The translations under genes were made by a program, and so were the position numbers. A stretch of 55,503 bases of DNA. It comes from an uncultured Gammaproteobacteria bacterium. Lineage in GTDB: Bacteria > Patescibacteriota > Patescibacteriia > Patescibacteriales > WJLG01. Shown one piece after another: positions 1 to 55,503 of this stretch (position 1 is the stretch's first letter; the number at the start of each line of letters is the position of its first letter). The notes beneath the pieces are model-generated. The model saw only the letters and a program-made list of their open reading frames with translations. It did no database searches and was not told where the DNA came from. Where the stretch lies: positions 1 through 55,503 of the forward strand of contig CAYNAR010000008.1 in NCBI GenBank assembly GCA_964395625.1, given 5' to 3'.

Positions 1-43
1 CCTCTTAAGGAGACGGTCGTGGGTTCGAATCCCTCTGAGCGCA
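1..43 (+). tRNA. tRNA-Lys(CTT), 5'-truncated by the window edge; no encoded CCA
   Basis: Anticodon loop CTCTTAA (2-8), variable loop CGGTC, T-arm GTGGG-TTCGAAT-CCCTC with one T.T mismatch, acceptor 3' strand TGAGCGC and discriminator A43. The 5' half is not visible. Confidence 0.7.
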
Positions 44-83
44 CTAAATAAAAAAACACCCTAATGGGTGTTTTTTTATTTAG
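44..83. terminator. Probable bidirectional intrinsic terminator downstream of the tRNA
   Basis: Perfect 18-bp inverted repeat CTAAATAAAAAAACACCC / GGGTGTTTTTTTATTTAG with a TAAT loop. Confidence 0.8.
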
Positions 84-96
84 CATGTTTATAGTG

Positions 97-257
97 GGGA
101 TTCGAACTAGGCAGGAGTGAGGCAAATTTCTTGCCGCTTTTCCGGCGGCAAGAAATGCAGACGAGCGTCCGCCGACCTGCTGGGGGCAGGTCGGCGCTGC
201 CTCTGGACAAGGGAGCGAGGCGGAAGCCGAGTGAACGCGAAAATCCCTCTGAGCGCA
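97..257. repeat. tRNA-associated palindromic element ending in a duplicate of the tRNA 3' end
   Basis: 97-107 is the reverse complement of the tRNA T-arm (23-33). Perfect hairpins at 126-156 (12 bp) and 170-196 (11 bp). 242-257 is identical to tRNA 28-43 (AATCCCTCTGAGCGCA). Confidence 0.7.
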
Positions 258-375
258 AAATAATATTTAAGAGGGATTTGAACTCCCTTGGAAGCGAGGC
301 TAGGTCAGCGAGGGGACGAGCTGGCCGATTGATTTTTTGCTCTTAAGATGTTATTTTGAAGGTAACATCACTATT

Positions 376-1419
376 ATGAAAAATATAAAAATCATCACTT
401 TTTTTCTATTTCTAATGCTTCCTGTGGCGGTCTTTGCGGAAACTCCTTCCCAGATGATGTCTTTCTACGGCCGAGCCGAGTTGAATGGCGTCCCTCTGCC
501 GGTCAATTCTGTCGTCCAGGTCTTTGCTGATGGATTCTTGCAAAGCGAAGTCGTCGTCGATAACGGCGGTTATTATGCCTCTAATGACTCCAATAGGGCG
601 AGATTGGTGGCTAATAGATATGTCGGTGAACAATTGGTCTTTAAATATGTCTTACCGGGTTCCGTCGTCGGTAGCTCCCAAGTCAAATATTTGAGCGTCT
701 TTAAGCCTGGAAAGGCCGTCCAGCTCGACTTACCGTTCGTCGACAACGTCAATGTCGACATTACGCCCAATTCTTCCAATGAGAGTAATGATAATATCGG
801 TTCTTTGACTTTTTGCTCGGAGGTTTCCTATGGCTCTTGGGGTGATTGTTCGAGCGGTTTGCAGAGCAGAGATGTGTCTGACAGAAAACCGGTGGGATGT
901 GTCCTTACTGTCAGCCAAGAATTGGCTAAAACGCAGGCTTGTTCGGTCGGTGGCAAGGTTTTGGGCGTTAAGGTCTATAATAAAGAAAACAACACTGTCA
1001 CGGTGGAGTCGGCCCTAGTCCTAAAAGTCGATAGAAAGTTGTCAGAAAGGCTTAAGGGGCGTATCCTGTTGCAAGTCGAATCGGCCGGCGAAGCTTGGTA
1101 TGTCAATCCGAAAGATTCGAAGAAATATTATTTGGCCGATGGAAGCGAAGCCTTCGAGATAATGAGATATCTAGGTATCGGTATCAGTAATAGTAATTTG
1201 GAAAAAATAAAAAATGATCGAGCTTTTTCCGCGAAGAACGCCGGCAAGATATTCCTGCAAGTCGAATCGGCCGGCGAAGCTTGGTATGTCGACCCGAAAG
1301 ACAATAAACCTTATTATTTAAAAGATGGAAATGCCGCCTACGGGATAATGCGCCAATCCGGCCTCGGTATAAGCAATGACGATTTGAGGAAGATATCGGT
1401 CGGAGTTCTGGCGAGATAG
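376..1419 (+). CDS. Secreted/surface protein with a Cys-rich TSP1-like motif and two C-terminal 'LQVESAGEAWYV' repeats (CPR-type repeat domain)
   Basis: Signal peptide MKNIKIITFFLFLMLPVAVFA. The start is placed at ATG 376 within ORF 337..1419. The tandem repeat has a 62-aa period. Confidence 0.75.
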   Translation: MKNIKIITFFLFLMLPVAVFAETPSQMMSFYGRAELNGVPLPVNSVVQVFADGFLQSEVVVDNGGYYASNDSNRARLVANRYVGEQLVFKYVLPGSVVGSSQVKYLSVFKPGKAVQLDLPFVDNVNVDITPNSSNESNDNIGSLTFCSEVSYGSWGDCSSGLQSRDVSDRKPVGCVLTVSQELAKTQACSVGGKVLGVKVYNKENNTVTVESALVLKVDRKLSERLKGRILLQVESAGEAWYVNPKDSKKYYLADGSEAFEIMRYLGIGISNSNLEKIKNDRAFSAKNAGKIFLQVESAGEAWYVDPKDNKPYYLKDGNAAYGIMRQSGLGISNDDLRKISVGVLAR

Positions 1420-1436
1420 GTAATAAAATCCACTTC

Positions 1437-1480
1437 AAATAAAACGCCAGCCGTTTGTATCGGCTGGCGTTTTATTTTTG
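1437..1480 (+). terminator. Intrinsic terminator
   Basis: Perfect 17-bp stem AAATAAAACGCCAGCCG / CGGCTGGCGTTTTATTT with a T-rich tail, just after the stop at 1419. Confidence 0.85.
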
Positions 1481-1490
1481 ATGGAGTGTA

Positions 1491-1529
1491 TTGACACCAA
1501 AATAGTTTACTGATAAACTATTTTGGTGT
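1491..1529 (+). promoter_or_regulatory. Sigma70 promoter overlapped by a probable MarR operator
   Basis: TTGACA (1491-1496)-N17-TAAACT (1514-1519) with TGn. Perfect inverted repeat ACACCAAAATAGTTTA-ctga-TAAACTATTTTGGTGT at 1494-1529. Confidence 0.8.
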
Positions 1530-1549
1530 ATTAATAATCTTTTTTCTTT

Positions 1550-3904
1550 ATGAAGCATGATTTTAAGCAACATAAAATAACCGAGAAAATAGTCATCCTG
1601 TCCAAAATAATCGGTCATATGGCCGAGAAGAAAGTTTTGGAGAAAGAGGGTGTCAGTATGTCCGGTTATGAGATAATGCATATTCTCGGTAAATTCGGTC
1701 AGGTTTGTCCGTCGGATCTTTGCGCTTGCCTGGCTAGTGGGAAATCCAACATCAGTCAGCGTTTGGCTTTTTTGGAGAAGCGCGGGTTGGTGCGTAGGAT
1801 CTCCGACGATTCCAGTAGTGACGGTCGCCGTCAGATTTTTTCTTTGACCGATGAAGGGGTTGTGCTTTTGGAAAAATTGGATGTCTCCCTGCAAAGGCAA
1901 GTCGACGAATTAGAGGTGGCTATAGGCAAGGAGGAAGTCGAGAGAATAAATTCTTTTTTAGATAAAGCTTTTTCCGTTTTAATTATGGAACATAATAAAT
2001 TTTTTCCTATGAAAAAAATAACGAATACTGTTAAGAAAGTTGTGGCATCGATTTTACTTTTGACGGCCTCTTTGTCTTTGACCGGTTGTGCCGAAAAGAA
2101 GACCGCCGAGGCGGAGCGTCCGGCCATCGCCGTCAAAGCGCAGACGATAGCCGATAGTCATCAGGTCAACCAGGCTGTCGAATATCCTGCCATCGTCTAT
2201 CCGGAGGAGGAAGCTTTGGTAGTGGCCAAAGCCGCCGGTACGGCCTCTGGCGTCAAATTCAAATTGGGCGACAAGGTTAGAGTGGGTGATCAGCTGGTTA
2301 AGATCGACGACGCTTCCAAGAGCAAGAGTTCCGGCAAGTATTCCTTCAATACCGGTCAGGTTAAGCAAGCTCAGTTGGGTGTGGAACAGGCCTATGCCTC
2401 TTTAGTCATAGCTAGAACCAATTATCAGTCGCTCGTGAATACGGCCGACAAGGATTTGCGCCAAGCCGAAATCGCCAAAGAGCAGGCCGCTAAAGGTTTA
2501 AACAACGTCGGTTCGGTTAGCGAGGAGAATTATAAGGCCGCCGAATTAGCCTATGATAGCGCGAAGTTGGCCGCTGAGCAGGCTAAGATAAATTTGGATG
2601 CTAGTCGTAAACAGGCCGGTTTGTCTTCCGACGATGCGAGCGACAATTCCTCTTTGTCTGCCGACACGGTCGCCAATACCTGTAACACGATAATCGTCGG
2701 GCTAGATAACGCTCTCGGTCTCGACAGTGACGGTTTTTCCGATGTTCCATATTCCGGAAGTTTGGGCGCTCTCGATAGTGCGACCGTCACCCGCGCCAAA
2801 GACGCCTATCGTTTGGCCAAGAAAGAGAACGACTCTTATCAGATCGCTTCTTTTGCCGACGAGTCTTCCAGGATAAAGGCCGCCATATCTTTGGCTACCA
2901 AGACTAAATCTTTGGCCGATGCCGCCAAATCCATGTTAGAGAAGACCGTTTCATCCAATAGCTTGCCTCAATCTTCTTTGACCGGCGTTTCTTTGGATAC
3001 TCTCATGTCCGCCGCGACAGGATATCAATCTCAAGCCGCCGCAGCCCTATCTCAAGCCAATGGGACTAAACAGAATCTGTCTTTGTTGCAGAAGGCTTAC
3101 GAGTTGGCCAAGAAGCAGGAGGAGTCGGCTTTGCAAAATTTGAATAGTTTGAAGGCTGGTAATGCCAGTCAGAAGGATCAGGCCGGATTCGCTTCGCAGT
3201 CGGCCGGCGTTCAATATGACAGCGCTAAAGTCAGGATAAATTCGCAGTTGGCCGTTGTTAAATCGCAACTCGATATGTCGGAAATACAGTATCGCAACGC
3301 GCTTGTCTCCTTGCAGGAATTGTATGATAGTCGTTTGGCTATCGCGCCGATAAGCGGTGTCATCACTAAAAAGGAAGTCGATAACGGTTCTACGGTTTCT
3401 CAAGGACAGACTTTGTTCTCGATCAGTAAGACCGACAAAGTCAAAATACAATTCTTCGCCGACGAGAGAAGTCTCGAATATTTATCAGTCGGACAGGATG
3501 TCGAGATATCCGATAATAACGGTAATAAAGTACCGGGCAAGATATATAATTTGACCCCGCAGGCCGATGCCATGACTAAGAGGTTCTTGGTCGAAGTTCG
3601 TCAGGACAATGCCACTTCTTCCGTCAAATTCATTTCCGGTACGGTAGTCAACGTCTCTGTGGTATTGAAGAAAGTCGCACAAGACGAAAAGAATATCATC
3701 TTGCCGATAACCGCTTTGGAAATAACTCAAAACGGTAATTTCGTCTTCTTGATCGAGAATGGCAAGGCCAAGAAGACTAAGGTCGATATCGTGAAGATCG
3801 ACGGCGAGACGGCCGAAGTGAAGATTGATGCCTCTCCGGAGACCTCATTGATAGTCGGTGGCAACAAACTGGTTCGCGACGGCGAGGCGGTTAACGACAA
3901 ATAA
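1550..3904 (+). CDS. MarR-family regulator (aa 1-~150) in frame with an RND periplasmic adaptor/MFP (lipoprotein; probable internal start at 2009)
   Basis: MarR wHTH (SNISQRLAFLEKRGLVRR..DGRRQIFSLTDEG). Second Met at 2009, followed by a signal peptide with lipobox LTGC. MFP motifs (G.KVRVGDQLVKID, APISGVITKK.V..G..VSQGQ.LF.I) flank a long coiled coil. Confidence 0.8.
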   Translation: MKHDFKQHKITEKIVILSKIIGHMAEKKVLEKEGVSMSGYEIMHILGKFGQVCPSDLCACLASGKSNISQRLAFLEKRGLVRRISDDSSSDGRRQIFSLTDEGVVLLEKLDVSLQRQVDELEVAIGKEEVERINSFLDKAFSVLIMEHNKFFPMKKITNTVKKVVASILLLTASLSLTGCAEKKTAEAERPAIAVKAQTIADSHQVNQAVEYPAIVYPEEEALVVAKAAGTASGVKFKLGDKVRVGDQLVKIDDASKSKSSGKYSFNTGQVKQAQLGVEQAYASLVIARTNYQSLVNTADKDLRQAEIAKEQAAKGLNNVGSVSEENYKAAELAYDSAKLAAEQAKINLDASRKQAGLSSDDASDNSSLSADTVANTCNTIIVGLDNALGLDSDGFSDVPYSGSLGALDSATVTRAKDAYRLAKKENDSYQIASFADESSRIKAAISLATKTKSLADAAKSMLEKTVSSNSLPQSSLTGVSLDTLMSAATGYQSQAAAALSQANGTKQNLSLLQKAYELAKKQEESALQNLNSLKAGNASQKDQAGFASQSAGVQYDSAKVRINSQLAVVKSQLDMSEIQYRNALVSLQELYDSRLAIAPISGVITKKEVDNGSTVSQGQTLFSISKTDKVKIQFFADERSLEYLSVGQDVEISDNNGNKVPGKIYNLTPQADAMTKRFLVEVRQDNATSSVKFISGTVVNVSVVLKKVAQDEKNIILPITALEITQNGNFVFLIENGKAKKTKVDIVKIDGETAEVKIDASPETSLIVGGNKLVRDGEAVNDK

Positions 3905-3906
3905 TT

Positions 3907-6900
3907 ATGGAAGAGATAAAACAAGACAGGGTAATCAATGAGAAGTCGTCCGATCATCTTTATTTGGAGCGTTTGCAATTTAATCCCGAATTACGCAAGA
4001 GCTGGCTTAATTTTTTCATCACTAATTTTCGCGTAGTGATTCTTTTAATCGCCTTGATCACGATCTGGGGTGTCTATTCTTTCGCTAAATTGCCACGTGA
4101 ATCCGATCCAGAAGTTAAGATTCCAATGGCCGTAGTCTCCACCGTCTATCCGGGAGTCTCTCCTGCCGATATGGAGGAACTCGTTACGAAAAAGATCGAG
4201 AAGAAAATCTCTTCTATTAAAGGCATTAAGAAGATAACTTCCAATTCCGGTAATTCTATTTCCAGCATCACCGTCGAATTCGACGCCAAGGAGGATTTGG
4301 AAGGTTCGATCAGAAAGTTGCGCGATCAGGTGAATAGCGTAAAGAACGATTTACCTTCCGACGCCAACGAGCCGATCGTCTCGGAGATCTCTATGAGCGA
4401 TTCCCCGGTTTGGACTATTTCTTTGTCCGGCCCTTATGACGGCTTCACTTTGAAAGAGCATGCCGACGATTTGAAGGACGAATTGGAAAAGATCAACGGC
4501 GTGCGCGAAGTGGCCGTTTCCGGTGGCGACGAGATGGAATTCGAGATTGCTTATGACCCGCAAAAATTATCCTTCTATAATATCACTCCTGATCAGGCTA
4601 ATGGCGCGGTCAAGGCTTTGAATTTGGTATTTCCGGCCGGTAATTTCGAAGGAAAGCAATTCAATTATCCGGTTAAGGCCGATGGTCGTTTTTTCGATGT
4701 GAAGAAATTGCAGGATGTGCCTATATATCATGCCGATAATGGAGCGATAATATATTTGAAAGACGTCGCGACAGTCGGCGAGAGGGCGATCGCGCGTTCG
4801 GAGTATTCTCGTCTGTCGGTTGGCGGATCTCAGCCGGAGAACGCCGTGATAATATCGATGGTCAAAAAGACCGGCGGTTCCATTATTAGTATCGTCGAAG
4901 AGGCCAAAAGTATCGTCGACGAGAAGGTTAAGACCTTTCCGTCCGGCATGCGTTATGAGGTGTCGGTCGATTATGGTAAGGAAATCAATGATAATTTCGA
5001 GAGACTGACTCATGATTTCTTGCTGACTTTAGTGTTGGTCTTCGGAGTTTTATTTTTGATAGTCGGTTTCAAAGAGGCGATAATCGCCGGCATGGCCGTG
5101 CCGTTAGTATTTTTTATAACTTTCGGCGCCCTGTATCAATTCGGTATCAGTTTGAATTTCTTGTCGATGTTCTCTTTGATTCTGTCTTTGGGCCTTTTGG
5201 TCGACGACGCGATAGTCGTGGTGTCGGCCACTAAACAGTATATGAGGACCGGCAAGTTCACTCCTGAGGAGGCGGTGCTTCTAGTTCTTAATGATTTTAA
5301 AGTCGTTTTGACGACGACGACCTTGACCACCGTTTGGGCCTTTTTGCCGTTGCTTTCTTCGTCCGGCATTATGGGTGAATATTTGAAGTCGGTTCCAATA
5401 ACCGTTTCCACTACCTTGATCGCCTCTTTGCTCGTGGCCTTGATGATCAATCATCCTTTGGCTGCCGTTCTAGAGAGATTTCGTCCGACGCGCCAGTGGT
5501 TCTTTGTCGGAATCGTGGTGTCCGTCATCTTAGCTTTATTGCTTTTATTCTCCAATAGCGTCTTAGGTTATGTTTCGGCCGTCGTCTTTATCGCTTTGGC
5601 AATCGTCGGATTGATTTGGTATCGTCGTCGCGGAGGCAAGAGCAAGCTTTTGAGAGGAGAAGAGGCTATGGCTAGAGAATGGGCCGATGACGATTTGATT
5701 AAAAGACGTTTAGGAGGAGAGGACTACGATAGTGGAAATCTTTGGCAGAGATTAACTAATGGTATTGTTCATATCAACGGATTTTTACCGATCTACGAGA
5801 AGTATTTACGCAAGATGATTGATAATAAAAAATCGCGTCGTCGCGCCTTGTTGGCAGTCTTCGGTCTGTTGGTGGGCGCTGTCGCCTTGCCGGTTGTCGG
5901 TATAGTCCCTATGGAATTCTTCCCGGCTTCGGATAGTGACTATGTCTTCATCGACGTCAAAGCCCCTATCGGATCGAAGTTGGAAGAGACCGATAAATTA
6001 TTGGTGCAAGCCGAAGAGAAGTTATTGAAGTATAAAGAGATAAAGACCTATACCACGAACACCGGCGGAGTTTCCGCCTATTCCTACGAGCGCCCTTCAT
6101 CTTATGTCGGCGCGATAACCGTCACTTTGGTCGGCAGTAAAGAGAGGGATGTGAAGTCTTACGATTTAGCCAAGACTATCCGTGAGGATTTGGCCTCTAT
6201 CAAGGGTGGAGACTTCAAGGTCGATACCGCTGCCGGCGGACCACCGTCCGGTTCGGCTTTCGAGGCTAGGATTAGCGGTGACGATTTACAGGTCCTGGAT
6301 AGGATAGCCAGCGAACTGAAAGAAAAATTAGTGGCCATACCGGGCGTCATCAATCCGAACATCTCTTTGAGGGATGCTCCGGCCGACTATACTTTCGTCT
6401 TCGATCCGGCTCGTTTGGAATTATATAATTTGAATGCCGCTACGGTCGGTTCGCAATTACGTTTGGCCATCGCCGGCAACGAGGTGACCACTGTCATCAA
6501 GGACGGCAAGGAAATCAGCGTCAATGCGCGCTTCGACAAGGATCGTTTGCCTACTTTGGAATCGGTCGGTAATCTGCAGGTCAAGAATTTGCTCGGTCAA
6601 TCCGTCTTCTTGAAGGATGTGGCCAAGATAGAATTACGCCCTTCGGTGGAAAGTATCGAGCGCGTCGACCAGAAGAGGGTTGTCCTGCTCTCGGCTAGCG
6701 TGGAAGGAAAGACCAATTCGAATCAGGTGATAGCGCAGTTCAAAAAGGATATCAAGGATTATCAATTCCCAAGCGGCTATACTATTTTCTATGGTGGTGA
6801 GAGCGAGACGAACACCGAATCGGTGATGTCGATCATCCGCGCCATGGGTATCGCCGGACTTCTTATCGTTTCGACATTGGTCATCCAGTTCAATTCTTTC

Positions 6901-7317
6901 CGCAAGACCGCCGTGGTCTTGGCGGCCATCCCTTTGGCCTTGATCGGTGTCTTCTTCGGCATGGCCGTTTCCAGGATTTCTTTGAGCTTCCCGGGCTTGA
7001 TCGGCGTTTTGGCCTTATTCGGTATCGTGGTGAAGAATTCCATTATCTTGGTGGATAAGATGAATTTGAACATCAAGAGTGGAATATCGTTCAAGGACGC
7101 CGTCGTCGATGCCGGGAAATCGCGCTTCGAGGCTATCTTTATAACCTCCATCTGCACGATTTTGGGCTTGATACCGGTTTCCCTGTCCAACGAGATGTGG
7201 ACCGCTTTAGGCGGTGCCGTCATCTTCGGACTCCTGACTTCGTCATTCTTTACCTTGTTCGTCGTACCGGTTCTGTATGTGTCGATGGTCGGCAAACACG
7301 AAGAGAAGAATTCTTAA
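3907..7317 (+). CDS. AcrB/AcrD/AcrF-family RND efflux permease
   Basis: 1136 aa with RND motifs LPRESDPEV, GLLVDDAIVVV and GIVVKNSIILVD; directly downstream of the MFP gene. Confidence 0.93.
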   Translation: MEEIKQDRVINEKSSDHLYLERLQFNPELRKSWLNFFITNFRVVILLIALITIWGVYSFAKLPRESDPEVKIPMAVVSTVYPGVSPADMEELVTKKIEKKISSIKGIKKITSNSGNSISSITVEFDAKEDLEGSIRKLRDQVNSVKNDLPSDANEPIVSEISMSDSPVWTISLSGPYDGFTLKEHADDLKDELEKINGVREVAVSGGDEMEFEIAYDPQKLSFYNITPDQANGAVKALNLVFPAGNFEGKQFNYPVKADGRFFDVKKLQDVPIYHADNGAIIYLKDVATVGERAIARSEYSRLSVGGSQPENAVIISMVKKTGGSIISIVEEAKSIVDEKVKTFPSGMRYEVSVDYGKEINDNFERLTHDFLLTLVLVFGVLFLIVGFKEAIIAGMAVPLVFFITFGALYQFGISLNFLSMFSLILSLGLLVDDAIVVVSATKQYMRTGKFTPEEAVLLVLNDFKVVLTTTTLTTVWAFLPLLSSSGIMGEYLKSVPITVSTTLIASLLVALMINHPLAAVLERFRPTRQWFFVGIVVSVILALLLLFSNSVLGYVSAVVFIALAIVGLIWYRRRGGKSKLLRGEEAMAREWADDDLIKRRLGGEDYDSGNLWQRLTNGIVHINGFLPIYEKYLRKMIDNKKSRRRALLAVFGLLVGAVALPVVGIVPMEFFPASDSDYVFIDVKAPIGSKLEETDKLLVQAEEKLLKYKEIKTYTTNTGGVSAYSYERPSSYVGAITVTLVGSKERDVKSYDLAKTIREDLASIKGGDFKVDTAAGGPPSGSAFEARISGDDLQVLDRIASELKEKLVAIPGVINPNISLRDAPADYTFVFDPARLELYNLNAATVGSQLRLAIAGNEVTTVIKDGKEISVNARFDKDRLPTLESVGNLQVKNLLGQSVFLKDVAKIELRPSVESIERVDQKRVVLLSASVEGKTNSNQVIAQFKKDIKDYQFPSGYTIFYGGESETNTESVMSIIRAMGIAGLLIVSTLVIQFNSFRKTAVVLAAIPLALIGVFFGMAVSRISLSFPGLIGVLALFGIVVKNSIILVDKMNLNIKSGISFKDAVVDAGKSRFEAIFITSICTILGLIPVSLSNEMWTALGGAVIFGLLTSSFFTLFVVPVLYVSMVGKHEEKNS

Positions 7318-7351
7318 AGCAGGGGTGGATTTTGAAAATATTCTATATTAC

Positions 7352-7379
7352 AAAGGCCGCGATTTATTCGCGGCTTTTG
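7352..7379 (+). terminator. Intrinsic terminator
   Basis: AAAGGCCGCGA / TCGCGGCTTTT stem with one G.T pair, after the RND stop. Confidence 0.65.
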
Positions 7380-7570
7380 TGTTGGTGATAAAATTAGTTT
7401 TATACTTCCACATAAATCCACGGGTTTTAGACCTTGTGTATCGGAAAAAATAATGATTTTTTTTGGGCATAAAAAAATTTTTAGTTTAAAATAAGCTAAA
7501 ATATTAAATTAATTATATGTATTCGTGGTTGATTTTTGTTTTTTAAAGTGATAAAATTAAAGACTAGACT

Positions 7571-10510
7571 ATGAAAATAACCGATTATCAAGCAAAATAT
7601 TTCGCCCACGAGCTCACGAAGCGCTGTGCATCTGATAGCCTAGAAAAGCTTTCTTCTACGCTTTCTAATGCCCAAGTCGACCTTAATCCTCATCAGATCG
7701 AGGCCGCTCTTTTTGCTTTTAAATCTCCTTTGTCAAAAGGCGCCATTCTAGCCGATGAAGTCGGTCTTGGAAAAACAATTGAAGCTGGTCTTGTGCTATC
7801 TCAAAAATGGGCCGAGCGGAAAAGAAAGATTCTTTTGATAATGCCATCCAGCTTGAGAAAACAATGGAATTCCGAACTGCAAGAGAAGTTTTTTTTGCCA
7901 TCAATAATCCTTGAGAAAAAATCTTTCAATCAAATTATTAAGGATGGCAACTTGAATCCCTTCAATCAAGAGGACGCAATTGTTATTTGTTCATATCATT
8001 TTGCAAAAGCTCAGGCGTCGTATATCAAACAAACACCTTTTGATTTGGTTGTTATAGATGAAGCACATCGCTTGCGCAATGTTTATAAAACAAGCAATAA
8101 AATTGCTAGGGTGATAAAAGATGCCATTCAAGAATATCCAAAATTGCTTTTAACAGCTACGCCACTACAGAATTCTTTGCTAGAACTCTATGGCCTCACT
8201 AGTATTATTGACGATCATATTTTTGGCGATTTGAATAGCTTTAAAGCCAATTATGCCAAGGTTTCGCGCGAGCAGGATATTTATGAAAGCGAACTCGGTC
8301 AGGTTGAGCCGAAACAAGAAATGTTTGCCGATTTGCGCAACCGATTACAGCCAATCTGCAAGCGCACTCTTCGCCGTCAGGTTCTGGAATATATCAATTA
8401 TAAAGACCGTAAACCGATTACACAGGACTATGTTCCGACGGAACAAGAGATACAGCTCTATGACGGAATGACAGAATATTTGCAAAGGCCGAGGCTTTAT
8501 GCCTTGCCTTTCAGCCAGCGCCAGCTCATGACGCTTATTTTGCGCAAACTTTTGGCCTCATCTTCCTTCGCTATTGCTAGTACGTTGGACGGTTTAGTGT
8601 TTAAGCTGGAAAAGATGGAGGAAGAAATAAAAAAAGAAGTGGAAATTATAAAAGACGAATTACCTTTGGGTTTGGAAGATAATTATGAAGCTTTGGCGGA
8701 CACGGTTGACGAATGGATTGATGACGAAGAGACGGAAGAGGATGAAAAAACAAAAGAGAAAAAGAAATTAAAGCTGGAGGACATTCCGAATATTCAAGCA
8801 GAAAAAAAGGATTTGGAAAAATTTAGGGAACTTGCCAAGGCCATTTTTAAAAATTCCAAAGGAGAGTCTTTGCTTTTGGCCTTAGGGGAAGGTTTTAAAA
8901 TGACGGCCACTCTTGGCGCGCAAAAAAAAGCCGTTATTTTTACCGAATCAAGAATTACTCAAGATTATCTTTGGAAATTACTTTCTGAGAGCGGCTATAA
9001 AGATAAAATATTGCTATTCAACGGCTCTAATAGTGATCAAAAATCCAAAGATATTTATAGCGCTTGGTTTGAGAAAAATAAAGATAGTGACAAAATAACC
9101 GGCTCTAAGACGGCCGACTTGCGCGCGGCGCTGGTTGAATATTTTAAGTCAGACGCGGAAATCATGATTGCTACCGAAGCGGCCGCCGAGGGTATTAATT
9201 TGCAATTTTGCTCTTTGGTAATCAATTATGATTTACCCTGGAACCCGCAAAGAATTGAGCAGAGAATCGGGCGTTGTCATCGCTACGGCCAAAAGCACGA
9301 TGTGGTCGTGGTTAATTTTGTTAATCGTAAAAACGCCGCTGATTGCCGTGTTTACGAATTGCTTGATCAAAAATTTAAGCTTTTTAAGGGTGTTTTTGGC
9401 GCCAGTGATGAGGTTCTTGGTAGTATAGAGTCAGGAGTTGATTTTGAAAAAAGAATTGCCGCCATTTATCAATCTTGTCGAACCGAAGCGGAAATTAATA
9501 AGGCTTTTGATGATTTGCAAGTAGAGATGGACAGGCCGATTCAAGAGGGGGTGCGAGCGGCCAAAGAAAAGCTTTTGGAAAATTTTGATGCCGATGTGCA
9601 TGAAAAACTTAAGATAAATTTGCACGAGAGTCGCGGTTATTTGGAGAATTATCAAAAATGGCTTTGGGATGTTTCTCAATATTTTCTTGGCGACAAAGCC
9701 GAATACGCGGAGAATGAGTATTCTTTTACGCTTAAGCAAAATCCTTTCCCTGGCGAAGATATTGAAGAAGGGCCGTATAAAATTGCCAAAAATATCGAGG
9801 ATGCTCATGTTTATCGTCCTGGACATCCGTTAGCTGAGAAAATTTTAAGCGCGGTCAAGGCGCAAGTCTTGCCAAAGGCTGAAATTATCTTTGACTACAC
9901 TAATCATGGCCAAATAATTTCCCCGCTAAAAGAATTGGTTGGGCTGGGTGGTGTAATGCAAGTATCTGAATTAACGATTGATTCTTTCGAGGTTGAAGAT
10001 AATATTTTGATTACCGCCATAAAAGATAACGGCGAGATAATAGGCGACGATATTGCCAGGAAATTATTTTCTCTTAGTTCTGAAATCAGCCAAGATAAAA
10101 TAGAAATAGATAGTGCCCGGCTGCAAAAAGAGGAAGAAGAAAAAATAAACACTCTTACCACTAGTATTGCCGCGCGCAACAGCGAATTTTTTGATGAAGA
10201 AGTCGATAAGCTTGATAAATGGGCGGAAGACGTAAAAAAGAGCTTAGAAATAGGATTAAAGCGTCTGGATATTGAGATTAAGGCGAAAAAGACCAGTGCT
10301 AAAAAAGTTCTTAATCTTGAAGAGAAAGTAAAATTGCAAAGAGAGATAAAAGATTTAGAAAAAAAGCGCAACGAAATGCGCCAAAAATTATATCAATCGC
10401 AGGATGAGGTGGACGAAAGAAAGGGTGGTTTATTGGATAAAGTTGAAGCGCAGCTTAAGCAAAAAACTAACTTGGAAAAATTGTTTACTATAAAATGGAA
10501 GGTAATTTGA
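7571..10510 (+). CDS. SNF2-family helicase/ATPase (RM-associated, DrmD-like)
   Basis: LADEVGLGKT, DEAHRLRN, LTATPLQN, ATEAAAEGINLQ, EQRIGRCHRYGQ; coiled-coil C-terminus. Confidence 0.9.
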   Translation: MKITDYQAKYFAHELTKRCASDSLEKLSSTLSNAQVDLNPHQIEAALFAFKSPLSKGAILADEVGLGKTIEAGLVLSQKWAERKRKILLIMPSSLRKQWNSELQEKFFLPSIILEKKSFNQIIKDGNLNPFNQEDAIVICSYHFAKAQASYIKQTPFDLVVIDEAHRLRNVYKTSNKIARVIKDAIQEYPKLLLTATPLQNSLLELYGLTSIIDDHIFGDLNSFKANYAKVSREQDIYESELGQVEPKQEMFADLRNRLQPICKRTLRRQVLEYINYKDRKPITQDYVPTEQEIQLYDGMTEYLQRPRLYALPFSQRQLMTLILRKLLASSSFAIASTLDGLVFKLEKMEEEIKKEVEIIKDELPLGLEDNYEALADTVDEWIDDEETEEDEKTKEKKKLKLEDIPNIQAEKKDLEKFRELAKAIFKNSKGESLLLALGEGFKMTATLGAQKKAVIFTESRITQDYLWKLLSESGYKDKILLFNGSNSDQKSKDIYSAWFEKNKDSDKITGSKTADLRAALVEYFKSDAEIMIATEAAAEGINLQFCSLVINYDLPWNPQRIEQRIGRCHRYGQKHDVVVVNFVNRKNAADCRVYELLDQKFKLFKGVFGASDEVLGSIESGVDFEKRIAAIYQSCRTEAEINKAFDDLQVEMDRPIQEGVRAAKEKLLENFDADVHEKLKINLHESRGYLENYQKWLWDVSQYFLGDKAEYAENEYSFTLKQNPFPGEDIEEGPYKIAKNIEDAHVYRPGHPLAEKILSAVKAQVLPKAEIIFDYTNHGQIISPLKELVGLGGVMQVSELTIDSFEVEDNILITAIKDNGEIIGDDIARKLFSLSSEISQDKIEIDSARLQKEEEEKINTLTTSIAARNSEFFDEEVDKLDKWAEDVKKSLEIGLKRLDIEIKAKKTSAKKVLNLEEKVKLQREIKDLEKKRNEMRQKLYQSQDEVDERKGGLLDKVEAQLKQKTNLEKLFTIKWKVI

Positions 10511-10549
10511 TTTTGCCTTAATTTTTAAATAAAATTTTTATATATAGTT

Positions 10550-12016
10550 ATGAAGGATGATGAAATTGTCAAGATATTTTTAGATACTAACGAATGGTCA
10601 GCTTTTGAATGTAAGCGTGCGGCCGTTGATCCGTCAAAACTTCTGGAGACGGTAGTGGCGTTCGCTAATACCGACGGCGGTTTTATAGTGATTGGACTTG
10701 AGGATGAAAAGAAGGCTGAGGGAGAAAAAAGATTGATTGGCATAAGCGAAAAGCCGGATAATGTTTCTGATTTTTTAAAACTTTTGGAAAAAGAGATTGA
10801 TCCGCCGCTGATAGTTTGGTCAAAATTTGATCTGGATATTGTTAATATAAGTGGTCAGCCGGATAAGCTACAAGTGATTAGTGTTCAAAAAAGCAACGAA
10901 GTCCATTCTTTAAAGAAAGGTGATACTTTTGTACGCAGAGGAAGTCAAAATATTAAAATAGGTTCTACGGAAATAATGCGCCTTAAATATGAAAAGGGCG
11001 CCATTAAATTTGAAAATGAGAAATCGGGAATTTTAAAGCTGGATGATTTGGAAAATGTTTTGTTGGGAATTTACAAAAAAGATACGGGTAGTCAAGGAGT
11101 GGACGACTGGCAGTTTTTAAAAGACAATGGGCTTGCCACAGATAGCGACGGGCGATATGAATTAACTAAGGCGGGCGCTTTGCTGTTTGGAAAAAATCCA
11201 GCTGTGTTGTTGAAGAATAAATGCGGCATCAAGATTTCTCATTATTACGGGACGAAACCAAGTTATTCTGGCGAGCCGAATTTTGTCGCTCGTCCGTTTA
11301 CGATTGAGGGGCCGTTGTTGCGCCAGATAGAGCAGGCGATTGAATATTTTAGAAACGTGGTGAAAAATTCTCCGCCAAAGTTAAGCGGTGCATCTTTCAA
11401 TCCGTCTTTTCTAATACCGGAATGGGCTTTTCAAGAAGCAATAACCAATGCTGTTATTCATAGAAATTATTTTGTCCAAGATGATATACAAGTTAGATTT
11501 TTTGACGACCGCGTTGAAATTGAAAGCCCGGGAACTTATCCTGGACATATTACCACGGAAAATATTAGGAATGAACGTTTCGCGCGCAACCCGATTATTT
11601 TACGGACCTTAAATCGTTTTCAAACTCCGCCTAATTTGGATATTGGTGAAGGTGTTGACCGTATGTTTAAGATGATGCAAGAGAAGAATTTATATGAGCC
11701 TTTGTTTTATCCTCCGGCAGAAAGGCCGAATACGGTTTTGTTGGTACTTCTTAATTTGCAGAAAGTTGAATTTTGGGATACGGTTAGCAAATATCTCGAT
11801 GAGAATTATAGGATTACGAACAAAGATGCGCGCCGTATAACCGGAGTAAGTGATACGATTAAAATGTCTCGGCTATTGAAGTTGTGGGTTTCTAAAGGCT
11901 TGCTTAGTAAGGTCGATTCTAAATTCAAAGGCGGTGTTTCTTATAAAAAAGTAGGCGTTAACATCCCTAGGAAGTTTGACAAAGCATTTGCAGGGGGTGG
12001 TGCAAATGGAAAATAG
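10550..12016 (+). CDS. AlbA_2 (Schlafen-like) domain + HATPase_c_4 + wHTH protein
   Basis: FECKR..LLETVVAFANTDGGFIVIGLED (AlbA_2), EAITNAVIHRNY..IESPG (HATPase_c_4) and a C-terminal wHTH-like segment. Confidence 0.85.
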   Translation: MKDDEIVKIFLDTNEWSAFECKRAAVDPSKLLETVVAFANTDGGFIVIGLEDEKKAEGEKRLIGISEKPDNVSDFLKLLEKEIDPPLIVWSKFDLDIVNISGQPDKLQVISVQKSNEVHSLKKGDTFVRRGSQNIKIGSTEIMRLKYEKGAIKFENEKSGILKLDDLENVLLGIYKKDTGSQGVDDWQFLKDNGLATDSDGRYELTKAGALLFGKNPAVLLKNKCGIKISHYYGTKPSYSGEPNFVARPFTIEGPLLRQIEQAIEYFRNVVKNSPPKLSGASFNPSFLIPEWAFQEAITNAVIHRNYFVQDDIQVRFFDDRVEIESPGTYPGHITTENIRNERFARNPIILRTLNRFQTPPNLDIGEGVDRMFKMMQEKNLYEPLFYPPAERPNTVLLVLLNLQKVEFWDTVSKYLDENYRITNKDARRITGVSDTIKMSRLLKLWVSKGLLSKVDSKFKGGVSYKKVGVNIPRKFDKAFAGGGANGK

Positions 12017-12109
12017 AAAGTGACTTTTACCCGATAAATAGGCAGTTTTACGCTATGATTCATTTGCAAGGGGGCGGATTTGATAGTTTTATTTTCATCT
12101 ATATATTTT

Positions 12110-13828
12110 ATGTCGTCAAATAAACAAAAATTAGAGCTTACTTGGATTGGCAAGAATAACCCGGAATACGATATTGCCAATATTGAGCCGCGGATTTTGG
12201 AAGAAAATCCGGAGCTTTCCAATTGCGCCAATGATCCAAATACGGAGAATATGATTATCCATGGCGATAATCTTTTGGCGCTCAAGGCGCTGCTGCCGGA
12301 ATACGAAGGCAATGTGAAATGCATTTATATTGATCCGCCGTATAATACCGGCAACGCCTTTGAGCACTACGATGACAGTGTGGAGCATAGTACTTGGCTT
12401 TCGTTGATGAAGCCGAGGTTAGAATTGCTAAGAATGCTATTAAGTGATGAGGGGGTTATTTATGTACAGATAGATTATATTGAGCAAGCATACTTGAAGA
12501 TTCTAATGGATGAAATTTTTAATCGTAAGAATTTTATTCAAATGGTTTCAATAAAAACAGCAACTCCTTCTGGTTTTAAAGTGGCGAATCCAGGTCCTGT
12601 TAATGTTACTGAAAATATACTTATTTATTCTAAAAACAGAGATACTTATAAGTATAAAAAAATGTTTGTTCCGTGTGATTTTCAAAAAGATTATAGCAAT
12701 TTTATTATCAATCCTGCGGATGAAGTTGAAAAATGGCAAATAGGAAAAATAATGGATGTTGTATTTGAAAATCTTGGGGTTGCCACTGCCTCTGAATTAA
12801 AAAATAAATTTGGGGATGCTTCAAAGCCAATTGTTGAAAAAATGATGGCAGAATTTGCGAAAGAAAACGCAGATAGAGTTTTTGCTACTTACGGTCCACA
12901 TAAACCATCGGGAGTGTTGAAAAAAATGATAGAAGAGTCAAGAAAAGAAAGAGGTAGGATTTTTCATCATGAGCGTAGTGGTGATGAGCCGTTTTACGTT
13001 TTAAACGGAAGGTTGTTCGCTTTTTATTCTAAAAAATTAAAAATGATTGATGGGGAAATAACTCCGACTCAAATGTTGACTGATTTTTGGGGTGATCTTT
13101 CTTGGGATTCGTTGTCTAATGAAGGTGGAGTTGATTTTAAAAATAGTAAAAAACCAGAATTTTTAATTAAAAGAATTGTTGAGATGTCTACCGATAAAGA
13201 TGATTTTGTTTTAGATTCTTTTCTCGGCTCCGGCACAACCGCCGCTGTTGCTCACAAGATGGGCCGAAAATATATTGGCATTGAAATGGGCGAGCATGCT
13301 TATACGCATTGCAAAGTACGCTTGGATAAAGTTATTGACGGCTCTGACCAAGGCGGTATTAGTAAAACCGTGGAGTGGAAAGGCGGCGGAGCTTATAAAT
13401 TTTACGAACTGGCGCCAAGTTTTATCGTCAAAGATGAATTTGGCAATCCGGTAATCGATAACTTTTATAATGATACCAAGCTAATCAAGGCGATGTGCAA
13501 GCTGATGAATTTTACCTATCAGCCCAGCCAAAGTCAGTACTGGAAGCATGGAATCGGCCAAGGCAAGAATTATCTTTATATCACCACTCAGCTTTTGACC
13601 AGCGGTATGGTTCAGCAAATTGCCGTCCATTTAGCCGATGGCGAATCGCTTATCATCTGTCCGAAAAAGTTTGAACCGGGCGCGGACAAAATTGACAATC
13701 GTATTACTATTAAAAAAATTCCGCAATCAATTCTTAAGGCCTGTTATTTTGGTAAAAAAGAATACCTGTTGCCAATCAAGGAGTCGGCCTTGGAAGAAGT
13801 AGAAAATGAAACAGAAGACGAAGAATAA
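12110..13828 (+). CDS. mod: Type III-like RM Mod subunit, adenine DNA methyltransferase (beta class)
   Basis: IHGDNLLALK, IYIDPPYNTG (motif IV), a central TRD and DSFLGSGTT (motif I). The start is placed at ATG 12110. Confidence 0.88.
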   Translation: MSSNKQKLELTWIGKNNPEYDIANIEPRILEENPELSNCANDPNTENMIIHGDNLLALKALLPEYEGNVKCIYIDPPYNTGNAFEHYDDSVEHSTWLSLMKPRLELLRMLLSDEGVIYVQIDYIEQAYLKILMDEIFNRKNFIQMVSIKTATPSGFKVANPGPVNVTENILIYSKNRDTYKYKKMFVPCDFQKDYSNFIINPADEVEKWQIGKIMDVVFENLGVATASELKNKFGDASKPIVEKMMAEFAKENADRVFATYGPHKPSGVLKKMIEESRKERGRIFHHERSGDEPFYVLNGRLFAFYSKKLKMIDGEITPTQMLTDFWGDLSWDSLSNEGGVDFKNSKKPEFLIKRIVEMSTDKDDFVLDSFLGSGTTAAVAHKMGRKYIGIEMGEHAYTHCKVRLDKVIDGSDQGGISKTVEWKGGGAYKFYELAPSFIVKDEFGNPVIDNFYNDTKLIKAMCKLMNFTYQPSQSQYWKHGIGQGKNYLYITTQLLTSGMVQQIAVHLADGESLIICPKKFEPGADKIDNRITIKKIPQSILKACYFGKKEYLLPIKESALEEVENETEDEE

Positions 13829-13840
13829 AAACTAAACATT

Positions 13841-16690
13841 ATGAATCCAGAAGAAGCTCTAAAATATCTCAACGGCGCTATGAGTCTGCGCGCTCCGCAA
13901 GCCAAAAGCTTGATGTTGTTTGCCGACTATCTGCAATCCGTTGCCGGGCAAAAATTATTAGGCCGGATGAAAAAAGATACGCGCGGAAATCTGGCTGAAA
14001 TATTAACCGAAAGCAAACAATATTTTAGCACCATTCCGGAAACACAAGAATTTGAAGAATTTGAAAGAAAATTTCCAGCCTATACTTTCGCTCTGGCTAC
14101 CGGCGTGGGAAAAACTCGCTTGATGGGCGCTTTTGTGGCTTATCTGTATTTGGTTTACAATATTCAGCATTTTTTAATCGTCGCGCCAAACTTAACCATT
14201 TATCGCAAACTCTATGAGGATTTTAGCCGAGCTAACAATCCAAAATATGTTTTTAAGGGTGTTCAAGAAATAAATATCAACACTGCTAAGGTAATTACGA
14301 CGGAAAATTATACCAACAAACGCGGACAAGCTCTTTTTGGCAATCAGATTGAAATTAATATTTTTAATATTCAGCAATTCGCGCAAAAGGATTTGGCCGC
14401 AGGAAGAGGTATCGTTAAGGGGTCTGAACTGTATGGCCAAAAAGAAGATGGCACATTGGCATCTTATTTTGATTATCTATCTGAGCATGAAGACTTGGTG
14501 GTTATGCTTGATGAAGCACATCATTATCATGCTGATGCCGCTCTCGGAGCTTTAGATGTTCTCGATCCGTTGTTTGGTTTAGAAATGACCGCTACGCCGT
14601 ATACGGGCGATACTGTCGGCAGGGGAAGGGAAAAAAAGCCGGTCAGAATGAAAAATGTTTTGTATTCATATAATCTTGGCGATGCTATCCGTGGAAAATT
14701 AGTTAAAGATCCCTGGGTTGGCACCGAAGCGGATGTTGATTTTAGCAAATTTGATTCTGATTCCATTGAAACCGATGCTAGAAAATTACAGCTGGCCGCT
14801 TTTTTTCATGAACGCGCTAAAAACGCCCTCAAAGAATACGCCTTGGAAAATAATAGGCCGATTGTGAAGCCGGTGTTATTGGTAGTGGCCAAAGACACGA
14901 CACACGCTGGAGAACTGCGTGTCTTAATTGATAGTGATGATTTTCGCGGTGGAGAATTTAAAGGAAAAGTTATTGAAATACACACTAAGCTTCGTGGCGA
15001 TGAGGCTGATGAAAATATTGAAAAATTAATTTCCTTAGAGCATCCCGACAATCCGGTAGAAATCGTTATTCACGTTAATATGTTGAAAGAAGGCTGGGAT
15101 GTGACCAATGTTTATACAATTGCTCCCTTGCGTGAATCAGCCGCCATGATTTTAACCGAACAAACAATCGGTCGCGGTTTGCGCTTGCCTTATGGCGAAC
15201 GAACCGGCGTGCCTTTGGTTGACCGTTTGGTTTTGGTTGCTCATGAACAATTTGCCAAAGTCGTCGCCTTGGCTAAAGATTCGCCTTTAATTCAGGGGCA
15301 AGTTGAACAAATTTCACAAACAGAAGTTAAAGAAAACAAAGTACTTACAGAAGTTCAACCGCTTGTTTTGCAGGAAGTTGCCAAGGAGATTAGACAAAAT
15401 GAAACAGTGATGAGAGAAGTTGAAAAGCAGGTGAAGGAAGAAATTGCCGAAATGCCGCAAGTCGAGGCAATGGATGAAGCAGTTAAGGAAAAAATAATAG
15501 AAAAAAAGACTGATGAAAAAATAAATAGTTTGTCGAAAGCCGCCTGTGAGATTAACACTTTTCCGCAATATCATAAGCAAGAGGAAATTAAACCGCTAGA
15601 TTCGTCTTTTTCTTCCAATATTTCGTTTGGATTTTTTAGTGATAAAGCAAAAGAAGAGCTTTCTAAAATTGTCATAAAAACAGGTGAAACAATGGAAAAG
15701 CGTAATATTCCGATTCCGCGCTTAATGTTAACTCCGCATTTTGGCGAATTGTTAATTGCCGATTTCGATTTGGATTTGAGCGCTTTGCGTTTTTATACTA
15801 ATGAGCGGGCAATTTTAGAAGAGCAATTACAAAACGATCGCGAGAAAAATTTGTTTAACGAAGAAGTTCCCGGAAGGCGAATGACTGAAGTGACCAGGGT
15901 TAGCAGTTTTGGGGCGCATACTAGGCAATCTTCGCAGAGTACTATTATTGCCGCGCTCTTAGATTTTCCTTTAGTTGATTATGATGATCCGGCCCAAAAA
16001 CCATTGTTATTAAAATTAGCCGAGCAGGCGGTTGCGCATTATCGTAAAAAAGCGCTTGATGAAGAAAACTTAGCTTTGATTATCGAAAGCAATGCCCGCA
16101 CTATCGGCGAGGATATTTATAAGCAGATTTTGGATCATAAAGAATTTAAATCCGAAGGATATCTGACATCTGATTTACGTGAACCAAAATCATATTTGGA
16201 ACAATATAATATTTCTTTATCTTTTGGTGAGAAGCCTGTTTCTTTGGAATCGCAAGTTGATACTTTTAGCGCTAAATTGACTTATGGTAATTTTCAAAAA
16301 GCTTGCCATTCTATGTATCGTTTTGATTCTTCTGATGAAGCGCGCCTGGCTTATCTTTTGGATAATGACGAGTTTGTCGAGGATTGGCTGCGTCCGGCAC
16401 CGAATCAATTTGAAGGACTTTTTTGGCGGGACGAAGAGGGGAATTCACAGCACAAATATGAACCGGATTTTGTCGTCGAGTTGAAAGATGAAATCGTAAT
16501 GGTTGAAGTTAAGCCGGAAAGCGAGATTGGTAATTTTGACGTGCAAGCCAAGAAGAAAGTGGCAGAGGAGTATTGTGAATCGGTAAATAAAAAAATCGGC
16601 AGCTTGGGGATTGTTAAGCCTTGGAGATATAAGATTGTTGCGACGACTGTCATATCTATTAGTTCTACGGTAGAAACTTTTTTTAGTTAA
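13841..16690 (+). CDS. res: Type III-like RM Res subunit: SF2 helicase plus PD-(D/E)xK nuclease
   Basis: ATGVGKT, LDEAHHY, MTATP, MLKEGWDV, EQTIGRGLR; C-terminal YEPDFVVELKDEIVMVEVK. Confidence 0.85.
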   Translation: MNPEEALKYLNGAMSLRAPQAKSLMLFADYLQSVAGQKLLGRMKKDTRGNLAEILTESKQYFSTIPETQEFEEFERKFPAYTFALATGVGKTRLMGAFVAYLYLVYNIQHFLIVAPNLTIYRKLYEDFSRANNPKYVFKGVQEININTAKVITTENYTNKRGQALFGNQIEINIFNIQQFAQKDLAAGRGIVKGSELYGQKEDGTLASYFDYLSEHEDLVVMLDEAHHYHADAALGALDVLDPLFGLEMTATPYTGDTVGRGREKKPVRMKNVLYSYNLGDAIRGKLVKDPWVGTEADVDFSKFDSDSIETDARKLQLAAFFHERAKNALKEYALENNRPIVKPVLLVVAKDTTHAGELRVLIDSDDFRGGEFKGKVIEIHTKLRGDEADENIEKLISLEHPDNPVEIVIHVNMLKEGWDVTNVYTIAPLRESAAMILTEQTIGRGLRLPYGERTGVPLVDRLVLVAHEQFAKVVALAKDSPLIQGQVEQISQTEVKENKVLTEVQPLVLQEVAKEIRQNETVMREVEKQVKEEIAEMPQVEAMDEAVKEKIIEKKTDEKINSLSKAACEINTFPQYHKQEEIKPLDSSFSSNISFGFFSDKAKEELSKIVIKTGETMEKRNIPIPRLMLTPHFGELLIADFDLDLSALRFYTNERAILEEQLQNDREKNLFNEEVPGRRMTEVTRVSSFGAHTRQSSQSTIIAALLDFPLVDYDDPAQKPLLLKLAEQAVAHYRKKALDEENLALIIESNARTIGEDIYKQILDHKEFKSEGYLTSDLREPKSYLEQYNISLSFGEKPVSLESQVDTFSAKLTYGNFQKACHSMYRFDSSDEARLAYLLDNDEFVEDWLRPAPNQFEGLFWRDEEGNSQHKYEPDFVVELKDEIVMVEVKPESEIGNFDVQAKKKVAEEYCESVNKKIGSLGIVKPWRYKIVATTVISISSTVETFFS

Positions 16691-16702
16691 TATAAATTGT
16701 AT

Positions 16703-16732
16703 TTGGCATTGAGTGGCTAAATTTGTTATAAT
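16703..16732 (+). promoter_or_regulatory. Putative sigma70 promoter
   Basis: TTGGCA-N18-TATAAT with an extended TGn motif. Confidence 0.55.
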
Positions 16733-16791
16733 ATAGTAAATACCTTTCCACTGGGCTGGTGTATTTGTTTATATTATAATCTTAGCCTATT

Positions 16792-19700
16792 ATGGACCGA
16801 ATCAAGAGGGACTCTTCGGTTTTGAAAGGGTGGTTTTTATTTTTAACCGTCATGTTTTTTGTTGTCCCTTTTTTGTTTTGTCGTGCGGCGGCCGATAATT
16901 CCTCTCCGACCATACCAAATAATTTGCAGCTTGCCGGCAAAAGCGGTACGACCATTCAATTGTCATGGTCAGCCTCTTCCGATAATGTCGGAGTCGTCGG
17001 TTACGCTATTTATCGTGATGGTTCGCAAATCGGCACATCTCTTTCGACTTCGTTCACCGACACCACCGCCACAAGCTCGTCTAGTCACTCTTACTCGGTA
17101 ATCGCTTACGATGCCGCCTCTAACGCCAGCGCTCAAAGCACCTCCCTTTCCGTGACCGTCGGCGGCGTCTATTATGTGTCGACTTCCGGAGACGATTCGG
17201 GCTCCGGCTCTTTTTCTTCGCCTTGGCTCACTTGGCAGAAGGCGATAACGACGGCTTTGCCTGGCGATATAGTCTATTTTCGTTCCGGCACCTATCAAGT
17301 CTCTTCCAATTCTTTGAAGACGGTCAATTCCGGTTCTTCCATTTCCCCAATTATAATAAAGGCGTATCCCGGAGAATCTCCAGTGATATCTGGTAATGGC
17401 GTCAATGCGTTAGTGATGATTGAGGATCCTTATTGGACATTCGACGGTCTGCGTTTTGAGATGAGTAATTTGCCGGATAACGCCAACGCTATGGTCAGGA
17501 TATCGGAAAGCGAATCGGCTAATAACACTACGATAAAGAATTGCGTCTTTCGACTATTCTCTTCTGCCGGCAAGAACGATACGGCTTGCGTCATCTTACA
17601 ATCCGGAAGATCGAACAACGCCTTGATACAGAATAACGAATTCTATGGCTTCAGCTCGGCTTCCAGCTCTGCCAGTGAGGCTTCCGCTATAGAGTATCTC
17701 GGTGGCGAGAATGTCGGCACCAAGATATTGAACAATGTTTTTCATAATTTTAAATTCGGCGTCTTCGTCAAAATCGCCAACGGAGACACGCAATCTTCCG
17801 GGGCGGAGATGGCCAATAATCATTTCTACGATTGTTATCGTAGTCTATATGGACAGCCGACTTTCGTCGATTTTCACAATAACTTGGCAGTGCGTTGCGG
17901 GGTGGAGCTCGGTGATAATAGAGGTGGTGCACAAAGCCATGGCTCGATATTGAATCATAATACTTTCTATGAGTCGACTTTGATATTGAGGAATCCTAGT
18001 GATGGACCGGTCGGTAGTTCCACGGTGACGAACAATCTTTTCATGAATACCGCTCAGTTGAGCCCGTCGGCTATGGGCTCCCTTTCTCCGCATGATACCG
18101 TGCTTAGTTATAATCTGTATAGGTCGGGGACTTCTACTTTTTTGGAATATGGCAATATATATTCTTTGGTCGGGTGGAGGACTTATTATGGCGGTGATTC
18201 CGGTTCTATTACCGGCGTTCCGGTATTCTCTTCGGCTTCTCCCGTCGCTTTAGCCGATTTTTATTTAGCCGCCGGCTCCCCGGGTGATGGCGCAGGTTCC
18301 GACGGTAAGGACATTGGAGCCGATATCGACTTGGTCGGCATAAAGGCCGCGCCTTCATCCGATACTACGCCTCCGACGGGTTCGATTTCGATAAACAACG
18401 GCAACGGTTATACTAATCAGACTTCCGTCGAACTTTCGCTGTCGGCTTCCGATTCGGGGAGCGTGACGGAGATGAAGTTCTCCAACGATTCGGCGATGTT
18501 CTCGACTTTATTCTCTTGGCCTTTCGCCACCTCTTTTCCTTGGATCGTCGAAGTAGCCGACGGCGTCAAAAACGTCTATGTCTGGTTTTGTGACAATTTC
18601 GGTAATTGGGATAGTGTGCCTTATTCTGATTCTATAATATTGGATACTTTGGCGCCCTCTATCTCCGGAGTCACGGTTTCCAGTATCGCGGCTAATTCGG
18701 CGACCATATCTTGGCAGACTTCAGAGGATGCGGTCGGTTTTGTGAATTATGGCTATACGGTGAATTATTCCGCTTCCACATCCGAGGAGCTCGTGTACGA
18801 CAACGTCCATAGCGTTTCGATGAACAATCTTTCTCCTTCTTATCTCTATAATTTCAAGATTGTCGCCACTGATCATGCCGGCAATCGTTCTCGTTCGTCG
18901 AACTACTACTTTACTACCGCTTCGAGTTCGATTCTCGATATTACTCCACCTTCCAGGATAAGCAATCTCGCTTTTGGAAATGTGACTAGTAACTCAGTGG
19001 ATCTTTCTTGGTCGGCCCCGGGAGACGATGGGATGTTGGGATTAGCCTTCTCTTACGACGTTCGCTACGCCAAATGGATACCGAATTCTTCGTCGACCCC
19101 TTTAGAGATAGCTAATTGGTGGAACAACGCCTTTCAGTTGCCCGGTGAGCCTTCACCGCACGCCCCTTTGACCGTCGAACACATGACTGTCAGTGGGCTG
19201 TTAGCCAGCACTACCTATTATTTTGCCTTCAAGACCGTCGATGAGGTCGGCAATATCTCGCCGACTTCCAATGTGGTAACTGTCATAACGACGAGTACTT
19301 CTTCCGGCGGGGAGGAGAATCCTGGTGGGAGCACTCCTCCGGGCGGTTCCTCGGGGGGTAGCTCTTCGGCCTCCGTTCCATCTTCGTCTTCCGGTGGTTC
19401 ACAAACTTCCATCTTGTATATATCCGGTTTTTGGGCCATCGGAACCAAGAATCAGATTCTTCTCAATTGGCAGAACCCGACGACGCAAACCTTCTTAAAG
19501 GTGAAGTTATATCGTAAGATGGGTTCGTCGCAGATCAAAGAGAACGATCCTGGGGCGAAACTGCTTTACGAGGGGGCTTTGGAAAAGTACGCAGATGTAT
19601 CGGTTGTACAAGGCGAAGAGTATTATTATAGTCTTTACCCTTATGATCGTTCTTTGGTCGTCGGACCATCGAGAACGGTCAAAGTTTTAGCAGATGGCGT

Positions 19701-20370
19701 TAAGCCGACCAGTACCACCACCAATCTACAGGGGACTTCGACCGTGCCGGTCGAGCCTGTCGTGGAGGAGGTTAAGACTTTGGCCGGAGCGGAGAGCGCT
19801 GTCGTGGAACGAGTCACCGAGAAGGAGTCTTCTCAGGTCATCGACCAGACGGAGTCCGAGGTGGTCTTGCTTTCTTCGACGACCAAGAAGATATACGACA
19901 AGATAATAGCGTTGTCTCCTAAAGAGCCGTCGGAAGAGGTTAAATATTATATAGCTAATTTTATACATAATGGAACTCTTACGACCAATGTGATAGGTGC
20001 GGGAGAGCGCGGAGGGTCTATCGCTTCCTTTAATAACGCCTTCGGGAGATTGCCTGAAAGCAAGACTGATTGGCAGGACGTCATAAAAATAGCTAATGGT
20101 CGTTGGCCGAAACAGCGTAATCTTACTAGGGAGAAATGGGTGTCGACGGATGTATTCTTTAGAATCTACGGTCGTACCGCCAATATGGGCAATCGTAACG
20201 ATAATGCGGCGGTCACCGTGATAACATACGGCCTCCGTCCAGCGCTAAGAAATGTGGAAAGCGAGAAGGCCGGTATAAACACCTTTAAATATATAGCGAA
20301 AAGATATCCGACATCGGCTCAAGATTGGGATATCGTCCGCGCTATTGCTTATTCCGGGGCGAGAAGGTAA
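16792..20370 (+). CDS. Large secreted multidomain protein (FnIII, right-handed beta-helix, Ig/FnIII repeats, CPR-type C-terminal domain)
   Basis: N-terminal hydrophobic signal; FnIII SWSASSDNVGVVGYAIYRDG; YYVSTSGDD..PW.T.QKA..A.PGD.VYFR.GTY beta-helix start; DTTPP/DITPP modules; Gly/Ser linker; C-terminal GAGERGG..IAYSGARR. Confidence 0.8.
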   Translation: MDRIKRDSSVLKGWFLFLTVMFFVVPFLFCRAAADNSSPTIPNNLQLAGKSGTTIQLSWSASSDNVGVVGYAIYRDGSQIGTSLSTSFTDTTATSSSSHSYSVIAYDAASNASAQSTSLSVTVGGVYYVSTSGDDSGSGSFSSPWLTWQKAITTALPGDIVYFRSGTYQVSSNSLKTVNSGSSISPIIIKAYPGESPVISGNGVNALVMIEDPYWTFDGLRFEMSNLPDNANAMVRISESESANNTTIKNCVFRLFSSAGKNDTACVILQSGRSNNALIQNNEFYGFSSASSSASEASAIEYLGGENVGTKILNNVFHNFKFGVFVKIANGDTQSSGAEMANNHFYDCYRSLYGQPTFVDFHNNLAVRCGVELGDNRGGAQSHGSILNHNTFYESTLILRNPSDGPVGSSTVTNNLFMNTAQLSPSAMGSLSPHDTVLSYNLYRSGTSTFLEYGNIYSLVGWRTYYGGDSGSITGVPVFSSASPVALADFYLAAGSPGDGAGSDGKDIGADIDLVGIKAAPSSDTTPPTGSISINNGNGYTNQTSVELSLSASDSGSVTEMKFSNDSAMFSTLFSWPFATSFPWIVEVADGVKNVYVWFCDNFGNWDSVPYSDSIILDTLAPSISGVTVSSIAANSATISWQTSEDAVGFVNYGYTVNYSASTSEELVYDNVHSVSMNNLSPSYLYNFKIVATDHAGNRSRSSNYYFTTASSSILDITPPSRISNLAFGNVTSNSVDLSWSAPGDDGMLGLAFSYDVRYAKWIPNSSSTPLEIANWWNNAFQLPGEPSPHAPLTVEHMTVSGLLASTTYYFAFKTVDEVGNISPTSNVVTVITTSTSSGGEENPGGSTPPGGSSGGSSSASVPSSSSGGSQTSILYISGFWAIGTKNQILLNWQNPTTQTFLKVKLYRKMGSSQIKENDPGAKLLYEGALEKYADVSVVQGEEYYYSLYPYDRSLVVGPSRTVKVLADGVKPTSTTTNLQGTSTVPVEPVVEEVKTLAGAESAVVERVTEKESSQVIDQTESEVVLLSSTTKKIYDKIIALSPKEPSEEVKYYIANFIHNGTLTTNVIGAGERGGSIASFNNAFGRLPESKTDWQDVIKIANGRWPKQRNLTREKWVSTDVFFRIYGRTANMGNRNDNAAVTVITYGLRPALRNVESEKAGINTFKYIAKRYPTSAQDWDIVRAIAYSGARR

Positions 20371-20399
20371 TCTTGTAGAAGATTAGAAAAAAATATCCT

Positions 20400-22415
20400 A
20401 TGTTCAAGAAAAAACACAAGAAAAAAAAGATAGATTTTTTGTCGGCCCATGGCAAGTTGGACGATTTGATAGACAATCTCCATTTCCATAGGCGTCCGAA
20501 AAGGAATTGGCCGGCTTTGATAGCTAAGTTTTTGTTTAGGTTGTTTATCATTGTTATCGTATTTTTAGTCGTTTCCGGAGGTTTTTTTATTTGGCGATAT
20601 CGTGGTCTTTATGATTTGGCCGTTTCCGGCAAGAATAGCTTGGAGAATGCTATAGCTTCGGCGCAGGTCCAAGATTTCGGCAAGATGCTTTCCGAATCTC
20701 AGGCGGCCATAGATTATTTTTCTGATTTCTTGGCGGAAGTCAAGGGAATGAGATCTAATTTCTTTTTAAAGAGATTCGCTTTAGCCGACAATGAATTGGC
20801 CGACTTGGAGCATCTGCTCAAGGCCTTAGAATTGATCAGTCGATCGATGGAGAGGACCGCTTTGATCGGTCAGGAAATTTACAATATATCTTCCGGAGTA
20901 CGGGGTGGTAATTTCAGCGAGTTCAGCTTGGAGGAGAAGAAGTTTATGCTCAAGACCATCTACGAATCCGGACCGGAGATTAATGGTGTGAAGGCCAACA
21001 TCGACTTGGCCTTAATGGAGGTGTCATCCATTAAAGGACATGGAATACTATTACCTTTAAAGAAAAAGATAGCCGAAGCTAAAGATAAGATGACTAAAGC
21101 TTCCGAATTAGCCGAGCGTTTATCTTTAGCTTCCGAATTAGCTCCGGAGATTTTCGGTTATCCTAAACAATCTTCCTTTTTGGTGTTTTTTCAGAATAGC
21201 GACGAGCTTCGTCCGACGGGAGGCTTTTTTGGAACCTACGGATTGTTGGAAGTTTCCAATGGCGACATAGTCCGCTTCGATACTCACGACATCTATCATA
21301 TGGATATGCCTTTGGAGGCGGGTAAAAAATTTTCAATCACCCCGCCAGATCCGATAAGGCTTTATTTGAACAATAAATGGTATCTGCGCGATTCTAATTG
21401 GTCGCCGGATTGGCCGACCTCCGCGGAGAAAGCCCTCTGGTTCTATCAAGAGGAGGACCGTCTCTTACCTCCAAAGAATCAGATAAATAATTTCAAGGGG
21501 CAGTTCAACGGCGTCATCGCGATCACTCCGGATATCGTGAAGACTTTGTTGTCTATCATCGGACCGGTGACGGTCGGCGGTGAGACTTATGACCAGAACA
21601 ATTTCACGGATCTTTTGGAGTATAAAGTCGAACAGGATTATGTCAATCAGAATGTGTCGTCTTGGGAGAGAAAGGAAGTGATAGGCGACATCATGGAAGA
21701 GATTAAGGTTAGACTATTCAACTTGCCTCATTCTCGATGGCCGGAACTGTATCAGAAAGTCCTAGTCGCCGGAGCCAATCGCCAGATACAAGTCTATATG
21801 AAGGACAAGTATTTGAACGGCTTGGTTCAGGAATTGGGTTGGGGCGGAGAGATCAAGTCCTATGACGGAGACTATTGGTTGGCCGTCGACGCCAATCTCG
21901 GCGCTCGTAAGAGCGATTCGATCGTCGTCAAAACCGCCGACTACCAGGTTCGTAATTCCTCCGAAGGTTTGCGTGCCAAATTGACCTTGGATTATGCTCA
22001 TGGCGGTAAGATCGATTGGCGAACCGACGATTACAAGACTTATACTAGAGTCTATGTTCCTCTTGGAAGTCGTTTGATAAAGGTTTCAGGTATAGCCAAA
22101 GGTAAGGCTGAAGTCGGAGAGGAGAACGGCAAGACTTTCTTCGGTGGATTTTTCAATATCAAGGCCGGGACTAGCGGACAAGCCGTATTCGAATATAGAT
22201 TGCCCGAACAATTATCGAAAAAGGCCGAAAAAGGAGAGTATCGTCTATATATACAGAAACAGGCCGGAAGTCGTTTAGGTCAAGTTAAAGTTGACTTGGA
22301 TGCCGGATATGAGATAGAATCTTATGATGCGGTCGATGGTGAGATCTTGGGACATAATAATTTTGTTTGGTCAAGCCAACTGACGAGCGACAAGGAGATA
22401 AAAATAGAATTTTAA
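20400..22415 (+). CDS. DUF4012-domain membrane-anchored protein
   Basis: One N-terminal TM segment; FQNSDELRPTGGFFGTYG, RDSNWSPDWP and DANLGARKSD motifs. Confidence 0.85.
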   Translation: MFKKKHKKKKIDFLSAHGKLDDLIDNLHFHRRPKRNWPALIAKFLFRLFIIVIVFLVVSGGFFIWRYRGLYDLAVSGKNSLENAIASAQVQDFGKMLSESQAAIDYFSDFLAEVKGMRSNFFLKRFALADNELADLEHLLKALELISRSMERTALIGQEIYNISSGVRGGNFSEFSLEEKKFMLKTIYESGPEINGVKANIDLALMEVSSIKGHGILLPLKKKIAEAKDKMTKASELAERLSLASELAPEIFGYPKQSSFLVFFQNSDELRPTGGFFGTYGLLEVSNGDIVRFDTHDIYHMDMPLEAGKKFSITPPDPIRLYLNNKWYLRDSNWSPDWPTSAEKALWFYQEEDRLLPPKNQINNFKGQFNGVIAITPDIVKTLLSIIGPVTVGGETYDQNNFTDLLEYKVEQDYVNQNVSSWERKEVIGDIMEEIKVRLFNLPHSRWPELYQKVLVAGANRQIQVYMKDKYLNGLVQELGWGGEIKSYDGDYWLAVDANLGARKSDSIVVKTADYQVRNSSEGLRAKLTLDYAHGGKIDWRTDDYKTYTRVYVPLGSRLIKVSGIAKGKAEVGEENGKTFFGGFFNIKAGTSGQAVFEYRLPEQLSKKAEKGEYRLYIQKQAGSRLGQVKVDLDAGYEIESYDAVDGEILGHNNFVWSSQLTSDKEIKIEF

Positions 22416-22419
22416 AACA

Positions 22420-23427
22420 GTGTTTGTAAAAAGTATCGGCATTGACCTGGGAACGACCTCGACTTTGGTTCATTTGCCTAAAAAAGGAATAGTAGTCAAC
22501 GAGCCTTCTGTCGTGGCGGTGTCTATGGACGATCGCAAGATTTTGGCTGTGGGAAACGAAGCCAAGGAAATGCTCGGGCGCACGCCGGACAATATCATAG
22601 CGGTCAAGCCGTTGAAGGACGGCGTGATAGCCGATTATCGTACCACCGAAGCGATGCTCCGTTATTTTATAAATAAGACTATCGGTAATTTTCGTATTTT
22701 CCGTCCGGAAGTCATGGTCGCCGTCCCTGCCGGCATATCCTCGACGGAGCGTCGTGCCGTAATCGAAGCCACTATTTCCGCCGGAGCCAAGGCGGCATAT
22801 ATCATCAAAGAGCCTATCGCTGCGGCTATCGGTGCGGAGATACCTATCGGATCATCGTCCGGTCACATGATAATAGATATCGGCGGAGGAACGGCGGAAA
22901 TGGCCGTCATCTCTTTAGGCGGTATCGTTTCGGTCAACTCCGTTAAGATAGGCGGTAATAAATTCGATGCAGCCGTCATGGAGCACGTCAGACGTAAATA
23001 TAATCTTTCCATAGGCGAGCGCACGTCGGAAGAGATAAAGATAAACGTCGGCTCGGCTTTGTATCTGAAGAATAAGTTGAATCTGGAAGTGCGCGGTCGC
23101 GATGTGGTCACCGGATTACCGAGAAGTATCAACGTTATAAGCGATGATGTCACAGAAGCTATACAGAATGAATTGGAGGGGATAATAATAGCCATTAAAA
23201 AAACTCTCAATGAGACGTCTCCGGAATTGGCCGCAGATATCATGGACAAAGGCATTGTCATGTCCGGAGGAAGTTCACAGTTACGCAATATCGATCAGCT
23301 CATCTCTCGCACCATCGGAGTGCCTGTCTATATCGCCGACGACCCGGTTCTTTGTGTTGCCAAGGGTACCGGCATAGCCTTGGACAATCTCGATTCCTAC
23401 AAGCGTTCCATTTTGGCTACGAAGTAG
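22420..23427 (+). CDS. mreB: Rod shape-determining protein MreB/Mbl
   Basis: GIDLGT, EPSVVA, DIGGGTAE, GG..FD and SGGSSQL motifs; GTG start. Confidence 0.95.
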   Translation: MFVKSIGIDLGTTSTLVHLPKKGIVVNEPSVVAVSMDDRKILAVGNEAKEMLGRTPDNIIAVKPLKDGVIADYRTTEAMLRYFINKTIGNFRIFRPEVMVAVPAGISSTERRAVIEATISAGAKAAYIIKEPIAAAIGAEIPIGSSSGHMIIDIGGGTAEMAVISLGGIVSVNSVKIGGNKFDAAVMEHVRRKYNLSIGERTSEEIKINVGSALYLKNKLNLEVRGRDVVTGLPRSINVISDDVTEAIQNELEGIIIAIKKTLNETSPELAADIMDKGIVMSGGSSQLRNIDQLISRTIGVPVYIADDPVLCVAKGTGIALDNLDSYKRSILATK

Positions 23428-23503
23428 TCAGTCTTTTTCTGGCTTGATCAGTTTCGAGATGGTCGGGTGTTCGCTTGATTTTCCAATCTTATATTTTTAC
23501 ATT

Positions 23504-24802
23504 ATGATAATCGGCATCGACGCCTCTCGCGCCAATCGTGAGCACAAAAGCGGTACGGAGTGGTACTCGTACTATCTGATAAAGCATTTCGCTCAATTGG
23601 ACGACAAGAATCAATACGTACTCTACACGGACGTCCCTTTACGCTCCGGTCTTTCTAATTTGACCGGCGTGCAAGATGACGAATTCGATTCTCGACCAGT
23701 ATTTGACGAAAAAGGATATCAGATAATAAAGAGTCCGCATAACAACTTCAAAGGCTTGGTGTTGCGTTGGCCGTTACCTTATTTTTGGACATTAGGGAGG
23801 CTGTCCTTGGAGATGCTCTTCAAAAGTCCGGACGTCCTTTTCGTGCCGGCTCATGGTTTGCCTTTAATCCATCCTAAAAAGACCATCAACACGATACACG
23901 ACGTCTCTTTCAGGGAGAAGGATGCTCCATATATCTTCGAAAAGAAGAGGTTGGGGCCGGGTTCTCGTCGGTTAGTCAGAAAAGTCGTCAATCTTTCGGT
24001 TCGTCTTTTGACATTGGGTAAGTATGGCGCCAACGCCTTCGATTATTTGGATTGGTCGACTATAAATGCCCTTAAGCATTCGGAAAAGATAATAACCGTT
24101 TCCAAATATAGTCGCGATCAGATAATGAAGAATTATAAGTGCGACGAGAAGGATATTTGCCGTAGCAATAAGATAAAAGCCATATATAACGGATTCAATA
24201 ATCTTATCTATCGCAAGATGGGGGATAAGTCGGAAGTCGATTCTGTTTTATCCAAATACGGCATAGATCGTCCTTATCTGCTTTACGTCGGAAGATTGGA
24301 GAGGAAGAAGAATACCCCTTTCTTGATAGAGGCTTTCGCTAAAGCGAAGATAAAGAATCCCGGCATAAAGGAGAAGTTGGTTTTGGTCGGCGACGCTAGT
24401 TTCGGTTATGACGAGGTTAAATATTACATCTACCAATACGGCTTGTCGCATGACGTCATAATGACAGGGTGGATTCCCGAGGAGGATATGCCGGCCATTT
24501 TCAATGGTGCCACGGCCTTCATCCTTCCTTCGGTGCACGAAGGTTTCGGTATTCCGGCTTTGCAGGCTATGAATTGTGCCGTTCCCGTGGCTTTGTCCGA
24601 TATTCCGGTCATGAGGGAGGTAGCCGAGGATGCGGCTTTGTTTTTCGATCCGAAGAATAAGGAGGTGGCAGCCGAAGCTATAACAAAGATTTTGACCGAC
24701 GAGGGTTTGCGTCGAGAATTGATCGAAAAGGGCCTTGTTAGAGCTTCGGATTTTTCTTGGGAGAAGTGCGCCAAGGAGACTTTGAAAACCATAATTTCCT
24801 AA
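23504..24802 (+). CDS. Glycosyltransferase family 4 (GT-B)
   Basis: IGIDAS, YVGRLERKKN and EGFGIPALQAM motifs. The start is placed at ATG 23504. Confidence 0.9.
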   Translation: MIIGIDASRANREHKSGTEWYSYYLIKHFAQLDDKNQYVLYTDVPLRSGLSNLTGVQDDEFDSRPVFDEKGYQIIKSPHNNFKGLVLRWPLPYFWTLGRLSLEMLFKSPDVLFVPAHGLPLIHPKKTINTIHDVSFREKDAPYIFEKKRLGPGSRRLVRKVVNLSVRLLTLGKYGANAFDYLDWSTINALKHSEKIITVSKYSRDQIMKNYKCDEKDICRSNKIKAIYNGFNNLIYRKMGDKSEVDSVLSKYGIDRPYLLYVGRLERKKNTPFLIEAFAKAKIKNPGIKEKLVLVGDASFGYDEVKYYIYQYGLSHDVIMTGWIPEEDMPAIFNGATAFILPSVHEGFGIPALQAMNCAVPVALSDIPVMREVAEDAALFFDPKNKEVAAEAITKILTDEGLRRELIEKGLVRASDFSWEKCAKETLKTIIS

Positions 24803-24846
24803 GCATTGTCACTAAACGGCGATTTTTGTTTTTCGCTGTTTTTTGT

Positions 24847-24876
24847 TTGGCAAATCGATGTTCGGTATGTTATAAT
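24847..24876 (+). promoter_or_regulatory. Putative sigma70 promoter
   Basis: TTGGCA-N18-TATAAT with TGn, 9 nt before ATG 24886. Confidence 0.55.
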
Positions 24877-24885
24877 TTAAGTGTT

Positions 24886-27111
24886 ATGAGGCTTGGAAAG
24901 AATATATTTTCAGCTTGTTTTTTGATAGGTTTGACTTTGTCAGGCCTTTTTGTCGTTGGTGCGTCTTCCGTGTCGGCTGTTACGAGTGATGGAGAGCGAA
25001 TTTTAGTTAAATACAAAGACAAGAAAGACTTATCTGTGTTTGAAGTGCCACCCGATAAGAATATTGAAGAGATGGTTAAGGAGTATAACTCCAAAAAGGA
25101 GGTGGATTATGCCGAGCCGGATTATGAATACGAGGTCTCCGTACTTCCCAGTGATTCTTATTATAATAAGCAATGGTATCTAGATAAGATACGTGCCCCT
25201 TATGCTTGGGATAAGGTCCGCGAGACGCCGAGCATCGTCGTGGCGGTCATCGATTCCGGAATTCAGATAAAGCACCCGGATCTATATCCGAATATTTGGG
25301 TGAACGAAGATGAGATACCAGACAATAATAAAGACGACGACGGCAATGGTTTCATGGACGATTACAACGGCTGGGATTTTTTAAGCAACACTCCTGACCC
25401 ATCGCCTAAGTTTAATGAAGGCTTCAATGAGTCCGGGATAGTCCATGGTACTTTGGTGTCCGGAATAATCGGCGCTGTCGGCAATAATTCCAGCGGCGTA
25501 TCGGGAGTGTCTTGGAATATTAAAGTTATGCCTCTTAGGGTTTTGGATGACGATGGCGAGGGGCGGACGAACGAAGTGGTTAGGGCGATAGACTATGCGA
25601 TAGCCAATAAGGCCGATGTCATCAATTTTAGCTTTGTGGGCTTTAATTATAGTCGTTCTTTATACGAGGCTATAAAGCGTGCCTATGAAGCCGGCATAAT
25701 AATGGTGGCAGCCGCCGGTAACGAGAGCGATCAGGGCGATGGCTACGATCTGAACGAAGTGCCGATGTATCCGGCTTGTAGCGAGGGAGACGAGAATATG
25801 GTTATCGGTGTGGCCGCTACCGACGCGGTCGACCAGAAGGCCAGTTTCTCCAGTTACGGATTGCGTTGTGTCGACGTGGCCGCTCCAGGTGTCAGTTTTT
25901 TCGGTTTAGCCGTCTACAAGCCGACGCAAAGCATCGGTTCTCGTCATTTCGATCAGTATTTCGGAGGCTATTGGTCCGGAACATCGATGGCTACACCGGT
26001 GACTTCCGGTATTCTAGCCTTAATTAAAAGTCGCAACCCTAGTCTTAAATCCAAGGAAGTTTCCGATGTATTAATGGCTAGCACTGATGATATAAGCCGA
26101 TTAAACCCGAACTATTCCGGTCAACTCGGTACTGGTCGCGTCAATGCTTTCTCGGCGGTCAATCTTGCCGAGAAGACTATCTTAGACAAGCAACGTCAAA
26201 TAGTGGTCGTCCCTTATTCCTCCGGTTCCAATGAGATAAAGGTCTTCGATCCCAAAGGACAGTCGACTAAGGTGTATAAGATAGACGACAAGATTTCCGG
26301 TAATGGTTGGAATATCTCTTCTGGCGATTTGGACGGAGACCGGAAAGATGAAATCGTCTTAGGCGCCGGTTCCGGGCAGAGGCCTGAAATCGTCGTCTTG
26401 GGTAGCGATGGCAAAATCAAGTTTCGGTTTTTAGCTTATGCCGTTTCCTATAAAGACGGAGTCAAGGTGGCCTTGGGTGATGTCGATGGCGATGGTATAG
26501 ATGAAATAGTTTCTTCTCCTGCCGGCAAGGGTGGTCCTCATATCAGGATTTTTGATCAAAACGGTAAAGTCGAGGGCCAATTCTTCGCCTATGATAAAGA
26601 TTTTCGCGGTGGCGTATCGGTTGCCGTCGGCGATGTCGATGGGGATAGTCGAGAGGAGATAGTGACTTCCGTCGGTTTCAAAGGCGCTCCTTTGGTGAAG
26701 ATTTTTAACGCTAAAGGCTCTCTTAAAAAACAGTTTTACGCTTATGACCGCAATTTTCTCGGCGGAGTCAATCTAGTAGTGGCCGATGTGATAACCGAAT
26801 CTGGTTCGAAGAAGGAGGAGATAGTCACGGCCCCGAATAAAGGAGGGGGTCCCCATGTGCGAATGTTCGACGATACCGGAAACGTAAGATCTCAATTTTT
26901 CGCCTATGATAAAGGTTTGCGTAGCGGAGTGAGCTTGGCCGCCGGAGACGTCGATGGCGACGGTCTTTTCGATATTGTTACCGGCGCTTTGGCTGGTGGT
27001 GGTCCGCATGTCCGCGTATTTAGGCCTAATGGACAGATGCTGTCGTCCTTCTACTCTTTCGCACAAAATTTCAATGGCGGAATAAGTGTCGGCACAGTGA
27101 ACGTGAAGTGA
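24886..27111 (+). CDS. Secreted S8 subtilisin-like protease with C-terminal FG-GAP/VCBS-like repeats
   Basis: Catalytic triad motifs VAVIDSG, HGTLVSG and GTSMATP; repeats GDVDGDG.DEIV / GGPHVR.F / FFAYD. Confidence 0.92.
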   Translation: MRLGKNIFSACFLIGLTLSGLFVVGASSVSAVTSDGERILVKYKDKKDLSVFEVPPDKNIEEMVKEYNSKKEVDYAEPDYEYEVSVLPSDSYYNKQWYLDKIRAPYAWDKVRETPSIVVAVIDSGIQIKHPDLYPNIWVNEDEIPDNNKDDDGNGFMDDYNGWDFLSNTPDPSPKFNEGFNESGIVHGTLVSGIIGAVGNNSSGVSGVSWNIKVMPLRVLDDDGEGRTNEVVRAIDYAIANKADVINFSFVGFNYSRSLYEAIKRAYEAGIIMVAAAGNESDQGDGYDLNEVPMYPACSEGDENMVIGVAATDAVDQKASFSSYGLRCVDVAAPGVSFFGLAVYKPTQSIGSRHFDQYFGGYWSGTSMATPVTSGILALIKSRNPSLKSKEVSDVLMASTDDISRLNPNYSGQLGTGRVNAFSAVNLAEKTILDKQRQIVVVPYSSGSNEIKVFDPKGQSTKVYKIDDKISGNGWNISSGDLDGDRKDEIVLGAGSGQRPEIVVLGSDGKIKFRFLAYAVSYKDGVKVALGDVDGDGIDEIVSSPAGKGGPHIRIFDQNGKVEGQFFAYDKDFRGGVSVAVGDVDGDSREEIVTSVGFKGAPLVKIFNAKGSLKKQFYAYDRNFLGGVNLVVADVITESGSKKEEIVTAPNKGGGPHVRMFDDTGNVRSQFFAYDKGLRSGVSLAAGDVDGDGLFDIVTGALAGGGPHVRVFRPNGQMLSSFYSFAQNFNGGISVGTVNVK

Positions 27112-27154
27112 TAAGTTGTCTTTGATTAGAAACTAATAATTTATAATTGTATAT

Positions 27155-28189
27155 ATGAGTAAGCATGCCATATTCGAGAAGAAGAACGTTCTAATCATAG
27201 GTGGCGCCGGTTTCATCGGTTCCCATCTTTGCGACGAACTAATCAAGACTTGCAAAGTGATTTGTTTGGATGATTTTTCTACCGGCATAGAACGTAATAT
27301 AGACCACTTGCTTTCGGAGCCGGATTTTTCTTTTTTGCGCCATGACATGTCCGAGCCTATTGATTTGGAGAAAGAGCAGTCTTTGCAAAAATTTAAAATA
27401 CAATTTCAGGGAGTGCAAGAAATATACAATTTGGCTTGTCCGACTTCGCCGAAGAATTTTCAGAAGAACATGAAAGCCACTTTACTGGCCAATTCCTATG
27501 CCGTTAGGAATGCCTTGGATTTAGCGGTTAAATACGAGGCTAAATTCATGCATTTTTCTTCATCGGTAGTCTATGGTCCTCGTCGTACCCTTAATGGAAA
27601 GATAAAGGAGGATGATATCGGTCAGGTCGATTGTCTCTCGGATCGCGCTTGTTACGACGAGGGAAAGCGTTTCGCCGAGACTTTCGTCAAGACTTATAGG
27701 GAGATATACGGCATAGACGCTAAGATAATCAGAGTTTTTAGGACATACGGTCCGCGTATGCCTCTCGATGATAATCAGATGATTTCCGATTTTGTGGCTA
27801 ACGCTTTGGATAACAAGGATTTGGTCGTCTATGGCGATGAGAAATTCTCATCTTCCTTCTGTTACGTTTCCGATATCTTGGATGCCGCATTGAAGATGAT
27901 GGAGACGGATTTTTACGGTCCGATCAATGTTGGTTCCGATGTCGATATATCGATAGCTAGAGTGGCGCAGAAGATAATAGATTTGACCGACTCCTCTTCG
28001 AAGGTGGTTTTTTCCGATCCGATTTTCTTTATGAGCGAATTGCCCTTGCCAGACATAACTAAGGCCTCCGATGAATTGGGTTGGTTGCCGATAGTCACGC
28101 TCGAGAACGGGTTGAAGAAGTCGATCGACGATTTGCGCGCCAGTAAAGGCCTTAAGGCTGTCGGTGCCGGTGATTTCTTGGGGCAATAG
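27155..28189 (+). CDS. NAD-dependent epimerase/dehydratase, UDP-glucuronate decarboxylase-like
   Basis: GGAGFIGSHL, IYNLACPTSP, YDEGK (YxxxK), RVFRTYGPRM. Confidence 0.9.
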   Translation: MSKHAIFEKKNVLIIGGAGFIGSHLCDELIKTCKVICLDDFSTGIERNIDHLLSEPDFSFLRHDMSEPIDLEKEQSLQKFKIQFQGVQEIYNLACPTSPKNFQKNMKATLLANSYAVRNALDLAVKYEAKFMHFSSSVVYGPRRTLNGKIKEDDIGQVDCLSDRACYDEGKRFAETFVKTYREIYGIDAKIIRVFRTYGPRMPLDDNQMISDFVANALDNKDLVVYGDEKFSSSFCYVSDILDAALKMMETDFYGPINVGSDVDISIARVAQKIIDLTDSSSKVVFSDPIFFMSELPLPDITKASDELGWLPIVTLENGLKKSIDDLRASKGLKAVGAGDFLGQ

Positions 28190-28192
28190 TCT

Positions 28193-29449
28193 ATGAAGAG
28201 ATTAAAAGAACAAACAAAAGAACAATTGGCCATTTCCGAGAGAGTTTCGGTGAATCGTATTTTGGATAAGGTCTTTTCCTATGCCAGTGGCGAGGATGTC
28301 GAGGAGTTGATCTTCGATTCTTGTGACGGCAAAGGAGTTGTTAAATTCTATTCTTGCGGCGAGAAGAGGGGTGGTTTGCAGTTTTCTATGCAAGTCAAAA
28401 AGGAGATTTTTTCCATTCTTCATGGATTGGCTTCTCCGCAGAAGGCGTCCGTTAAAGGAAGGAGCGAGTTCAAAAAAGATTCCTCCGGTTCTTGGGAGGT
28501 CTATTCCGTCTCTTTTTATGGTAAGGGCGACGAAGAGCGCGCTATAGTCTCCTTGAGTCGCGGTCGTTATGAAGTTATGAGTCTTCGTCGTCTTGGTTTC
28601 GAGAAGAGGACGCTCGGTCAAGTGAAGGAGGTTTTGGAGGGTGGTAAGGGCGCAGTTTTAGTGATCAGTCCCTTTAATTCCGGAAAGACCACGACGCTGT
28701 ATAGTATGGTCGAGTATGTAAATCGTCCGGATGTCAACGTCTCGACTTTCGAACATCAGGTCAAAGTGGACTTGCCGTCGGTCAATCAGAGTCAAATGAG
28801 TCCTGGTAGCAACAACCATCCTTTATCTTCCATATTGAGATGCGACCCTGACGTCGTCATGATGGACGAGTTGGTAGAGAAAGAAGGTGTGGATGCCGTT
28901 TTGCATTTGGCCGAACGAGGCTATCTGGTGCTGGCCGGTCTTTATGGGCGCGATTTTCCGACGACTTTGGATTTTCTGCAAGGATTGGGCGTCGATTTGC
29001 CTTTATTCGCCTCATCCGTTAAAATGATCGTCAACCAACGCTTAGTCGATGGAAATTGCCCCAATTGCTTGGTTAAGGAAAAGCTCAGTAAAGATATGAA
29101 AAAGGAAGTCGATGAGATACTTTCCGAGAATGGATTACTCGATGAACTTAAAGATTGCAGGGCGATCACGTCCGGCGTCGGCAGTGCCTCGGACATCTCC
29201 TTCTATAAAGGAGCCGGTTGCCGAGCTTGTCGTCAAACCGGTCTTTCTGGTAAGGTCGGCATATTCGAGGTCCTTTCCTTTGACGACGACGTGAAGAAGA
29301 TGATACGGGAGGGGCATTTTTCGAGACTAAGGAGAATGGTCGGAGAACAGGGTAATTTAACTTTATTGGAGAGTGCGGTCTTTAAGGCCGTTAGAGGGAT
29401 TATACCGTTGAGCGAAGTGTTGAAAATGAAAAGAGAGAATGAATTATGA
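28193..29449 (+). CDS. Degenerate GspE/PilB-like ATPase
   Basis: SPFNSGKTTT (Walker A-like), LRCDPDVVMMDE, NQRLV..CPNC..GC..C.QTG..GKVGIFEVL. The Asp and His boxes are altered. Confidence 0.8.
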   Translation: MKRLKEQTKEQLAISERVSVNRILDKVFSYASGEDVEELIFDSCDGKGVVKFYSCGEKRGGLQFSMQVKKEIFSILHGLASPQKASVKGRSEFKKDSSGSWEVYSVSFYGKGDEERAIVSLSRGRYEVMSLRRLGFEKRTLGQVKEVLEGGKGAVLVISPFNSGKTTTLYSMVEYVNRPDVNVSTFEHQVKVDLPSVNQSQMSPGSNNHPLSSILRCDPDVVMMDELVEKEGVDAVLHLAERGYLVLAGLYGRDFPTTLDFLQGLGVDLPLFASSVKMIVNQRLVDGNCPNCLVKEKLSKDMKKEVDEILSENGLLDELKDCRAITSGVGSASDISFYKGAGCRACRQTGLSGKVGIFEVLSFDDDVKKMIREGHFSRLRRMVGEQGNLTLLESAVFKAVRGIIPLSEVLKMKRENEL

Positions 29450-30108
29450 AAAAGTTTTGTATTATACCGGCGTTGAATGAAGGGGCTTCGCTGAAAAATG
29501 TCTTACCGCAGGTTACGAAGGAGGTCGATGTCGTCGTGGTCGTCGATGACGGCTCGACGGACGATACCGCGGAGGTTTCCACTTCCTTAGGGGCGGTCGT
29601 CCTTTCTCATCCCACCAATCGCGGTCAAGGTGCCGCTTTGGAGACGGGAGACGAATACGCTCGCCTGGCAGGAGCCGATATAGTCGTGCATTTCGACGCC
29701 GATGGTCAATTTTCATCTCAAGAGATCAGTCTGTTCACGGAAGTGTTGGAGAATGGCGAGGCTGATGCCGTCTTCGGTTCGCGTTTTTCCGGCAAGAAGA
29801 GTAGGATGCCTTTCCTAAAGAGGGCGTTGATTATGCCGATAGCTCGCGTGGTCAATAAGATATTTTTCAATATTAAAATGAAGGATCCTCAATCCGGTTT
29901 CCGGGCCTTCAATTCCAAAGTTCTGAAGTCTTTAAGGATAGAGCACGACGGTATGGCTCATTGCAGTGAGATTCTTCACAAGATCTCTTCCGGCGGGTGG
30001 ATAATAAAAGAGGTTCCCATAACGGTGAGTTATTCGGAGTTCGGACAGAGTTTTAGTGGAGGTTTTAAGATAATCAAGGATATCCTTATCGGTAAGCTAT
30101 TAAAATAA
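29446..30108 (+). CDS. Glycosyltransferase family 2 (DPM-synthase-like)
   Basis: IIPALNE, VDDGSTD, NRGQGAA, DADGQ, DPQSGFR. Confidence 0.92.
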   Translation: MKKFCIIPALNEGASLKNVLPQVTKEVDVVVVVDDGSTDDTAEVSTSLGAVVLSHPTNRGQGAALETGDEYARLAGADIVVHFDADGQFSSQEISLFTEVLENGEADAVFGSRFSGKKSRMPFLKRALIMPIARVVNKIFFNIKMKDPQSGFRAFNSKVLKSLRIEHDGMAHCSEILHKISSGGWIIKEVPITVSYSEFGQSFSGGFKIIKDILIGKLLK

Positions 30109-30112
30109 AGAT

Positions 30113-30451
30113 ATGATACAACAATTGATCGCGATAATAATAATACTTTTCTTCGTATCCCGTTTGTTTTTCTTGAAGAGGGATAAAAAGATAGCCGACG
30201 GCGAATTTTTCTTTTGGCTTTCTTTTTGGACGCTGTCGGCGGTCTCGGTTCTGTTCTTGAAGAAGTTGGATGGACTCTTCGCTTCCTTGGGCTTTTCGGC
30301 CTCGGCCATCAACATCCTCGTCTACGCCGCGGTCATAGTGCTTTTCTATTTTAATTTCCGTCTTCGCTTGCGTCTGGAGAAGATGAATAAGGACATTACC
30401 AGGATTTCCAGGAAGATAGCCTTGGATGGTGATGTAGTCGATAAAAATTAA
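30113..30451 (+). CDS. DUF2304-like small membrane protein
   Basis: 112 aa with three hydrophobic segments and a C-terminal 'EKMNKDITRISRKIAL', directly after a GT2 gene. Confidence 0.7.
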   Translation: MIQQLIAIIIILFFVSRLFFLKRDKKIADGEFFFWLSFWTLSAVSVLFLKKLDGLFASLGFSASAINILVYAAVIVLFYFNFRLRLRLEKMNKDITRISRKIALDGDVVDKN

Positions 30452-30461
30452 TATATAAAAT

Positions 30462-30875
30462 ATGAGCGGAGCCAAAAGAATGGTGATCGATTTCGTCAAT
30501 TTCATCTTTGCCTTATCCTTGATAGGTTTTAGTATCTTGTATTTTACCGCGGGCGATAACCTTCAGGAATTTAAAGGCATCTTGCGTTTATTGATGGCCG
30601 TCATATCCATAATATTCGTCTTTATGCTTCGTTTTCGCTCTTGGCGCGACCAAGCCGATAAAGCGGCGCGCGAGAGCTGGAGCGAACTGGAGATGACCAT
30701 ATCTTTCTTTGATAGATTGAAGATAGATATCTTCGTCTTCTCCACGCCGATCGTCTCTTTGCTTGCCGCTTTCGTCATGAAGAGGGAGGTCTCCACTGCC
30801 GACATCGTATCGGCCGTTTCCGTCTTCGTCGTCGCTCTGGTTTTCTCCAAATGGCTTCTTGGTAAAGCTCGCTAG
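30462..30875 (+). CDS. Hypothetical membrane protein
   Basis: 137 aa with four hydrophobic segments, tightly packed in the operon. Confidence 0.65.
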   Translation: MSGAKRMVIDFVNFIFALSLIGFSILYFTAGDNLQEFKGILRLLMAVISIIFVFMLRFRSWRDQADKAARESWSELEMTISFFDRLKIDIFVFSTPIVSLLAAFVMKREVSTADIVSAVSVFVVALVFSKWLLGKAR

Positions 30876-30881
30876 ATTATT

Positions 30882-32000
30882 ATGAAGATAGCCCAAATAA
30901 CTTGCGTGTATCCGCCATACAAAGGAGGAATCGCCACTAGCGCCGTCGATTTCGCCCGTACTTTGTCTTCGGATGGACACTCCGTCGAGACTTTCACGAT
31001 AGATTACGGTGGCGAAAAGAAGAAGGGCGATGCCGTGTATTTGAAGGCTTTGCCGGGTTTGGGTAAGGGCGGTTTTTTGTCGCAACTATTTTTTCGTTTG
31101 AAGGATTTCGACAGAGTCATCTTGCATTACCCTTTTTTTGGAACCGCCGAGATAGTTTGGTTTTTGAAAAAATTCTTTTGGAAAGATGAGAAGAAGTTGT
31201 TCGTCCATTATCACATGGATGTAGAGTTGCCTGGCGTTTTTTTGAGGATTTTATCCTTGCCTTCGACGTTGATTTTCAATTCGCTGTTCGAAAGCGCCGA
31301 CGTCATCACTTGCGCCAGCTTGGATTATGTGAGAAACGGTAAGCTAAGGAGATTGTGCGAGAAGCATCCTGAAAAATTCTTCGAGATACCTTTTGGCGTG
31401 GATACGAAAAGATTCAGTCCTGCTATTTTTAACGGTGACGACAAGAGAACTTTCAACGTGTTGTTTGTCGGTGGTTTGGATAAGGCGCATTATTTCAAGG
31501 GGATTAGTGTTCTTCTGGGAGCTTTCGCGAAAGTTTATAATTCACATAAGGATGGCTTAAGAATGACCATTGTCGGTTCGGGCGATCTTGAGTATGTTTA
31601 CAAGGGTAAGGCTAAGGAGCTAGGCATAGGCGATGCGGTGGATTTTTTGGGACGCGTTTCGGACGATGACCTACCTGATAGATATAAGGATGCGGACTGT
31701 TTGGTTTTGCCGTCTATCAATAAAGGAGAGGCCTTCGGGATAGTTCTTGTCGAGGCTATGTCTTGCGGTCTTCCTGTTATCGCCTCTAATTTGCCCGGCG
31801 TAAGGGGGGTTTTTGAGGATGGTAAACAAGGTTTTCTTGTAAGTCCTGGTGACGAAGATTCTTTGGCCGAAAAGATAGAATATCTGTTCAATAATTCGGA
31901 AAGAAGAAAGAATATGGGCGGAGAAGCTAGAGTTTTGGTGGAGTCGATATATGATAAGGGTAAGATAGATAAGCGATTCCTTGATGTCCTCGTCGGCTAA
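30882..32000 (+). CDS. Glycosyltransferase family 4
   Basis: MKIAQIT, LFVGGLD..KG and EAFGIVLVEAM. Confidence 0.9.
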   Translation: MKIAQITCVYPPYKGGIATSAVDFARTLSSDGHSVETFTIDYGGEKKKGDAVYLKALPGLGKGGFLSQLFFRLKDFDRVILHYPFFGTAEIVWFLKKFFWKDEKKLFVHYHMDVELPGVFLRILSLPSTLIFNSLFESADVITCASLDYVRNGKLRRLCEKHPEKFFEIPFGVDTKRFSPAIFNGDDKRTFNVLFVGGLDKAHYFKGISVLLGAFAKVYNSHKDGLRMTIVGSGDLEYVYKGKAKELGIGDAVDFLGRVSDDDLPDRYKDADCLVLPSINKGEAFGIVLVEAMSCGLPVIASNLPGVRGVFEDGKQGFLVSPGDEDSLAEKIEYLFNNSERRKNMGGEARVLVESIYDKGKIDKRFLDVLVG

Positions 32001-32037
32001 AGTTGGGAGCTATCAATAATTTTTGTCGTTGGAAAAT

Positions 32038-33192
32038 ATGAAAATATTCGTAATTAACAATCTTTATCATCCTTTCGGTCGTGGCGGTGCCGAGAAGGTG
32101 GCGGAGAAGATAGTGCTCGGTTTGGAAAGATCCGGTCATGAGGTTTTCGTATTGTCGACAAAACCTATTCGAAGCGACGAAGCCGATACCGAGAAACGTT
32201 TTTTTATATCGTCGAGGTTCTTCGATTTGGATAAATACTCCATGATTTGGAGACTCTTCTTTCATATCTTCGACTGTTTCGATTTTATTAAGGCTTCTCA
32301 AGTGAAGAGGACTCTACTTAAAGAGAAACCGGATTTGGTGATAACTAATAATTTGAAGGGGTTGGGATTTCTTCTGCCAAGAGTCATTAAAGGCTTAAAG
32401 ATAAAACATTTTCATATTTTACATGACATTCAGCTTCTGCATCCTTCCGGTTTGATGATGTGGGGGCGAGAAGGAGCGATAGATAGTTTTTGCGCCAAGG
32501 CCTATCAGGTGATAAATCGTTTTCTTTTCTCTTCGCCGGCAGTGGTGATTTCGCCGTCGAAATGGCTATTGGGCCTGCATCGCGATCGGGGATTCTTCGA
32601 GCGTTCCAAGGGAGAAGTCCTTCCTAATTTCTTTCCTGCTTCATCTGGCGATGTCGCGTCTAGACCGATGACGAATAAAGTCGACGGTATCGCCAATTTT
32701 TTATATATCGGACAAATAGAGAGTCATAAAGGGGTGGAGTTTTTGATCGACGCCTTTACTCGTTTTTTTGTAAAACATCCTAACTCCAGATTGTCGATAG
32801 TCGGAAGTGGATCAAGATTAGAAGATCTTAGAAAGTCGACGGATTGTTATGGCATCGCTTTTTTAGGTAAAAAGGATTCCCCCGAGGTTTTAAAGATGAT
32901 GTTTTCTTCGGATTATTTGATAGTTCCGTCTTTATGCTATGAGAATTCACCGACGGTGATATACGAGGCGGCATTCGTCGGATTGCCGGTGATAGCCTCT
33001 AATATAGGTGGGATAGGCGAGTTGGTCGAGCGTTTCGGAGGGATATTGTTCGATCCCGGCGATGCTGAGGATTTGTTATCGAAAATGGAGGGCGTCGTCA
33101 GTGGTTATGGCGTGGTCAATTCTAAAGATAAAGTGGCTGGTTTTAGCGAATATGATTATATCAAAGTTTTACTTGGCTTGGCAGAAAGATAG
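32038..33192 (+). CDS. Glycosyltransferase family 4
   Basis: GGAEK, YIGQIESHKG and ENSPTVIYEA. The start is placed at ATG 32038. Confidence 0.88.
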   Translation: MKIFVINNLYHPFGRGGAEKVAEKIVLGLERSGHEVFVLSTKPIRSDEADTEKRFFISSRFFDLDKYSMIWRLFFHIFDCFDFIKASQVKRTLLKEKPDLVITNNLKGLGFLLPRVIKGLKIKHFHILHDIQLLHPSGLMMWGREGAIDSFCAKAYQVINRFLFSSPAVVISPSKWLLGLHRDRGFFERSKGEVLPNFFPASSGDVASRPMTNKVDGIANFLYIGQIESHKGVEFLIDAFTRFFVKHPNSRLSIVGSGSRLEDLRKSTDCYGIAFLGKKDSPEVLKMMFSSDYLIVPSLCYENSPTVIYEAAFVGLPVIASNIGGIGELVERFGGILFDPGDAEDLLSKMEGVVSGYGVVNSKDKVAGFSEYDYIKVLLGLAER

Positions 33193-33212
33193 ATAAAAGT
33201 TAAAATATCCCT

Positions 33213-33629
33213 ATGTTGCTATTCTCCAAAATATATCACGATATCGATGTTCTGCGTTCCAGGACCTCTTATGTCTTTTCAGAGATATTTTCCCATCGTT
33301 TCGTCTTTTGGCTTTTAGCGTCCTCCTTTCTTTTGAATTCCGGCGCATGGCTCTTTAGTTGGCTTTTCTATAGGCGAGTCAAAGAGGATATAATTATTTT
33401 GCATTACAATATCGACTTCGGTGTCGATTTGGTAGGAGATCCTAATAAGATATTTGTAATCCCTGCTATAGGATCTTTTGTGATAGTCTTTAATTTTTTA
33501 TTGCTTTCGTTGTTTGTCAAACGTCGTGATTTCAAAATATTGGCCATGCTTTCTTTGATTGGCGCTTTTTTTGTGAATTTCTTTTTATCCTTGTCTCTTG
33601 GTCCTTTGTATTTAATTAATTTTAGTTAA
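33213..33629 (+). CDS. Hypothetical membrane protein upstream of mraY
   Basis: 138 aa with three hydrophobic segments and ILHYNIDFGVD. Confidence 0.65.
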   Translation: MLLFSKIYHDIDVLRSRTSYVFSEIFSHRFVFWLLASSFLLNSGAWLFSWLFYRRVKEDIIILHYNIDFGVDLVGDPNKIFVIPAIGSFVIVFNFLLLSLFVKRRDFKILAMLSLIGAFFVNFFLSLSLGPLYLINFS

Positions 33630-33638
33630 TATATTCTT

Positions 33639-34676
33639 ATGCCAGAATTACAAATCGTCAGAATTTTGATATTGAGCTCATTGTCCTTCGTCTTCGCTTT
33701 TTTATGCACGCCGATACTGACGCATTTTTTATATAAATATAAATTGGGTAAGCAGATCAGGAATACCGGAGCAACCCCGATATTCTCGGCGTTACACGCT
33801 CATAAGACCGGCACGCCGACCATGGGAGGAATCCTGATTTGGGTGACTCTTTTGGTTTTTATATTGTTTTTTTCTTTTTTGGGCAAGATGGTTCCGTCTG
33901 TCTCATGGCTAAATTTTTTTTCTAGGGGTGAGACGCTTCTTCCTTTAGGGATCTTCGTTTTGAGCGCCATCATCGGTCTGATAGACGATTGGTTGGATAT
34001 ACGTGGTAAAGGTAAGGGGGGATTGAGGATGAAGCATCGCCTATTGATATACGCCGCTATCGCCGCGATAGGTGCCGCTTGGTTCTATTTCAAGCTGGAT
34101 TGGACGGCTCTGCATATACCTTTTTTCGGTAATTTCGAGATTGGCGCTTGGTATATCCCTTTCTTCGTCTTTGTTATTGTCGCGACGGCTTTCTCCGTCA
34201 ACGAGACCGATGGACTGGACGGTTTGGCCGGCGGGACTTTGCTTTTTTCCTTCGCCTCCTATGCCGTGATCGCCTTTATACTCGGACGTTATGATCTGGC
34301 GGCTTTTTGCGGTGTCATCATCGGAGCCCTATTGGCCTTTTTGTGGTTCAATATCGCCCCGGCACGTTTCTATATGGGTGATACGGGCTCGATGGGCATG
34401 GGCATCACGCTTGGTGTCATAGCGTTGCTCACCAATACCGCCTTCATCCTTCCTTTTATCGGATTCATTTTCGTCGTCGAGTCGTTGTCCGTCATCATAC
34501 AGTTGTCGTCGAAAAGATTACGCAAAGGGAAAAAGGTCTTCATCTCGACTCCTATTCATCATCATTTTCAGGCTATAGGGTGGCCGGAGACTAAGATAGT
34601 CATGCGTTTTTGGGTTATAGCCGGAGTGGCTTCAGCAGTCGGCTTAGTCGTATTTTTATTGGATAAGGGATTCTAA
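33639..34676 (+). CDS. mraY: Phospho-N-acetylmuramoyl-pentapeptide transferase
   Basis: KTGTPTMGG, GLIDD, NETDGLDGLA, YMGDTGS and PIHHHF. Confidence 0.95.
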   Translation: MPELQIVRILILSSLSFVFAFLCTPILTHFLYKYKLGKQIRNTGATPIFSALHAHKTGTPTMGGILIWVTLLVFILFFSFLGKMVPSVSWLNFFSRGETLLPLGIFVLSAIIGLIDDWLDIRGKGKGGLRMKHRLLIYAAIAAIGAAWFYFKLDWTALHIPFFGNFEIGAWYIPFFVFVIVATAFSVNETDGLDGLAGGTLLFSFASYAVIAFILGRYDLAAFCGVIIGALLAFLWFNIAPARFYMGDTGSMGMGITLGVIALLTNTAFILPFIGFIFVVESLSVIIQLSSKRLRKGKKVFISTPIHHHFQAIGWPETKIVMRFWVIAGVASAVGLVVFLLDKGF

Positions 34677-35825
34677 ATGTTGAAATTTCTATCAGCGCAA
34701 AAATTTGGATCGGGCAGTAAGAGGAATCCGCATTCTCCCGACATGGTCCTTCTGTCGGCTATCGCTATTTTAGTCGGCCTCGGTTTGGTTTTTCTTTCTA
34801 ACGCTTCGGCAGTTGTCGGCTATGCTAAGTATGGGTCGAGCTATCATTATTTCAATCGTCAATTGGTTGTCTTGCTTCTTGGTGCGGCTTGCCTTTGGTT
34901 GATGTACAAGATAGATTACACTATTTGGAAAAAATACTCTTTCTTTTTGTTAATAGTTTCCGTCGGTTTGTTGTGCTTGGTCTTTATTCCGAGCTTGGCT
35001 GCCGGTTGGGGGACTTCTCGCAGTTGGGTTAATGTATTTGGTTTGTCGTTGCAGCCTTCCGAGTTGGTGAAGATTTTCTTCCTGATCTACTTAGCGGCTT
35101 TCTTGGAGGGGCGTCAAAACGACATGAAGGATGCCAGACAGAGTTTCTGGCCTTTTTTGGTGGTTTTCGGTATTATCGCCATCCTAATGTTGCTTCAGCC
35201 GGATCTTGGGACTTTGTTCATTATAGCCGCTTCCGCCTTTATGGTTTATTTTGCGGCTGGCGGACGCGTCGCTCATTTGGCTTTTATAGTTTTGGGGGGA
35301 TTGCTAGCTTTTTTCATATTGATTCAGGCTAAACCCTATCAGATGGATCGTTTTCGTTGCGTCTTAAATTCGGAGTACAATCAGCAGAAAGAGTGCTATC
35401 AGCTGAATCAATCGCTGATCGCGGTGGGTTCTGGAGGTGCCATAGGACGAGGGCTTGGAAAATCTCGACAAAAATTCCTATATCTCCCGGAGGTTCATGG
35501 CGATTCCATCTTCGCGATAATTGCCGAAGAGATCGGATTGGTCGGCGGTCTGGCGTTTATTTTTATATATTTTTTGATATTCTACAGAATAATACTGATA
35601 TCGTCCCATGCGCCGGACGTTTTTGGTCGTCTCTTGGCTGCCGGCATAGGTTGTTGGTTCATAGTTCAGGCATTTCTTAATATTGGTGGCGTCATCGGAT
35701 TGATTCCAATGACCGGCGTGCCGTTGCCGTTAGTCTCTCAAGGAGGGTCGAATCTTTTGGCGACATTGATCGCTATGGGCATAGTTTTAAATATTAGCAG
35801 GTATTCCGTGATTAGCAGGTCTTAG
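34677..35825 (+). CDS. ftsW: SEDS peptidoglycan polymerase FtsW
   Basis: LQPSELVK, QPDLGT, KFLYLPEVHGDSIFA and TGVPLPLVSQGG. Confidence 0.93.
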   Translation: MLKFLSAQKFGSGSKRNPHSPDMVLLSAIAILVGLGLVFLSNASAVVGYAKYGSSYHYFNRQLVVLLLGAACLWLMYKIDYTIWKKYSFFLLIVSVGLLCLVFIPSLAAGWGTSRSWVNVFGLSLQPSELVKIFFLIYLAAFLEGRQNDMKDARQSFWPFLVVFGIIAILMLLQPDLGTLFIIAASAFMVYFAAGGRVAHLAFIVLGGLLAFFILIQAKPYQMDRFRCVLNSEYNQQKECYQLNQSLIAVGSGGAIGRGLGKSRQKFLYLPEVHGDSIFAIIAEEIGLVGGLAFIFIYFLIFYRIILISSHAPDVFGRLLAAGIGCWFIVQAFLNIGGVIGLIPMTGVPLPLVSQGGSNLLATLIAMGIVLNISRYSVISRS

Positions 35826-35892
35826 TCTATTTTTTTGCTAAAATATGATATAATATGAATAGTCGGTATCGATAATAATTAATTTTTAAATT

Positions 35893-36357
35893 ATGAATTT
35901 CGAAAATTTTCCGCAAGAAGCTTCAACTGAAGAAGAGAAGCCGAAAAAGAAGAAGACTGGTTTTTTCGGAACGGTGGCAGCTGCTGTCGGCATAATGGCT
36001 GGCGGTGTGATGTCGCAAGAAAAGAGCGACGATGGAATAATAAAAGGCTTTGGCTTCGAGTCGTCTGGTAAAAACATAGAAAGCGTCGAAGGTGGCAAGG
36101 AATTCGATGTCGATGCCATGTTCGCTTCCGAGGTTGATAACAGTAGTAAGCTTAGCGTTAAAAAAGCTAATCTTAGCGGTGATGCAGTTCCGCTGACCAG
36201 TGAAGACATTTTAGAGAAAGGCGAGGCTTGGAGCGTTAGCGGTAAGAATTTAAAGGAAGTCGAGGCTAATGCCAGACAGAAAGAGGCTGAAGCGAAAAGA
36301 AGGATGGACGATAAGAAGAAGGACGCCGGCGATTTTACTGTCAGTATGCGCGATTAA
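35893..36357 (+). CDS. Hypothetical single-pass membrane protein inserted in the dcw cluster
   Basis: 154 aa: acidic N-terminus, KKKK patch, one hydrophobic segment. Upstream TGn-TATAAT at 35846-35854. Confidence 0.6.
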   Translation: MNFENFPQEASTEEEKPKKKKTGFFGTVAAAVGIMAGGVMSQEKSDDGIIKGFGFESSGKNIESVEGGKEFDVDAMFASEVDNSSKLSVKKANLSGDAVPLTSEDILEKGEAWSVSGKNLKEVEANARQKEAEAKRRMDDKKKDAGDFTVSMRD

Positions 36358-36433
36358 TGATTTTTTAAATGGTATTATAGCGAAAATAACTCATCATTGA
36401 GTTATTTTTGTTTTTGGCTTAATATAGGGATGT

Positions 36434-37507
36434 ATGGAAAATAAGGTTAAAAAAGTGATTTTGACCGGCGGAGGAACGGCCGGGTCTGTCTCGCCTCTAC
36501 TGGCTATCGCCGATGACTTAAAAAAGTCTGGAGGTTTCGATTTTTTATTCTTAGGAACAGATGATGGAATAGAAAAGGATATGGTCGCCAAAGACGGTTT
36601 ACCGTATCGGGTGATATCGGCCGGTAAGATGCGCCGTTATTTCGATTGGCGTAATTTTTTGGACATTTTTAAAATCAAATTGGCTTTTTGGCAGTCGCTT
36701 TCTATTTTGATCAAGGAAAGGCCGGATATCGTTTTATCGGCCGGGTCTTTTGTGGCCGTGCCGGTGGTCTGGGCGGCTTGGGTTTTGCGCATCCCTTGCT
36801 TGGTTCATCAGATGGATGTGCGTCCAGGCTTGGCCAATAAAGTCATGGCGCCTTTTGCTAGGGTTGTTACGGTGACATTCGAAAAATCTTTAGGCGATTA
36901 TGGCAAGAAGGCGGTGTGGACGGGGAACCCGTCTCGAAACACGAACTACGATCCACGAATTAAGAACAGTATTCTTGAGGATAAATTTAAGTTGAAAAAA
37001 AACATCCCCGTTGTTTTTGTCTTTGGTGGAGGAACCGGAGCGGAGGCCATCAATAAATTGGTCGAAGAAAAGATCGAAGAGCTTTGTTCTTTTTGCCAGA
37101 TTATCCATTCTACCGGCAAGGGTAAAATGACTTCCGCTAAAAACGAAAATTATCATCCGTTCGAATTTTTGAACGTCGAGGAGATGACGGTTGCTTTGGA
37201 GCTTGCCGATATCGTCGTCTCTCGCGCCGGTTTGGGGGCTTTTACCGATTTAATCAAGACGGGAAAAGCAGCGATAGTCGTTCCGATGCCTAATTCTCAT
37301 CAAGAGGATAATGCCGCTTTGTTGTCGGAAAAAGACGCGGCCTTGGTGCTTGATCAAAAAACTCTAACAGCCGATTATTTTTTGACTGCGATTAAAGATC
37401 TGTTGTTCGATGAAGAAAGAAAAGAAGTTTTTAGAAAAAATATTAAGACGGTTTTTAAGGAGGGGGCGAACGAAGAGATGTCCAGGGTCGTCAAATCTCT
37501 CTTTTAA
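36434..37507 (+). CDS. murG: UDP-GlcNAc:lipid I GlcNAc transferase
   Basis: GGGTAGSV, GNP, GGGTGA, SRAG and HQEDNA. Confidence 0.93.
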   Translation: MENKVKKVILTGGGTAGSVSPLLAIADDLKKSGGFDFLFLGTDDGIEKDMVAKDGLPYRVISAGKMRRYFDWRNFLDIFKIKLAFWQSLSILIKERPDIVLSAGSFVAVPVVWAAWVLRIPCLVHQMDVRPGLANKVMAPFARVVTVTFEKSLGDYGKKAVWTGNPSRNTNYDPRIKNSILEDKFKLKKNIPVVFVFGGGTGAEAINKLVEEKIEELCSFCQIIHSTGKGKMTSAKNENYHPFEFLNVEEMTVALELADIVVSRAGLGAFTDLIKTGKAAIVVPMPNSHQEDNAALLSEKDAALVLDQKTLTADYFLTAIKDLLFDEERKEVFRKNIKTVFKEGANEEMSRVVKSLF

Positions 37508-37528
37508 ATTTTTAAATTTAGATTTTTT

Positions 37529-38917
37529 ATGGATCTATCCAAAATCAAAAAGATATACATGATCGGAATCAAGGGGGTTGGCATGACTATGTTGGCGCAA
37601 TTCTTGGTCTCTAAGGGCTACGAGGTTTCCGGTTCCGATGTTCCCGAAGTCTTTATGACCGATCAAGTCTTGAAGAAGTTCGGCATCAGTGTCAATCAGG
37701 GTTTTAGCGCGGACAATGTTCCATCCGACGTCGATCTAATCATATATTCTTCGGCTTATACTCCTTCGACCAACGTCGAGGTGTCCGTTGCCGTCAACGG
37801 CAAAATCAAGGCGTTGACCTATGCCGAGGTTTTGGGCGAGATTTTCAATCAGATGCATGGCATAGCCGTCTGCGGTTCGCATGGCAAGACCACGACGACC
37901 GCCTGGCTTGGCTACGTGATGATGAGGGCCGACCTTGAGCCCAACGTCTTGGTCGGTGCGCGCGTGGAGCAATTCGACGGCGCTGGAACTTACGGCTCTT
38001 CGGATTATTTAGTGATCGAGGCGGACGAGTATCAGAATAAGTTGAAATACTACAATCCGAAGGGGATATTGATGAATAATATCGATCATGACCATCATGA
38101 TTTCTATCCGACCATCGAATCGTATATCTCAGCCTTCGTGGAATTCATGAAGAAAATCCCGAAGAAAGGATTTTTGGTGGCCAATTTCGACGACGAGCAC
38201 ATCGCCTCGACCGCCAACGTGAATTGTCTAGGAAGGATCATCAGCTACGCTTTGGATCGGGAGGATGTCAATTATTTCGCTTATGACATTAGGCAGCAGG
38301 GCCTAAAACAATATTTTAAAGTCAAAATGGACGGCGAGGACGTCGGTGATTTTTCCATCTCGCTTCTGGGGCGCCACAATATCTATAATGCGCTGGCTGT
38401 TATTGCTACCTGTGTCGAACTTGATATCGAATTAAGAGGTCTGCGTACTTATTTGGAGGAATTTACCGGCACTGATCGTCGTTTGCGCACGATGGGAAAA
38501 TTCAACGGCGCGACCATTATCGACGATTATGGTCATCACCCGACGGAGATAAAGACGACCTTAGCCGGTCTGCGCGCGGCATATCCGAAAAACAAGATAA
38601 CCGCCGTATTCCATCCGCATTTGTTTTCTCGCACTAAGGCTTTAGCCGATGATTTTGCCAAAAGTTTTAGCGATGCCGATAAGGTGGTCGTTTTGGATAT
38701 TTATAGTTCGGCTCGCGAAACGAAGGGTGGCATAACGAGCGATGAATTGATAGAAAAGATGAAACAGAACGAGTCTGATAAGGAATTCGTCCATGTCACC
38801 GATTTGAAGGATTGCGAAAATTATTTGCGCGCCAACATTAAACGCGATGAAATAGTCATTCTTATCGGCGCCGGAGATATATTTCGCGTCGGCGAGGCTT
38901 TAATCGCCGATAATTGA
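37529..38917 (+). CDS. murC: UDP-N-acetylmuramate--L-alanine ligase
   Basis: IGIKGVGM, GSHGKTTT, EADEY, NIDHDH and DDYGHHPTEI. Confidence 0.95.
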   Translation: MDLSKIKKIYMIGIKGVGMTMLAQFLVSKGYEVSGSDVPEVFMTDQVLKKFGISVNQGFSADNVPSDVDLIIYSSAYTPSTNVEVSVAVNGKIKALTYAEVLGEIFNQMHGIAVCGSHGKTTTTAWLGYVMMRADLEPNVLVGARVEQFDGAGTYGSSDYLVIEADEYQNKLKYYNPKGILMNNIDHDHHDFYPTIESYISAFVEFMKKIPKKGFLVANFDDEHIASTANVNCLGRIISYALDREDVNYFAYDIRQQGLKQYFKVKMDGEDVGDFSISLLGRHNIYNALAVIATCVELDIELRGLRTYLEEFTGTDRRLRTMGKFNGATIIDDYGHHPTEIKTTLAGLRAAYPKNKITAVFHPHLFSRTKALADDFAKSFSDADKVVVLDIYSSARETKGGITSDELIEKMKQNESDKEFVHVTDLKDCENYLRANIKRDEIVILIGAGDIFRVGEALIADN

Positions 38918-38960
38918 GATTTTTATTGATTTTTGCCCTAAAAATGATAGGATTAATAAT

Positions 38961-39902
38961 ATGATCGACGATAAAATTAAAAAAGACGTGCCTTTGGCTT
39001 CTTTTACCACCTTTAGGATAGGTGGTGTGGCCAGATATTATATCGAGGTAAAGACCAAGTCCGACTTGGAGGGCGCCATCCAGTGGGCCAAGAACAACGA
39101 CCAAAAGATCTATTATTTGGGAGGAGGTTCTAATTTGCTGATTGCCGACGAAGGTCTTCCCGGCTTAGTGATTCGTTTCGCCAATCGAGAGGTCAATAAT
39201 ATGAGTCCGCGTTTCCATTGCGGAGCCGGAGCGCCATTGTCCTATGTCATCACTCAGGCCAGGGCGGCCGGATTATCCGGTCTGGAATGGGCTTTCGGCA
39301 TACCTCTCGCCACTATCGGCGGTTCGATTCGCGGTAATGCCGGCGGATTCGGACAGTCTATGGGCGAAGTCGTGGAAACCGTGGAATATTTCAATGTCGA
39401 TAAAGAGAGGTTTGAATTTTTAAGTCAAAAGGATTGTGGTTTTTCGTATCGCGATAGCATTTTCAAACAGAATCCATCCTTTTTGGTTTGGGCCACGACT
39501 TTGAAGCTGAAGCCGACTCTGGTGGCGGAGATTAGTGCGACGATCGAGAATAATCTGAAAAGTCGCGAGTCCAGTCAGCCGAGACTTCCTAATGCCGGCT
39601 GTGTCTTCAAGAATTTATTTTTGGACGACATAGTTCGCGTCAACCCTTCCCTTGGTGAACAGATAAAAGAACAGGGTAAGGCCAAGAACGGTAAAGTCGG
39701 CGCCGGTTATTTGATCGACATGCGCGGACTCAAGGGAAAAGCTATCGGTGGGGCGAAAATTTCCTTGGAGCATGCCAACTTCATCGTCAATACCGGTCGC
39801 GCCACCGCCAAAGACGTTCTGGATTTGATAGAGTTGATCAAGGGCGAAGTCAAATTAAGATTCAATATAGATTTAGAAGAAGAGATAGTCGTCTTAAAAT
39901 AA
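38961..39902 (+). CDS. murB: UDP-N-acetylenolpyruvoylglucosamine reductase
   Basis: TTFRIGG, GGGSNLL, GNAGG, NAGCVFKN and HANFIVN. Confidence 0.95.
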   Translation: MIDDKIKKDVPLASFTTFRIGGVARYYIEVKTKSDLEGAIQWAKNNDQKIYYLGGGSNLLIADEGLPGLVIRFANREVNNMSPRFHCGAGAPLSYVITQARAAGLSGLEWAFGIPLATIGGSIRGNAGGFGQSMGEVVETVEYFNVDKERFEFLSQKDCGFSYRDSIFKQNPSFLVWATTLKLKPTLVAEISATIENNLKSRESSQPRLPNAGCVFKNLFLDDIVRVNPSLGEQIKEQGKAKNGKVGAGYLIDMRGLKGKAIGGAKISLEHANFIVNTGRATAKDVLDLIELIKGEVKLRFNIDLEEEIVVLK

Positions 39903-39912
39903 AGATAAAACA

Positions 39913-41403
39913 ATGCAAATCCCGCAATATCTAGAGAATATAATAAAGAAGTTGGAAGAGAATGGACACGAGGCCTGGATCGTCGGCGGCTGCGTCCGTG
40001 ATTTGTTAATGGATAAAGTGCCGAACGATTGGGATGTGACGACCGACGCTTTGCCGGAGGAGATGCTCAAGATCTTTCCGGAAGCTCATTACGAGAACGA
40101 TTTCGGTACGGTGATCTTGCCGATCAAGAACGAGCAAGGCGAGGTTTTGGACGCGATAGAGATTACGACTTATCGTAGCGAGCAGGGCTATTCCGATCGT
40201 CGTCGTCCGGACGAAGTCAGATTCGAGAAGGATGTCGATGCCGATTTGGCGCGTCGCGATTTCACTATCAACGCTTTGGCGATGAGAAAAGTCGGTAGTA
40301 AAAAAGAGGTGAGCGACGATTTGAAAAAGTTCGTCGTCGTCAAGGATGGTTATGAGATAATCGACCTTTTCGGCGGAGTCAAAGATATAGAAAAAAGAAT
40401 CATCCGCGCCGTCGGTGAGCCGATGGACAGATTTAAAGAGGACTCTTTGCGCATGATGCGCGCCATTCGTTTTTCGGCGCAACTCGGCTTCAGTATAGAG
40501 GAGAAGACGGAGCGTTCCATCGTGAAGATGGCCGGCGCTTTGAAATTCATAGCGCGCGAGCGCGTGGCCGTCGAACTCATTAAGACTTTGAAATCAGATC
40601 GTCCGTACGAAGGCGTGATGGCCTTGCACGATACGAAGCTCTTGCAATATATCGTTCCGGAATTGGAACAAGGCGTGGGCATAGAGCAGAGCCGTCATCA
40701 CATATACACCGTCTTCGAACACGACGTCTTGGCTTTGAAGAATTGTCCGTCTAAGGAGTGGCAGGTGCGTTTCGCCGCTTTGATCCACGATATCGGCAAG
40801 CCGAAGACACGCAAAGTCATCGACGGTATCTGGACTTTCTACAATCATGAATATGTCGGCGCCAAGCTCGCGGTTAAGATTTGTAAGAATTTGAAGTTCT
40901 CCGCCGACGATACTTTCAGGATATCCAACTTGGTGCGCAATCACATGTTCTATTATAACGTCGACGAAGTGACGGCCGCTTCGGTGCGCCGTCTGATCAA
41001 GAAGGTCGGTCGCGAGAATTTGAAGGACTTGATCGATTTGCGTATCGCCGATCGCTTGGGTAGTGGTACTAAGAAGGCCGAACCTTATAAATTGCGCCAT
41101 TTGCAGTATATGTTCGAGCGCGTACAGAACGATCCGGTCTCGGTGAAGATGCTTAAGATAAACGGCACCGATTTGATGGATATATTGAAGATAGAGCCGT
41201 CTCCTAAAATCGGCGAGATATTGGATGTGCTTTTGAGCGAGGTGATCGAGGACCCTGAATTGAATACGAAAGAATATCTTGCCAAGCGCGCCGTCGAGCT
41301 GAACGAGATGGATGCTAAGGAGTTGCGTGCTCGCGCCAAAGAGGTTATCGAAGAGAAGCGCGAGGAGGATAATCGAGAGATGAAGAGGGGGTTTAAAGTG
41401 TAG
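39913..41403 (+). CDS. cca: CCA tRNA nucleotidyltransferase with HD domain
   Basis: VGGCVRD..DWDVTT, RRDFTINA, EDSLRMMR, ERV and IHDIGKP. Confidence 0.88.
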   Translation: MQIPQYLENIIKKLEENGHEAWIVGGCVRDLLMDKVPNDWDVTTDALPEEMLKIFPEAHYENDFGTVILPIKNEQGEVLDAIEITTYRSEQGYSDRRRPDEVRFEKDVDADLARRDFTINALAMRKVGSKKEVSDDLKKFVVVKDGYEIIDLFGGVKDIEKRIIRAVGEPMDRFKEDSLRMMRAIRFSAQLGFSIEEKTERSIVKMAGALKFIARERVAVELIKTLKSDRPYEGVMALHDTKLLQYIVPELEQGVGIEQSRHHIYTVFEHDVLALKNCPSKEWQVRFAALIHDIGKPKTRKVIDGIWTFYNHEYVGAKLAVKICKNLKFSADDTFRISNLVRNHMFYYNVDEVTAASVRRLIKKVGRENLKDLIDLRIADRLGSGTKKAEPYKLRHLQYMFERVQNDPVSVKMLKINGTDLMDILKIEPSPKIGEILDVLLSEVIEDPELNTKEYLAKRAVELNEMDAKELRARAKEVIEEKREEDNREMKRGFKV

Positions 41404-41417
41404 AGTATGATTTTTTT

Positions 41418-41876
41418 ATGAATTTTCCCTATACGGTTAACTTGAGCTATATTTTCAATGATCGTGGCGAAGTTCTTTTACAGAAGAAGGCGCGCGGTTT
41501 TGGTAAAGGCAAGTGGAACGGGCCGGGCGGTAAATTGCAGGTCGGTGAAACGATAGAGGAGGCGGCCAAACGCGAGATATTAGAGGAAACGGAAATTGTC
41601 GTCGAGGAGATGGAAAAAAGCGGCGAGATAGAATTTATTTTTCACGATCAGAGTTCTAATATGTTGACTCACGTTTTTGTGGTTAAGAGGTGGCATGGCG
41701 GAGTACGTGACACTGGCGAGGGCGAACTGGCGTGGTTTAAGATCGATGAATTGCCGTTCGATGAGATGTGGGGCGATGATCCGTATTGGTTGCCGAATGT
41801 TCTACATGGTGGTAGCGTCCGTATGCGTTTTTATTTCGACATTGACAACAAGATGATAAAATTCGAAGATATATAG
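41418..41876 (+). CDS. NUDIX hydrolase, MTH1/MutT-like
   Basis: KKARGFGKGKWNGPGGK..ETIEEAAKREILEET and PFDEMWGDD. Confidence 0.88.
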   Translation: MNFPYTVNLSYIFNDRGEVLLQKKARGFGKGKWNGPGGKLQVGETIEEAAKREILEETEIVVEEMEKSGEIEFIFHDQSSNMLTHVFVVKRWHGGVRDTGEGELAWFKIDELPFDEMWGDDPYWLPNVLHGGSVRMRFYFDIDNKMIKFEDI

Positions 41877-41899
41877 CACCTTTAGCAGGAGGGATTGAT

Positions 41900-42589
41900 A
41901 TGGATAATGTTCTTTACAGTACCGATCCGATAGTCAGGGATAGGTTGCGTATTATAATCGCCAGCGAAAAAGTTCCTTGTATAAAAAATTTAGTAGTCGT
42001 CAATCCGGCTTTTGATTTACCAAGCTCGATAATATTCAACGCTCTTTATTGGGATGAGAATAATGGATGTTTCAAAGATGTTTTTACCGAGATTAGTAGG
42101 CGTCGAATCGGCTTTTCGCCGATCAGAGACGCTTTTTCCGTGGTAAAAGGTATTAGAGGCATGCCGTCTTTGGAGTTTTATATGACAGCCGATGGCATCG
42201 TCTTCGGTTTGACCTATGATTTTCCGGTTTGCGCGCTTCCTTACGATTTATTCTTTTATTATCACAAGGATAGAAAGTTGGTTTTTTTGAGGGCGTTAAA
42301 AGAGATGATCTTCAGCGTCCATACTCGTGGCTTCCTTTTGCCGACTAATTGGCGATCCGAAGACGGCTTGCTCTATGCCGACAGGGAAGGTCTGCCGATT
42401 TTCATCACGTATAATGGAGTGAGGTCGTGCGATAGTAAGGAAAAGTTGTCTTTCGGTTTTCTTCAGGATTGGCAAGCTTTAAGGGTTTTGATTGATCAGT
42501 CGGAAAAAGGATGTGAACAGCATGAGCAAGATAGTTTCTGCGAGTTGAGGGATGATATCGATGGCATTATCGGCAAGCTTAAGAAGTAG
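41900..42589 (+). CDS. Hypothetical protein (possibly a degenerate protein-kinase-like fold)
   Basis: 229-aa ORF with an AGGAGG SD upstream. The resemblance to a kinase C-lobe is weak and rests on motif spacing only. Confidence 0.6.
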   Translation: MDNVLYSTDPIVRDRLRIIIASEKVPCIKNLVVVNPAFDLPSSIIFNALYWDENNGCFKDVFTEISRRRIGFSPIRDAFSVVKGIRGMPSLEFYMTADGIVFGLTYDFPVCALPYDLFFYYHKDRKLVFLRALKEMIFSVHTRGFLLPTNWRSEDGLLYADREGLPIFITYNGVRSCDSKEKLSFGFLQDWQALRVLIDQSEKGCEQHEQDSFCELRDDIDGIIGKLKK

Positions 42590-42600
42590 ATGGTATTAGG

Positions 42601-42627
42601 CCGTTGCTTTATTGGCAACGGTTTTTT
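42601..42627 (+). terminator. Intrinsic terminator
   Basis: CCGTTGC / GCAACGG stem followed by a T tract. Confidence 0.65.
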
Positions 42628-42705
42628 ATTTGACAAATATTGGTATTAGATGGTAATTTTTATGGAAGTTCATTTTTATATTTTGTCAAACCAAAAGGAG
42701 TTCGC

Positions 42706-43326
42706 ATGCCTAGTTCTTTGTCAATTAAAAATCCGCCTTTTTATGATTTGTTTTTTGCTCGACTAGCCATCGAGATGTCCCCAAGCGATTTGGAGATGAT
42801 AGGATTCGCTTATTTTTCTTCTAAGTATGGACATGGTAACGAGGTGCGTGATGGTGGTGGTCGATATTTCGATCATCCCAAGGCCGTGGCCTGGATATGT
42901 ATCGATGAATTCGAAGTCATTAGTGTGCGCGTTATTATCAATGCATTGTTGCATGATATTTTGGAGAATACGTATCTGCTTTCCTCCTATCGCATCGCCT
43001 TGAATTTTGGTAAAGAGATGGCCCTGGATTTACGCGCCCTCACTAAATTATCGAAAGGTAAAGAGACGACAGAGGAGTATCTTTATAGAGTCATCGAGCG
43101 CGGAGCCGAGGTTATTTTCGTGAAGCTTTGCGACCGACTTCATAATCTTCGAACGCTTGGCTCTTGCAAGCCGGAAAAGATCGAAAGGCAGATGCTCGAA
43201 ACTAGAGAAAAGCACATCCCGATACTTATTCCTGCATTGCGAGGGTGCGGTGGTGGCTGGGTAAAGATAGCCGACAGTGTTGAGAAGAAGATAGATGAAG
43301 CGATGTCTGGGCTGAATGTCGAGTGA
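42706..43326 (+). CDS. HD-domain protein, small alarmone hydrolase/Mesh1-like
   Basis: R..G.RYFDHPKAVA, ALLHDILENT and VKLCDRLHNLR. An AAGGAG SD precedes ATG 42706. Confidence 0.8.
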   Translation: MPSSLSIKNPPFYDLFFARLAIEMSPSDLEMIGFAYFSSKYGHGNEVRDGGGRYFDHPKAVAWICIDEFEVISVRVIINALLHDILENTYLLSSYRIALNFGKEMALDLRALTKLSKGKETTEEYLYRVIERGAEVIFVKLCDRLHNLRTLGSCKPEKIERQMLETREKHIPILIPALRGCGGGWVKIADSVEKKIDEAMSGLNVE

Positions 43327-43387
43327 TCGTTTTTAATTTTTGGCCGTTTTTAGGGAAAAAACGGTCTTTTTTATTAAGCCTTTTTTC

Positions 43388-43416
43388 TTGACTTTGGCCT
43401 ATTTTTGCTGTAAAAT
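43388..43416 (+). promoter_or_regulatory. Putative sigma70 promoter for hpf
   Basis: TTGACT-N17-TAAAAT. Confidence 0.65.
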
Positions 43417-43495
43417 TATAAAGAAATGAGTTAATCTACTAATTGTATCCAGTCCGCGAAAAGATTTGTTTTTGCGGCATTGGAACGACAAAAAT

Positions 43496-43804
43496 ATGCA
43501 AATCCAAATCAAATCTACCAAATTGGAAATGACCGAGGCTATCAATGATTATATACAAAAGAAAGTAGACATGCTCGAGAAGGTTTTGGGAAGTTTTTCG
43601 GTGCTCTCTTGCCATTTCGAAATCGAGAAAGTCTCTCATTCGCATTCCGGCGAGATCTTTCGCGCCGAGATCAACTTGAATCTTAATGGCGAATTATTGC
43701 GTGTCGAGAAGACTGAGGAGGATATGTACAGGGCCATAGACAACGTCAAAGACCACATGGAGCAAGTGATAATTAAATTCAAGGATAAGAAAAGAGAAAA
43801 CTAA
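43496..43804 (+). CDS. hpf: Ribosome hibernation factor (short HPF/RaiA)
   Basis: MQIQIKSTKLEMTEAINDYIQKKV..AEINL..EEDMYRAID. The start is placed at ATG 43496. Confidence 0.88.
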   Translation: MQIQIKSTKLEMTEAINDYIQKKVDMLEKVLGSFSVLSCHFEIEKVSHSHSGEIFRAEINLNLNGELLRVEKTEEDMYRAIDNVKDHMEQVIIKFKDKKREN

Positions 43805-43821
43805 TACTCTCGCCGCGAGCG

Positions 43822-43859
43822 TGATAAAGCAATCTGTCTAGGATTGCTTTATCATTTTT
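43822..43859 (+). terminator. Intrinsic terminator between hpf and secA
   Basis: Perfect 13-bp stem TGATAAAGCAATC / GATTGCTTTATCA followed by TTTTT. Confidence 0.75.
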
Positions 43860-43879
43860 ATCTCTCGAGGCAATATTAT

Positions 43880-46633
43880 ATGTCCATATTAACAAAAATT
43901 TTCGGTGATCCGAATGAAAAGATAGTCAATGGTATCAAGCCGACTATAGAAAAGATAAATTCCTTGGAGGATAGCGTATTGAAGCTTTCCGACGAGGAAT
44001 TGAAGAATAAGACTTCCGAGTTCAAAGCGCGTTTAGGCGACTGCTCGTCTTTGGATAGAGCCGCTATCGACGCTAAATTGGAGGAGATTTTGCCGGAGGC
44101 TTTCGCCGTTATTCGCGAGGCTTCCAGAAGAAAGACCGGTCAGCGTCACTTCGACGTCCAGTTGATCGGCGGTGTCATTCTGAATCGCGGTCAGATCTCA
44201 GAAATGAGGACCGGTGAAGGTAAGACCTTGGTCGCTACCGCGCCTTTGTATTTGAACGCCTTGACCGGACGCAACGTGCAATTGGTCACCGTCAACGACT
44301 ATCTTTCCAAAGTCGGTGCCGGTTGGAACGCTCCGATTTTCGCCTCTTTGGGATTATCCACCGGAATCATCGTCAATTATGCCCAGTTCGTCTACGACCC
44401 GGAATATATCGACGAATCGCAGTTCGATGAGCGCTTGAAGCATTTGCGTCCTTGCACTCGCCAAGAGGCCTACGCTTGCGACATCCTCTACGGCACCAAT
44501 AACGAGTTCGGTTTCGATTATTTGCGTGATAATATGGTTCCGACTTTGAAGGATAAGGTTCAGAGAGGTTTTTTCTACGCCATCATTGATGAGGTCGATT
44601 CCATTTTGATCGACGAGGCTCGCACTCCGCTCATCATCAGCGGACAGGCGGAAGAGTCCACTGACAAGTATATGAAATTCGCCGAGCTGGTCAGGCGTCT
44701 CAATGAGAACGAGGACTACAATGTCGACGAGAAGATGCGCGCCGCCACTTTGACCGAGGCCGGCTTGCAGAAGATGGAAGATTGGCTCGGTCTTGGCAAC
44801 ATCTATGTCGAAAAGGGTATTAGCGAAGTGCATCATATCGAGCAGGCTTTGCGCGCGCAGGTTCTCTTCAAGGAAGGAAAGGATTACGTCAATAAAGAAG
44901 GCGAAATCGTCATCGTCGATGAGTTCACCGGTCGTCTGATGCCGGGTCGTCGTTACAGCGAAGGCTTGCATCAAGCTATCGAAGCCAAAGAGGGTGTGAA
45001 GGTTCAACGCGAATCGCAGACTTTGGCGACCGTCACTTTCCAGAATTATTTCAGGATGTATCAGAAGCTCGCTGGCATGACCGGCACCGCCGCGACCGAG
45101 GCCGAGGAGTTCGCTAAGATCTACAAATTGGAAGTTGTCTCTATCCCGACGAATCGTCCGATGGTCAGAAAGGACAAGAACGACTTGATATATTCCACCG
45201 AGATGGGTAAGTTCCGTGCCGTCATCGCCGACGTCAAGAAGCGCCACGAGACCGGACAACCGGTTTTGATCGGTACTATCTCCATTCAGAAGAATGAGAT
45301 TTTGGCCGAGATGATGAAGAGAGAGGGTTTGGAGCCGGCCATGCTCAACGCCAAGAATCATGAAAAGGAAGCTCGTATAATATCGCAAGCCGGTAAGTTC
45401 GGCGCTATAACGGTGGCCACTAACATGGCCGGTCGGGGAGTCGATATTATTTTAGGCGGTCAGTTGGAAAAGGATGCCACTCCGGAGGAAGTAGCCGCTT
45501 GGAAAGAGGAGAATGAGAAGGTTAAAGCTTTGGGCGGACTCTATGTTATCGGCACGGAGCGTCACGAGTCCCGTCGCATCGACAACCAGCTCAGAGGACG
45601 CGCCGGACGCCAAGGCGATCAGGGCGAGTCCCGTTTCTATGTCTCTTGCGAGGATGATTTGATGCGCATATTCGGCGGTGATCGTTTGAAAGGAATGATG
45701 AAGACTTTGAAATTCCCCGAGGATGAACCGATAGAGAACGGATTGATTACCAAATCTATCGAAACTGCGCAGAAGAAGGTCGAGGCCAATAACTTCGACG
45801 CCAGAAAACATTTGCTCGAATACGACGACGTCATCAATAAACATCGCGAAGCTATCTATCGCAAGCGCGATGAGATTTTGGCTAAGGCCGACGAGGGTCA
45901 GCCGGAAAGCTTGAAGGACATAATAATCAAGCAAGTCGAGGAAGAATTGGAACAGGTCGTCTCTTTCCATACCGCCGCCGAGGATGTCAAAGATTGGAAT
46001 TTGCAGGAGATATACGAGGTCGTTAATACGATTTTCCCGGTAGAGGCACCGCTCAAGGACGCTTTGGCCGGATTAGCCGACGAGACCAAGAAACTGCAAG
46101 CCGCCATTGTGCGCACTAAGATAATCGAACACCTTGTCGGTCTATCGAAGGAAGCTTATGCGCGCATGGCCGAGAAGTATCTTCAGGCCGGTTTGGATTG
46201 GCGCGATATAGAGAGGAATGTCCTCTTGCGTTCCATAGACACTCTTTGGGTCGAGCACATCGATGCCATGGATTATATGCGCAAGGGGATCGGTTGGCAG
46301 GGTTACGGTCAGCGCGATCCTTTGATTGAATACAAGAAGGAAGCTTTCCGTATGTTCTCCGAATTGAACAATCTCATACAGAAAGAGGTCGTCTACGGCA
46401 TCTTTAAATTCGGCGCCGTTCAGGATTTGGCCGCTACTTTTATCGCCCCGTCCTTGGCCGCTCGCGCCCGTCAGTTCTCCGCTCCGTCCAAGACGGCGGA
46501 GGAGTCTTCGGCCAATCTCAAGGTCGACGCTGTGCATGTCCATGCTCACGACGATGATGGTAATAAGGTCGGACGCAACGATGTTTGCCCATGCGGAAGC
46601 GGAAAGAAATATAAGAAGTGCTGCGGTAAATAA
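43880..46633 (+). CDS. secA: Preprotein translocase subunit SecA
   Basis: MRTGEGKT, DEVDSILIDEARTPLIISG, ATNMAGRG, RIDNQLRGRAGRQGD and a C-terminal SEC-C motif (CPCGSGKKYKKCC). Confidence 0.98.
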   Translation: MSILTKIFGDPNEKIVNGIKPTIEKINSLEDSVLKLSDEELKNKTSEFKARLGDCSSLDRAAIDAKLEEILPEAFAVIREASRRKTGQRHFDVQLIGGVILNRGQISEMRTGEGKTLVATAPLYLNALTGRNVQLVTVNDYLSKVGAGWNAPIFASLGLSTGIIVNYAQFVYDPEYIDESQFDERLKHLRPCTRQEAYACDILYGTNNEFGFDYLRDNMVPTLKDKVQRGFFYAIIDEVDSILIDEARTPLIISGQAEESTDKYMKFAELVRRLNENEDYNVDEKMRAATLTEAGLQKMEDWLGLGNIYVEKGISEVHHIEQALRAQVLFKEGKDYVNKEGEIVIVDEFTGRLMPGRRYSEGLHQAIEAKEGVKVQRESQTLATVTFQNYFRMYQKLAGMTGTAATEAEEFAKIYKLEVVSIPTNRPMVRKDKNDLIYSTEMGKFRAVIADVKKRHETGQPVLIGTISIQKNEILAEMMKREGLEPAMLNAKNHEKEARIISQAGKFGAITVATNMAGRGVDIILGGQLEKDATPEEVAAWKEENEKVKALGGLYVIGTERHESRRIDNQLRGRAGRQGDQGESRFYVSCEDDLMRIFGGDRLKGMMKTLKFPEDEPIENGLITKSIETAQKKVEANNFDARKHLLEYDDVINKHREAIYRKRDEILAKADEGQPESLKDIIIKQVEEELEQVVSFHTAAEDVKDWNLQEIYEVVNTIFPVEAPLKDALAGLADETKKLQAAIVRTKIIEHLVGLSKEAYARMAEKYLQAGLDWRDIERNVLLRSIDTLWVEHIDAMDYMRKGIGWQGYGQRDPLIEYKKEAFRMFSELNNLIQKEVVYGIFKFGAVQDLAATFIAPSLAARARQFSAPSKTAEESSANLKVDAVHVHAHDDDGNKVGRNDVCPCGSGKKYKKCCGK

Positions 46634-46634
46634 A

Positions 46635-47420
46635 ATGAAGATAGGAAAAAGAAATTTCGATCCATCCGTTATTTTCGACAGAAGGCATTATTTGTCTTTG
46701 GTGAATATGTTCCTGCTTTGTCATCGGCCAGTCGATTTCTTTTCCAGATATTTTTTAGCTAGAGGCGAATATCCTGCCGTCACCAATTTAAGGACGCCAC
46801 AAGGCGTCGTGTCGCCGAAGATGTATTGTTATGACGATAGTTTGACGGTCAATGAGATTTTTTTTCGCAAGGATTATAAGACTGGTAAAAAAATAAAAGT
46901 TTTCGTCGATATCGGCGCCAATATAGGAATATCGTCTTTGTATTTTTTGACTCGAAATAATCTTTGTCGCGGCTATCTATATGAACCGGTTCCGGAGAAT
47001 TTACTCAAGCTGAATGATAATCTAAAAGGCTTGCTTGGCAGGGTGAATATTTTCAAGCAAGCGGTCTATACTTCCGGCGGTAAGGTCAAGTTCGGCGTCG
47101 AGAGTACCGGCAGGCTTGGCGGCATCAATAGGGAAATGAGCGATTATATAGAGGTTGATTGTGTTCATGTCAATGATGTTTTGGATGATGTCTTGAAAAA
47201 AGAATCGTTCATAGATGTCTTAAAGATAGATATAGAGGGCGACGAGATAAAAGTCGTTAAGGCTATCGATAAGAGATTCTATGACAAGATTGGTGTTGTC
47301 TATTTCGACATTGATCACACGCTGACTATAGAAAAGGGCGCTAGATTCTTCGATGATAATTTCATCGAGAGTCGGTATGGCAATACGTATATTATAAAAA
47401 ATAAGAAGTATCGCATATAA
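46635..47420 (+). CDS. FkbM-family SAM-dependent methyltransferase
   Basis: FVDIGANIG, YEPVPEN and LKIDIEGDE. The start is placed at ATG 46635. Confidence 0.85.
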   Translation: MKIGKRNFDPSVIFDRRHYLSLVNMFLLCHRPVDFFSRYFLARGEYPAVTNLRTPQGVVSPKMYCYDDSLTVNEIFFRKDYKTGKKIKVFVDIGANIGISSLYFLTRNNLCRGYLYEPVPENLLKLNDNLKGLLGRVNIFKQAVYTSGGKVKFGVESTGRLGGINREMSDYIEVDCVHVNDVLDDVLKKESFIDVLKIDIEGDEIKVVKAIDKRFYDKIGVVYFDIDHTLTIEKGARFFDDNFIESRYGNTYIIKNKKYRI

Positions 47421-47425
47421 GTCCT

Positions 47426-48184
47426 ATGATTTTCAAGAAAAAAACAAAAATAAAAAAAGATCTTCCGCAACCATTCTCCAAGAATATTATATTTTATGAT
47501 TCGGAATTCTCTTCCTTGAATCCTGAAAAGGGGAATCTTCTGTCCATTGGGATGGTGAAGATGAATGGCGACGAATTGTATTTTGAATTGGAATACGACG
47601 GCGAGGTCGATCCTTGGGTCAAAGAAAATGTCGTACCGCATCTAAAAGGTGAGAAGATTTCGAAAGAAGAGGCTTTGAAGAGGATGAAGAAATTCGCCGG
47701 ATCCAAGACGCCGTTTTTGCTTTCTTACGTAGATAATTACGACGCCGTCTATTTAAAGAAGATAATCGGTCATGACAAGAGGAATATCTTTCATTGGATG
47801 TCGGTCGATATTTCGTCTATGTTTTTCGCCTTGGGTCGCAACCCTGAAGATTTCGGCGATGCCGACAAGAATGGCGAGTTTAAGAGATTGGGTATAGATT
47901 TCAAAAAGTATCGCGAGCATCACGCCTTGGATGACGCTAAGCTTTTGCGAGAGTATTATATTAAAATTTTTAAATTAGGCGTTTATGAACACTATAAAGG
48001 TAAAAGGTATCAGGTTTTGGGCGTGGCTAAACATAGTGAAACATTGGAGGGTTTGGTTGTCTATAAAAAGTTGTACGATGATGGCGGGCTTTGGGTTCGC
48101 CCACTTTCAATGTTTGTCGAAAATGTGGAGGTTGATGGAGTGATTAAGCCAAGATTTAAATATCTTGAAGAGGATGAAGCTTAA
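47426..48184 (+). CDS. DEDDh 3'-5' exonuclease fused to a DUF1653 domain
   Basis: FYDSEF..YD..HHALDDA exonuclease motifs, followed by GVYEHYKG..Y.V..VAKHSET.E..VVY..LY...LWVRP..MF...RF. Confidence 0.8.
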   Translation: MIFKKKTKIKKDLPQPFSKNIIFYDSEFSSLNPEKGNLLSIGMVKMNGDELYFELEYDGEVDPWVKENVVPHLKGEKISKEEALKRMKKFAGSKTPFLLSYVDNYDAVYLKKIIGHDKRNIFHWMSVDISSMFFALGRNPEDFGDADKNGEFKRLGIDFKKYREHHALDDAKLLREYYIKIFKLGVYEHYKGKRYQVLGVAKHSETLEGLVVYKKLYDDGGLWVRPLSMFVENVEVDGVIKPRFKYLEEDEA

Positions 48185-48209
48185 TTATTAATTTTAAATC
48201 TATTATAGT

Positions 48210-48611
48210 ATGTCTAAAATAATTATCGCTTCTGGGCCGGTTATCGTCGATAAAGGCAAGGTCCTTCTTAATAAGCATGGTGACGATAAATTTTGGAAAT
48301 TCTGCGGTGGTCGCGTCGAGGACTTCGATTTCGATTTGCAGGAGACGGCTAAGCGCGAGGCTAAGGAGGAGATGGGAATCGATATCGAAATAACCGACCC
48401 GGAACCATTCCTTTTTCACACTAGAAAAGAAAGAGACGGGCAGAGTATCGATGTTATTCTGGTTCACTATAATGCTAAGATTGTTGGCGAGATAAAACCT
48501 GGTGCGGATATCACGGAGTGGAAGTGGATACCGCTCAAGGATTTGGAGAAAGAGGATTTGGGCCCCAATATCGTGCCGGCCTTGGTGCATTTTTGGTATT
48601 TGGATAAATAA
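48210..48611 (+). CDS. NUDIX hydrolase
   Basis: WKFCGGRVE...QETAKREAKEEMG. Confidence 0.85.
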   Translation: MSKIIIASGPVIVDKGKVLLNKHGDDKFWKFCGGRVEDFDFDLQETAKREAKEEMGIDIEITDPEPFLFHTRKERDGQSIDVILVHYNAKIVGEIKPGADITEWKWIPLKDLEKEDLGPNIVPALVHFWYLDK

Positions 48612-48654
48612 TTGTTCTGCCACTTTTTTAAAAGAGTGGCGTAGATTGTTTTTG

Positions 48655-49059
48655 TGTCATACCGGCGAATGCCGGTATCCAGTTATGCAAGGAGGGAGAA
48701 AATATTTTGTTTATATTTTGGCTAGTAAAAAGAATGGAACTTTGTACATCGGAGTTACTAATAGTTTGTATCGCAGAATACATGAACATAAACAGGGGCT
48801 GGTTGAAGGTTTTACAAAAAAATACAATATTAAGGATTTAGTTTATTATGAAGTTTATGGAAATATTGGAGCGGCGATTTATAGAGAAAAATGCCTTAAG
48901 GAGTGGAAGAGGGAATGGAAAATAAATTTAATAGAAAAAGAAAATAGAGAGTGGGGGGATTTATTTGATACGTTGTTTTGAGGAATGTAGGCGCCGTGTC
49001 ATGTCAGTTTTGAATTTGTAGTTTTACGAAAATGGATCCCGGCCTTCGCCGGGATGACA
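48655..49059 (+). mobile_element. Putative GIY-YIG-encoding palindromic element bounded by 27-bp hairpin inverted repeats
   Basis: Left end TGTCATACCGGCGAATGCCGGTATCCA (48655-48681) and right end TGGATCCCGGCCTTCGCCGGGATGACA (49033-49059) are 24/27 inverted-identical. The interior is about 30% GC in sample rows. Confidence 0.65.
48685..48981 (+). CDS. Small stand-alone GIY-YIG nuclease (98 aa)
   Basis: YFVYILAS..NGTLYIGVTNSL.RRI.EHK..FTKKY..LVYYE..AI.REK.LK.WKR.WKI.LIE. Confidence 0.92.
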   Translation: MQGGRKYFVYILASKKNGTLYIGVTNSLYRRIHEHKQGLVEGFTKKYNIKDLVYYEVYGNIGAAIYREKCLKEWKREWKINLIEKENREWGDLFDTLF

Positions 49060-49084
49060 GTGTTAATAATAATTTTATAAAAAT

Positions 49085-50233
49085 ATGAATACCGCGGTTG
49101 TTAGTCTTTTTGGGATTCTAATCTTGGCAGGCCTTATTGCTGTTATTTTTTTGTTGATAAAAAAGAAGGATGGTAAAAATGAAGACAATGAAAAATTAGT
49201 GGCTCTCTTGGAGCGCGTCTCTTCGCTTTCTTTACAGAACGAGGAATTGCGCAAAGCCGTCGACTCTAAGCTTTCCGAGGCTTACAAGACGACGCAGGAT
49301 CAGTTCGGCAAGACGGCCGGCATGATGCAAGGCGTGACCGGACAGGCCAATAAATTGATGATGGAGATGCACTCTCAGTCGCAGAAGGTCATCGCCGAGG
49401 TCTCGGAGAAATTGGCCAAGCTGGACGAGACCAATAAGCAGGTGGTTAATTTTTCTTCGCAATTGCAGAACTTGCAGGATATCTTGCAGAATCCGAAACA
49501 GCGCGGTATCTTGGGTGAGTTCTTTTTGGAGGAGACCTTGAAGAATGTTTTGCCGCCAGGAACTTACGAGATGCAGTACAAGATGGGCAAGGACAAGACC
49601 GGCACCAGCGACATCATCGTCGATGCGGCGGTTTTCGTCAAAGACAAGATCATTCCGATCGATTCTAAATTCTCTTTGGAAAATTATCAGCGCATTTTGG
49701 AGACCAACGATCCGACCGAGCGCGAGAAATTGGAAAAGGATTTTAGACAGGACTTGAAGAATCGTATCGACGAGACTTCTAAATATATCAAGCCGGAGAT
49801 GGGCACGATGGATTTCGCTTTCATGTTCATTCCGTCCGAGGCGATATATTATGATTTGTTGATAAATAAAGTCGGTGCCGTGAAGACTAATACGCGCGCC
49901 CTGATCGAGTACGCCTTCCGCGACAAGAAGGTCATCATCGTTTCGCCAACCTCCTTCTTGGCCTATCTGCAGACCGTGTTGCAAGGCCTCAAGGCCATGA
50001 AGATAGAGGAGACGGCTAAAGAAATTCAAACCAACGTCGAAAAGCTCGGCCGGCATTTGATCGCCTATGACGAATATTTCAAGAAGCTCGGCAATTCGCT
50101 GTCCACAACCGTGAATCATTATAATTCTGCTTACAAGGAATTAAAGAAGATCGATAAGGATGTTGTGAAAATTACTGATGGCGAGACGGGTATTGAGGCT
50201 TTGGAATTGGAGAGACCGAAAGAAGAGGAATAA
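49085..50233 (+). CDS. rmuC: DNA recombination protein RmuC
   Basis: N-terminal TM segment, coiled coil, NPKQRGILGE, IPIDSKF, YIKP..T.DFAFMFIPSE and IVSPT. Confidence 0.92.
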   Translation: MNTAVVSLFGILILAGLIAVIFLLIKKKDGKNEDNEKLVALLERVSSLSLQNEELRKAVDSKLSEAYKTTQDQFGKTAGMMQGVTGQANKLMMEMHSQSQKVIAEVSEKLAKLDETNKQVVNFSSQLQNLQDILQNPKQRGILGEFFLEETLKNVLPPGTYEMQYKMGKDKTGTSDIIVDAAVFVKDKIIPIDSKFSLENYQRILETNDPTEREKLEKDFRQDLKNRIDETSKYIKPEMGTMDFAFMFIPSEAIYYDLLINKVGAVKTNTRALIEYAFRDKKVIIVSPTSFLAYLQTVLQGLKAMKIEETAKEIQTNVEKLGRHLIAYDEYFKKLGNSLSTTVNHYNSAYKELKKIDKDVVKITDGETGIEALELERPKEEE

Positions 50234-50239
50234 AATAAA

Positions 50240-50267
50240 AAACAATCTTCTTTGATGAAGATTGTTT
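50240..50267. terminator. Probable bidirectional terminator between convergent genes
   Basis: Perfect 11-bp stem AAACAATCTTC / GAAGATTGTTT. Confidence 0.7.
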
Positions 50268-50277
50268 GAGTGAATAA

Positions 50278-50505
50278 TTAACTTTCCGCATCTGGTTCTG
50301 TCGCCCGACTTTTCTCTTCTATTTTTTTAACAATATCCCTTCCCACTAAAAAAATAGAAAGCAAAATGATTCCCAAAAACATAAAAATTGTTGAGACCAT
50401 TGCATAAAATGCCCCCATTGCTTCGTTTTTACTGATTTGGCCAGTAAATGAAAAGCCTAAGAACAGAATGCCACAAACTATTGATGCCCAGAATGTGAAT
50501 TTCAC
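50278..50505 (-). CDS. Small two-TM hypothetical protein
   Basis: 75 aa with two hydrophobic helices; upstream AAAAAGGAG SD-like sequence on the minus strand; AT-rich. Confidence 0.6.
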   Translation of the reverse strand: MKFTFWASIVCGILFLGFSFTGQISKNEAMGAFYAMVSTIFMFLGIILLSIFLVGRDIVKKIEEKSRATEPDAES

Positions 50506-50575
50506 ATAGACTCCTTTTTTGAAAATGAACGGATTTTTATATTTTAAAATATATCATATTTTTTAGTTTTTGTCA

Positions 50576-51559
50576 ATGATTGGGCAAGAATATTTTATAA
50601 AAACTCTCGCTTTTCTGGATATTTTTGATTATCCTCCCACTGCCATGGAAATTTGGCGGTTTTTGGGCGTGAAGGCGGAATTAGGGACAATAATGGAAAG
50701 ATTATTACCAGTGTGTCATACCGGCGAAAGCCGGTATCCAGGTTTAGGGGCTAGTGCTAAGCAAGTGGATCCCGGCCTTCGCCGGGATGACACTGGGGGC
50801 GGTGTTCTAAAAATGATGAATAAAAACGGGTTTTATTTTTTGCCTGGTCGTAAGGAACTGGTCGAAAAAAGAAGGGAATTTTTTCGATTGTCGGAAAGGA
50901 AATTTAAGGTCGCACGCAAGGCTGCAAAAATATTAAGGTTTATCCCGGGATTAAAGATGGCGGCGGTCTGCAATAATTTTTATTACCACGAAGAGTCGGA
51001 TATAGATTTTTTCATCACGACCGACAAGAATCGTCTTTGGACAGTCCGTTTTTGGGCGACCACACTTTTGGATATTTTCCGTTTGCGTGCTCGCGGGAAA
51101 AGGAGAGCCGACAGGATTTGTTTGAGTTTCTATGCTACCTGCGATTGTAATTTGGAAAAAGTGCTTTTGCCTGGTGGCGACCCCTATTTTTATTATTGGT
51201 CGGTCTTTTTTGATCCGGTCTATGACGATGGCGGTGTCGATGCTTTTTGGCAGGCGAACGGTTGGATAAAAAGACATTTTCCAAACTTTTATCCGAATAT
51301 CGGCAATAGGTCGAAAATGGTCGATGACAACTTCCTGTCCTCGGCAGTTAAAAAATCCTTCGGTGTTTTTGTGAATTCTCGGCTAGGTGACTACTTAGAG
51401 AAATTTTTCAAATCTCTGCAGTTTAAAAAAGTGTCCCGTCGTTTTTCCGGTCCGGGAGTAGTGATTTCCGAAGAGATGATAAAAATGCACGAGAATGATC
51501 GACGAGAATATTTTAGAAGCGAATTTGAAAAGAGGTGTGAAAAAATCATTAGTGATTAA
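50576..51559 (+). CDS. Hypothetical protein with a nucleotidyltransferase-like (SDID) motif, carrying an in-frame palindromic insertion
   Basis: FDYPPT..EIW N-terminal part, EESDIDFFITT..RLWTVR and DRICLSF. The insertion encodes about aa 47-73. Confidence 0.75.
   Translation: MIGQEYFIKTLAFLDIFDYPPTAMEIWRFLGVKAELGTIMERLLPVCHTGESRYPGLGASAKQVDPGLRRDDTGGGVLKMMNKNGFYFLPGRKELVEKRREFFRLSERKFKVARKAAKILRFIPGLKMAAVCNNFYYHEESDIDFFITTDKNRLWTVRFWATTLLDIFRLRARGKRRADRICLSFYATCDCNLEKVLLPGGDPYFYYWSVFFDPVYDDGGVDAFWQANGWIKRHFPNFYPNIGNRSKMVDDNFLSSAVKKSFGVFVNSRLGDYLEKFFKSLQFKKVSRRFSGPGVVISEEMIKMHENDRREYFRSEFEKRCEKIISD
50713..50793. repeat. Miniature (non-autonomous) copy of the GIY-YIG element ends, in frame within a CDS
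   Basis: Left end matches 48654-48682 at 28/29. Right end (50766-50792) matches 49033-49059 at 27/27. The spacer is 25 bp. Confidence 0.85.
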
Positions 51560-51628
51560 ACTGTCCGTATTTTATAAAATGCGGATTTTTTATTGTTTCC
51601 AAGATATTTTTAGTGTATAATTCAAGAT

Positions 51629-53005
51629 ATGAAAATGCTTAAATTGGAGAAAATAATCGAATACGGTTTCTATCTTTTTGTCTTCCTTTTGCCTTGGCAG
51701 ACGCATTTGGTCTTGCGTGAAGGTGCTTGGCATGGCAACTTCGGCGGTTCTTGGCCGGTGGACTATTGGCGCATCGCCTTGTACGGCATCGATATTCTTT
51801 TAGTCTCTTTGTTAGCTTTGTTGGTTGTGTTTCGATTTAAAAATAAGACGGAGAGCACCGGGAAGATAGACTGGCCATGGTTGTTCCTGTGCGTCTTCGA
51901 CATCGGTCTTTTCGTCTCCATCTTCTTCGCTCCGGACAAGACCCTAGCGGTCTATAAGTATGTCGTTTTTTTGCTGGGGGTGGGTTTGTTCTGGATGTCT
52001 TCGCTGAAAATAATCCAACGCACGCGCGCACTTATGGCTTTGTGGATGGCGGCGATTCTACAGTCTTTCCTGGCCTTGTGGCAATTCTTGTCGCAAAACG
52101 CCTTCGCTTCCAAATGGCTAGGAATGGCCGCGCATAACGGCGGACAGCCCGGGGCTTCGGTCGTGGAGTTCGTGAACGCCGATGGCAAGATCGAACGCTG
52201 GCTGAGGGCTTATGGATCTTTCGATCATCCTAATGTGCTTGGTGGTTTCTTGGCTGTCTCGTTGTTGTTTTTATTGGCCGACGTTTTGAAATACAAAAGA
52301 TGGAAAGGAAAAGTCAGTGACTGGGGTTTTGTTCTTCGCATTTTTTCTTTGACAGTAATTTTTATCGGTCTTTTGCTGACTTTTTCTCGCTCCGCCTTTT
52401 TGGCTTTCGCTGTCGGCTCGCTGGTTGTGGCCATATCTTTTTTAAGAAGCGGTATTGCAGGGAGATTTTCCAGACTGGCTAAAATTTTCGTCTTAATGTC
52501 GCTGGTCTTCGGTATGATTTTTATTTCATATAAAGACCTTTTCTTGACTAGGACGTCGACAGAGCAACGTTTGGAGGCCAAGTCTATCGACGAGAGGTCG
52601 TTGTATTGGCAGGACGGAGTCAAGATAGCCAAAGACGAATGGTTGGTCGGCGCCGGCATCGGCAATTTCACTAAAGAATCGGAGTCGATGAATAAGGATA
52701 GAGTTTTTTGGCAGTGGCAACCGGTGCACAATGTCTTTTTGCTGGTCTTGGCGGAAGGTGGCGTCTTGTCTTTTTCGGGATTCATTTGGTTTTGGCTTTT
52801 TATTCTTTATCTTAATTTTAGAAAAAATAATTTTATTAACTTGTCGGTTTGGCTCTCTCTTAGTATAATGATGTTAGTAGACCATTATTATTGGTCGCTT
52901 CATGTCGGGCTACTGTTTTTATTTTTGATTTCGGGAATCGTTGCCGGTGAAGAAGAAAACAAAAAACAAATAGATGATAAAAGTTCCCAAAAAATTTCAA
53001 CTTGA
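51629..53005 (+). CDS. O-antigen ligase-like (Wzy_C) membrane protein
   Basis: Many TM segments; RAYGSFDHPNVLGG, LTFSRSA, GAGIGNF and VHNVFLL..AEGG. Confidence 0.85.
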   Translation: MKMLKLEKIIEYGFYLFVFLLPWQTHLVLREGAWHGNFGGSWPVDYWRIALYGIDILLVSLLALLVVFRFKNKTESTGKIDWPWLFLCVFDIGLFVSIFFAPDKTLAVYKYVVFLLGVGLFWMSSLKIIQRTRALMALWMAAILQSFLALWQFLSQNAFASKWLGMAAHNGGQPGASVVEFVNADGKIERWLRAYGSFDHPNVLGGFLAVSLLFLLADVLKYKRWKGKVSDWGFVLRIFSLTVIFIGLLLTFSRSAFLAFAVGSLVVAISFLRSGIAGRFSRLAKIFVLMSLVFGMIFISYKDLFLTRTSTEQRLEAKSIDERSLYWQDGVKIAKDEWLVGAGIGNFTKESESMNKDRVFWQWQPVHNVFLLVLAEGGVLSFSGFIWFWLFILYLNFRKNNFINLSVWLSLSIMMLVDHYYWSLHVGLLFLFLISGIVAGEEENKKQIDDKSSQKIST

Positions 53006-55073
53006 TTTGTCAGTTCCAGGTAAAAGAAGATTGGATGATGATGCCGAAGAGGAATTGGATGATGACGAGGAGGACGTCGACGACGAAGCCTCTTTTTCGA
53101 GCAGGGTGGAGTCTCCGGCCGTTTCTTTTCGCGAGCGCCTAGCTAAAAGGATGGGCACCGAAGAGGAAACGCCTCGCTCGATCAAGAGAAGCATTATCGA
53201 AGACGACGAGGACATGGATGATTATGAGGCCCCGAAGGTCAAAAAGCGTCCTTCTTTTGTCATACCGAAAAAAGTAGGCCGTAAGTTGGATTTGCGTGCC
53301 GTCGGTTCTGTTCCACCACCAAGGGAGATTGAGGATAGAGAAGAGGATTTGCTCGACGAGTTCGATCCGGATGCCGCCAGAAAGAAGAGATTGGCTATGA
53401 TGAAGGAGATGGGTGTCGAGGAAGAGTCCGCTCCTATCAAGAAAAAAAGAGCTCGCAAAAGAAAAGCTACAACTTCCAACGATGTCGCGTCTGTTAGCGA
53501 TGCCAAGGAAGGTGCGCAGATACCTAGCAATCTACCCTTTGCCGATTCGGAAGATGTCGATATTCCTGTCAGTAGGAAAAAGCGCCAAGCCAAAAGAGAG
53601 GATGTCGTCGAAGGGCCTTTGAATCGCGACGTTGCGATAAAAATAGTCGAGCCATCCGATGAGGATATATCTTTGGATGAAAAGAAGGACGATGCCGAAA
53701 GCGATGAAGTTCGTCGTTCGCTCGAAGAAAAGATAAACGAGGAGGCTAAGCCGAAGAAGATAGAGAACGGTCTCAAAGTCAAAGTGTTCGGCAATGATTT
53801 GAGAGTTGTCTTCGCACCGATGGCCGGAACTAAGACGATTACCGCCTTAGTGATGTTCGGTACGGGATCCAAATACGAAAGCTTATCTCAGAACGGCGTT
53901 TCCCATTTCTTGGAACACATGTTCTTTAAGGGCACGAAGAATCGTCCGACCGCGCAGAAGTTGTCTTGCGAGTTGGACGCTTTGGGTTGCGAATACAACG
54001 CTTTCACTTCGAAGGAATATACCGGCTATTGGATAAAAGTCGATGCCGCCAAGCACGATCGCGCTTTGGACGTTCTTTCTGACATGCTCATTAATCCGAA
54101 ATTCGCCGATTCCGATATAGATAAAGAGCGTGGTGTCATTATAGAGGAGATTAACATGTATCACGAGAATCCGATGATGTATATAGAAGAGGTTTTCGAG
54201 AAATGCCTCTATGGAGAGACTCCGGCCGGGCGTGAGATATTAGGACCAAAGGAGAATATCAGGAATTTCGGTCGTCAGAATTTTGTGGATTATTTCTCCA
54301 CTCAATATGGTTCCAATTCGGCAGTCTTAGTCATATCCGGAGCTGTCGACGAGGGTGTCGAGGCGGCAGCGGCCAAGTATTTCGAGCCCATGATAAAGAG
54401 ACCATTCAAAGATAAATTAAGGACGCCGGAACACCAGGATGATAATCAGATCAGGGTGCATTTTCAGGATGGTCAGCAGGCCAATATGTCTTTGGGTGTG
54501 CGCGCTTACGATACTTATCACGAGGATAAGATAGTTTTGAAGTTGCTTTCGATTATTCTTGGTGGTTCGATGAGCTCCAGGATGTTCACCGAGGTACGCG
54601 AGAAAAGAGGTTTGGCCTATTATGTCCATACTCAGGCGGAGTTCTTTACCGATACCGGTTATCTGACTACGCAAGCCGGAGTGCCGGCGGCAAAGATAGG
54701 AGAGGCGATAGAGACCATAGTGGCCGAATACAAAAAGATCAGCGAGGAGCCGGTCAAAGAAGACGAACTCCAGAGGGCCAAGGATTTAGTGAAGGGGAGG
54801 ACTGTCATCGCTTTCGAGGAATCGGATGCCGTGGCCAACTGGTTCGGCCGTCAGGTTATAATGGACGAGGATATTAGAACCGTCGATCAATTCTTCACGG
54901 CGATAGATAAAGTCACCGCAGAGGATATAAGCAGGGTCGCGGCCGACATATTCAAGAGCAATGGTTTGAATCTGGCCGTGATCGGGCCTTACAAAGGCAG
55001 TGTCCAATTCGAGAAACATTTGGAATTCAAGAGTCGCAGCGTCATTCCGGGAATATTTGGTTTTTTTGCTTAA
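52974..55073 (+). CDS. M16 (pitrilysin-like) peptidase with a ~260-aa charged N-terminal extension
   Basis: GTGSKYE..NGVSHFLEHM.FKGT (HxxEH), NAFTSKEYTGY and SSRMFTEVREKRGLAY. Confidence 0.88.
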   Translation: MIKVPKKFQLDLSVPGKRRLDDDAEEELDDDEEDVDDEASFSSRVESPAVSFRERLAKRMGTEEETPRSIKRSIIEDDEDMDDYEAPKVKKRPSFVIPKKVGRKLDLRAVGSVPPPREIEDREEDLLDEFDPDAARKKRLAMMKEMGVEEESAPIKKKRARKRKATTSNDVASVSDAKEGAQIPSNLPFADSEDVDIPVSRKKRQAKREDVVEGPLNRDVAIKIVEPSDEDISLDEKKDDAESDEVRRSLEEKINEEAKPKKIENGLKVKVFGNDLRVVFAPMAGTKTITALVMFGTGSKYESLSQNGVSHFLEHMFFKGTKNRPTAQKLSCELDALGCEYNAFTSKEYTGYWIKVDAAKHDRALDVLSDMLINPKFADSDIDKERGVIIEEINMYHENPMMYIEEVFEKCLYGETPAGREILGPKENIRNFGRQNFVDYFSTQYGSNSAVLVISGAVDEGVEAAAAKYFEPMIKRPFKDKLRTPEHQDDNQIRVHFQDGQQANMSLGVRAYDTYHEDKIVLKLLSIILGGSMSSRMFTEVREKRGLAYYVHTQAEFFTDTGYLTTQAGVPAAKIGEAIETIVAEYKKISEEPVKEDELQRAKDLVKGRTVIAFEESDAVANWFGRQVIMDEDIRTVDQFFTAIDKVTAEDISRVAADIFKSNGLNLAVIGPYKGSVQFEKHLEFKSRSVIPGIFGFFA

Positions 55074-55147
55074 AATAAACAAGTTTGATTTTTTATCCCC
55101 GACAGTTACGTGGAAATTTGTGTTTTATTAAGACAAATTTAGCGATA

Positions 55148-55176
55148 TTGCTTTTTTTTCGTTTTATTGGTATATT
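55148..55176 (+). promoter_or_regulatory. Putative promoter of the tRNA cluster
   Basis: TTGCTT-N17-TATATT with TGn. Confidence 0.6.
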
Positions 55177-55232
55177 GTTTTTAAGCTTTATGGGGGCTTT
55201 TTTTGTTAGCCCATAAGACCATAAGGCGTCAA

Positions 55233-55309
55233 GGGCAATTAGCTCAGTTGGTTAGAGCGCGTCACTGATAATGACGAGGTCAGAGGTTCGAATCCTCTAT
55301 TGCCCACCA
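55233..55309 (+). tRNA. tRNA-Ile(GAT)
   Basis: Full cloverleaf; anticodon arm CGTCA-CTGATAA-TGACG; encoded CCA. Confidence 0.97.
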
Positions 55310-55324
55310 ACGTTTAAAAAGTGT

Positions 55325-55400
55325 AGCGGGGTAGAGCAGTTGGCAGCTCGTCAGGCCCATAACCTGAAGGTCGCTGGTTCGAGTCCAGCCCCCGCAACCA
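55325..55400 (+). tRNA. Initiator-type tRNA-Met(CAT), atypical
   Basis: 76 nt with unpaired 1:72 (A.A), A11:U24, anticodon arm TCAGG-CCCATAA-CCTGA and encoded CCA. Confidence 0.9.
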
Positions 55401-55430
55401 AGATAGTCATTGAAAATTTTGTCGTTATTG

Positions 55431-55503
55431 GCCGAGGTAGCTCAGTGGTAGAGCAAGCGACTGAAAATCGCTGTGTCGTGAGTCCGATTCTCACCCTCGG
55501 CAC
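55431..55503 (+). tRNA. tRNA-Phe(GAA), 3' end cut by the window edge
   Basis: Acceptor stem GCCGAGG/CCTCGGC, anticodon arm AGCGA-CTGAAAA-TCGCT, T-loop TCCGATT. Confidence 0.92.

Follow-up and report, generated by a model that had tools for sequence, protein, structure and literature searches.

Does a small nuclease gene enclosed by inverted hairpin repeats form a mobile element, and is the nuclease the enzyme that acts on those repeats? The question is raised by a locus in a 55.5-kb stretch of Patescibacteria DNA (hereafter the window), for which an earlier note had proposed that a GIY-YIG nuclease is the cognate enzyme of the hairpins around it, in analogy to REP-RAYT systems. Our analysis indicates that the locus is very probably an Ssn/SRM module in Patescibacteria (CPR), comprising ssn, two inverted predicted recognition hairpins and a gene-less hairpin doublet 1.7 kb downstream. 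The proposed pairing of enzyme and repeat was therefore sound, but its implied novelty is gone because Chenal et al. published such a pairing in 2025 (PMC11893778). Mobility of the module is a separate and less secure matter.

The gene, ssn (48685..48981, plus strand), encodes an Ssn-family nuclease of 98 aa that consists of a single GIY-YIG domain, and the gene is bracketed by one SRM motif match per side. The left hairpin repeat (48655..48682, plus strand; TGTCAT-ACCGGC-GAAT-GCCGGT-ATCCAG), of SRM and CGTC-1 type, has its stem at 48659-48666/48671-48678 and ends 2 nt before the ssn ATG. Its inverted counterpart on the right (49032..49059, minus strand; TGTCAT-CCCGGC-GAAG-GCCGGG-ATCCAT on that strand) has its stem at 49036-49043/49048-49055, and both were recognized by the SRM regular expression and by folding. 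The arms at 48655-48684 and 49030-49059 form a 30-nt inverted repeat, 87% complementary and separated by 345 nt. Folded alone, the left end (ATACCGGC-GAAT-GCCGGTAT) and the right end (ATCCCGGC-CTTC-GCCGGGAT) each yield an 8-bp stem capped by a 4-nt loop, with folding energies of -8.7 kcal/mol (z=-3.8) and -9.7 kcal/mol (z=-3.3), respectively; 0 of 200 shuffles was as stable as either. The ends differ by a compensatory change at one stem pair, from A-T to C-G, and by a third difference in the loop. Arms, ORF, Pfam domain, folds and sequence thus agree with the earlier description of compensated 8-bp hairpins at the inverted ends of a unit built around a 98-aa GIY-YIG gene. Its account of an AT-rich interior without transposase or target-site duplication held as well: GC content is 32.8% in the unit interior against 44.3% in the window, the sequence and ORF list contain no transposase within the unit, and no target-site duplication was found at either window unit or at the homologous loci L020, L046, L011 and L024.

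The window hairpins are not chance occurrences, since CCGGC-N4-GCCGG was observed four times against 0.03 expected and the full 26-nt repeat consensus four times against 0 expected. The SRM search motif of Chenal et al. 2025 (HGTCWYN(0-2)YYVSBRHN(0-5)WNVSBRGN(0-2)RNCYNB) likewise matches the window four times, against 0.14 expected and a maximum of 2 over 100 dinucleotide shuffles. Nor is the locus an assembly artefact, as two independent assemblies (L001 and L002) carry the identical sequence; the exact locus is also present in SRR11845625 and SRR11845635. The unit starts 13 nt past a terminator-like hairpin (48618..48641, plus strand) that belongs, as context, to the upstream NUDIX gene (48210-48611); the relative L008 keeps this hairpin and lacks ssn. 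An Rfam search over the window placed the repeat hairpins in no RNA family, its sole matches being three tRNAs at the window end, and the window sequence has no T-run after the hairpins in the sense direction.

A candidate remnant of a third hairpin lies at 48996..49007 (plus strand), where an SRM(+) minus its stem (GTGTCAT-G-TCAG) is followed by a spacer (49008-49031) that looks like the spacers of hairpin doublets. At the same position the more distant relative L005 has an intact SRM(+), with TGTCAT 17 nt past the ssn stop compared with 15 nt in the window, and a global alignment of the post-stop segment scored better than 1978 of 2000 shuffles (p about 0.01). With moderate confidence only, we regard 48996-49007 as a probable decayed third hairpin. 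This candidate and the gene-less hairpin pair at 50714-50792 were both overlooked in the earlier note.

Pfam assigns the ssn product to the GIY-YIG family (PF01541, E=7.9e-15, residues 6-81), and its AF2 model (pLDDT 90.1) consists of one compact beta-beta-alpha-beta-alpha-alpha domain with the GIY-YIG fold. The top PDB folds for this model are all GIY-YIG domains (best 1ZG2, a UPF0213 protein; Slx1; the UvrC N-terminal domain), and a PDB sequence search returned weak GIY-YIG matches (E 0.04-0.13) and no solved Ssn structure. The best NCBIfam match, TIGR01453, was sub-threshold at 21.4 bits versus a cut-off of 56. Identity to the N. gonorrhoeae SsnA orthologue is 54% over 90 aa (tblastn 2e-25, pairwise blastp 2e-36). 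This reference is a 94-aa N. gonorrhoeae ORF with Y6, Y17 and E64 and 9 NTS around it, not N. meningitidis NMV_0044, and was drawn from chromosomes mis-filed in a plasmid collection. These values lie within the homology threshold of Chenal et al. 2025 for the Ssn family (E < 1e-10), which these authors describe as GIY-YIG cd10448 (GIY-YIG_unchar_3), single-domain and about 94 aa (PMC11893778). Residues Y6, Y17 and E64 of SsnA align with Y10, Y21 and E68 of the ssn product, the predicted catalytic residues, and these are invariant in an alignment of 40 family members, as are R31, H35 and N87. The SRM matches, the 54% identity and the conserved catalytic residues therefore identify a Patescibacteria member of the Ssn family. 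With a dN/dS of about 0.11 against L005 (about 0.06-0.17 over all comparisons), ssn is, judged by its substitution pattern, a functional gene under strong purifying selection. A phage-borne or known-defence reading of ssn is unsupported: there was no match among 50,697 GenBank phage records, three loci in IMG/VR, no PADLOC model for the product and one weak PHROG match of unknown function.

For four Ssn homologues, the GIY-YIG protein was shown to be the cognate enzyme of its hairpins (Chenal et al. 2025, Nat Commun, PMC11893778). Each enzyme assayed cleaves single-stranded DNA at a site a few bases 5' to its cognate hairpin, leaves double-stranded DNA and RNA uncut, and has the motif forward strand as sole target; mutating Y6, Y17 or E64 of N. 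meningitidis SsnA abolishes cutting, as does changing the sequence while keeping the hairpin, and cut position and specificity vary among homologues (PMC11893778). By analogy with these enzymes, and given its position within the family by homology and motif, the window nuclease would be the cognate enzyme of its hairpins, as had been proposed. The accompanying statement that such repeats have no dedicated enzyme reflects the knowledge of 2013 (PMC3733652) and has been outdated since 2025 (PMC11893778).

Across genomes, the association of nuclease and hairpin is strong on the side of the gene. An SRM lies within 250 bp of the gene at 49 of 80 ssn-homologue loci (>15 phyla), so that flanking by repeats, which the earlier note had named as a check, is borne out; 31 of the 80 have no strict-motif hairpin. 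SRM density over these 80 loci is 1.97/kb near the gene versus 0.038/kb in the distal flanks, about a 50-fold difference, and the commonest layout is that of the window, an SRM(+) right before the ATG and an SRM(-) right after the stop. Exact Neisseria-type hairpins in inverted pairs at gene spacing enclose ssn-coding DNA in 86 of 120 cases (72%); the other 34 lack ssn, pairs of that kind being frequent in repeat-rich genomes, and a paired-NTS genome scan found an NTS pair without enclosed ssn at the Neisseria viridiae locus L144. On the side of the repeat, dispersed hairpins are far more numerous than nuclease genes. At least 120 stretches from other genomes contain the window-type hairpin, with ssn within 8 kb in 2 of the 120 matches listed, and the 55.5 kb of the source genome covered here hold four copies of this variant.

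The suggestion that structure rather than sequence is conserved stood in part. The stem-closing pair covaries across genomes (Watson-Crick in 130 of 139 copies), but comparison within lineages indicates that the hairpin sequence itself is held fixed: the paralogues L020 and L046 are identical at 56 of 56 hairpin bases with synonymous sites near saturation (pS 0.70), and loss of activity upon sequence change points the same way. Nuclease similarity appears to track hairpin stem type weakly, identity being 66.2% for same versus 64.1% for different stem types (permutation p about 0.001, uncorrected for phylogeny).

The gene-less doublet, or mini unit, is built from the same two arm types. Its left hairpin (50714..50741, plus strand) has the left-type stem ACCGGC of the full unit and its right hairpin (50765..50792, minus strand) the right-type stem CCCGGC, separated by a 23-nt spacer (50742..50764) that is about 16/24 identical to the L005 doublet spacer in a by-eye alignment. 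Folded as single-stranded DNA, 50705-50800 forms one long hairpin spanning the whole doublet (-29.4 kcal/mol, z=-6.8). The mini unit lies within an ORF (50570..51559, plus strand) whose translation is a conserved Patescibacteria protein with 121 homologues and no Pfam family, and it is read in frame (...VCHTGESRYPG...DPGLRRDDT...). Its position in the host protein corresponds to a variable linker between two conserved regions. In alignment A1 the insert is absent at this position from 8 of 17 homologues, and the syntenic orthologue in L006 is without the doublet; for the insert-bearing orthologues P0134 and P0124, hairpins are indicated by peptide signatures only. The linker is a permissive site, because other lineages hold unrelated hairpin families there; selection for tolerance, not targeting, explains the doublet position, and we rejected the linker as a specific target. 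We also rejected the idea that doublet arms always differ (A versus C in the window, C versus T in L020/L046), as 9 of 14 other doublets of the window variant are homodimers.

Comparison of relatives speaks to how these units come and go. The earlier note had called for empty sites between NUDIX and rmuC, and these were found in the closest syntenic relatives, L006 and L008 (NUDIX 91-93%, RmuC 86-91% identical), which are without ssn at the junction; in L006 (GCA_964547855.1) the doublet within the host gene is missing as well. In L005 that junction does contain ssn, in an architecture shared with the window, with 80.6% identity for ssn versus 78.2% for NUDIX; these sequences suggest that the unit is old and that the window and L005 have it by vertical descent. 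For this reason, presence and absence at the junction may reflect two deletions rather than an insertion. The NUDIX-RmuC spacers are AT-rich, and those of the window, L006 and L008 could not be aligned with one another at the nucleotide level; the sole sign of a clean indel is their lengths, 43+25=68 nt in the window versus 61 nt in L006.

Other loci present the unit as a discrete block. The paralogues L020 and L046, in one genome, have in common only a 363-bp block from TGTCAT to ATGACA, that is, hairpin-gene-hairpin. For L011 and L024, which are assigned to different phyla, similarity is confined to 415 bp, hairpin-bounded and 90.6% identical within unrelated flanks, although the phylum assignment of L011 could be wrong because it is a 3.8-kb MAG contig. 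Among 160 RmuC-anchored Patescibacteria loci, ssn is nearby in three, at a different position each time; L307 has a gene-less doublet upstream of RmuC where relatives carry ssn units, and Rickettsia has pseudogenised ssn copies. The architecture around ssn varies, with singlets and doublets in both orientations, including a doublet downstream of ssn in L005 (hairpin - gene - doublet) and doublets on both sides in L003 and N. gonorrhoeae; the 405-bp unit is therefore not a fixed transposon with defined ends. Similarity stops at hairpin edges in 102 of 117 locus pairs, a statistic we discount, since the loci were chosen for those hairpins and come mostly from distant genomes. As far as alignments can tell, these comparisons support the gain and loss of hairpin-gene-hairpin units and doublets as discrete blocks among relatives.

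Extrapolating from the tested homologues, we propose that when DNA becomes single-stranded, be it during replication or repair or on entering the cell by transformation or conjugation, Ssn would bind the TGTCAT-stem-loop-stem-ATCCA strand and hydrolyse it a few nt 5' of the tag, sparing double-stranded DNA, RNA and the complementary strand. Because the two hairpins of a unit face in opposite directions and have their tags on the outside, cuts are predicted just outside each unit, one per strand: near 48651/48652 (plus) and 49062/49063 (minus) for the full unit, and near 50710/50711 (plus) and 50795/50796 (minus) for the mini unit. We infer cutting by the window protein at these positions from enzymes only 54% identical to it. 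Since GIY-YIG enzymes work by hydrolysis and do not become covalently linked to DNA along the way, a moving unit would have to rely on replication, repair or ligation by the host, in contrast to elements driven by HUH transposases.

Such cuts could cause the unit and doublets to spread or excise, as a REP/RAYT- or IS-like selfish module, and we judge this nearly as probable as its converse. More specifically, and tentatively, hairpin-ssn-hairpin (about 0.36-0.41 kb) may be an autonomous mobile element, with doublets as its non-autonomous derivatives and nick-primed copying or repair in place of a covalent transposase intermediate. This reading, with ssn as the candidate agent, fits the sequence comparisons: block gain and loss, paralogues and a cross-phylum pair that have only the unit in common, pseudogenes and the excess of hairpins over genes. 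If autonomous, the element would presumably rank among the smallest in prokaryotes, and, to our knowledge, no prokaryotic element mobilised by a hydrolytic single-strand nuclease of the GIY-YIG type has been described.

Ssn and its hairpins might instead be a purely domesticated host system that trims or restricts incoming single-stranded DNA at marked sites, in which the hairpins are not moved by Ssn and their presence and absence result from ordinary deletion and recombination. Patescibacteria are regarded as strongly reliant on DNA uptake, and both the strong purifying selection on ssn and the apparent vertical inheritance of the NUDIX-RmuC unit between the window and L005 would be expected of such a system. 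In N. meningitidis, transformation by DNA that carries an NTS goes up about five-fold when ssnA is deleted, an effect removed by NTS mutation (PMC11893778). We nevertheless consider pure domestication rather unlikely. Paralogues that share only the unit, a 90.6% identical unit in unrelated flanks of genomes assigned to different phyla, pseudogenised Rickettsia copies, scattered ssn positions among 160 related loci and doublets in frame inside genes are all typical of selfish elements and needless for host restriction; an IS-like origin was also considered by the Ssn authors (PMC11893778). A host role in limiting recombination of incoming hairpin-bearing single-stranded DNA, as in N. meningitidis, would be compatible with mobility, and the two may coexist.

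An improbable alternative is a homing-type parasite, in which doublets, whether as the original element or as a REP of the host, came first and ssn copies itself into the doublet spacer by break- or nick-induced recombination, using the hairpins as homology arms. The full unit is indeed laid out like a doublet whose spacer contains a gene, ACCGGC and CCCGGC arms occur in both window units, gene-less doublets are found where relatives have ssn units (for example, L307), and repeat-rich genomes commonly contain exact-hairpin pairs that lack ssn (34/120). In L003 and N. gonorrhoeae, however, the gene has a complete doublet on either side and is not itself within one, and L005 has the order hairpin, gene, doublet. 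Homing endonucleases cut double-stranded DNA, and the ssn product lacks the DNA-binding domains of those with a GIY-YIG fold, its TIGR01453 score being below cut-off. Classical homing needs cutting of double-stranded DNA, which tested Ssn enzymes leave intact (PMC11893778). As for chance placement of a small GIY-YIG gene between ordinary terminators or mRNA-stabilising REPs, CGTC REPs do lie mostly downstream of genes with a proposed RNA-level action (PMC3733652) and a terminator-like score was obtained for the right hairpin, though on the minus strand, and this most improbable of explanations is already effectively refuted by the 50-fold enrichment and stereotyped orientation over 80 independent loci, by the 72% of correctly spaced exact inverted pairs that contain ssn and by direct binding and cleavage of hairpins by homologues for which RNA is no substrate (PMC11893778), with neither a sense-direction T-run nor an Rfam match in its favor.

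Returning to the Ssn/SRM module, the locus mainly adds a CPR member to a system whose enzyme-repeat pairing was published in 2025. It also bears on a question flagged by the Ssn paper: is hairpin-ssn-hairpin mobile, and is Ssn the spreader of CGTC-type repeats such as dRS3 and RPE-6? The REP-RAYT analogy of the earlier note is the one raised as a possibility, together with an IS-like idea, in the Discussion of Chenal et al. 2025 (PMC11893778). The window and its relatives offer a compact natural test set. A distance of 1.7 kb separates the full unit from a gene-less doublet with the same pair of arm types, syntenic relatives have empty sites for both, and one copy lies in frame within a gene; paralogue and cross-phylum pairs place the edges of shared blocks at the outer hairpin ends. 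The autonomous-element reading, if true, would explain the spread of CGTC-type REPs, dRS3 and some Rickettsia RPEs, including into reading frames. In addition, every further Ssn-hairpin pair could serve as a reagent that cuts single-stranded DNA site-specifically, a use stressed by the Ssn authors (PMC11893778).

Among known systems, GIY-YIG homing endonucleases (I-TevI type), UPF0213/YhbQ, Slx1 and UvrC-N have the same catalytic fold. Their sequence similarity to ssn is weak, and the 98-aa single domain has no DNA-binding extension and no intron, intein or phage context. IS200/IS605 elements, a comparison drawn by the Ssn authors themselves (PMC11893778), are similarly minimal, with subterminal hairpins recognized as single-stranded DNA and no target duplication. 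Their TnpA belongs to another enzyme class (HUH), cutting both ends on the same strand and rejoining them, whereas the window unit has no HUH protein and its hairpins are inverted, so that the predicted cuts would fall on opposite strands.

The window unit resembles REPIN-RAYT systems in layout and is not a member. In both, a low-copy nuclease gene lies between its own hairpins, dispersed copies are often inverted doublets that form long hairpins, the substrate is single-stranded DNA and target-site duplications are absent. The window unit contains a hydrolytic GIY-YIG enzyme and no other ORF, in contrast to an HUH/Y1 tyrosine transposase, forms no covalent strand-transfer intermediate, and carries a (C/T)GTC tag (TGTC in the window) rather than GTAG. 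RAYTs are described as vertically inherited and single-copy; set against that description, ssn has paralogues and apparent cross-phylum transfer.

Rickettsia palindromic elements (Ogata et al. 2002, as summarized in PMC3733652) provide a parallel for the mini unit, being in-frame palindromes in insertion-tolerant regions of conserved proteins with and without the insert among orthologues. Differences from that summary are the CPR host and the unrelated hairpin families that other lineages carry in the linker. The ends themselves were correctly recognized in the earlier note as CGTC-type REPs. CGTC-1, which equals Neisseria dRS3 and Rickettsia RPE-6 (Di Nocera et al. 2013, PMC3733652), is defined by a CGTC/TGTC tag, an 8-bp stem starting with AT, a 4-nt loop and a CCA tail, and forms inverted dimers with 20-100 bp spacers, including "heterodimers" with unlike stems (PMC3733652). 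The window repeats read TGTC-ATACCGGC-GAAT-GCCGGTAT-CCA and TGTC-ATCCCGGC-GAAG-GCCGGGAT-CCA, agreeing in tag (the TGTC variant), stem, loop and tail, and likewise form inverted dimers, heterodimers among them. They bracket an enzyme gene in a CPR bacterium, whereas the 2013 work recorded the family in five phyla, CPR not among them, and described no associated enzyme (PMC3733652).

The closest counterpart is Ssn with its NTS/SRM repeats (PMC11893778). The window differs in its Patescibacteria (CPR) host, its stem variant (CCGGC versus CCCGCG), its single inverted hairpins against the ORF compared with Neisseria doublet clusters (9 NTS in 3.3 kb), the few copies visible (4 in 55.5 kb) and a doublet in frame within a gene, compared with 2% intragenic NTS in N. 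meningitidis (PMC11893778). It shares with that system a single-domain GIY-YIG protein of about 94-98 aa that keeps the catalytic Tyr, Tyr and Glu, a 28-nt oriented hairpin of the form (C/T)GTCAT-stem-loop-stem-ATCC(A/G), repeats on both sides of the gene and dispersed copies elsewhere.

Inverted repeat arms of 30 nt (48655-48684 and 49030-49059; 87% complementary) enclose 345 nt in which the only open reading frame is ssn (48685-48981, + strand), encoding a 98-aa protein with a Pfam GIY-YIG match at residues 6-81 (E=7.9e-15). Folded alone, each arm forms an 8-bp stem capped by a 4-nt loop (left, -8.7 kcal/mol, z=-3.8; right, -9.7 kcal/mol, z=-3.3); the two are distinguished by one compensated stem pair (A-T versus C-G) and one loop base. 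GC content is 32.8% in the unit interior versus 44.3% in the window, and we found no transposase or target-site duplication at the unit. These results confirm the layout described in an earlier note (arms, ORF, folds, AT-rich interior, no transposase or target-site duplication). The left hairpin ends 2 nt ahead of the ssn ATG, and no sigma-70-like promoter was found between ssn and the terminator-like hairpin of the NUDIX gene (48618-48641). The palindrome CCGGC-N4-GCCGG occurs four times in the window versus 0.03 expected, so the hairpins are not chance occurrences; nor is the locus an assembly artifact, since it is present in identical form in two independent assemblies. Directly after the ssn stop, GTGTCATGTCAG (48996-49007) occupies the position of an intact third hairpin in an 81%-identical relative, L005, and the alignment of this post-stop segment to L005 beats 1978 of 2000 shuffles. 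GTGTCATGTCAG is probably a decayed hairpin copy.

The locus is a CPR addition to a system already published in 2025. Ssn proteins are single-domain GIY-YIG nucleases of ~94 aa (CDD cd10448) that bind an oriented hairpin repeat solely as ssDNA and cut a few nucleotides 5' of it, leaving dsDNA, RNA, and the reverse strand uncut (Chenal et al. 2025, PMC11893778). In Neisseria the repeat is termed NTS (CGTCATTCCCGCGMAVGCGGGAATCYRG) and is an oriented subset of dRS3; SRM is the general name. A degenerate SRM motif lies near 71% of ssnA homologues and on both sides of 42%, and mutation of Y6, Y17, or E64 abolished cutting (PMC11893778). All four window hairpins match the published motif, with 0.14 expected from dinucleotide shuffles. 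They also fit CGTC-1 (TGTC tag, 8-bp stem starting AT, 4-nt loop, CCA tail), a family that Di Nocera et al. (2013) equated with dRS3 and Rickettsia RPE-6; the CGTC-tagged, RPE- or dRS3-like pattern named in the earlier note was correct.

Searching PLSDB with the window protein gave the gonococcal ssnA in NZ_CP119140.1 and NZ_CP119142.1 (L210), 2.17-Mb N. gonorrhoeae chromosomes filed there as "plasmids", each matched once (54% identity, E=2e-25; E=2e-36 by pairwise blastp against the 94-aa gonococcal ORF). This ORF contains Y6, Y17, and E64, and the 3.3 kb around it carries nine NTS copies in doublets. Those residues correspond to Y10, Y21, and E68 in the window protein; across 40 aligned family members all three are invariant, as are R31, H35, and N87. 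The AlphaFold2 model is one compact GIY-YIG domain (pLDDT 90.1, pTM 0.82) whose nearest solved folds are UPF0213 BH0048, Slx1, and the UvrC N-terminal domain, and dN/dS for ssn between the window and L005 is ~0.11. By sequence criteria, the window ssn is functional. The family comprises at least 7996 matching proteins in many phyla, many of them 65-70% identical.

The proposal that hairpin structure rather than sequence is conserved is half right. Across genomes, the stem-closing position of the CCGGC variant varies, yet 130 of 139 copies keep it Watson-Crick paired (T-A 77, C-G 34, A-T 19), and the compensatory change seen in the window is therefore a general property. Sequence is held within lineages: two paralogues from one MAG (L020 and L046) have a gene pS of 0.70 and share 56 of 56 hairpin bases. 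In published assays, activity was lost when the stem sequence was altered and the hairpin preserved, and loop extensions did not prevent cutting (Chenal et al. 2025, PMC11893778). Nuclease similarity follows stem type weakly (66.2% versus 64.1% identity, permutation p ~0.001, uncorrected for phylogeny). GC-rich mini-hairpins (ccccgtatcgcagtacgggg, ccccgtgtcgtgtcacgggg, gcctgcccctgcgcaggcagggg) are nested in SRM loops in two relatives (L003, ~733-762; L008, ~6150-6175), an Acetothermia MAG (L011, ~1420-1445 and ~1800-1825), and a Dehalococcoidia single-cell genome (L024, ~1420-1445); a second repeat family seems to insert recurrently into SRM loops.

Flanking of this GIY-YIG clade by repeats, a check put forward in the earlier note, was examined at 80 homologue loci in reference genomes spanning more than 15 phyla. 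A strict-motif hairpin lies within 250 bp of the ORF in 49 loci, with hairpins on both sides in 13, and hairpin density is 1.97/kb beside the gene versus 0.038/kb in distal flanks. The commonest layout is that of the window: SRM(+) ends just 5' of the ATG and SRM(-) begins 0-35 nt past the stop. The converse search, for inverted pairs of the exact Neisseria-type hairpin spaced by 295-325 nt, returned at least 120 places; 86 of the 120 pairs listed enclose ssn-coding DNA (79 full length). Among the matches listed for the CCGGC-stem variant, ssn lies within 8 kb in 2 of 120 stretches. Hairpins far outnumber ssn genes. The two ssn copies that lie between exact NTS-type pairs in the repeat-rich Candidatus Rickettsia vulgarisii genome (CP133317.1; L150 7558-7842 and L179 978-1262) are pseudogenes with in-frame stops. 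A homologue with 55% identity and an SRM(+) 37 nt upstream, on a 4.2-kb contig of a "Halobacteria archaeon" MAG (L060, JABDRC010000072.1), reflects either a rare presence in Archaea or mis-binning.

The remaining two window hairpins, overlooked in the earlier note, form a mini unit (50714-50741, +; 50765-50792, -) lying 23 nt apart without a gene between them and repeating the arm types of the full unit (left stem ACCGGC, right stem CCCGGC). As ssDNA, this doublet could form one long hairpin (-29.4 kcal/mol, z=-6.8). It lies inside a conserved Patescibacteria gene (50570-51559, +) and is translated in frame (...VCHTGESRYPG...DPGLRRDDT...); a relaxed search of the 55.5 kb found no copies beyond the four. 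The host-protein linker carrying it is empty in 8 of 17 homologues. Unrelated hairpin families occupy the same linker in other lineages, so we regard it as a permissive site and reject the idea that it is a specific target. It collects hairpin repeats in frame, among them the unrelated palindromes CCCCTCTC..GAGAGGGG (twice in L211) and CCCTCTCC..GGAGAGGG (L307).

The Ssn authors likened NTS-ssnA-NTS to an insertion sequence and to REP/IS200-IS605, a comparison untested there (PMC11893778), and our literature search found no later paper testing Ssn-unit mobility. Empty sites between NUDIX and rmuC, which the earlier note had suggested seeking, exist in the closest relatives, L006 and L008 (NUDIX 91-93% identical, RmuC 86-91%). 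L006 (GCA_964547855.1) has the window's gene order (RNase T-like, NUDIX, RmuC, small ORF, host gene, Wzy_C) with a NUDIX-RmuC spacing of merely 61 bp, no host-gene insert, and no hairpin in 11.7 kb. The L008 spacer is an unrelated 211 bp without ssn, and its host gene shares the doublet in degenerate form. L005, which is more distant (NUDIX 78%), has ssn at this junction as the window does. L005 has the same unit architecture as the window and is about as similar to it in ssn as in NUDIX; on these comparisons, two losses of an old unit make a simpler history than two gains. Under either history, the unit is present or absent as a single block. Without it, the window spacer is 68 nt versus 61 nt in L006; empty and filled junctions fail to align base by base. 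In the gene upstream of NUDIX (47426-48184), an RNase T-like exonuclease domain is fused to DUF1653, a separate 70-aa ORF in L008, and three consecutive tRNA genes close the window (55233-55502; Rfam 59-77 bits).

Elsewhere, DNA shared by paralogues L020 and L046 is limited to 363 bp, from the left-hairpin TGTCAT to the right-hairpin ATGACA. L011 and L024 share only 415 hairpin-bounded bp at 90.6% identity (ssn dS ~0.2), with the taxonomic assignment of L011 uncertain because its contig is short. Similarity stops at hairpin edges in 102 of 117 locus pairs, a statistic biased by the choice of loci. Among 160 RmuC-anchored Patescibacteria loci, ssn is nearby in only three, each time in a different position, and in one a gene-less doublet lies upstream of RmuC. 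An ssn unit of a related Patescibacteria genome (L212 2921-3375) lies between RmuC and the host gene, not 5' of RmuC; its GTCAT-tagged hairpins have loops of 35-36 nt, probably nested insertions. A Flavobacteriales and a Nitrotoga MAG (L062 1967-3279 and L074 1836-3148) are 84.7% identical over 1.3 kb downstream of ssn, which suggests larger-segment transfer or a binning error.

The nuclease may mobilise the repeats, but this is an inference. A purely domesticated host function accounts for the Neisseria meningitidis phenotype, in which Ssn limits recombination of incoming hairpin-bearing ssDNA (PMC11893778), and for what looks like vertical inheritance linking the window with L005, but leaves the paralogues, the cross-phylum unit, the pseudogenes, and the intragenic copies unexplained. 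A homing-type gene invading existing doublets would fit the anatomy of a doublet with a gene in its spacer; however, in L003 and N. gonorrhoeae the gene lies between two complete doublets, and tested homologues do not cut dsDNA. The 50-fold hairpin enrichment and stereotyped orientation rule out incidental terminators, and phage-borne or known-defence readings gained no support. The interpretation in the earlier note, that the nuclease is the cognate enzyme of its flanking hairpins, was largely right in substance and had been anticipated by the 2025 paper.

By extension from homologues, Ssn would bind the hairpin on the TGTCAT-reading strand once the DNA is single-stranded and cut ~3 nt 5' of the tag, a distance derived from oligonucleotide lengths in Chenal et al. 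2025 (PMC11893778). Each unit has its hairpins in inverted orientation with the tags outermost, which places the predicted cuts just outside it on opposite strands: ~48651/48652 (+) and ~49062/49063 (-) for the full unit, and ~50710/50711 (+) and ~50795/50796 (-) for the mini unit. Host-level limiting of incoming hairpin-bearing ssDNA would be compatible with all of this proposed mechanism. The locus offers a compact natural test set for the mobility of Ssn units and doublets. GIY-YIG enzymes hydrolyse DNA with no covalent intermediate; therefore, copying or excision would rely on host replication or repair at the nicks, a dependence that sets Ssn apart from HUH enzymes such as RAYT and TnpA.

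What the first reader, a model, noticed from the sequence alone, without database searches (positions are those of the whole stretch)
50713..50793. Miniature derivative inserted in frame into a protein-coding gene
Seen in sequence: the same left end (28/29, difference in the loop) and right end (27/27) as the GIY-YIG unit, separated by only 25 bp. The 81-bp span keeps the reading frame and adds CHTGESRYPGLGASAKQVDPGLRRDDT at about aa 47-73. The near-identity implies a recent event. Established: Rickettsia palindromic elements insert in frame and add peptides to proteins. Inference: active intragenic palindrome spread in a CPR genome, with the putative autonomous partner about 1.7 kb away.
Basis: partly seen in the sequence, partly recalled or inferred. 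Interest (0 to 1): 0.75.

Follow-up and report, generated by a model that had tools for sequence, protein, structure and literature searches.

The report
Ssn-type hairpin pair inside a gene
An 81-bp pair of DNA hairpins of a recently described, widespread kind (the binding sites of the small Ssn single-strand DNA nuclease) sits in frame inside a Patescibacteria gene and adds 27 amino acids to a floppy loop. The insertion looks old and shared with related genomes, not freshly copied from the nuclease gene 1.7 kb away.

Summary
Window 50713-50793 holds two convergent hairpins that match the two ends of the GIY-YIG unit at 48654-49060 (28/29 and 27/27 bases). The 81 bp are in frame in a conserved 327/329-aa gene.

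The hairpins are Ssn-related motifs (SRM/NTS; Chenal et al. 2025, PMC11893778). All four fit the published SRM pattern. The 98-aa GIY-YIG protein is 54% identical to the 94-aa Neisseria gonorrhoeae GIY-YIG ORF that lies among NTS repeats. So this is an SRM-ssn-SRM unit plus a gene-less SRM pair.

An insert-free ortholog exists. AlphaFold2 models the insert as a disordered loop.

'Recent, active spread' is not supported:
- The same-type pair sits at the same codon and frame in orthologs with 54-72% protein identity.
- Its spacer is closer to a distant ortholog's copy than to the neighbouring ssn unit.
- The ssn unit is missing from the syntenic site in two relatives.
- The same 25-mers occur in other phyla.

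This loop is a hot spot. Most close orthologs carry some palindromic insert there, in at least three positions or frames. The hairpins are far better conserved than the host gene, which remains unexplained.

Verdict: new member of known kinds (Ssn/SRM, with RPE-like in-frame insertion). Moderate interest.

The parts
50713..50793 (+). Gene-less SRM pair ('mini'): left hairpin, 24-nt spacer, right hairpin, bounded by GTGTCAT...ATGACAC. It is 81 nt, is read in frame, and encodes CHTGESRYPGLGASAKQVDPGLRRDDT.
   Evidence: As a single strand it folds into one long imperfect hairpin: DNA -29.4 kcal/mol (z -6.6), RNA -53.6 kcal/mol.
50714..50741 (+). Left SRM of the mini: TGTCATACCGGCGAAAGCCGGTATCCAG (stem ATACCGGC/GCCGGTAT, loop GAAA).
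   Evidence: Fits the published SRM degenerate pattern. It is 28/29 identical to the left end of the ssn unit.
50742..50765 (+). 24-nt spacer between the two hairpins.
   Evidence: 18/24 identical to the spacer of the orthologous copy in L205, 11/24 to L121, and 9/15 to the right subterminal sequence of the ssn unit.
50765..50792 (-). Right SRM of the mini, on the minus strand: TGTCATCCCGGCGAAGGCCGGGATCCAC. The stem has C..G where the left SRM has A..T.
   Evidence: It is 27/27 identical to the right end of the ssn unit.
50570..51559 (+). Host gene. The product is 329 aa from the TTG start and 327 aa from the ATG at 50576. It is a Patescibacteria-specific protein with an N-terminal winged-helix-like region and a nucleotidyltransferase-like core. 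The insert lies between helix 38-49 and the 'NGFYFL' strand.
   Evidence: 121 homologs, alignment A1 and an AlphaFold2 model with pLDDT 81.7 overall but residues 47-88 below 50. Foldseek gave only weak matches to the AadA/MNT nucleotidyltransferase fold. There was no Pfam or NCBIfam match.
48654..49060 (+). Full SRM-ssn-SRM unit (about 407 bp) in the NUDIX-rmuC intergenic spacer.
   Evidence: It is absent from the same spacer in the syntenic loci L121 and L123.
48655..48682 (+). Left SRM of the ssn unit (loop GAAT). It ends 2 nt before the ssn start codon.
48685..48981 (+). ssn gene: a 98-aa single-domain GIY-YIG nuclease.
   Evidence: PF01541 with E 7.9e-15. At least 7996 relatives, the listed best 120 of 93-128 aa (mostly 94-98), at 62-81% identity across many phyla. 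54% identity (E 2e-36 pairwise, 2e-25 by tblastn) to the 94-aa N. gonorrhoeae ORF that sits among 7 exact NTS repeats.
49032..49059 (-). Right SRM of the ssn unit. It lies 51 nt after the ssn stop codon.
48210..48611 (+). NUDIX hydrolase gene, the left neighbour of the ssn unit and a synteny anchor.
49085..50233 (+). rmuC gene, the right neighbour of the ssn unit and a synteny anchor.

Best explanation
The 81-bp element is a gene-less pair of convergent Ssn-related motifs (SRM/NTS hairpins). It lies in the only stop-free frame, in a permissive disordered loop of the winged-helix-like N-terminal region of a Patescibacteria nucleotidyltransferase-like protein.

The GIY-YIG gene 1.7 kb upstream is a member of the Ssn family. 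Members of that family tested in vitro bind such hairpins in single-stranded DNA and cut just 5' of them. Here the gene sits between a left and a right SRM of the same two sequence types, which is the canonical SRM-ssn-SRM unit.

Three steps are inferred rather than shown. First, the pair entered this loop before the window lineage split from those of L121 and L205. Second, it is tolerated because the loop is unstructured. Third, the hairpin arms have been kept almost unchanged at the DNA level, either by sequence-specific constraint linked to Ssn recognition or by gene conversion from other SRM copies, while the spacer and the host gene diverged.

The ssn unit is an independent presence/absence element. 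Whether Ssn moves or copies SRM pairs, and how, is not shown.
For: Identity of the parts:
- All four hairpins fit the published SRM pattern: 4 found, 0.19 expected (pattern from PMC11893778).
- The GIY-YIG protein has a single domain and 98 aa.
- It is 54% identical over its full length to the 94-aa N. gonorrhoeae ORF that sits among 7 exact NTS repeats in 1.47 kb.
- Of 80 homologous loci from many phyla, 51 have an upstream (+) SRM-like hairpin, 52 a downstream (-) one, and 37 both.

The insertion:
- The synteny NUDIX-rmuC-small ORF-host gene-Wzy_C-M16 peptidase is conserved.
- L123 has a loop of baseline length with no insert.
- AlphaFold2 gives pLDDT below 50 for residues 47-88 in an otherwise confident model.
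- Only 1 of the 6 frames is open.

Age:
- The insert starts at the same codon (13 residues after the A of AELG) and in the same frame in the window, L121, L205, L206 and L223.
- Window versus L205: the host gene is 59% identical in nucleotides, and 48% at third positions of identical residues. The mini is 68/81 identical (P about 1e-6) and 17/18 at third positions.
- The spacer matches L205 at 18/24 but the neighbouring unit at 9/15.
- The ssn unit is absent at the syntenic site in L121 and L123.
Against: - The distribution on the host-protein tree is patchy. Empty loops (P0003, P0009, P0020, P0022, P0026) are interspersed with filled ones. A single ancient insertion therefore needs several losses or replacements.
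- Orthologs carry different SRM sequence types at the same codon (L206, L223, L225). Others carry SRMs in another frame or position (P0005, P0008, P0013). Repeated independent insertion clearly also happens here.
- L121, the closest ortholog, has a more diverged spacer (11/24) than the distant L205.
- No copy-number or read-level data exist for the source genome.
- Ssn activity on these particular hairpins is untested.
Confidence: 0.72

Rival explanations
1. One reading: a recent MITE-like derivative of the ssn unit 1.7 kb upstream, produced by internal deletion and mobilised in trans into the host gene. This would be evidence of active intragenic spread.
For: The ends are 28/29 and 27/27 identical to the neighbouring unit, including its left-specific A..T and right-specific C..G stem bases. 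There is some subterminal similarity on the right side: 44 nt at 86% (family D20). The window and L205 minis are more alike than their host genes, as expected if both were recently renewed from a circulating master copy.
Against: The same-type pair at the same codon and frame is present in L121/L122 and L205, which come from other samples. The spacer is closer to L205's copy than to the neighbouring unit. The ssn unit is absent at the syntenic site in relatives that already carry the mini. Identical 25-mers with the same left/right difference occur in other phyla, so identity does not date the event. There is only one gene-less pair in 55.5 kb. No target-site duplication is visible.
Confidence: 0.15
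2. Repeated independent, site-preferring insertion. SRM-type palindromes home to this loop, or to a palindrome already there, so the copies in the window, L121, L205, L206 and L223 are separate events. Ssn-made nicks would be repaired from other SRM copies.
For: At least three insertion positions or frames occur in this loop among close orthologs. Most of P0001-P0040 carry some palindromic insert, whereas distant members have a 30-37-aa baseline. L205 has three elements in tandem. Small palindromes are nested inside SRM loops in L121, L223 and L225. Different SRM sequence types occupy the same codon.
Against: The bases flanking the insertion share no motif across the orthologs (CCAGTG, CAAGAG, CAAGGG, TTAGTG, ACCCTT). 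A sequence-specific target is therefore unlikely unless the target is an earlier palindrome. The spacer homology between the window and L205 is most simply explained by common descent.
Confidence: 0.3
3. An assembly artefact: a collapsed or chimeric join of repeat copies created an apparent insertion.
For: Short palindromic repeats can mislead assemblers. No reads were available to check.
Against: The reading frame is kept, and both flanks match orthologs. The same arrangement appears in independent assemblies from JGI and Logan samples (L121, L122, L205).
Confidence: 0.02
4. The 27-residue peptide is itself a selected functional module of the protein, for example a Cys/His metal site.
For: The peptide is 18/27 identical between the window and L205 in the alignment, which is higher than the host protein overall.
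Against: The conservation is at the DNA level: third positions are 17/18 identical, against 48% outside the insert. The segment is modelled as disordered. Close orthologs lack it or carry unrelated inserts.
Confidence: 0.05

Closest known systems
Ssn nucleases and their NTS/SRM hairpin repeats (Chenal et al. 2025, Nat Commun, PMC11893778)
   Same: A single-domain GIY-YIG protein of about 94-98 aa. It is flanked on both sides by hairpins that fit HGTCWY..YYVSBRH..WNVSBRG..RNCYNB, with the GTC prefix and the C after the palindrome. It is 54% identical to the N. gonorrhoeae protein in an NTS cluster. Convergent (+/-) SRM pairs also surround the Neisseria gene.
   Different: The host is a Patescibacteria (CPR) genome, a group the paper does not mention. 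The SRMs are sparse: 4 in 55 kb. One pair is inside a coding sequence and is translated, whereas the paper reports only 2% of NTS inside genes in N. meningitidis. In Neisseria the proposed role is limiting transformation by NTS-bearing ssDNA. Nothing is known about that here.
Rickettsia palindromic elements (RPE; reviewed in PMC10969869)
   Same: Palindromic repeats inserted in frame into unrelated protein genes. They add a peptide at positions compatible with the fold.
   Different: RPEs are about 150 bp, fall into ten families, and have dozens of intragenic copies per genome. No partner enzyme is mentioned for them in the review consulted (PMC10969869). Here there is one 81-bp copy in the window and a defined partner nuclease family. 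Sequence relatedness to RPEs was not tested. The Ssn paper lists Rickettsia among SRM-rich genera.
REP/BIME repeats with RAYT (IS200/IS605-like Y1 transposases)
   Same: Short GC-rich hairpin repeats, often in inverted pairs, flank the gene of the single-strand-specific enzyme thought to act on them. The enzyme gene sits between two repeats.
   Different: The enzyme here is a GIY-YIG nuclease, not a HUH/Y1 transposase. No strand-transfer chemistry is known for it. REPs are extragenic by definition.
Classical bacterial MITEs (e.g. Correia elements; QMITEs of Coxiella, PMC5896051)
   Same: A short non-coding element with terminal inverted repeats that shares its ends with a longer gene-carrying unit. 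Such elements can fuse in frame with host ORFs.
   Different: No target-site duplication was seen. The partner encodes no DDE or other known transposase. Multi-copy status in this genome is not shown.
Free-standing and intron-borne GIY-YIG homing endonucleases (I-TevI, Seg proteins)
   Same: A GIY-YIG catalytic domain in a selfish-looking, patchily distributed small gene.
   Different: Homing enzymes carry extra DNA-binding domains and cut double-stranded DNA at an empty allele. Ssn is a bare catalytic domain that is specific for hairpins in ssDNA.

Membership tests
Ssn nuclease family (cd10448; PMC11893778) | A single-domain GIY-YIG protein of about 94 aa with no extra DNA-binding domain. | tested here: met
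   The protein is 98 aa. PF01541 covers residues 6-81 and no other domain matches. The listed relatives are 93-128 aa, mostly 94-98.
Ssn nuclease family (cd10448; PMC11893778) | Homology to Neisseria SsnA. The paper's criterion is E < 1e-10. | tested here: met
   tblastn gives E 2e-25, and pairwise BLASTP gives 54% identity with E 2e-36, to the only matching ORF (94 aa) in a N. gonorrhoeae chromosome. That ORF lies among 7 exact NTS repeats. Caveat: the gonococcal ortholog was used, not N. meningitidis NMV_0044 itself.
Ssn nuclease family (cd10448; PMC11893778) | The gene is flanked 5' and 3' by SRM hairpins. | tested here: met
   There is an SRM at 48655-48682 (+) and another at 49032-49059 (-). 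The same architecture is seen in 37 of 80 homologous loci.
Ssn nuclease family (cd10448; PMC11893778) | Assignment to CDD model cd10448. | not testable with these tools
   No CDD library was available.
Ssn nuclease family (cd10448; PMC11893778) | Site-specific cleavage of ssDNA 5' of the hairpin, with no activity on dsDNA or RNA. | not testable with these tools
   This needs a biochemical assay.
SRM / NTS repeat | A match to HGTCWYN(0-2)YYVSBRHN(0-5)WNVSBRGN(0-2)RNCYNB, and enrichment over shuffled sequence. | tested here: met
   There are 4 matches in the window. The shuffle mean is 0.185 and the maximum 2.
MITE (non-autonomous transposon) | Terminal inverted repeats shared with a longer coding element. 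| tested here: met
   The ends GTGTCAT...ATGACAC plus 25-nt hairpin ends are identical in type to those of the ssn unit.
MITE (non-autonomous transposon) | A target-site duplication. | tested here: not met
   The flanks are ...TTACCAGT | ... | TGGGGGCG for the mini and ...GATTGTTTTT | ... | (G)TGTTAAT for the unit. No direct repeat is present.
MITE (non-autonomous transposon) | Many copies in the genome. | tested here: inconclusive
   There is one gene-less pair in the 55.5-kb contig. The rest of the genome is not available. A 61-nt version is multi-copy in another MAG.
MITE (non-autonomous transposon) | The partner encodes a transposase. | tested here: not met
   The partner ORF matches only the GIY-YIG nuclease domain.
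Rickettsia palindromic elements | In-frame insertion in protein genes at structurally permissive sites. | tested here: met
Rickettsia palindromic elements | Sequence membership in one of the RPE families. | not tested
   No RPE consensus sequences were at hand.

The most novel reading that the evidence does not exclude
SRM pairs are not passive debris. They are landing pads in a homing-like cycle. Ssn nicks the hairpins when the DNA is single-stranded, and repair copies from another SRM-bounded copy. This would keep hairpin arms identical even inside coding sequence across deep divergence, swap SRM types at a fixed site, and turn a gene-less pair into an ssn-carrying unit or back again. In streamlined Patescibacteria this turnover would be a steady source of new loop peptides in proteins.
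Probability: 0.2. Interest if true: 0.75.

Novelty: new member of a known kind. Interest (0 to 1): 0.48.

Why it matters
The role of Ssn/SRM outside Neisseria is an open question, and so is whether SRM-ssn-SRM units are mobile. The authors only raise the resemblance to insertion sequences.

This locus gives two concrete handles. First, the ssn unit is a clean presence/absence difference at a conserved syntenic site. Second, an SRM pair is embedded in a coding sequence, where neutral divergence can be measured codon by codon. The hairpin arms are far better conserved than the surrounding gene.

The locus also extends RPE-like in-frame palindrome insertion to the Candidate Phyla Radiation. It points to one protein loop that has been colonised again and again.

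Tried and rejected
- **Peptide search.** The 5.8-billion-protein collection rejected the 27-aa insert peptide as too short. A 54-aa concatenate collected only 3 candidates and missed even the known carriers. No proteome-wide count of in-frame SRM peptides could be made.
- **Metagenome scan.** It still gave L223 and L225.
- **Contig look-ups.** The look-ups for P0004 and P0014 returned no DNA.
- **No matches.** The GIY-YIG protein found no solved structure by sequence. NCBIfam gave only a sub-threshold group I intron endonuclease hit.
- **Rfam.** Nothing was found at gathering thresholds. There was only a weak BSnc120 hit with E 0.2 over the right SRM of the ssn unit.
- **Left/right stem difference as a universal rule.** Rejected. 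Many of the 37 two-sided ssn loci have identical ends.
- **The difference keeps the two hairpins from pairing with each other.** Rejected. The minimum-energy fold of the whole element is still one long hairpin.
- **GTDB orthologs.** The strict SRM pattern found only one hit in 80 orthologous loci of GTDB representatives. SRM-bearing alleles are concentrated in the window's near relatives.
- **Empty allele.** No sequence with over 90% identity to the host protein but lacking the insert is in the protein collection. The next hit after the window's own protein is 68% identical.

Full report
**1. Observation**

The sequence at 50713-50793 reads GTGTCATACCGGCGAAAGCCGGTATCCAG, then a 24-nt spacer, then TGGATCCCGGCCTTCGCCGGGATGACAC. 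A degenerate search for the hairpin finds four copies in the window and none in shuffles. There are two on the plus strand (48656, 50715) and two on the minus strand (49034, 50767).

The plus/minus pair at 48.6-49.1 kb brackets a 98-aa GIY-YIG ORF. The pair at 50.7 kb brackets only 24 nt. The left ends are 28/29 identical, with the difference in the loop. The right ends are 27/27 identical.

The left and right hairpins differ from each other at the base after GTCAT and at its pairing partner: A..T on the left and C..G on the right. The mini keeps this left/right difference. It therefore has the two ends of the unit, not two random copies of one repeat.

The 81 nt lie in ORF 50570-51559 and keep the frame. 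Of the six frames of the element, only the one in use lacks stop codons.

**2. What the hairpins and the GIY-YIG gene are**

A literature search led to Chenal et al. 2025 (PMC11893778). They describe a family of roughly 94-aa single-domain GIY-YIG proteins called Ssn. These proteins bind a hairpin repeat in single-stranded DNA and cut just upstream of it. The repeat is NTS in Neisseria (CGTCATTCCCGCGMAVGCGGGAATCYRG) and SRM in general. The genes are typically flanked by SRMs on both sides.

All four window hairpins fit the published SRM pattern. Exactly four matches are found, against 0.19 expected.

The window protein has thousands of relatives, the listed ones mostly 94-98 aa, at 62-81% identity in very different phyla. 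It is 54% identical over its full length to the single matching ORF of a N. gonorrhoeae chromosome: E 2e-25 by tblastn and 2e-36 pairwise. That 94-aa ORF sits among seven exact NTS repeats in 1.47 kb.

In 80 homologous loci, 51 have an upstream (+) SRM-like hairpin, 52 a downstream (-) one and 37 both. This agrees with the paper's 42% two-sided figure. The unit at 48654-49060 is therefore a canonical SRM-ssn-SRM unit, and the finding is a gene-less convergent SRM pair.

**3. The host gene and the insertion**

The host protein has 121 homologs, essentially all from Patescibacteria. It has no Pfam or NCBIfam family. The AlphaFold2 model is confident (pLDDT 81.7, pTM 0.79). It has weak fold matches to AadA/MNT-type nucleotidyltransferases.

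Residues 47-88, which include the insert, are the only long low-confidence stretch. They follow helix 38-49 and precede the conserved NGFYFL strand.

In distant family members, the segment from the conserved FDYP-T motif to the NGFYFL strand, which includes this loop, is 30-37 residues. In most of the 40 closest relatives it is 45-109 residues. P0003 (L123), with 60% aa identity outside the loop, has the baseline length and no insert. The 27 residues are therefore an insertion relative to the family ground state.

**4. Age and origin**

Gene order is conserved in L121 (P0002) and L123 (P0003): NUDIX, rmuC, small ORF, host gene, Wzy_C, M16 peptidase.

Neither relative has the ssn unit in the NUDIX-rmuC spacer. 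This makes the unit a presence/absence element.

In contrast, an SRM-type insert starts at exactly the same codon and in the same frame in several orthologs. That codon is 13 residues after the A of AELG.
- L121 has the same type, with a 27-nt palindrome nested in the left loop.
- L205 has the same type, followed by a second SRM pair and a third repeat.
- L206 and L223 carry other SRM sequence types at that codon. L225 carries another type in the same loop and frame, four codons earlier.

Between the window and L205 the host gene is 59% identical in nucleotides, and 48% at third positions of identical residues. The mini is 68/81 identical, with 17/18 identical third positions (binomial P about 1e-6).

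The excess lies in the hairpin arms: 25/25 on the right and 23/25 on the left. The spacer, at 18/24, is not significantly better conserved than the gene. It is nevertheless closer to L205's spacer than to the subterminal sequence of the neighbouring ssn unit, which matches at 9/15.

The same 25-mers, with the same left A..T and right C..G difference, also form 61-90-nt pairs in proteobacterial and other MAGs. There they lie near ORF ends, so they are probably intergenic.

Together these results argue against a recent derivation from the unit 1.7 kb away. They show that hairpin identity cannot date the event.

**5. A hot spot**

On a distance tree of the host proteins, filled and empty loops are interspersed. 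SRM-type inserts occur in at least three registers:
- codon +13 in the 'CH..' frame;
- codon +13 shifted by one base, giving 'VIP..' (P0013);
- codon +6, giving 'VIP..' (P0005, P0008).

Unrelated CPR palindromes occupy the same loop in other orthologs. Two further variable sites exist in the family.

Independent insertion into this loop therefore happens repeatedly, even if the window, L121 and L205 copies are most simply one event. The bases flanking the insert share no motif. If there is targeting, the target is more likely an existing palindrome than a sequence.

**6. How it most likely works**

Shown here:
- the identity of the parts;
- the in-frame, loop-located insertion;
- its sharing with orthologs;
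- the presence/absence of the ssn unit;
- the DNA-level conservation of the arms.

From the literature: in vitro, the tested Ssn proteins bind the hairpin in ssDNA and cut 5' of the motif on the motif strand only. For a convergent pair this places the two cuts at the outer boundaries on opposite strands.

Inferred: the pair is tolerated because the loop is disordered. The arms are held by recognition-linked constraint or by gene conversion among SRM copies.

Not known: whether Ssn mobilises pairs. No target-site duplication was seen, and no strand-transfer activity is known for GIY-YIG enzymes.

**7. Comparison and novelty**

The element is a member of the Ssn/SRM system. It behaves like a Rickettsia palindromic element in that it is an in-frame palindrome in a protein gene (PMC10969869).

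The new points are the host group (CPR, which the Ssn paper does not mention), a translated SRM pair, the repeatedly colonised loop, and the measurable conservation of the arms within coding sequence. The paper reports only 2% of NTS inside genes in N. meningitidis.

I found no paper in the held library describing in-frame palindromic insertions in CPR proteins.

**8. Limits**

- Only one contig of the source genome is available.
- Only three DNA copies of the same SRM type at this site were recovered.
- The proteome-wide peptide search failed.
- The large-collection scans were exhausted.
- The alternative of repeated site-preferring insertion cannot be excluded.

Noticed in passing
L121:6153-6179; L223:496-522; L225:2880-2904 (orthologous host genes): Small palindromes of about 25-27 nt are nested inside the loops of SRM hairpins. 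On the appropriate strand they share a GGAG(TTTA) prefix followed by a CCCCGYG...CRCGGGG hairpin. This suggests that SRM loops are themselves insertion targets.
   Followed up: partly
Alignment A1, columns 317-385 and 460-475 (window host gene about 51170-51190 and 51390-51420): There are two more variable sites in the host protein family. Some orthologs carry long inserts there built from other common CPR palindromic repeats, with peptides such as HPASQGSAPLSRGE and SPLLGGVAEGWGV. The window protein has no insert at either site.
   Followed up: no
L205:1443-2648: One ortholog (P0012, 401 aa) has three palindromic elements in tandem in the same loop: a CHTG-type SRM pair, a CHPRENGDP/LDSRLRGND SRM pair, and a THPVSEYHPPAGGTPLFRGDL repeat. 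All three are in frame.
   Followed up: partly
L206:1178-1239: A 62-nt convergent SRM pair (left stem T..A, right stem C..G) lies in the intergenic spacer between the host-gene ortholog and Wzy_C. Its sequence type differs from that of the intragenic pair in the same contig.
   Followed up: no
L207-L218 (MAG labelled 'Rhizobium sp. Q54', CAMATN01): A 61-nt version of exactly the same left/right SRM pair occurs on at least six contigs of one high-GC MAG, and an 80-nt version on a seventh. The copies have near-identical spacers, so in that genome the element looks like a multi-copy mini.
   Followed up: partly
L383 (NZ_CP119140.1 1881687-1883156): Two 2.17-Mb N. gonorrhoeae chromosomes are filed as plasmids in the plasmid collection. 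Around the gonococcal ssn ORF, the NTS repeats are arranged as convergent (+/-) pairs of 105-183 bp rather than directly bracketing the gene.
   Followed up: partly
Loci L125, L127, L132, L138 and others: Many genome records titled 'uncultured Gammaproteobacteria' carry this Patescibacteria-type gene and its synteny. The organism labels in these records are probably wrong.
   Followed up: no
window 49001-49076: There is a weak, sub-threshold Rfam hit to Brucella sRNA BSnc120 (20.8 bits against a gathering score of 114, E 0.2) over the right SRM of the ssn unit. That model possibly contains an SRM-like palindrome.
   Followed up: no
window 26466-26984: Direct repeats of about 150-315 nt spacing encode GDVDGDG-like motifs (families D4, D9 and D14). 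They look like tandem calcium-binding/FG-GAP-type repeats in a large protein.
   Followed up: no
window 1070-1395 and 55233-55503: There is a 140-nt direct repeat at 72% identity (1070-1209 and 1256-1395). The right end of the contig holds a tRNA-Ile/Met/Phe cluster, and the first bases of the contig (6-32) resemble a tRNA T-arm.
   Followed up: no
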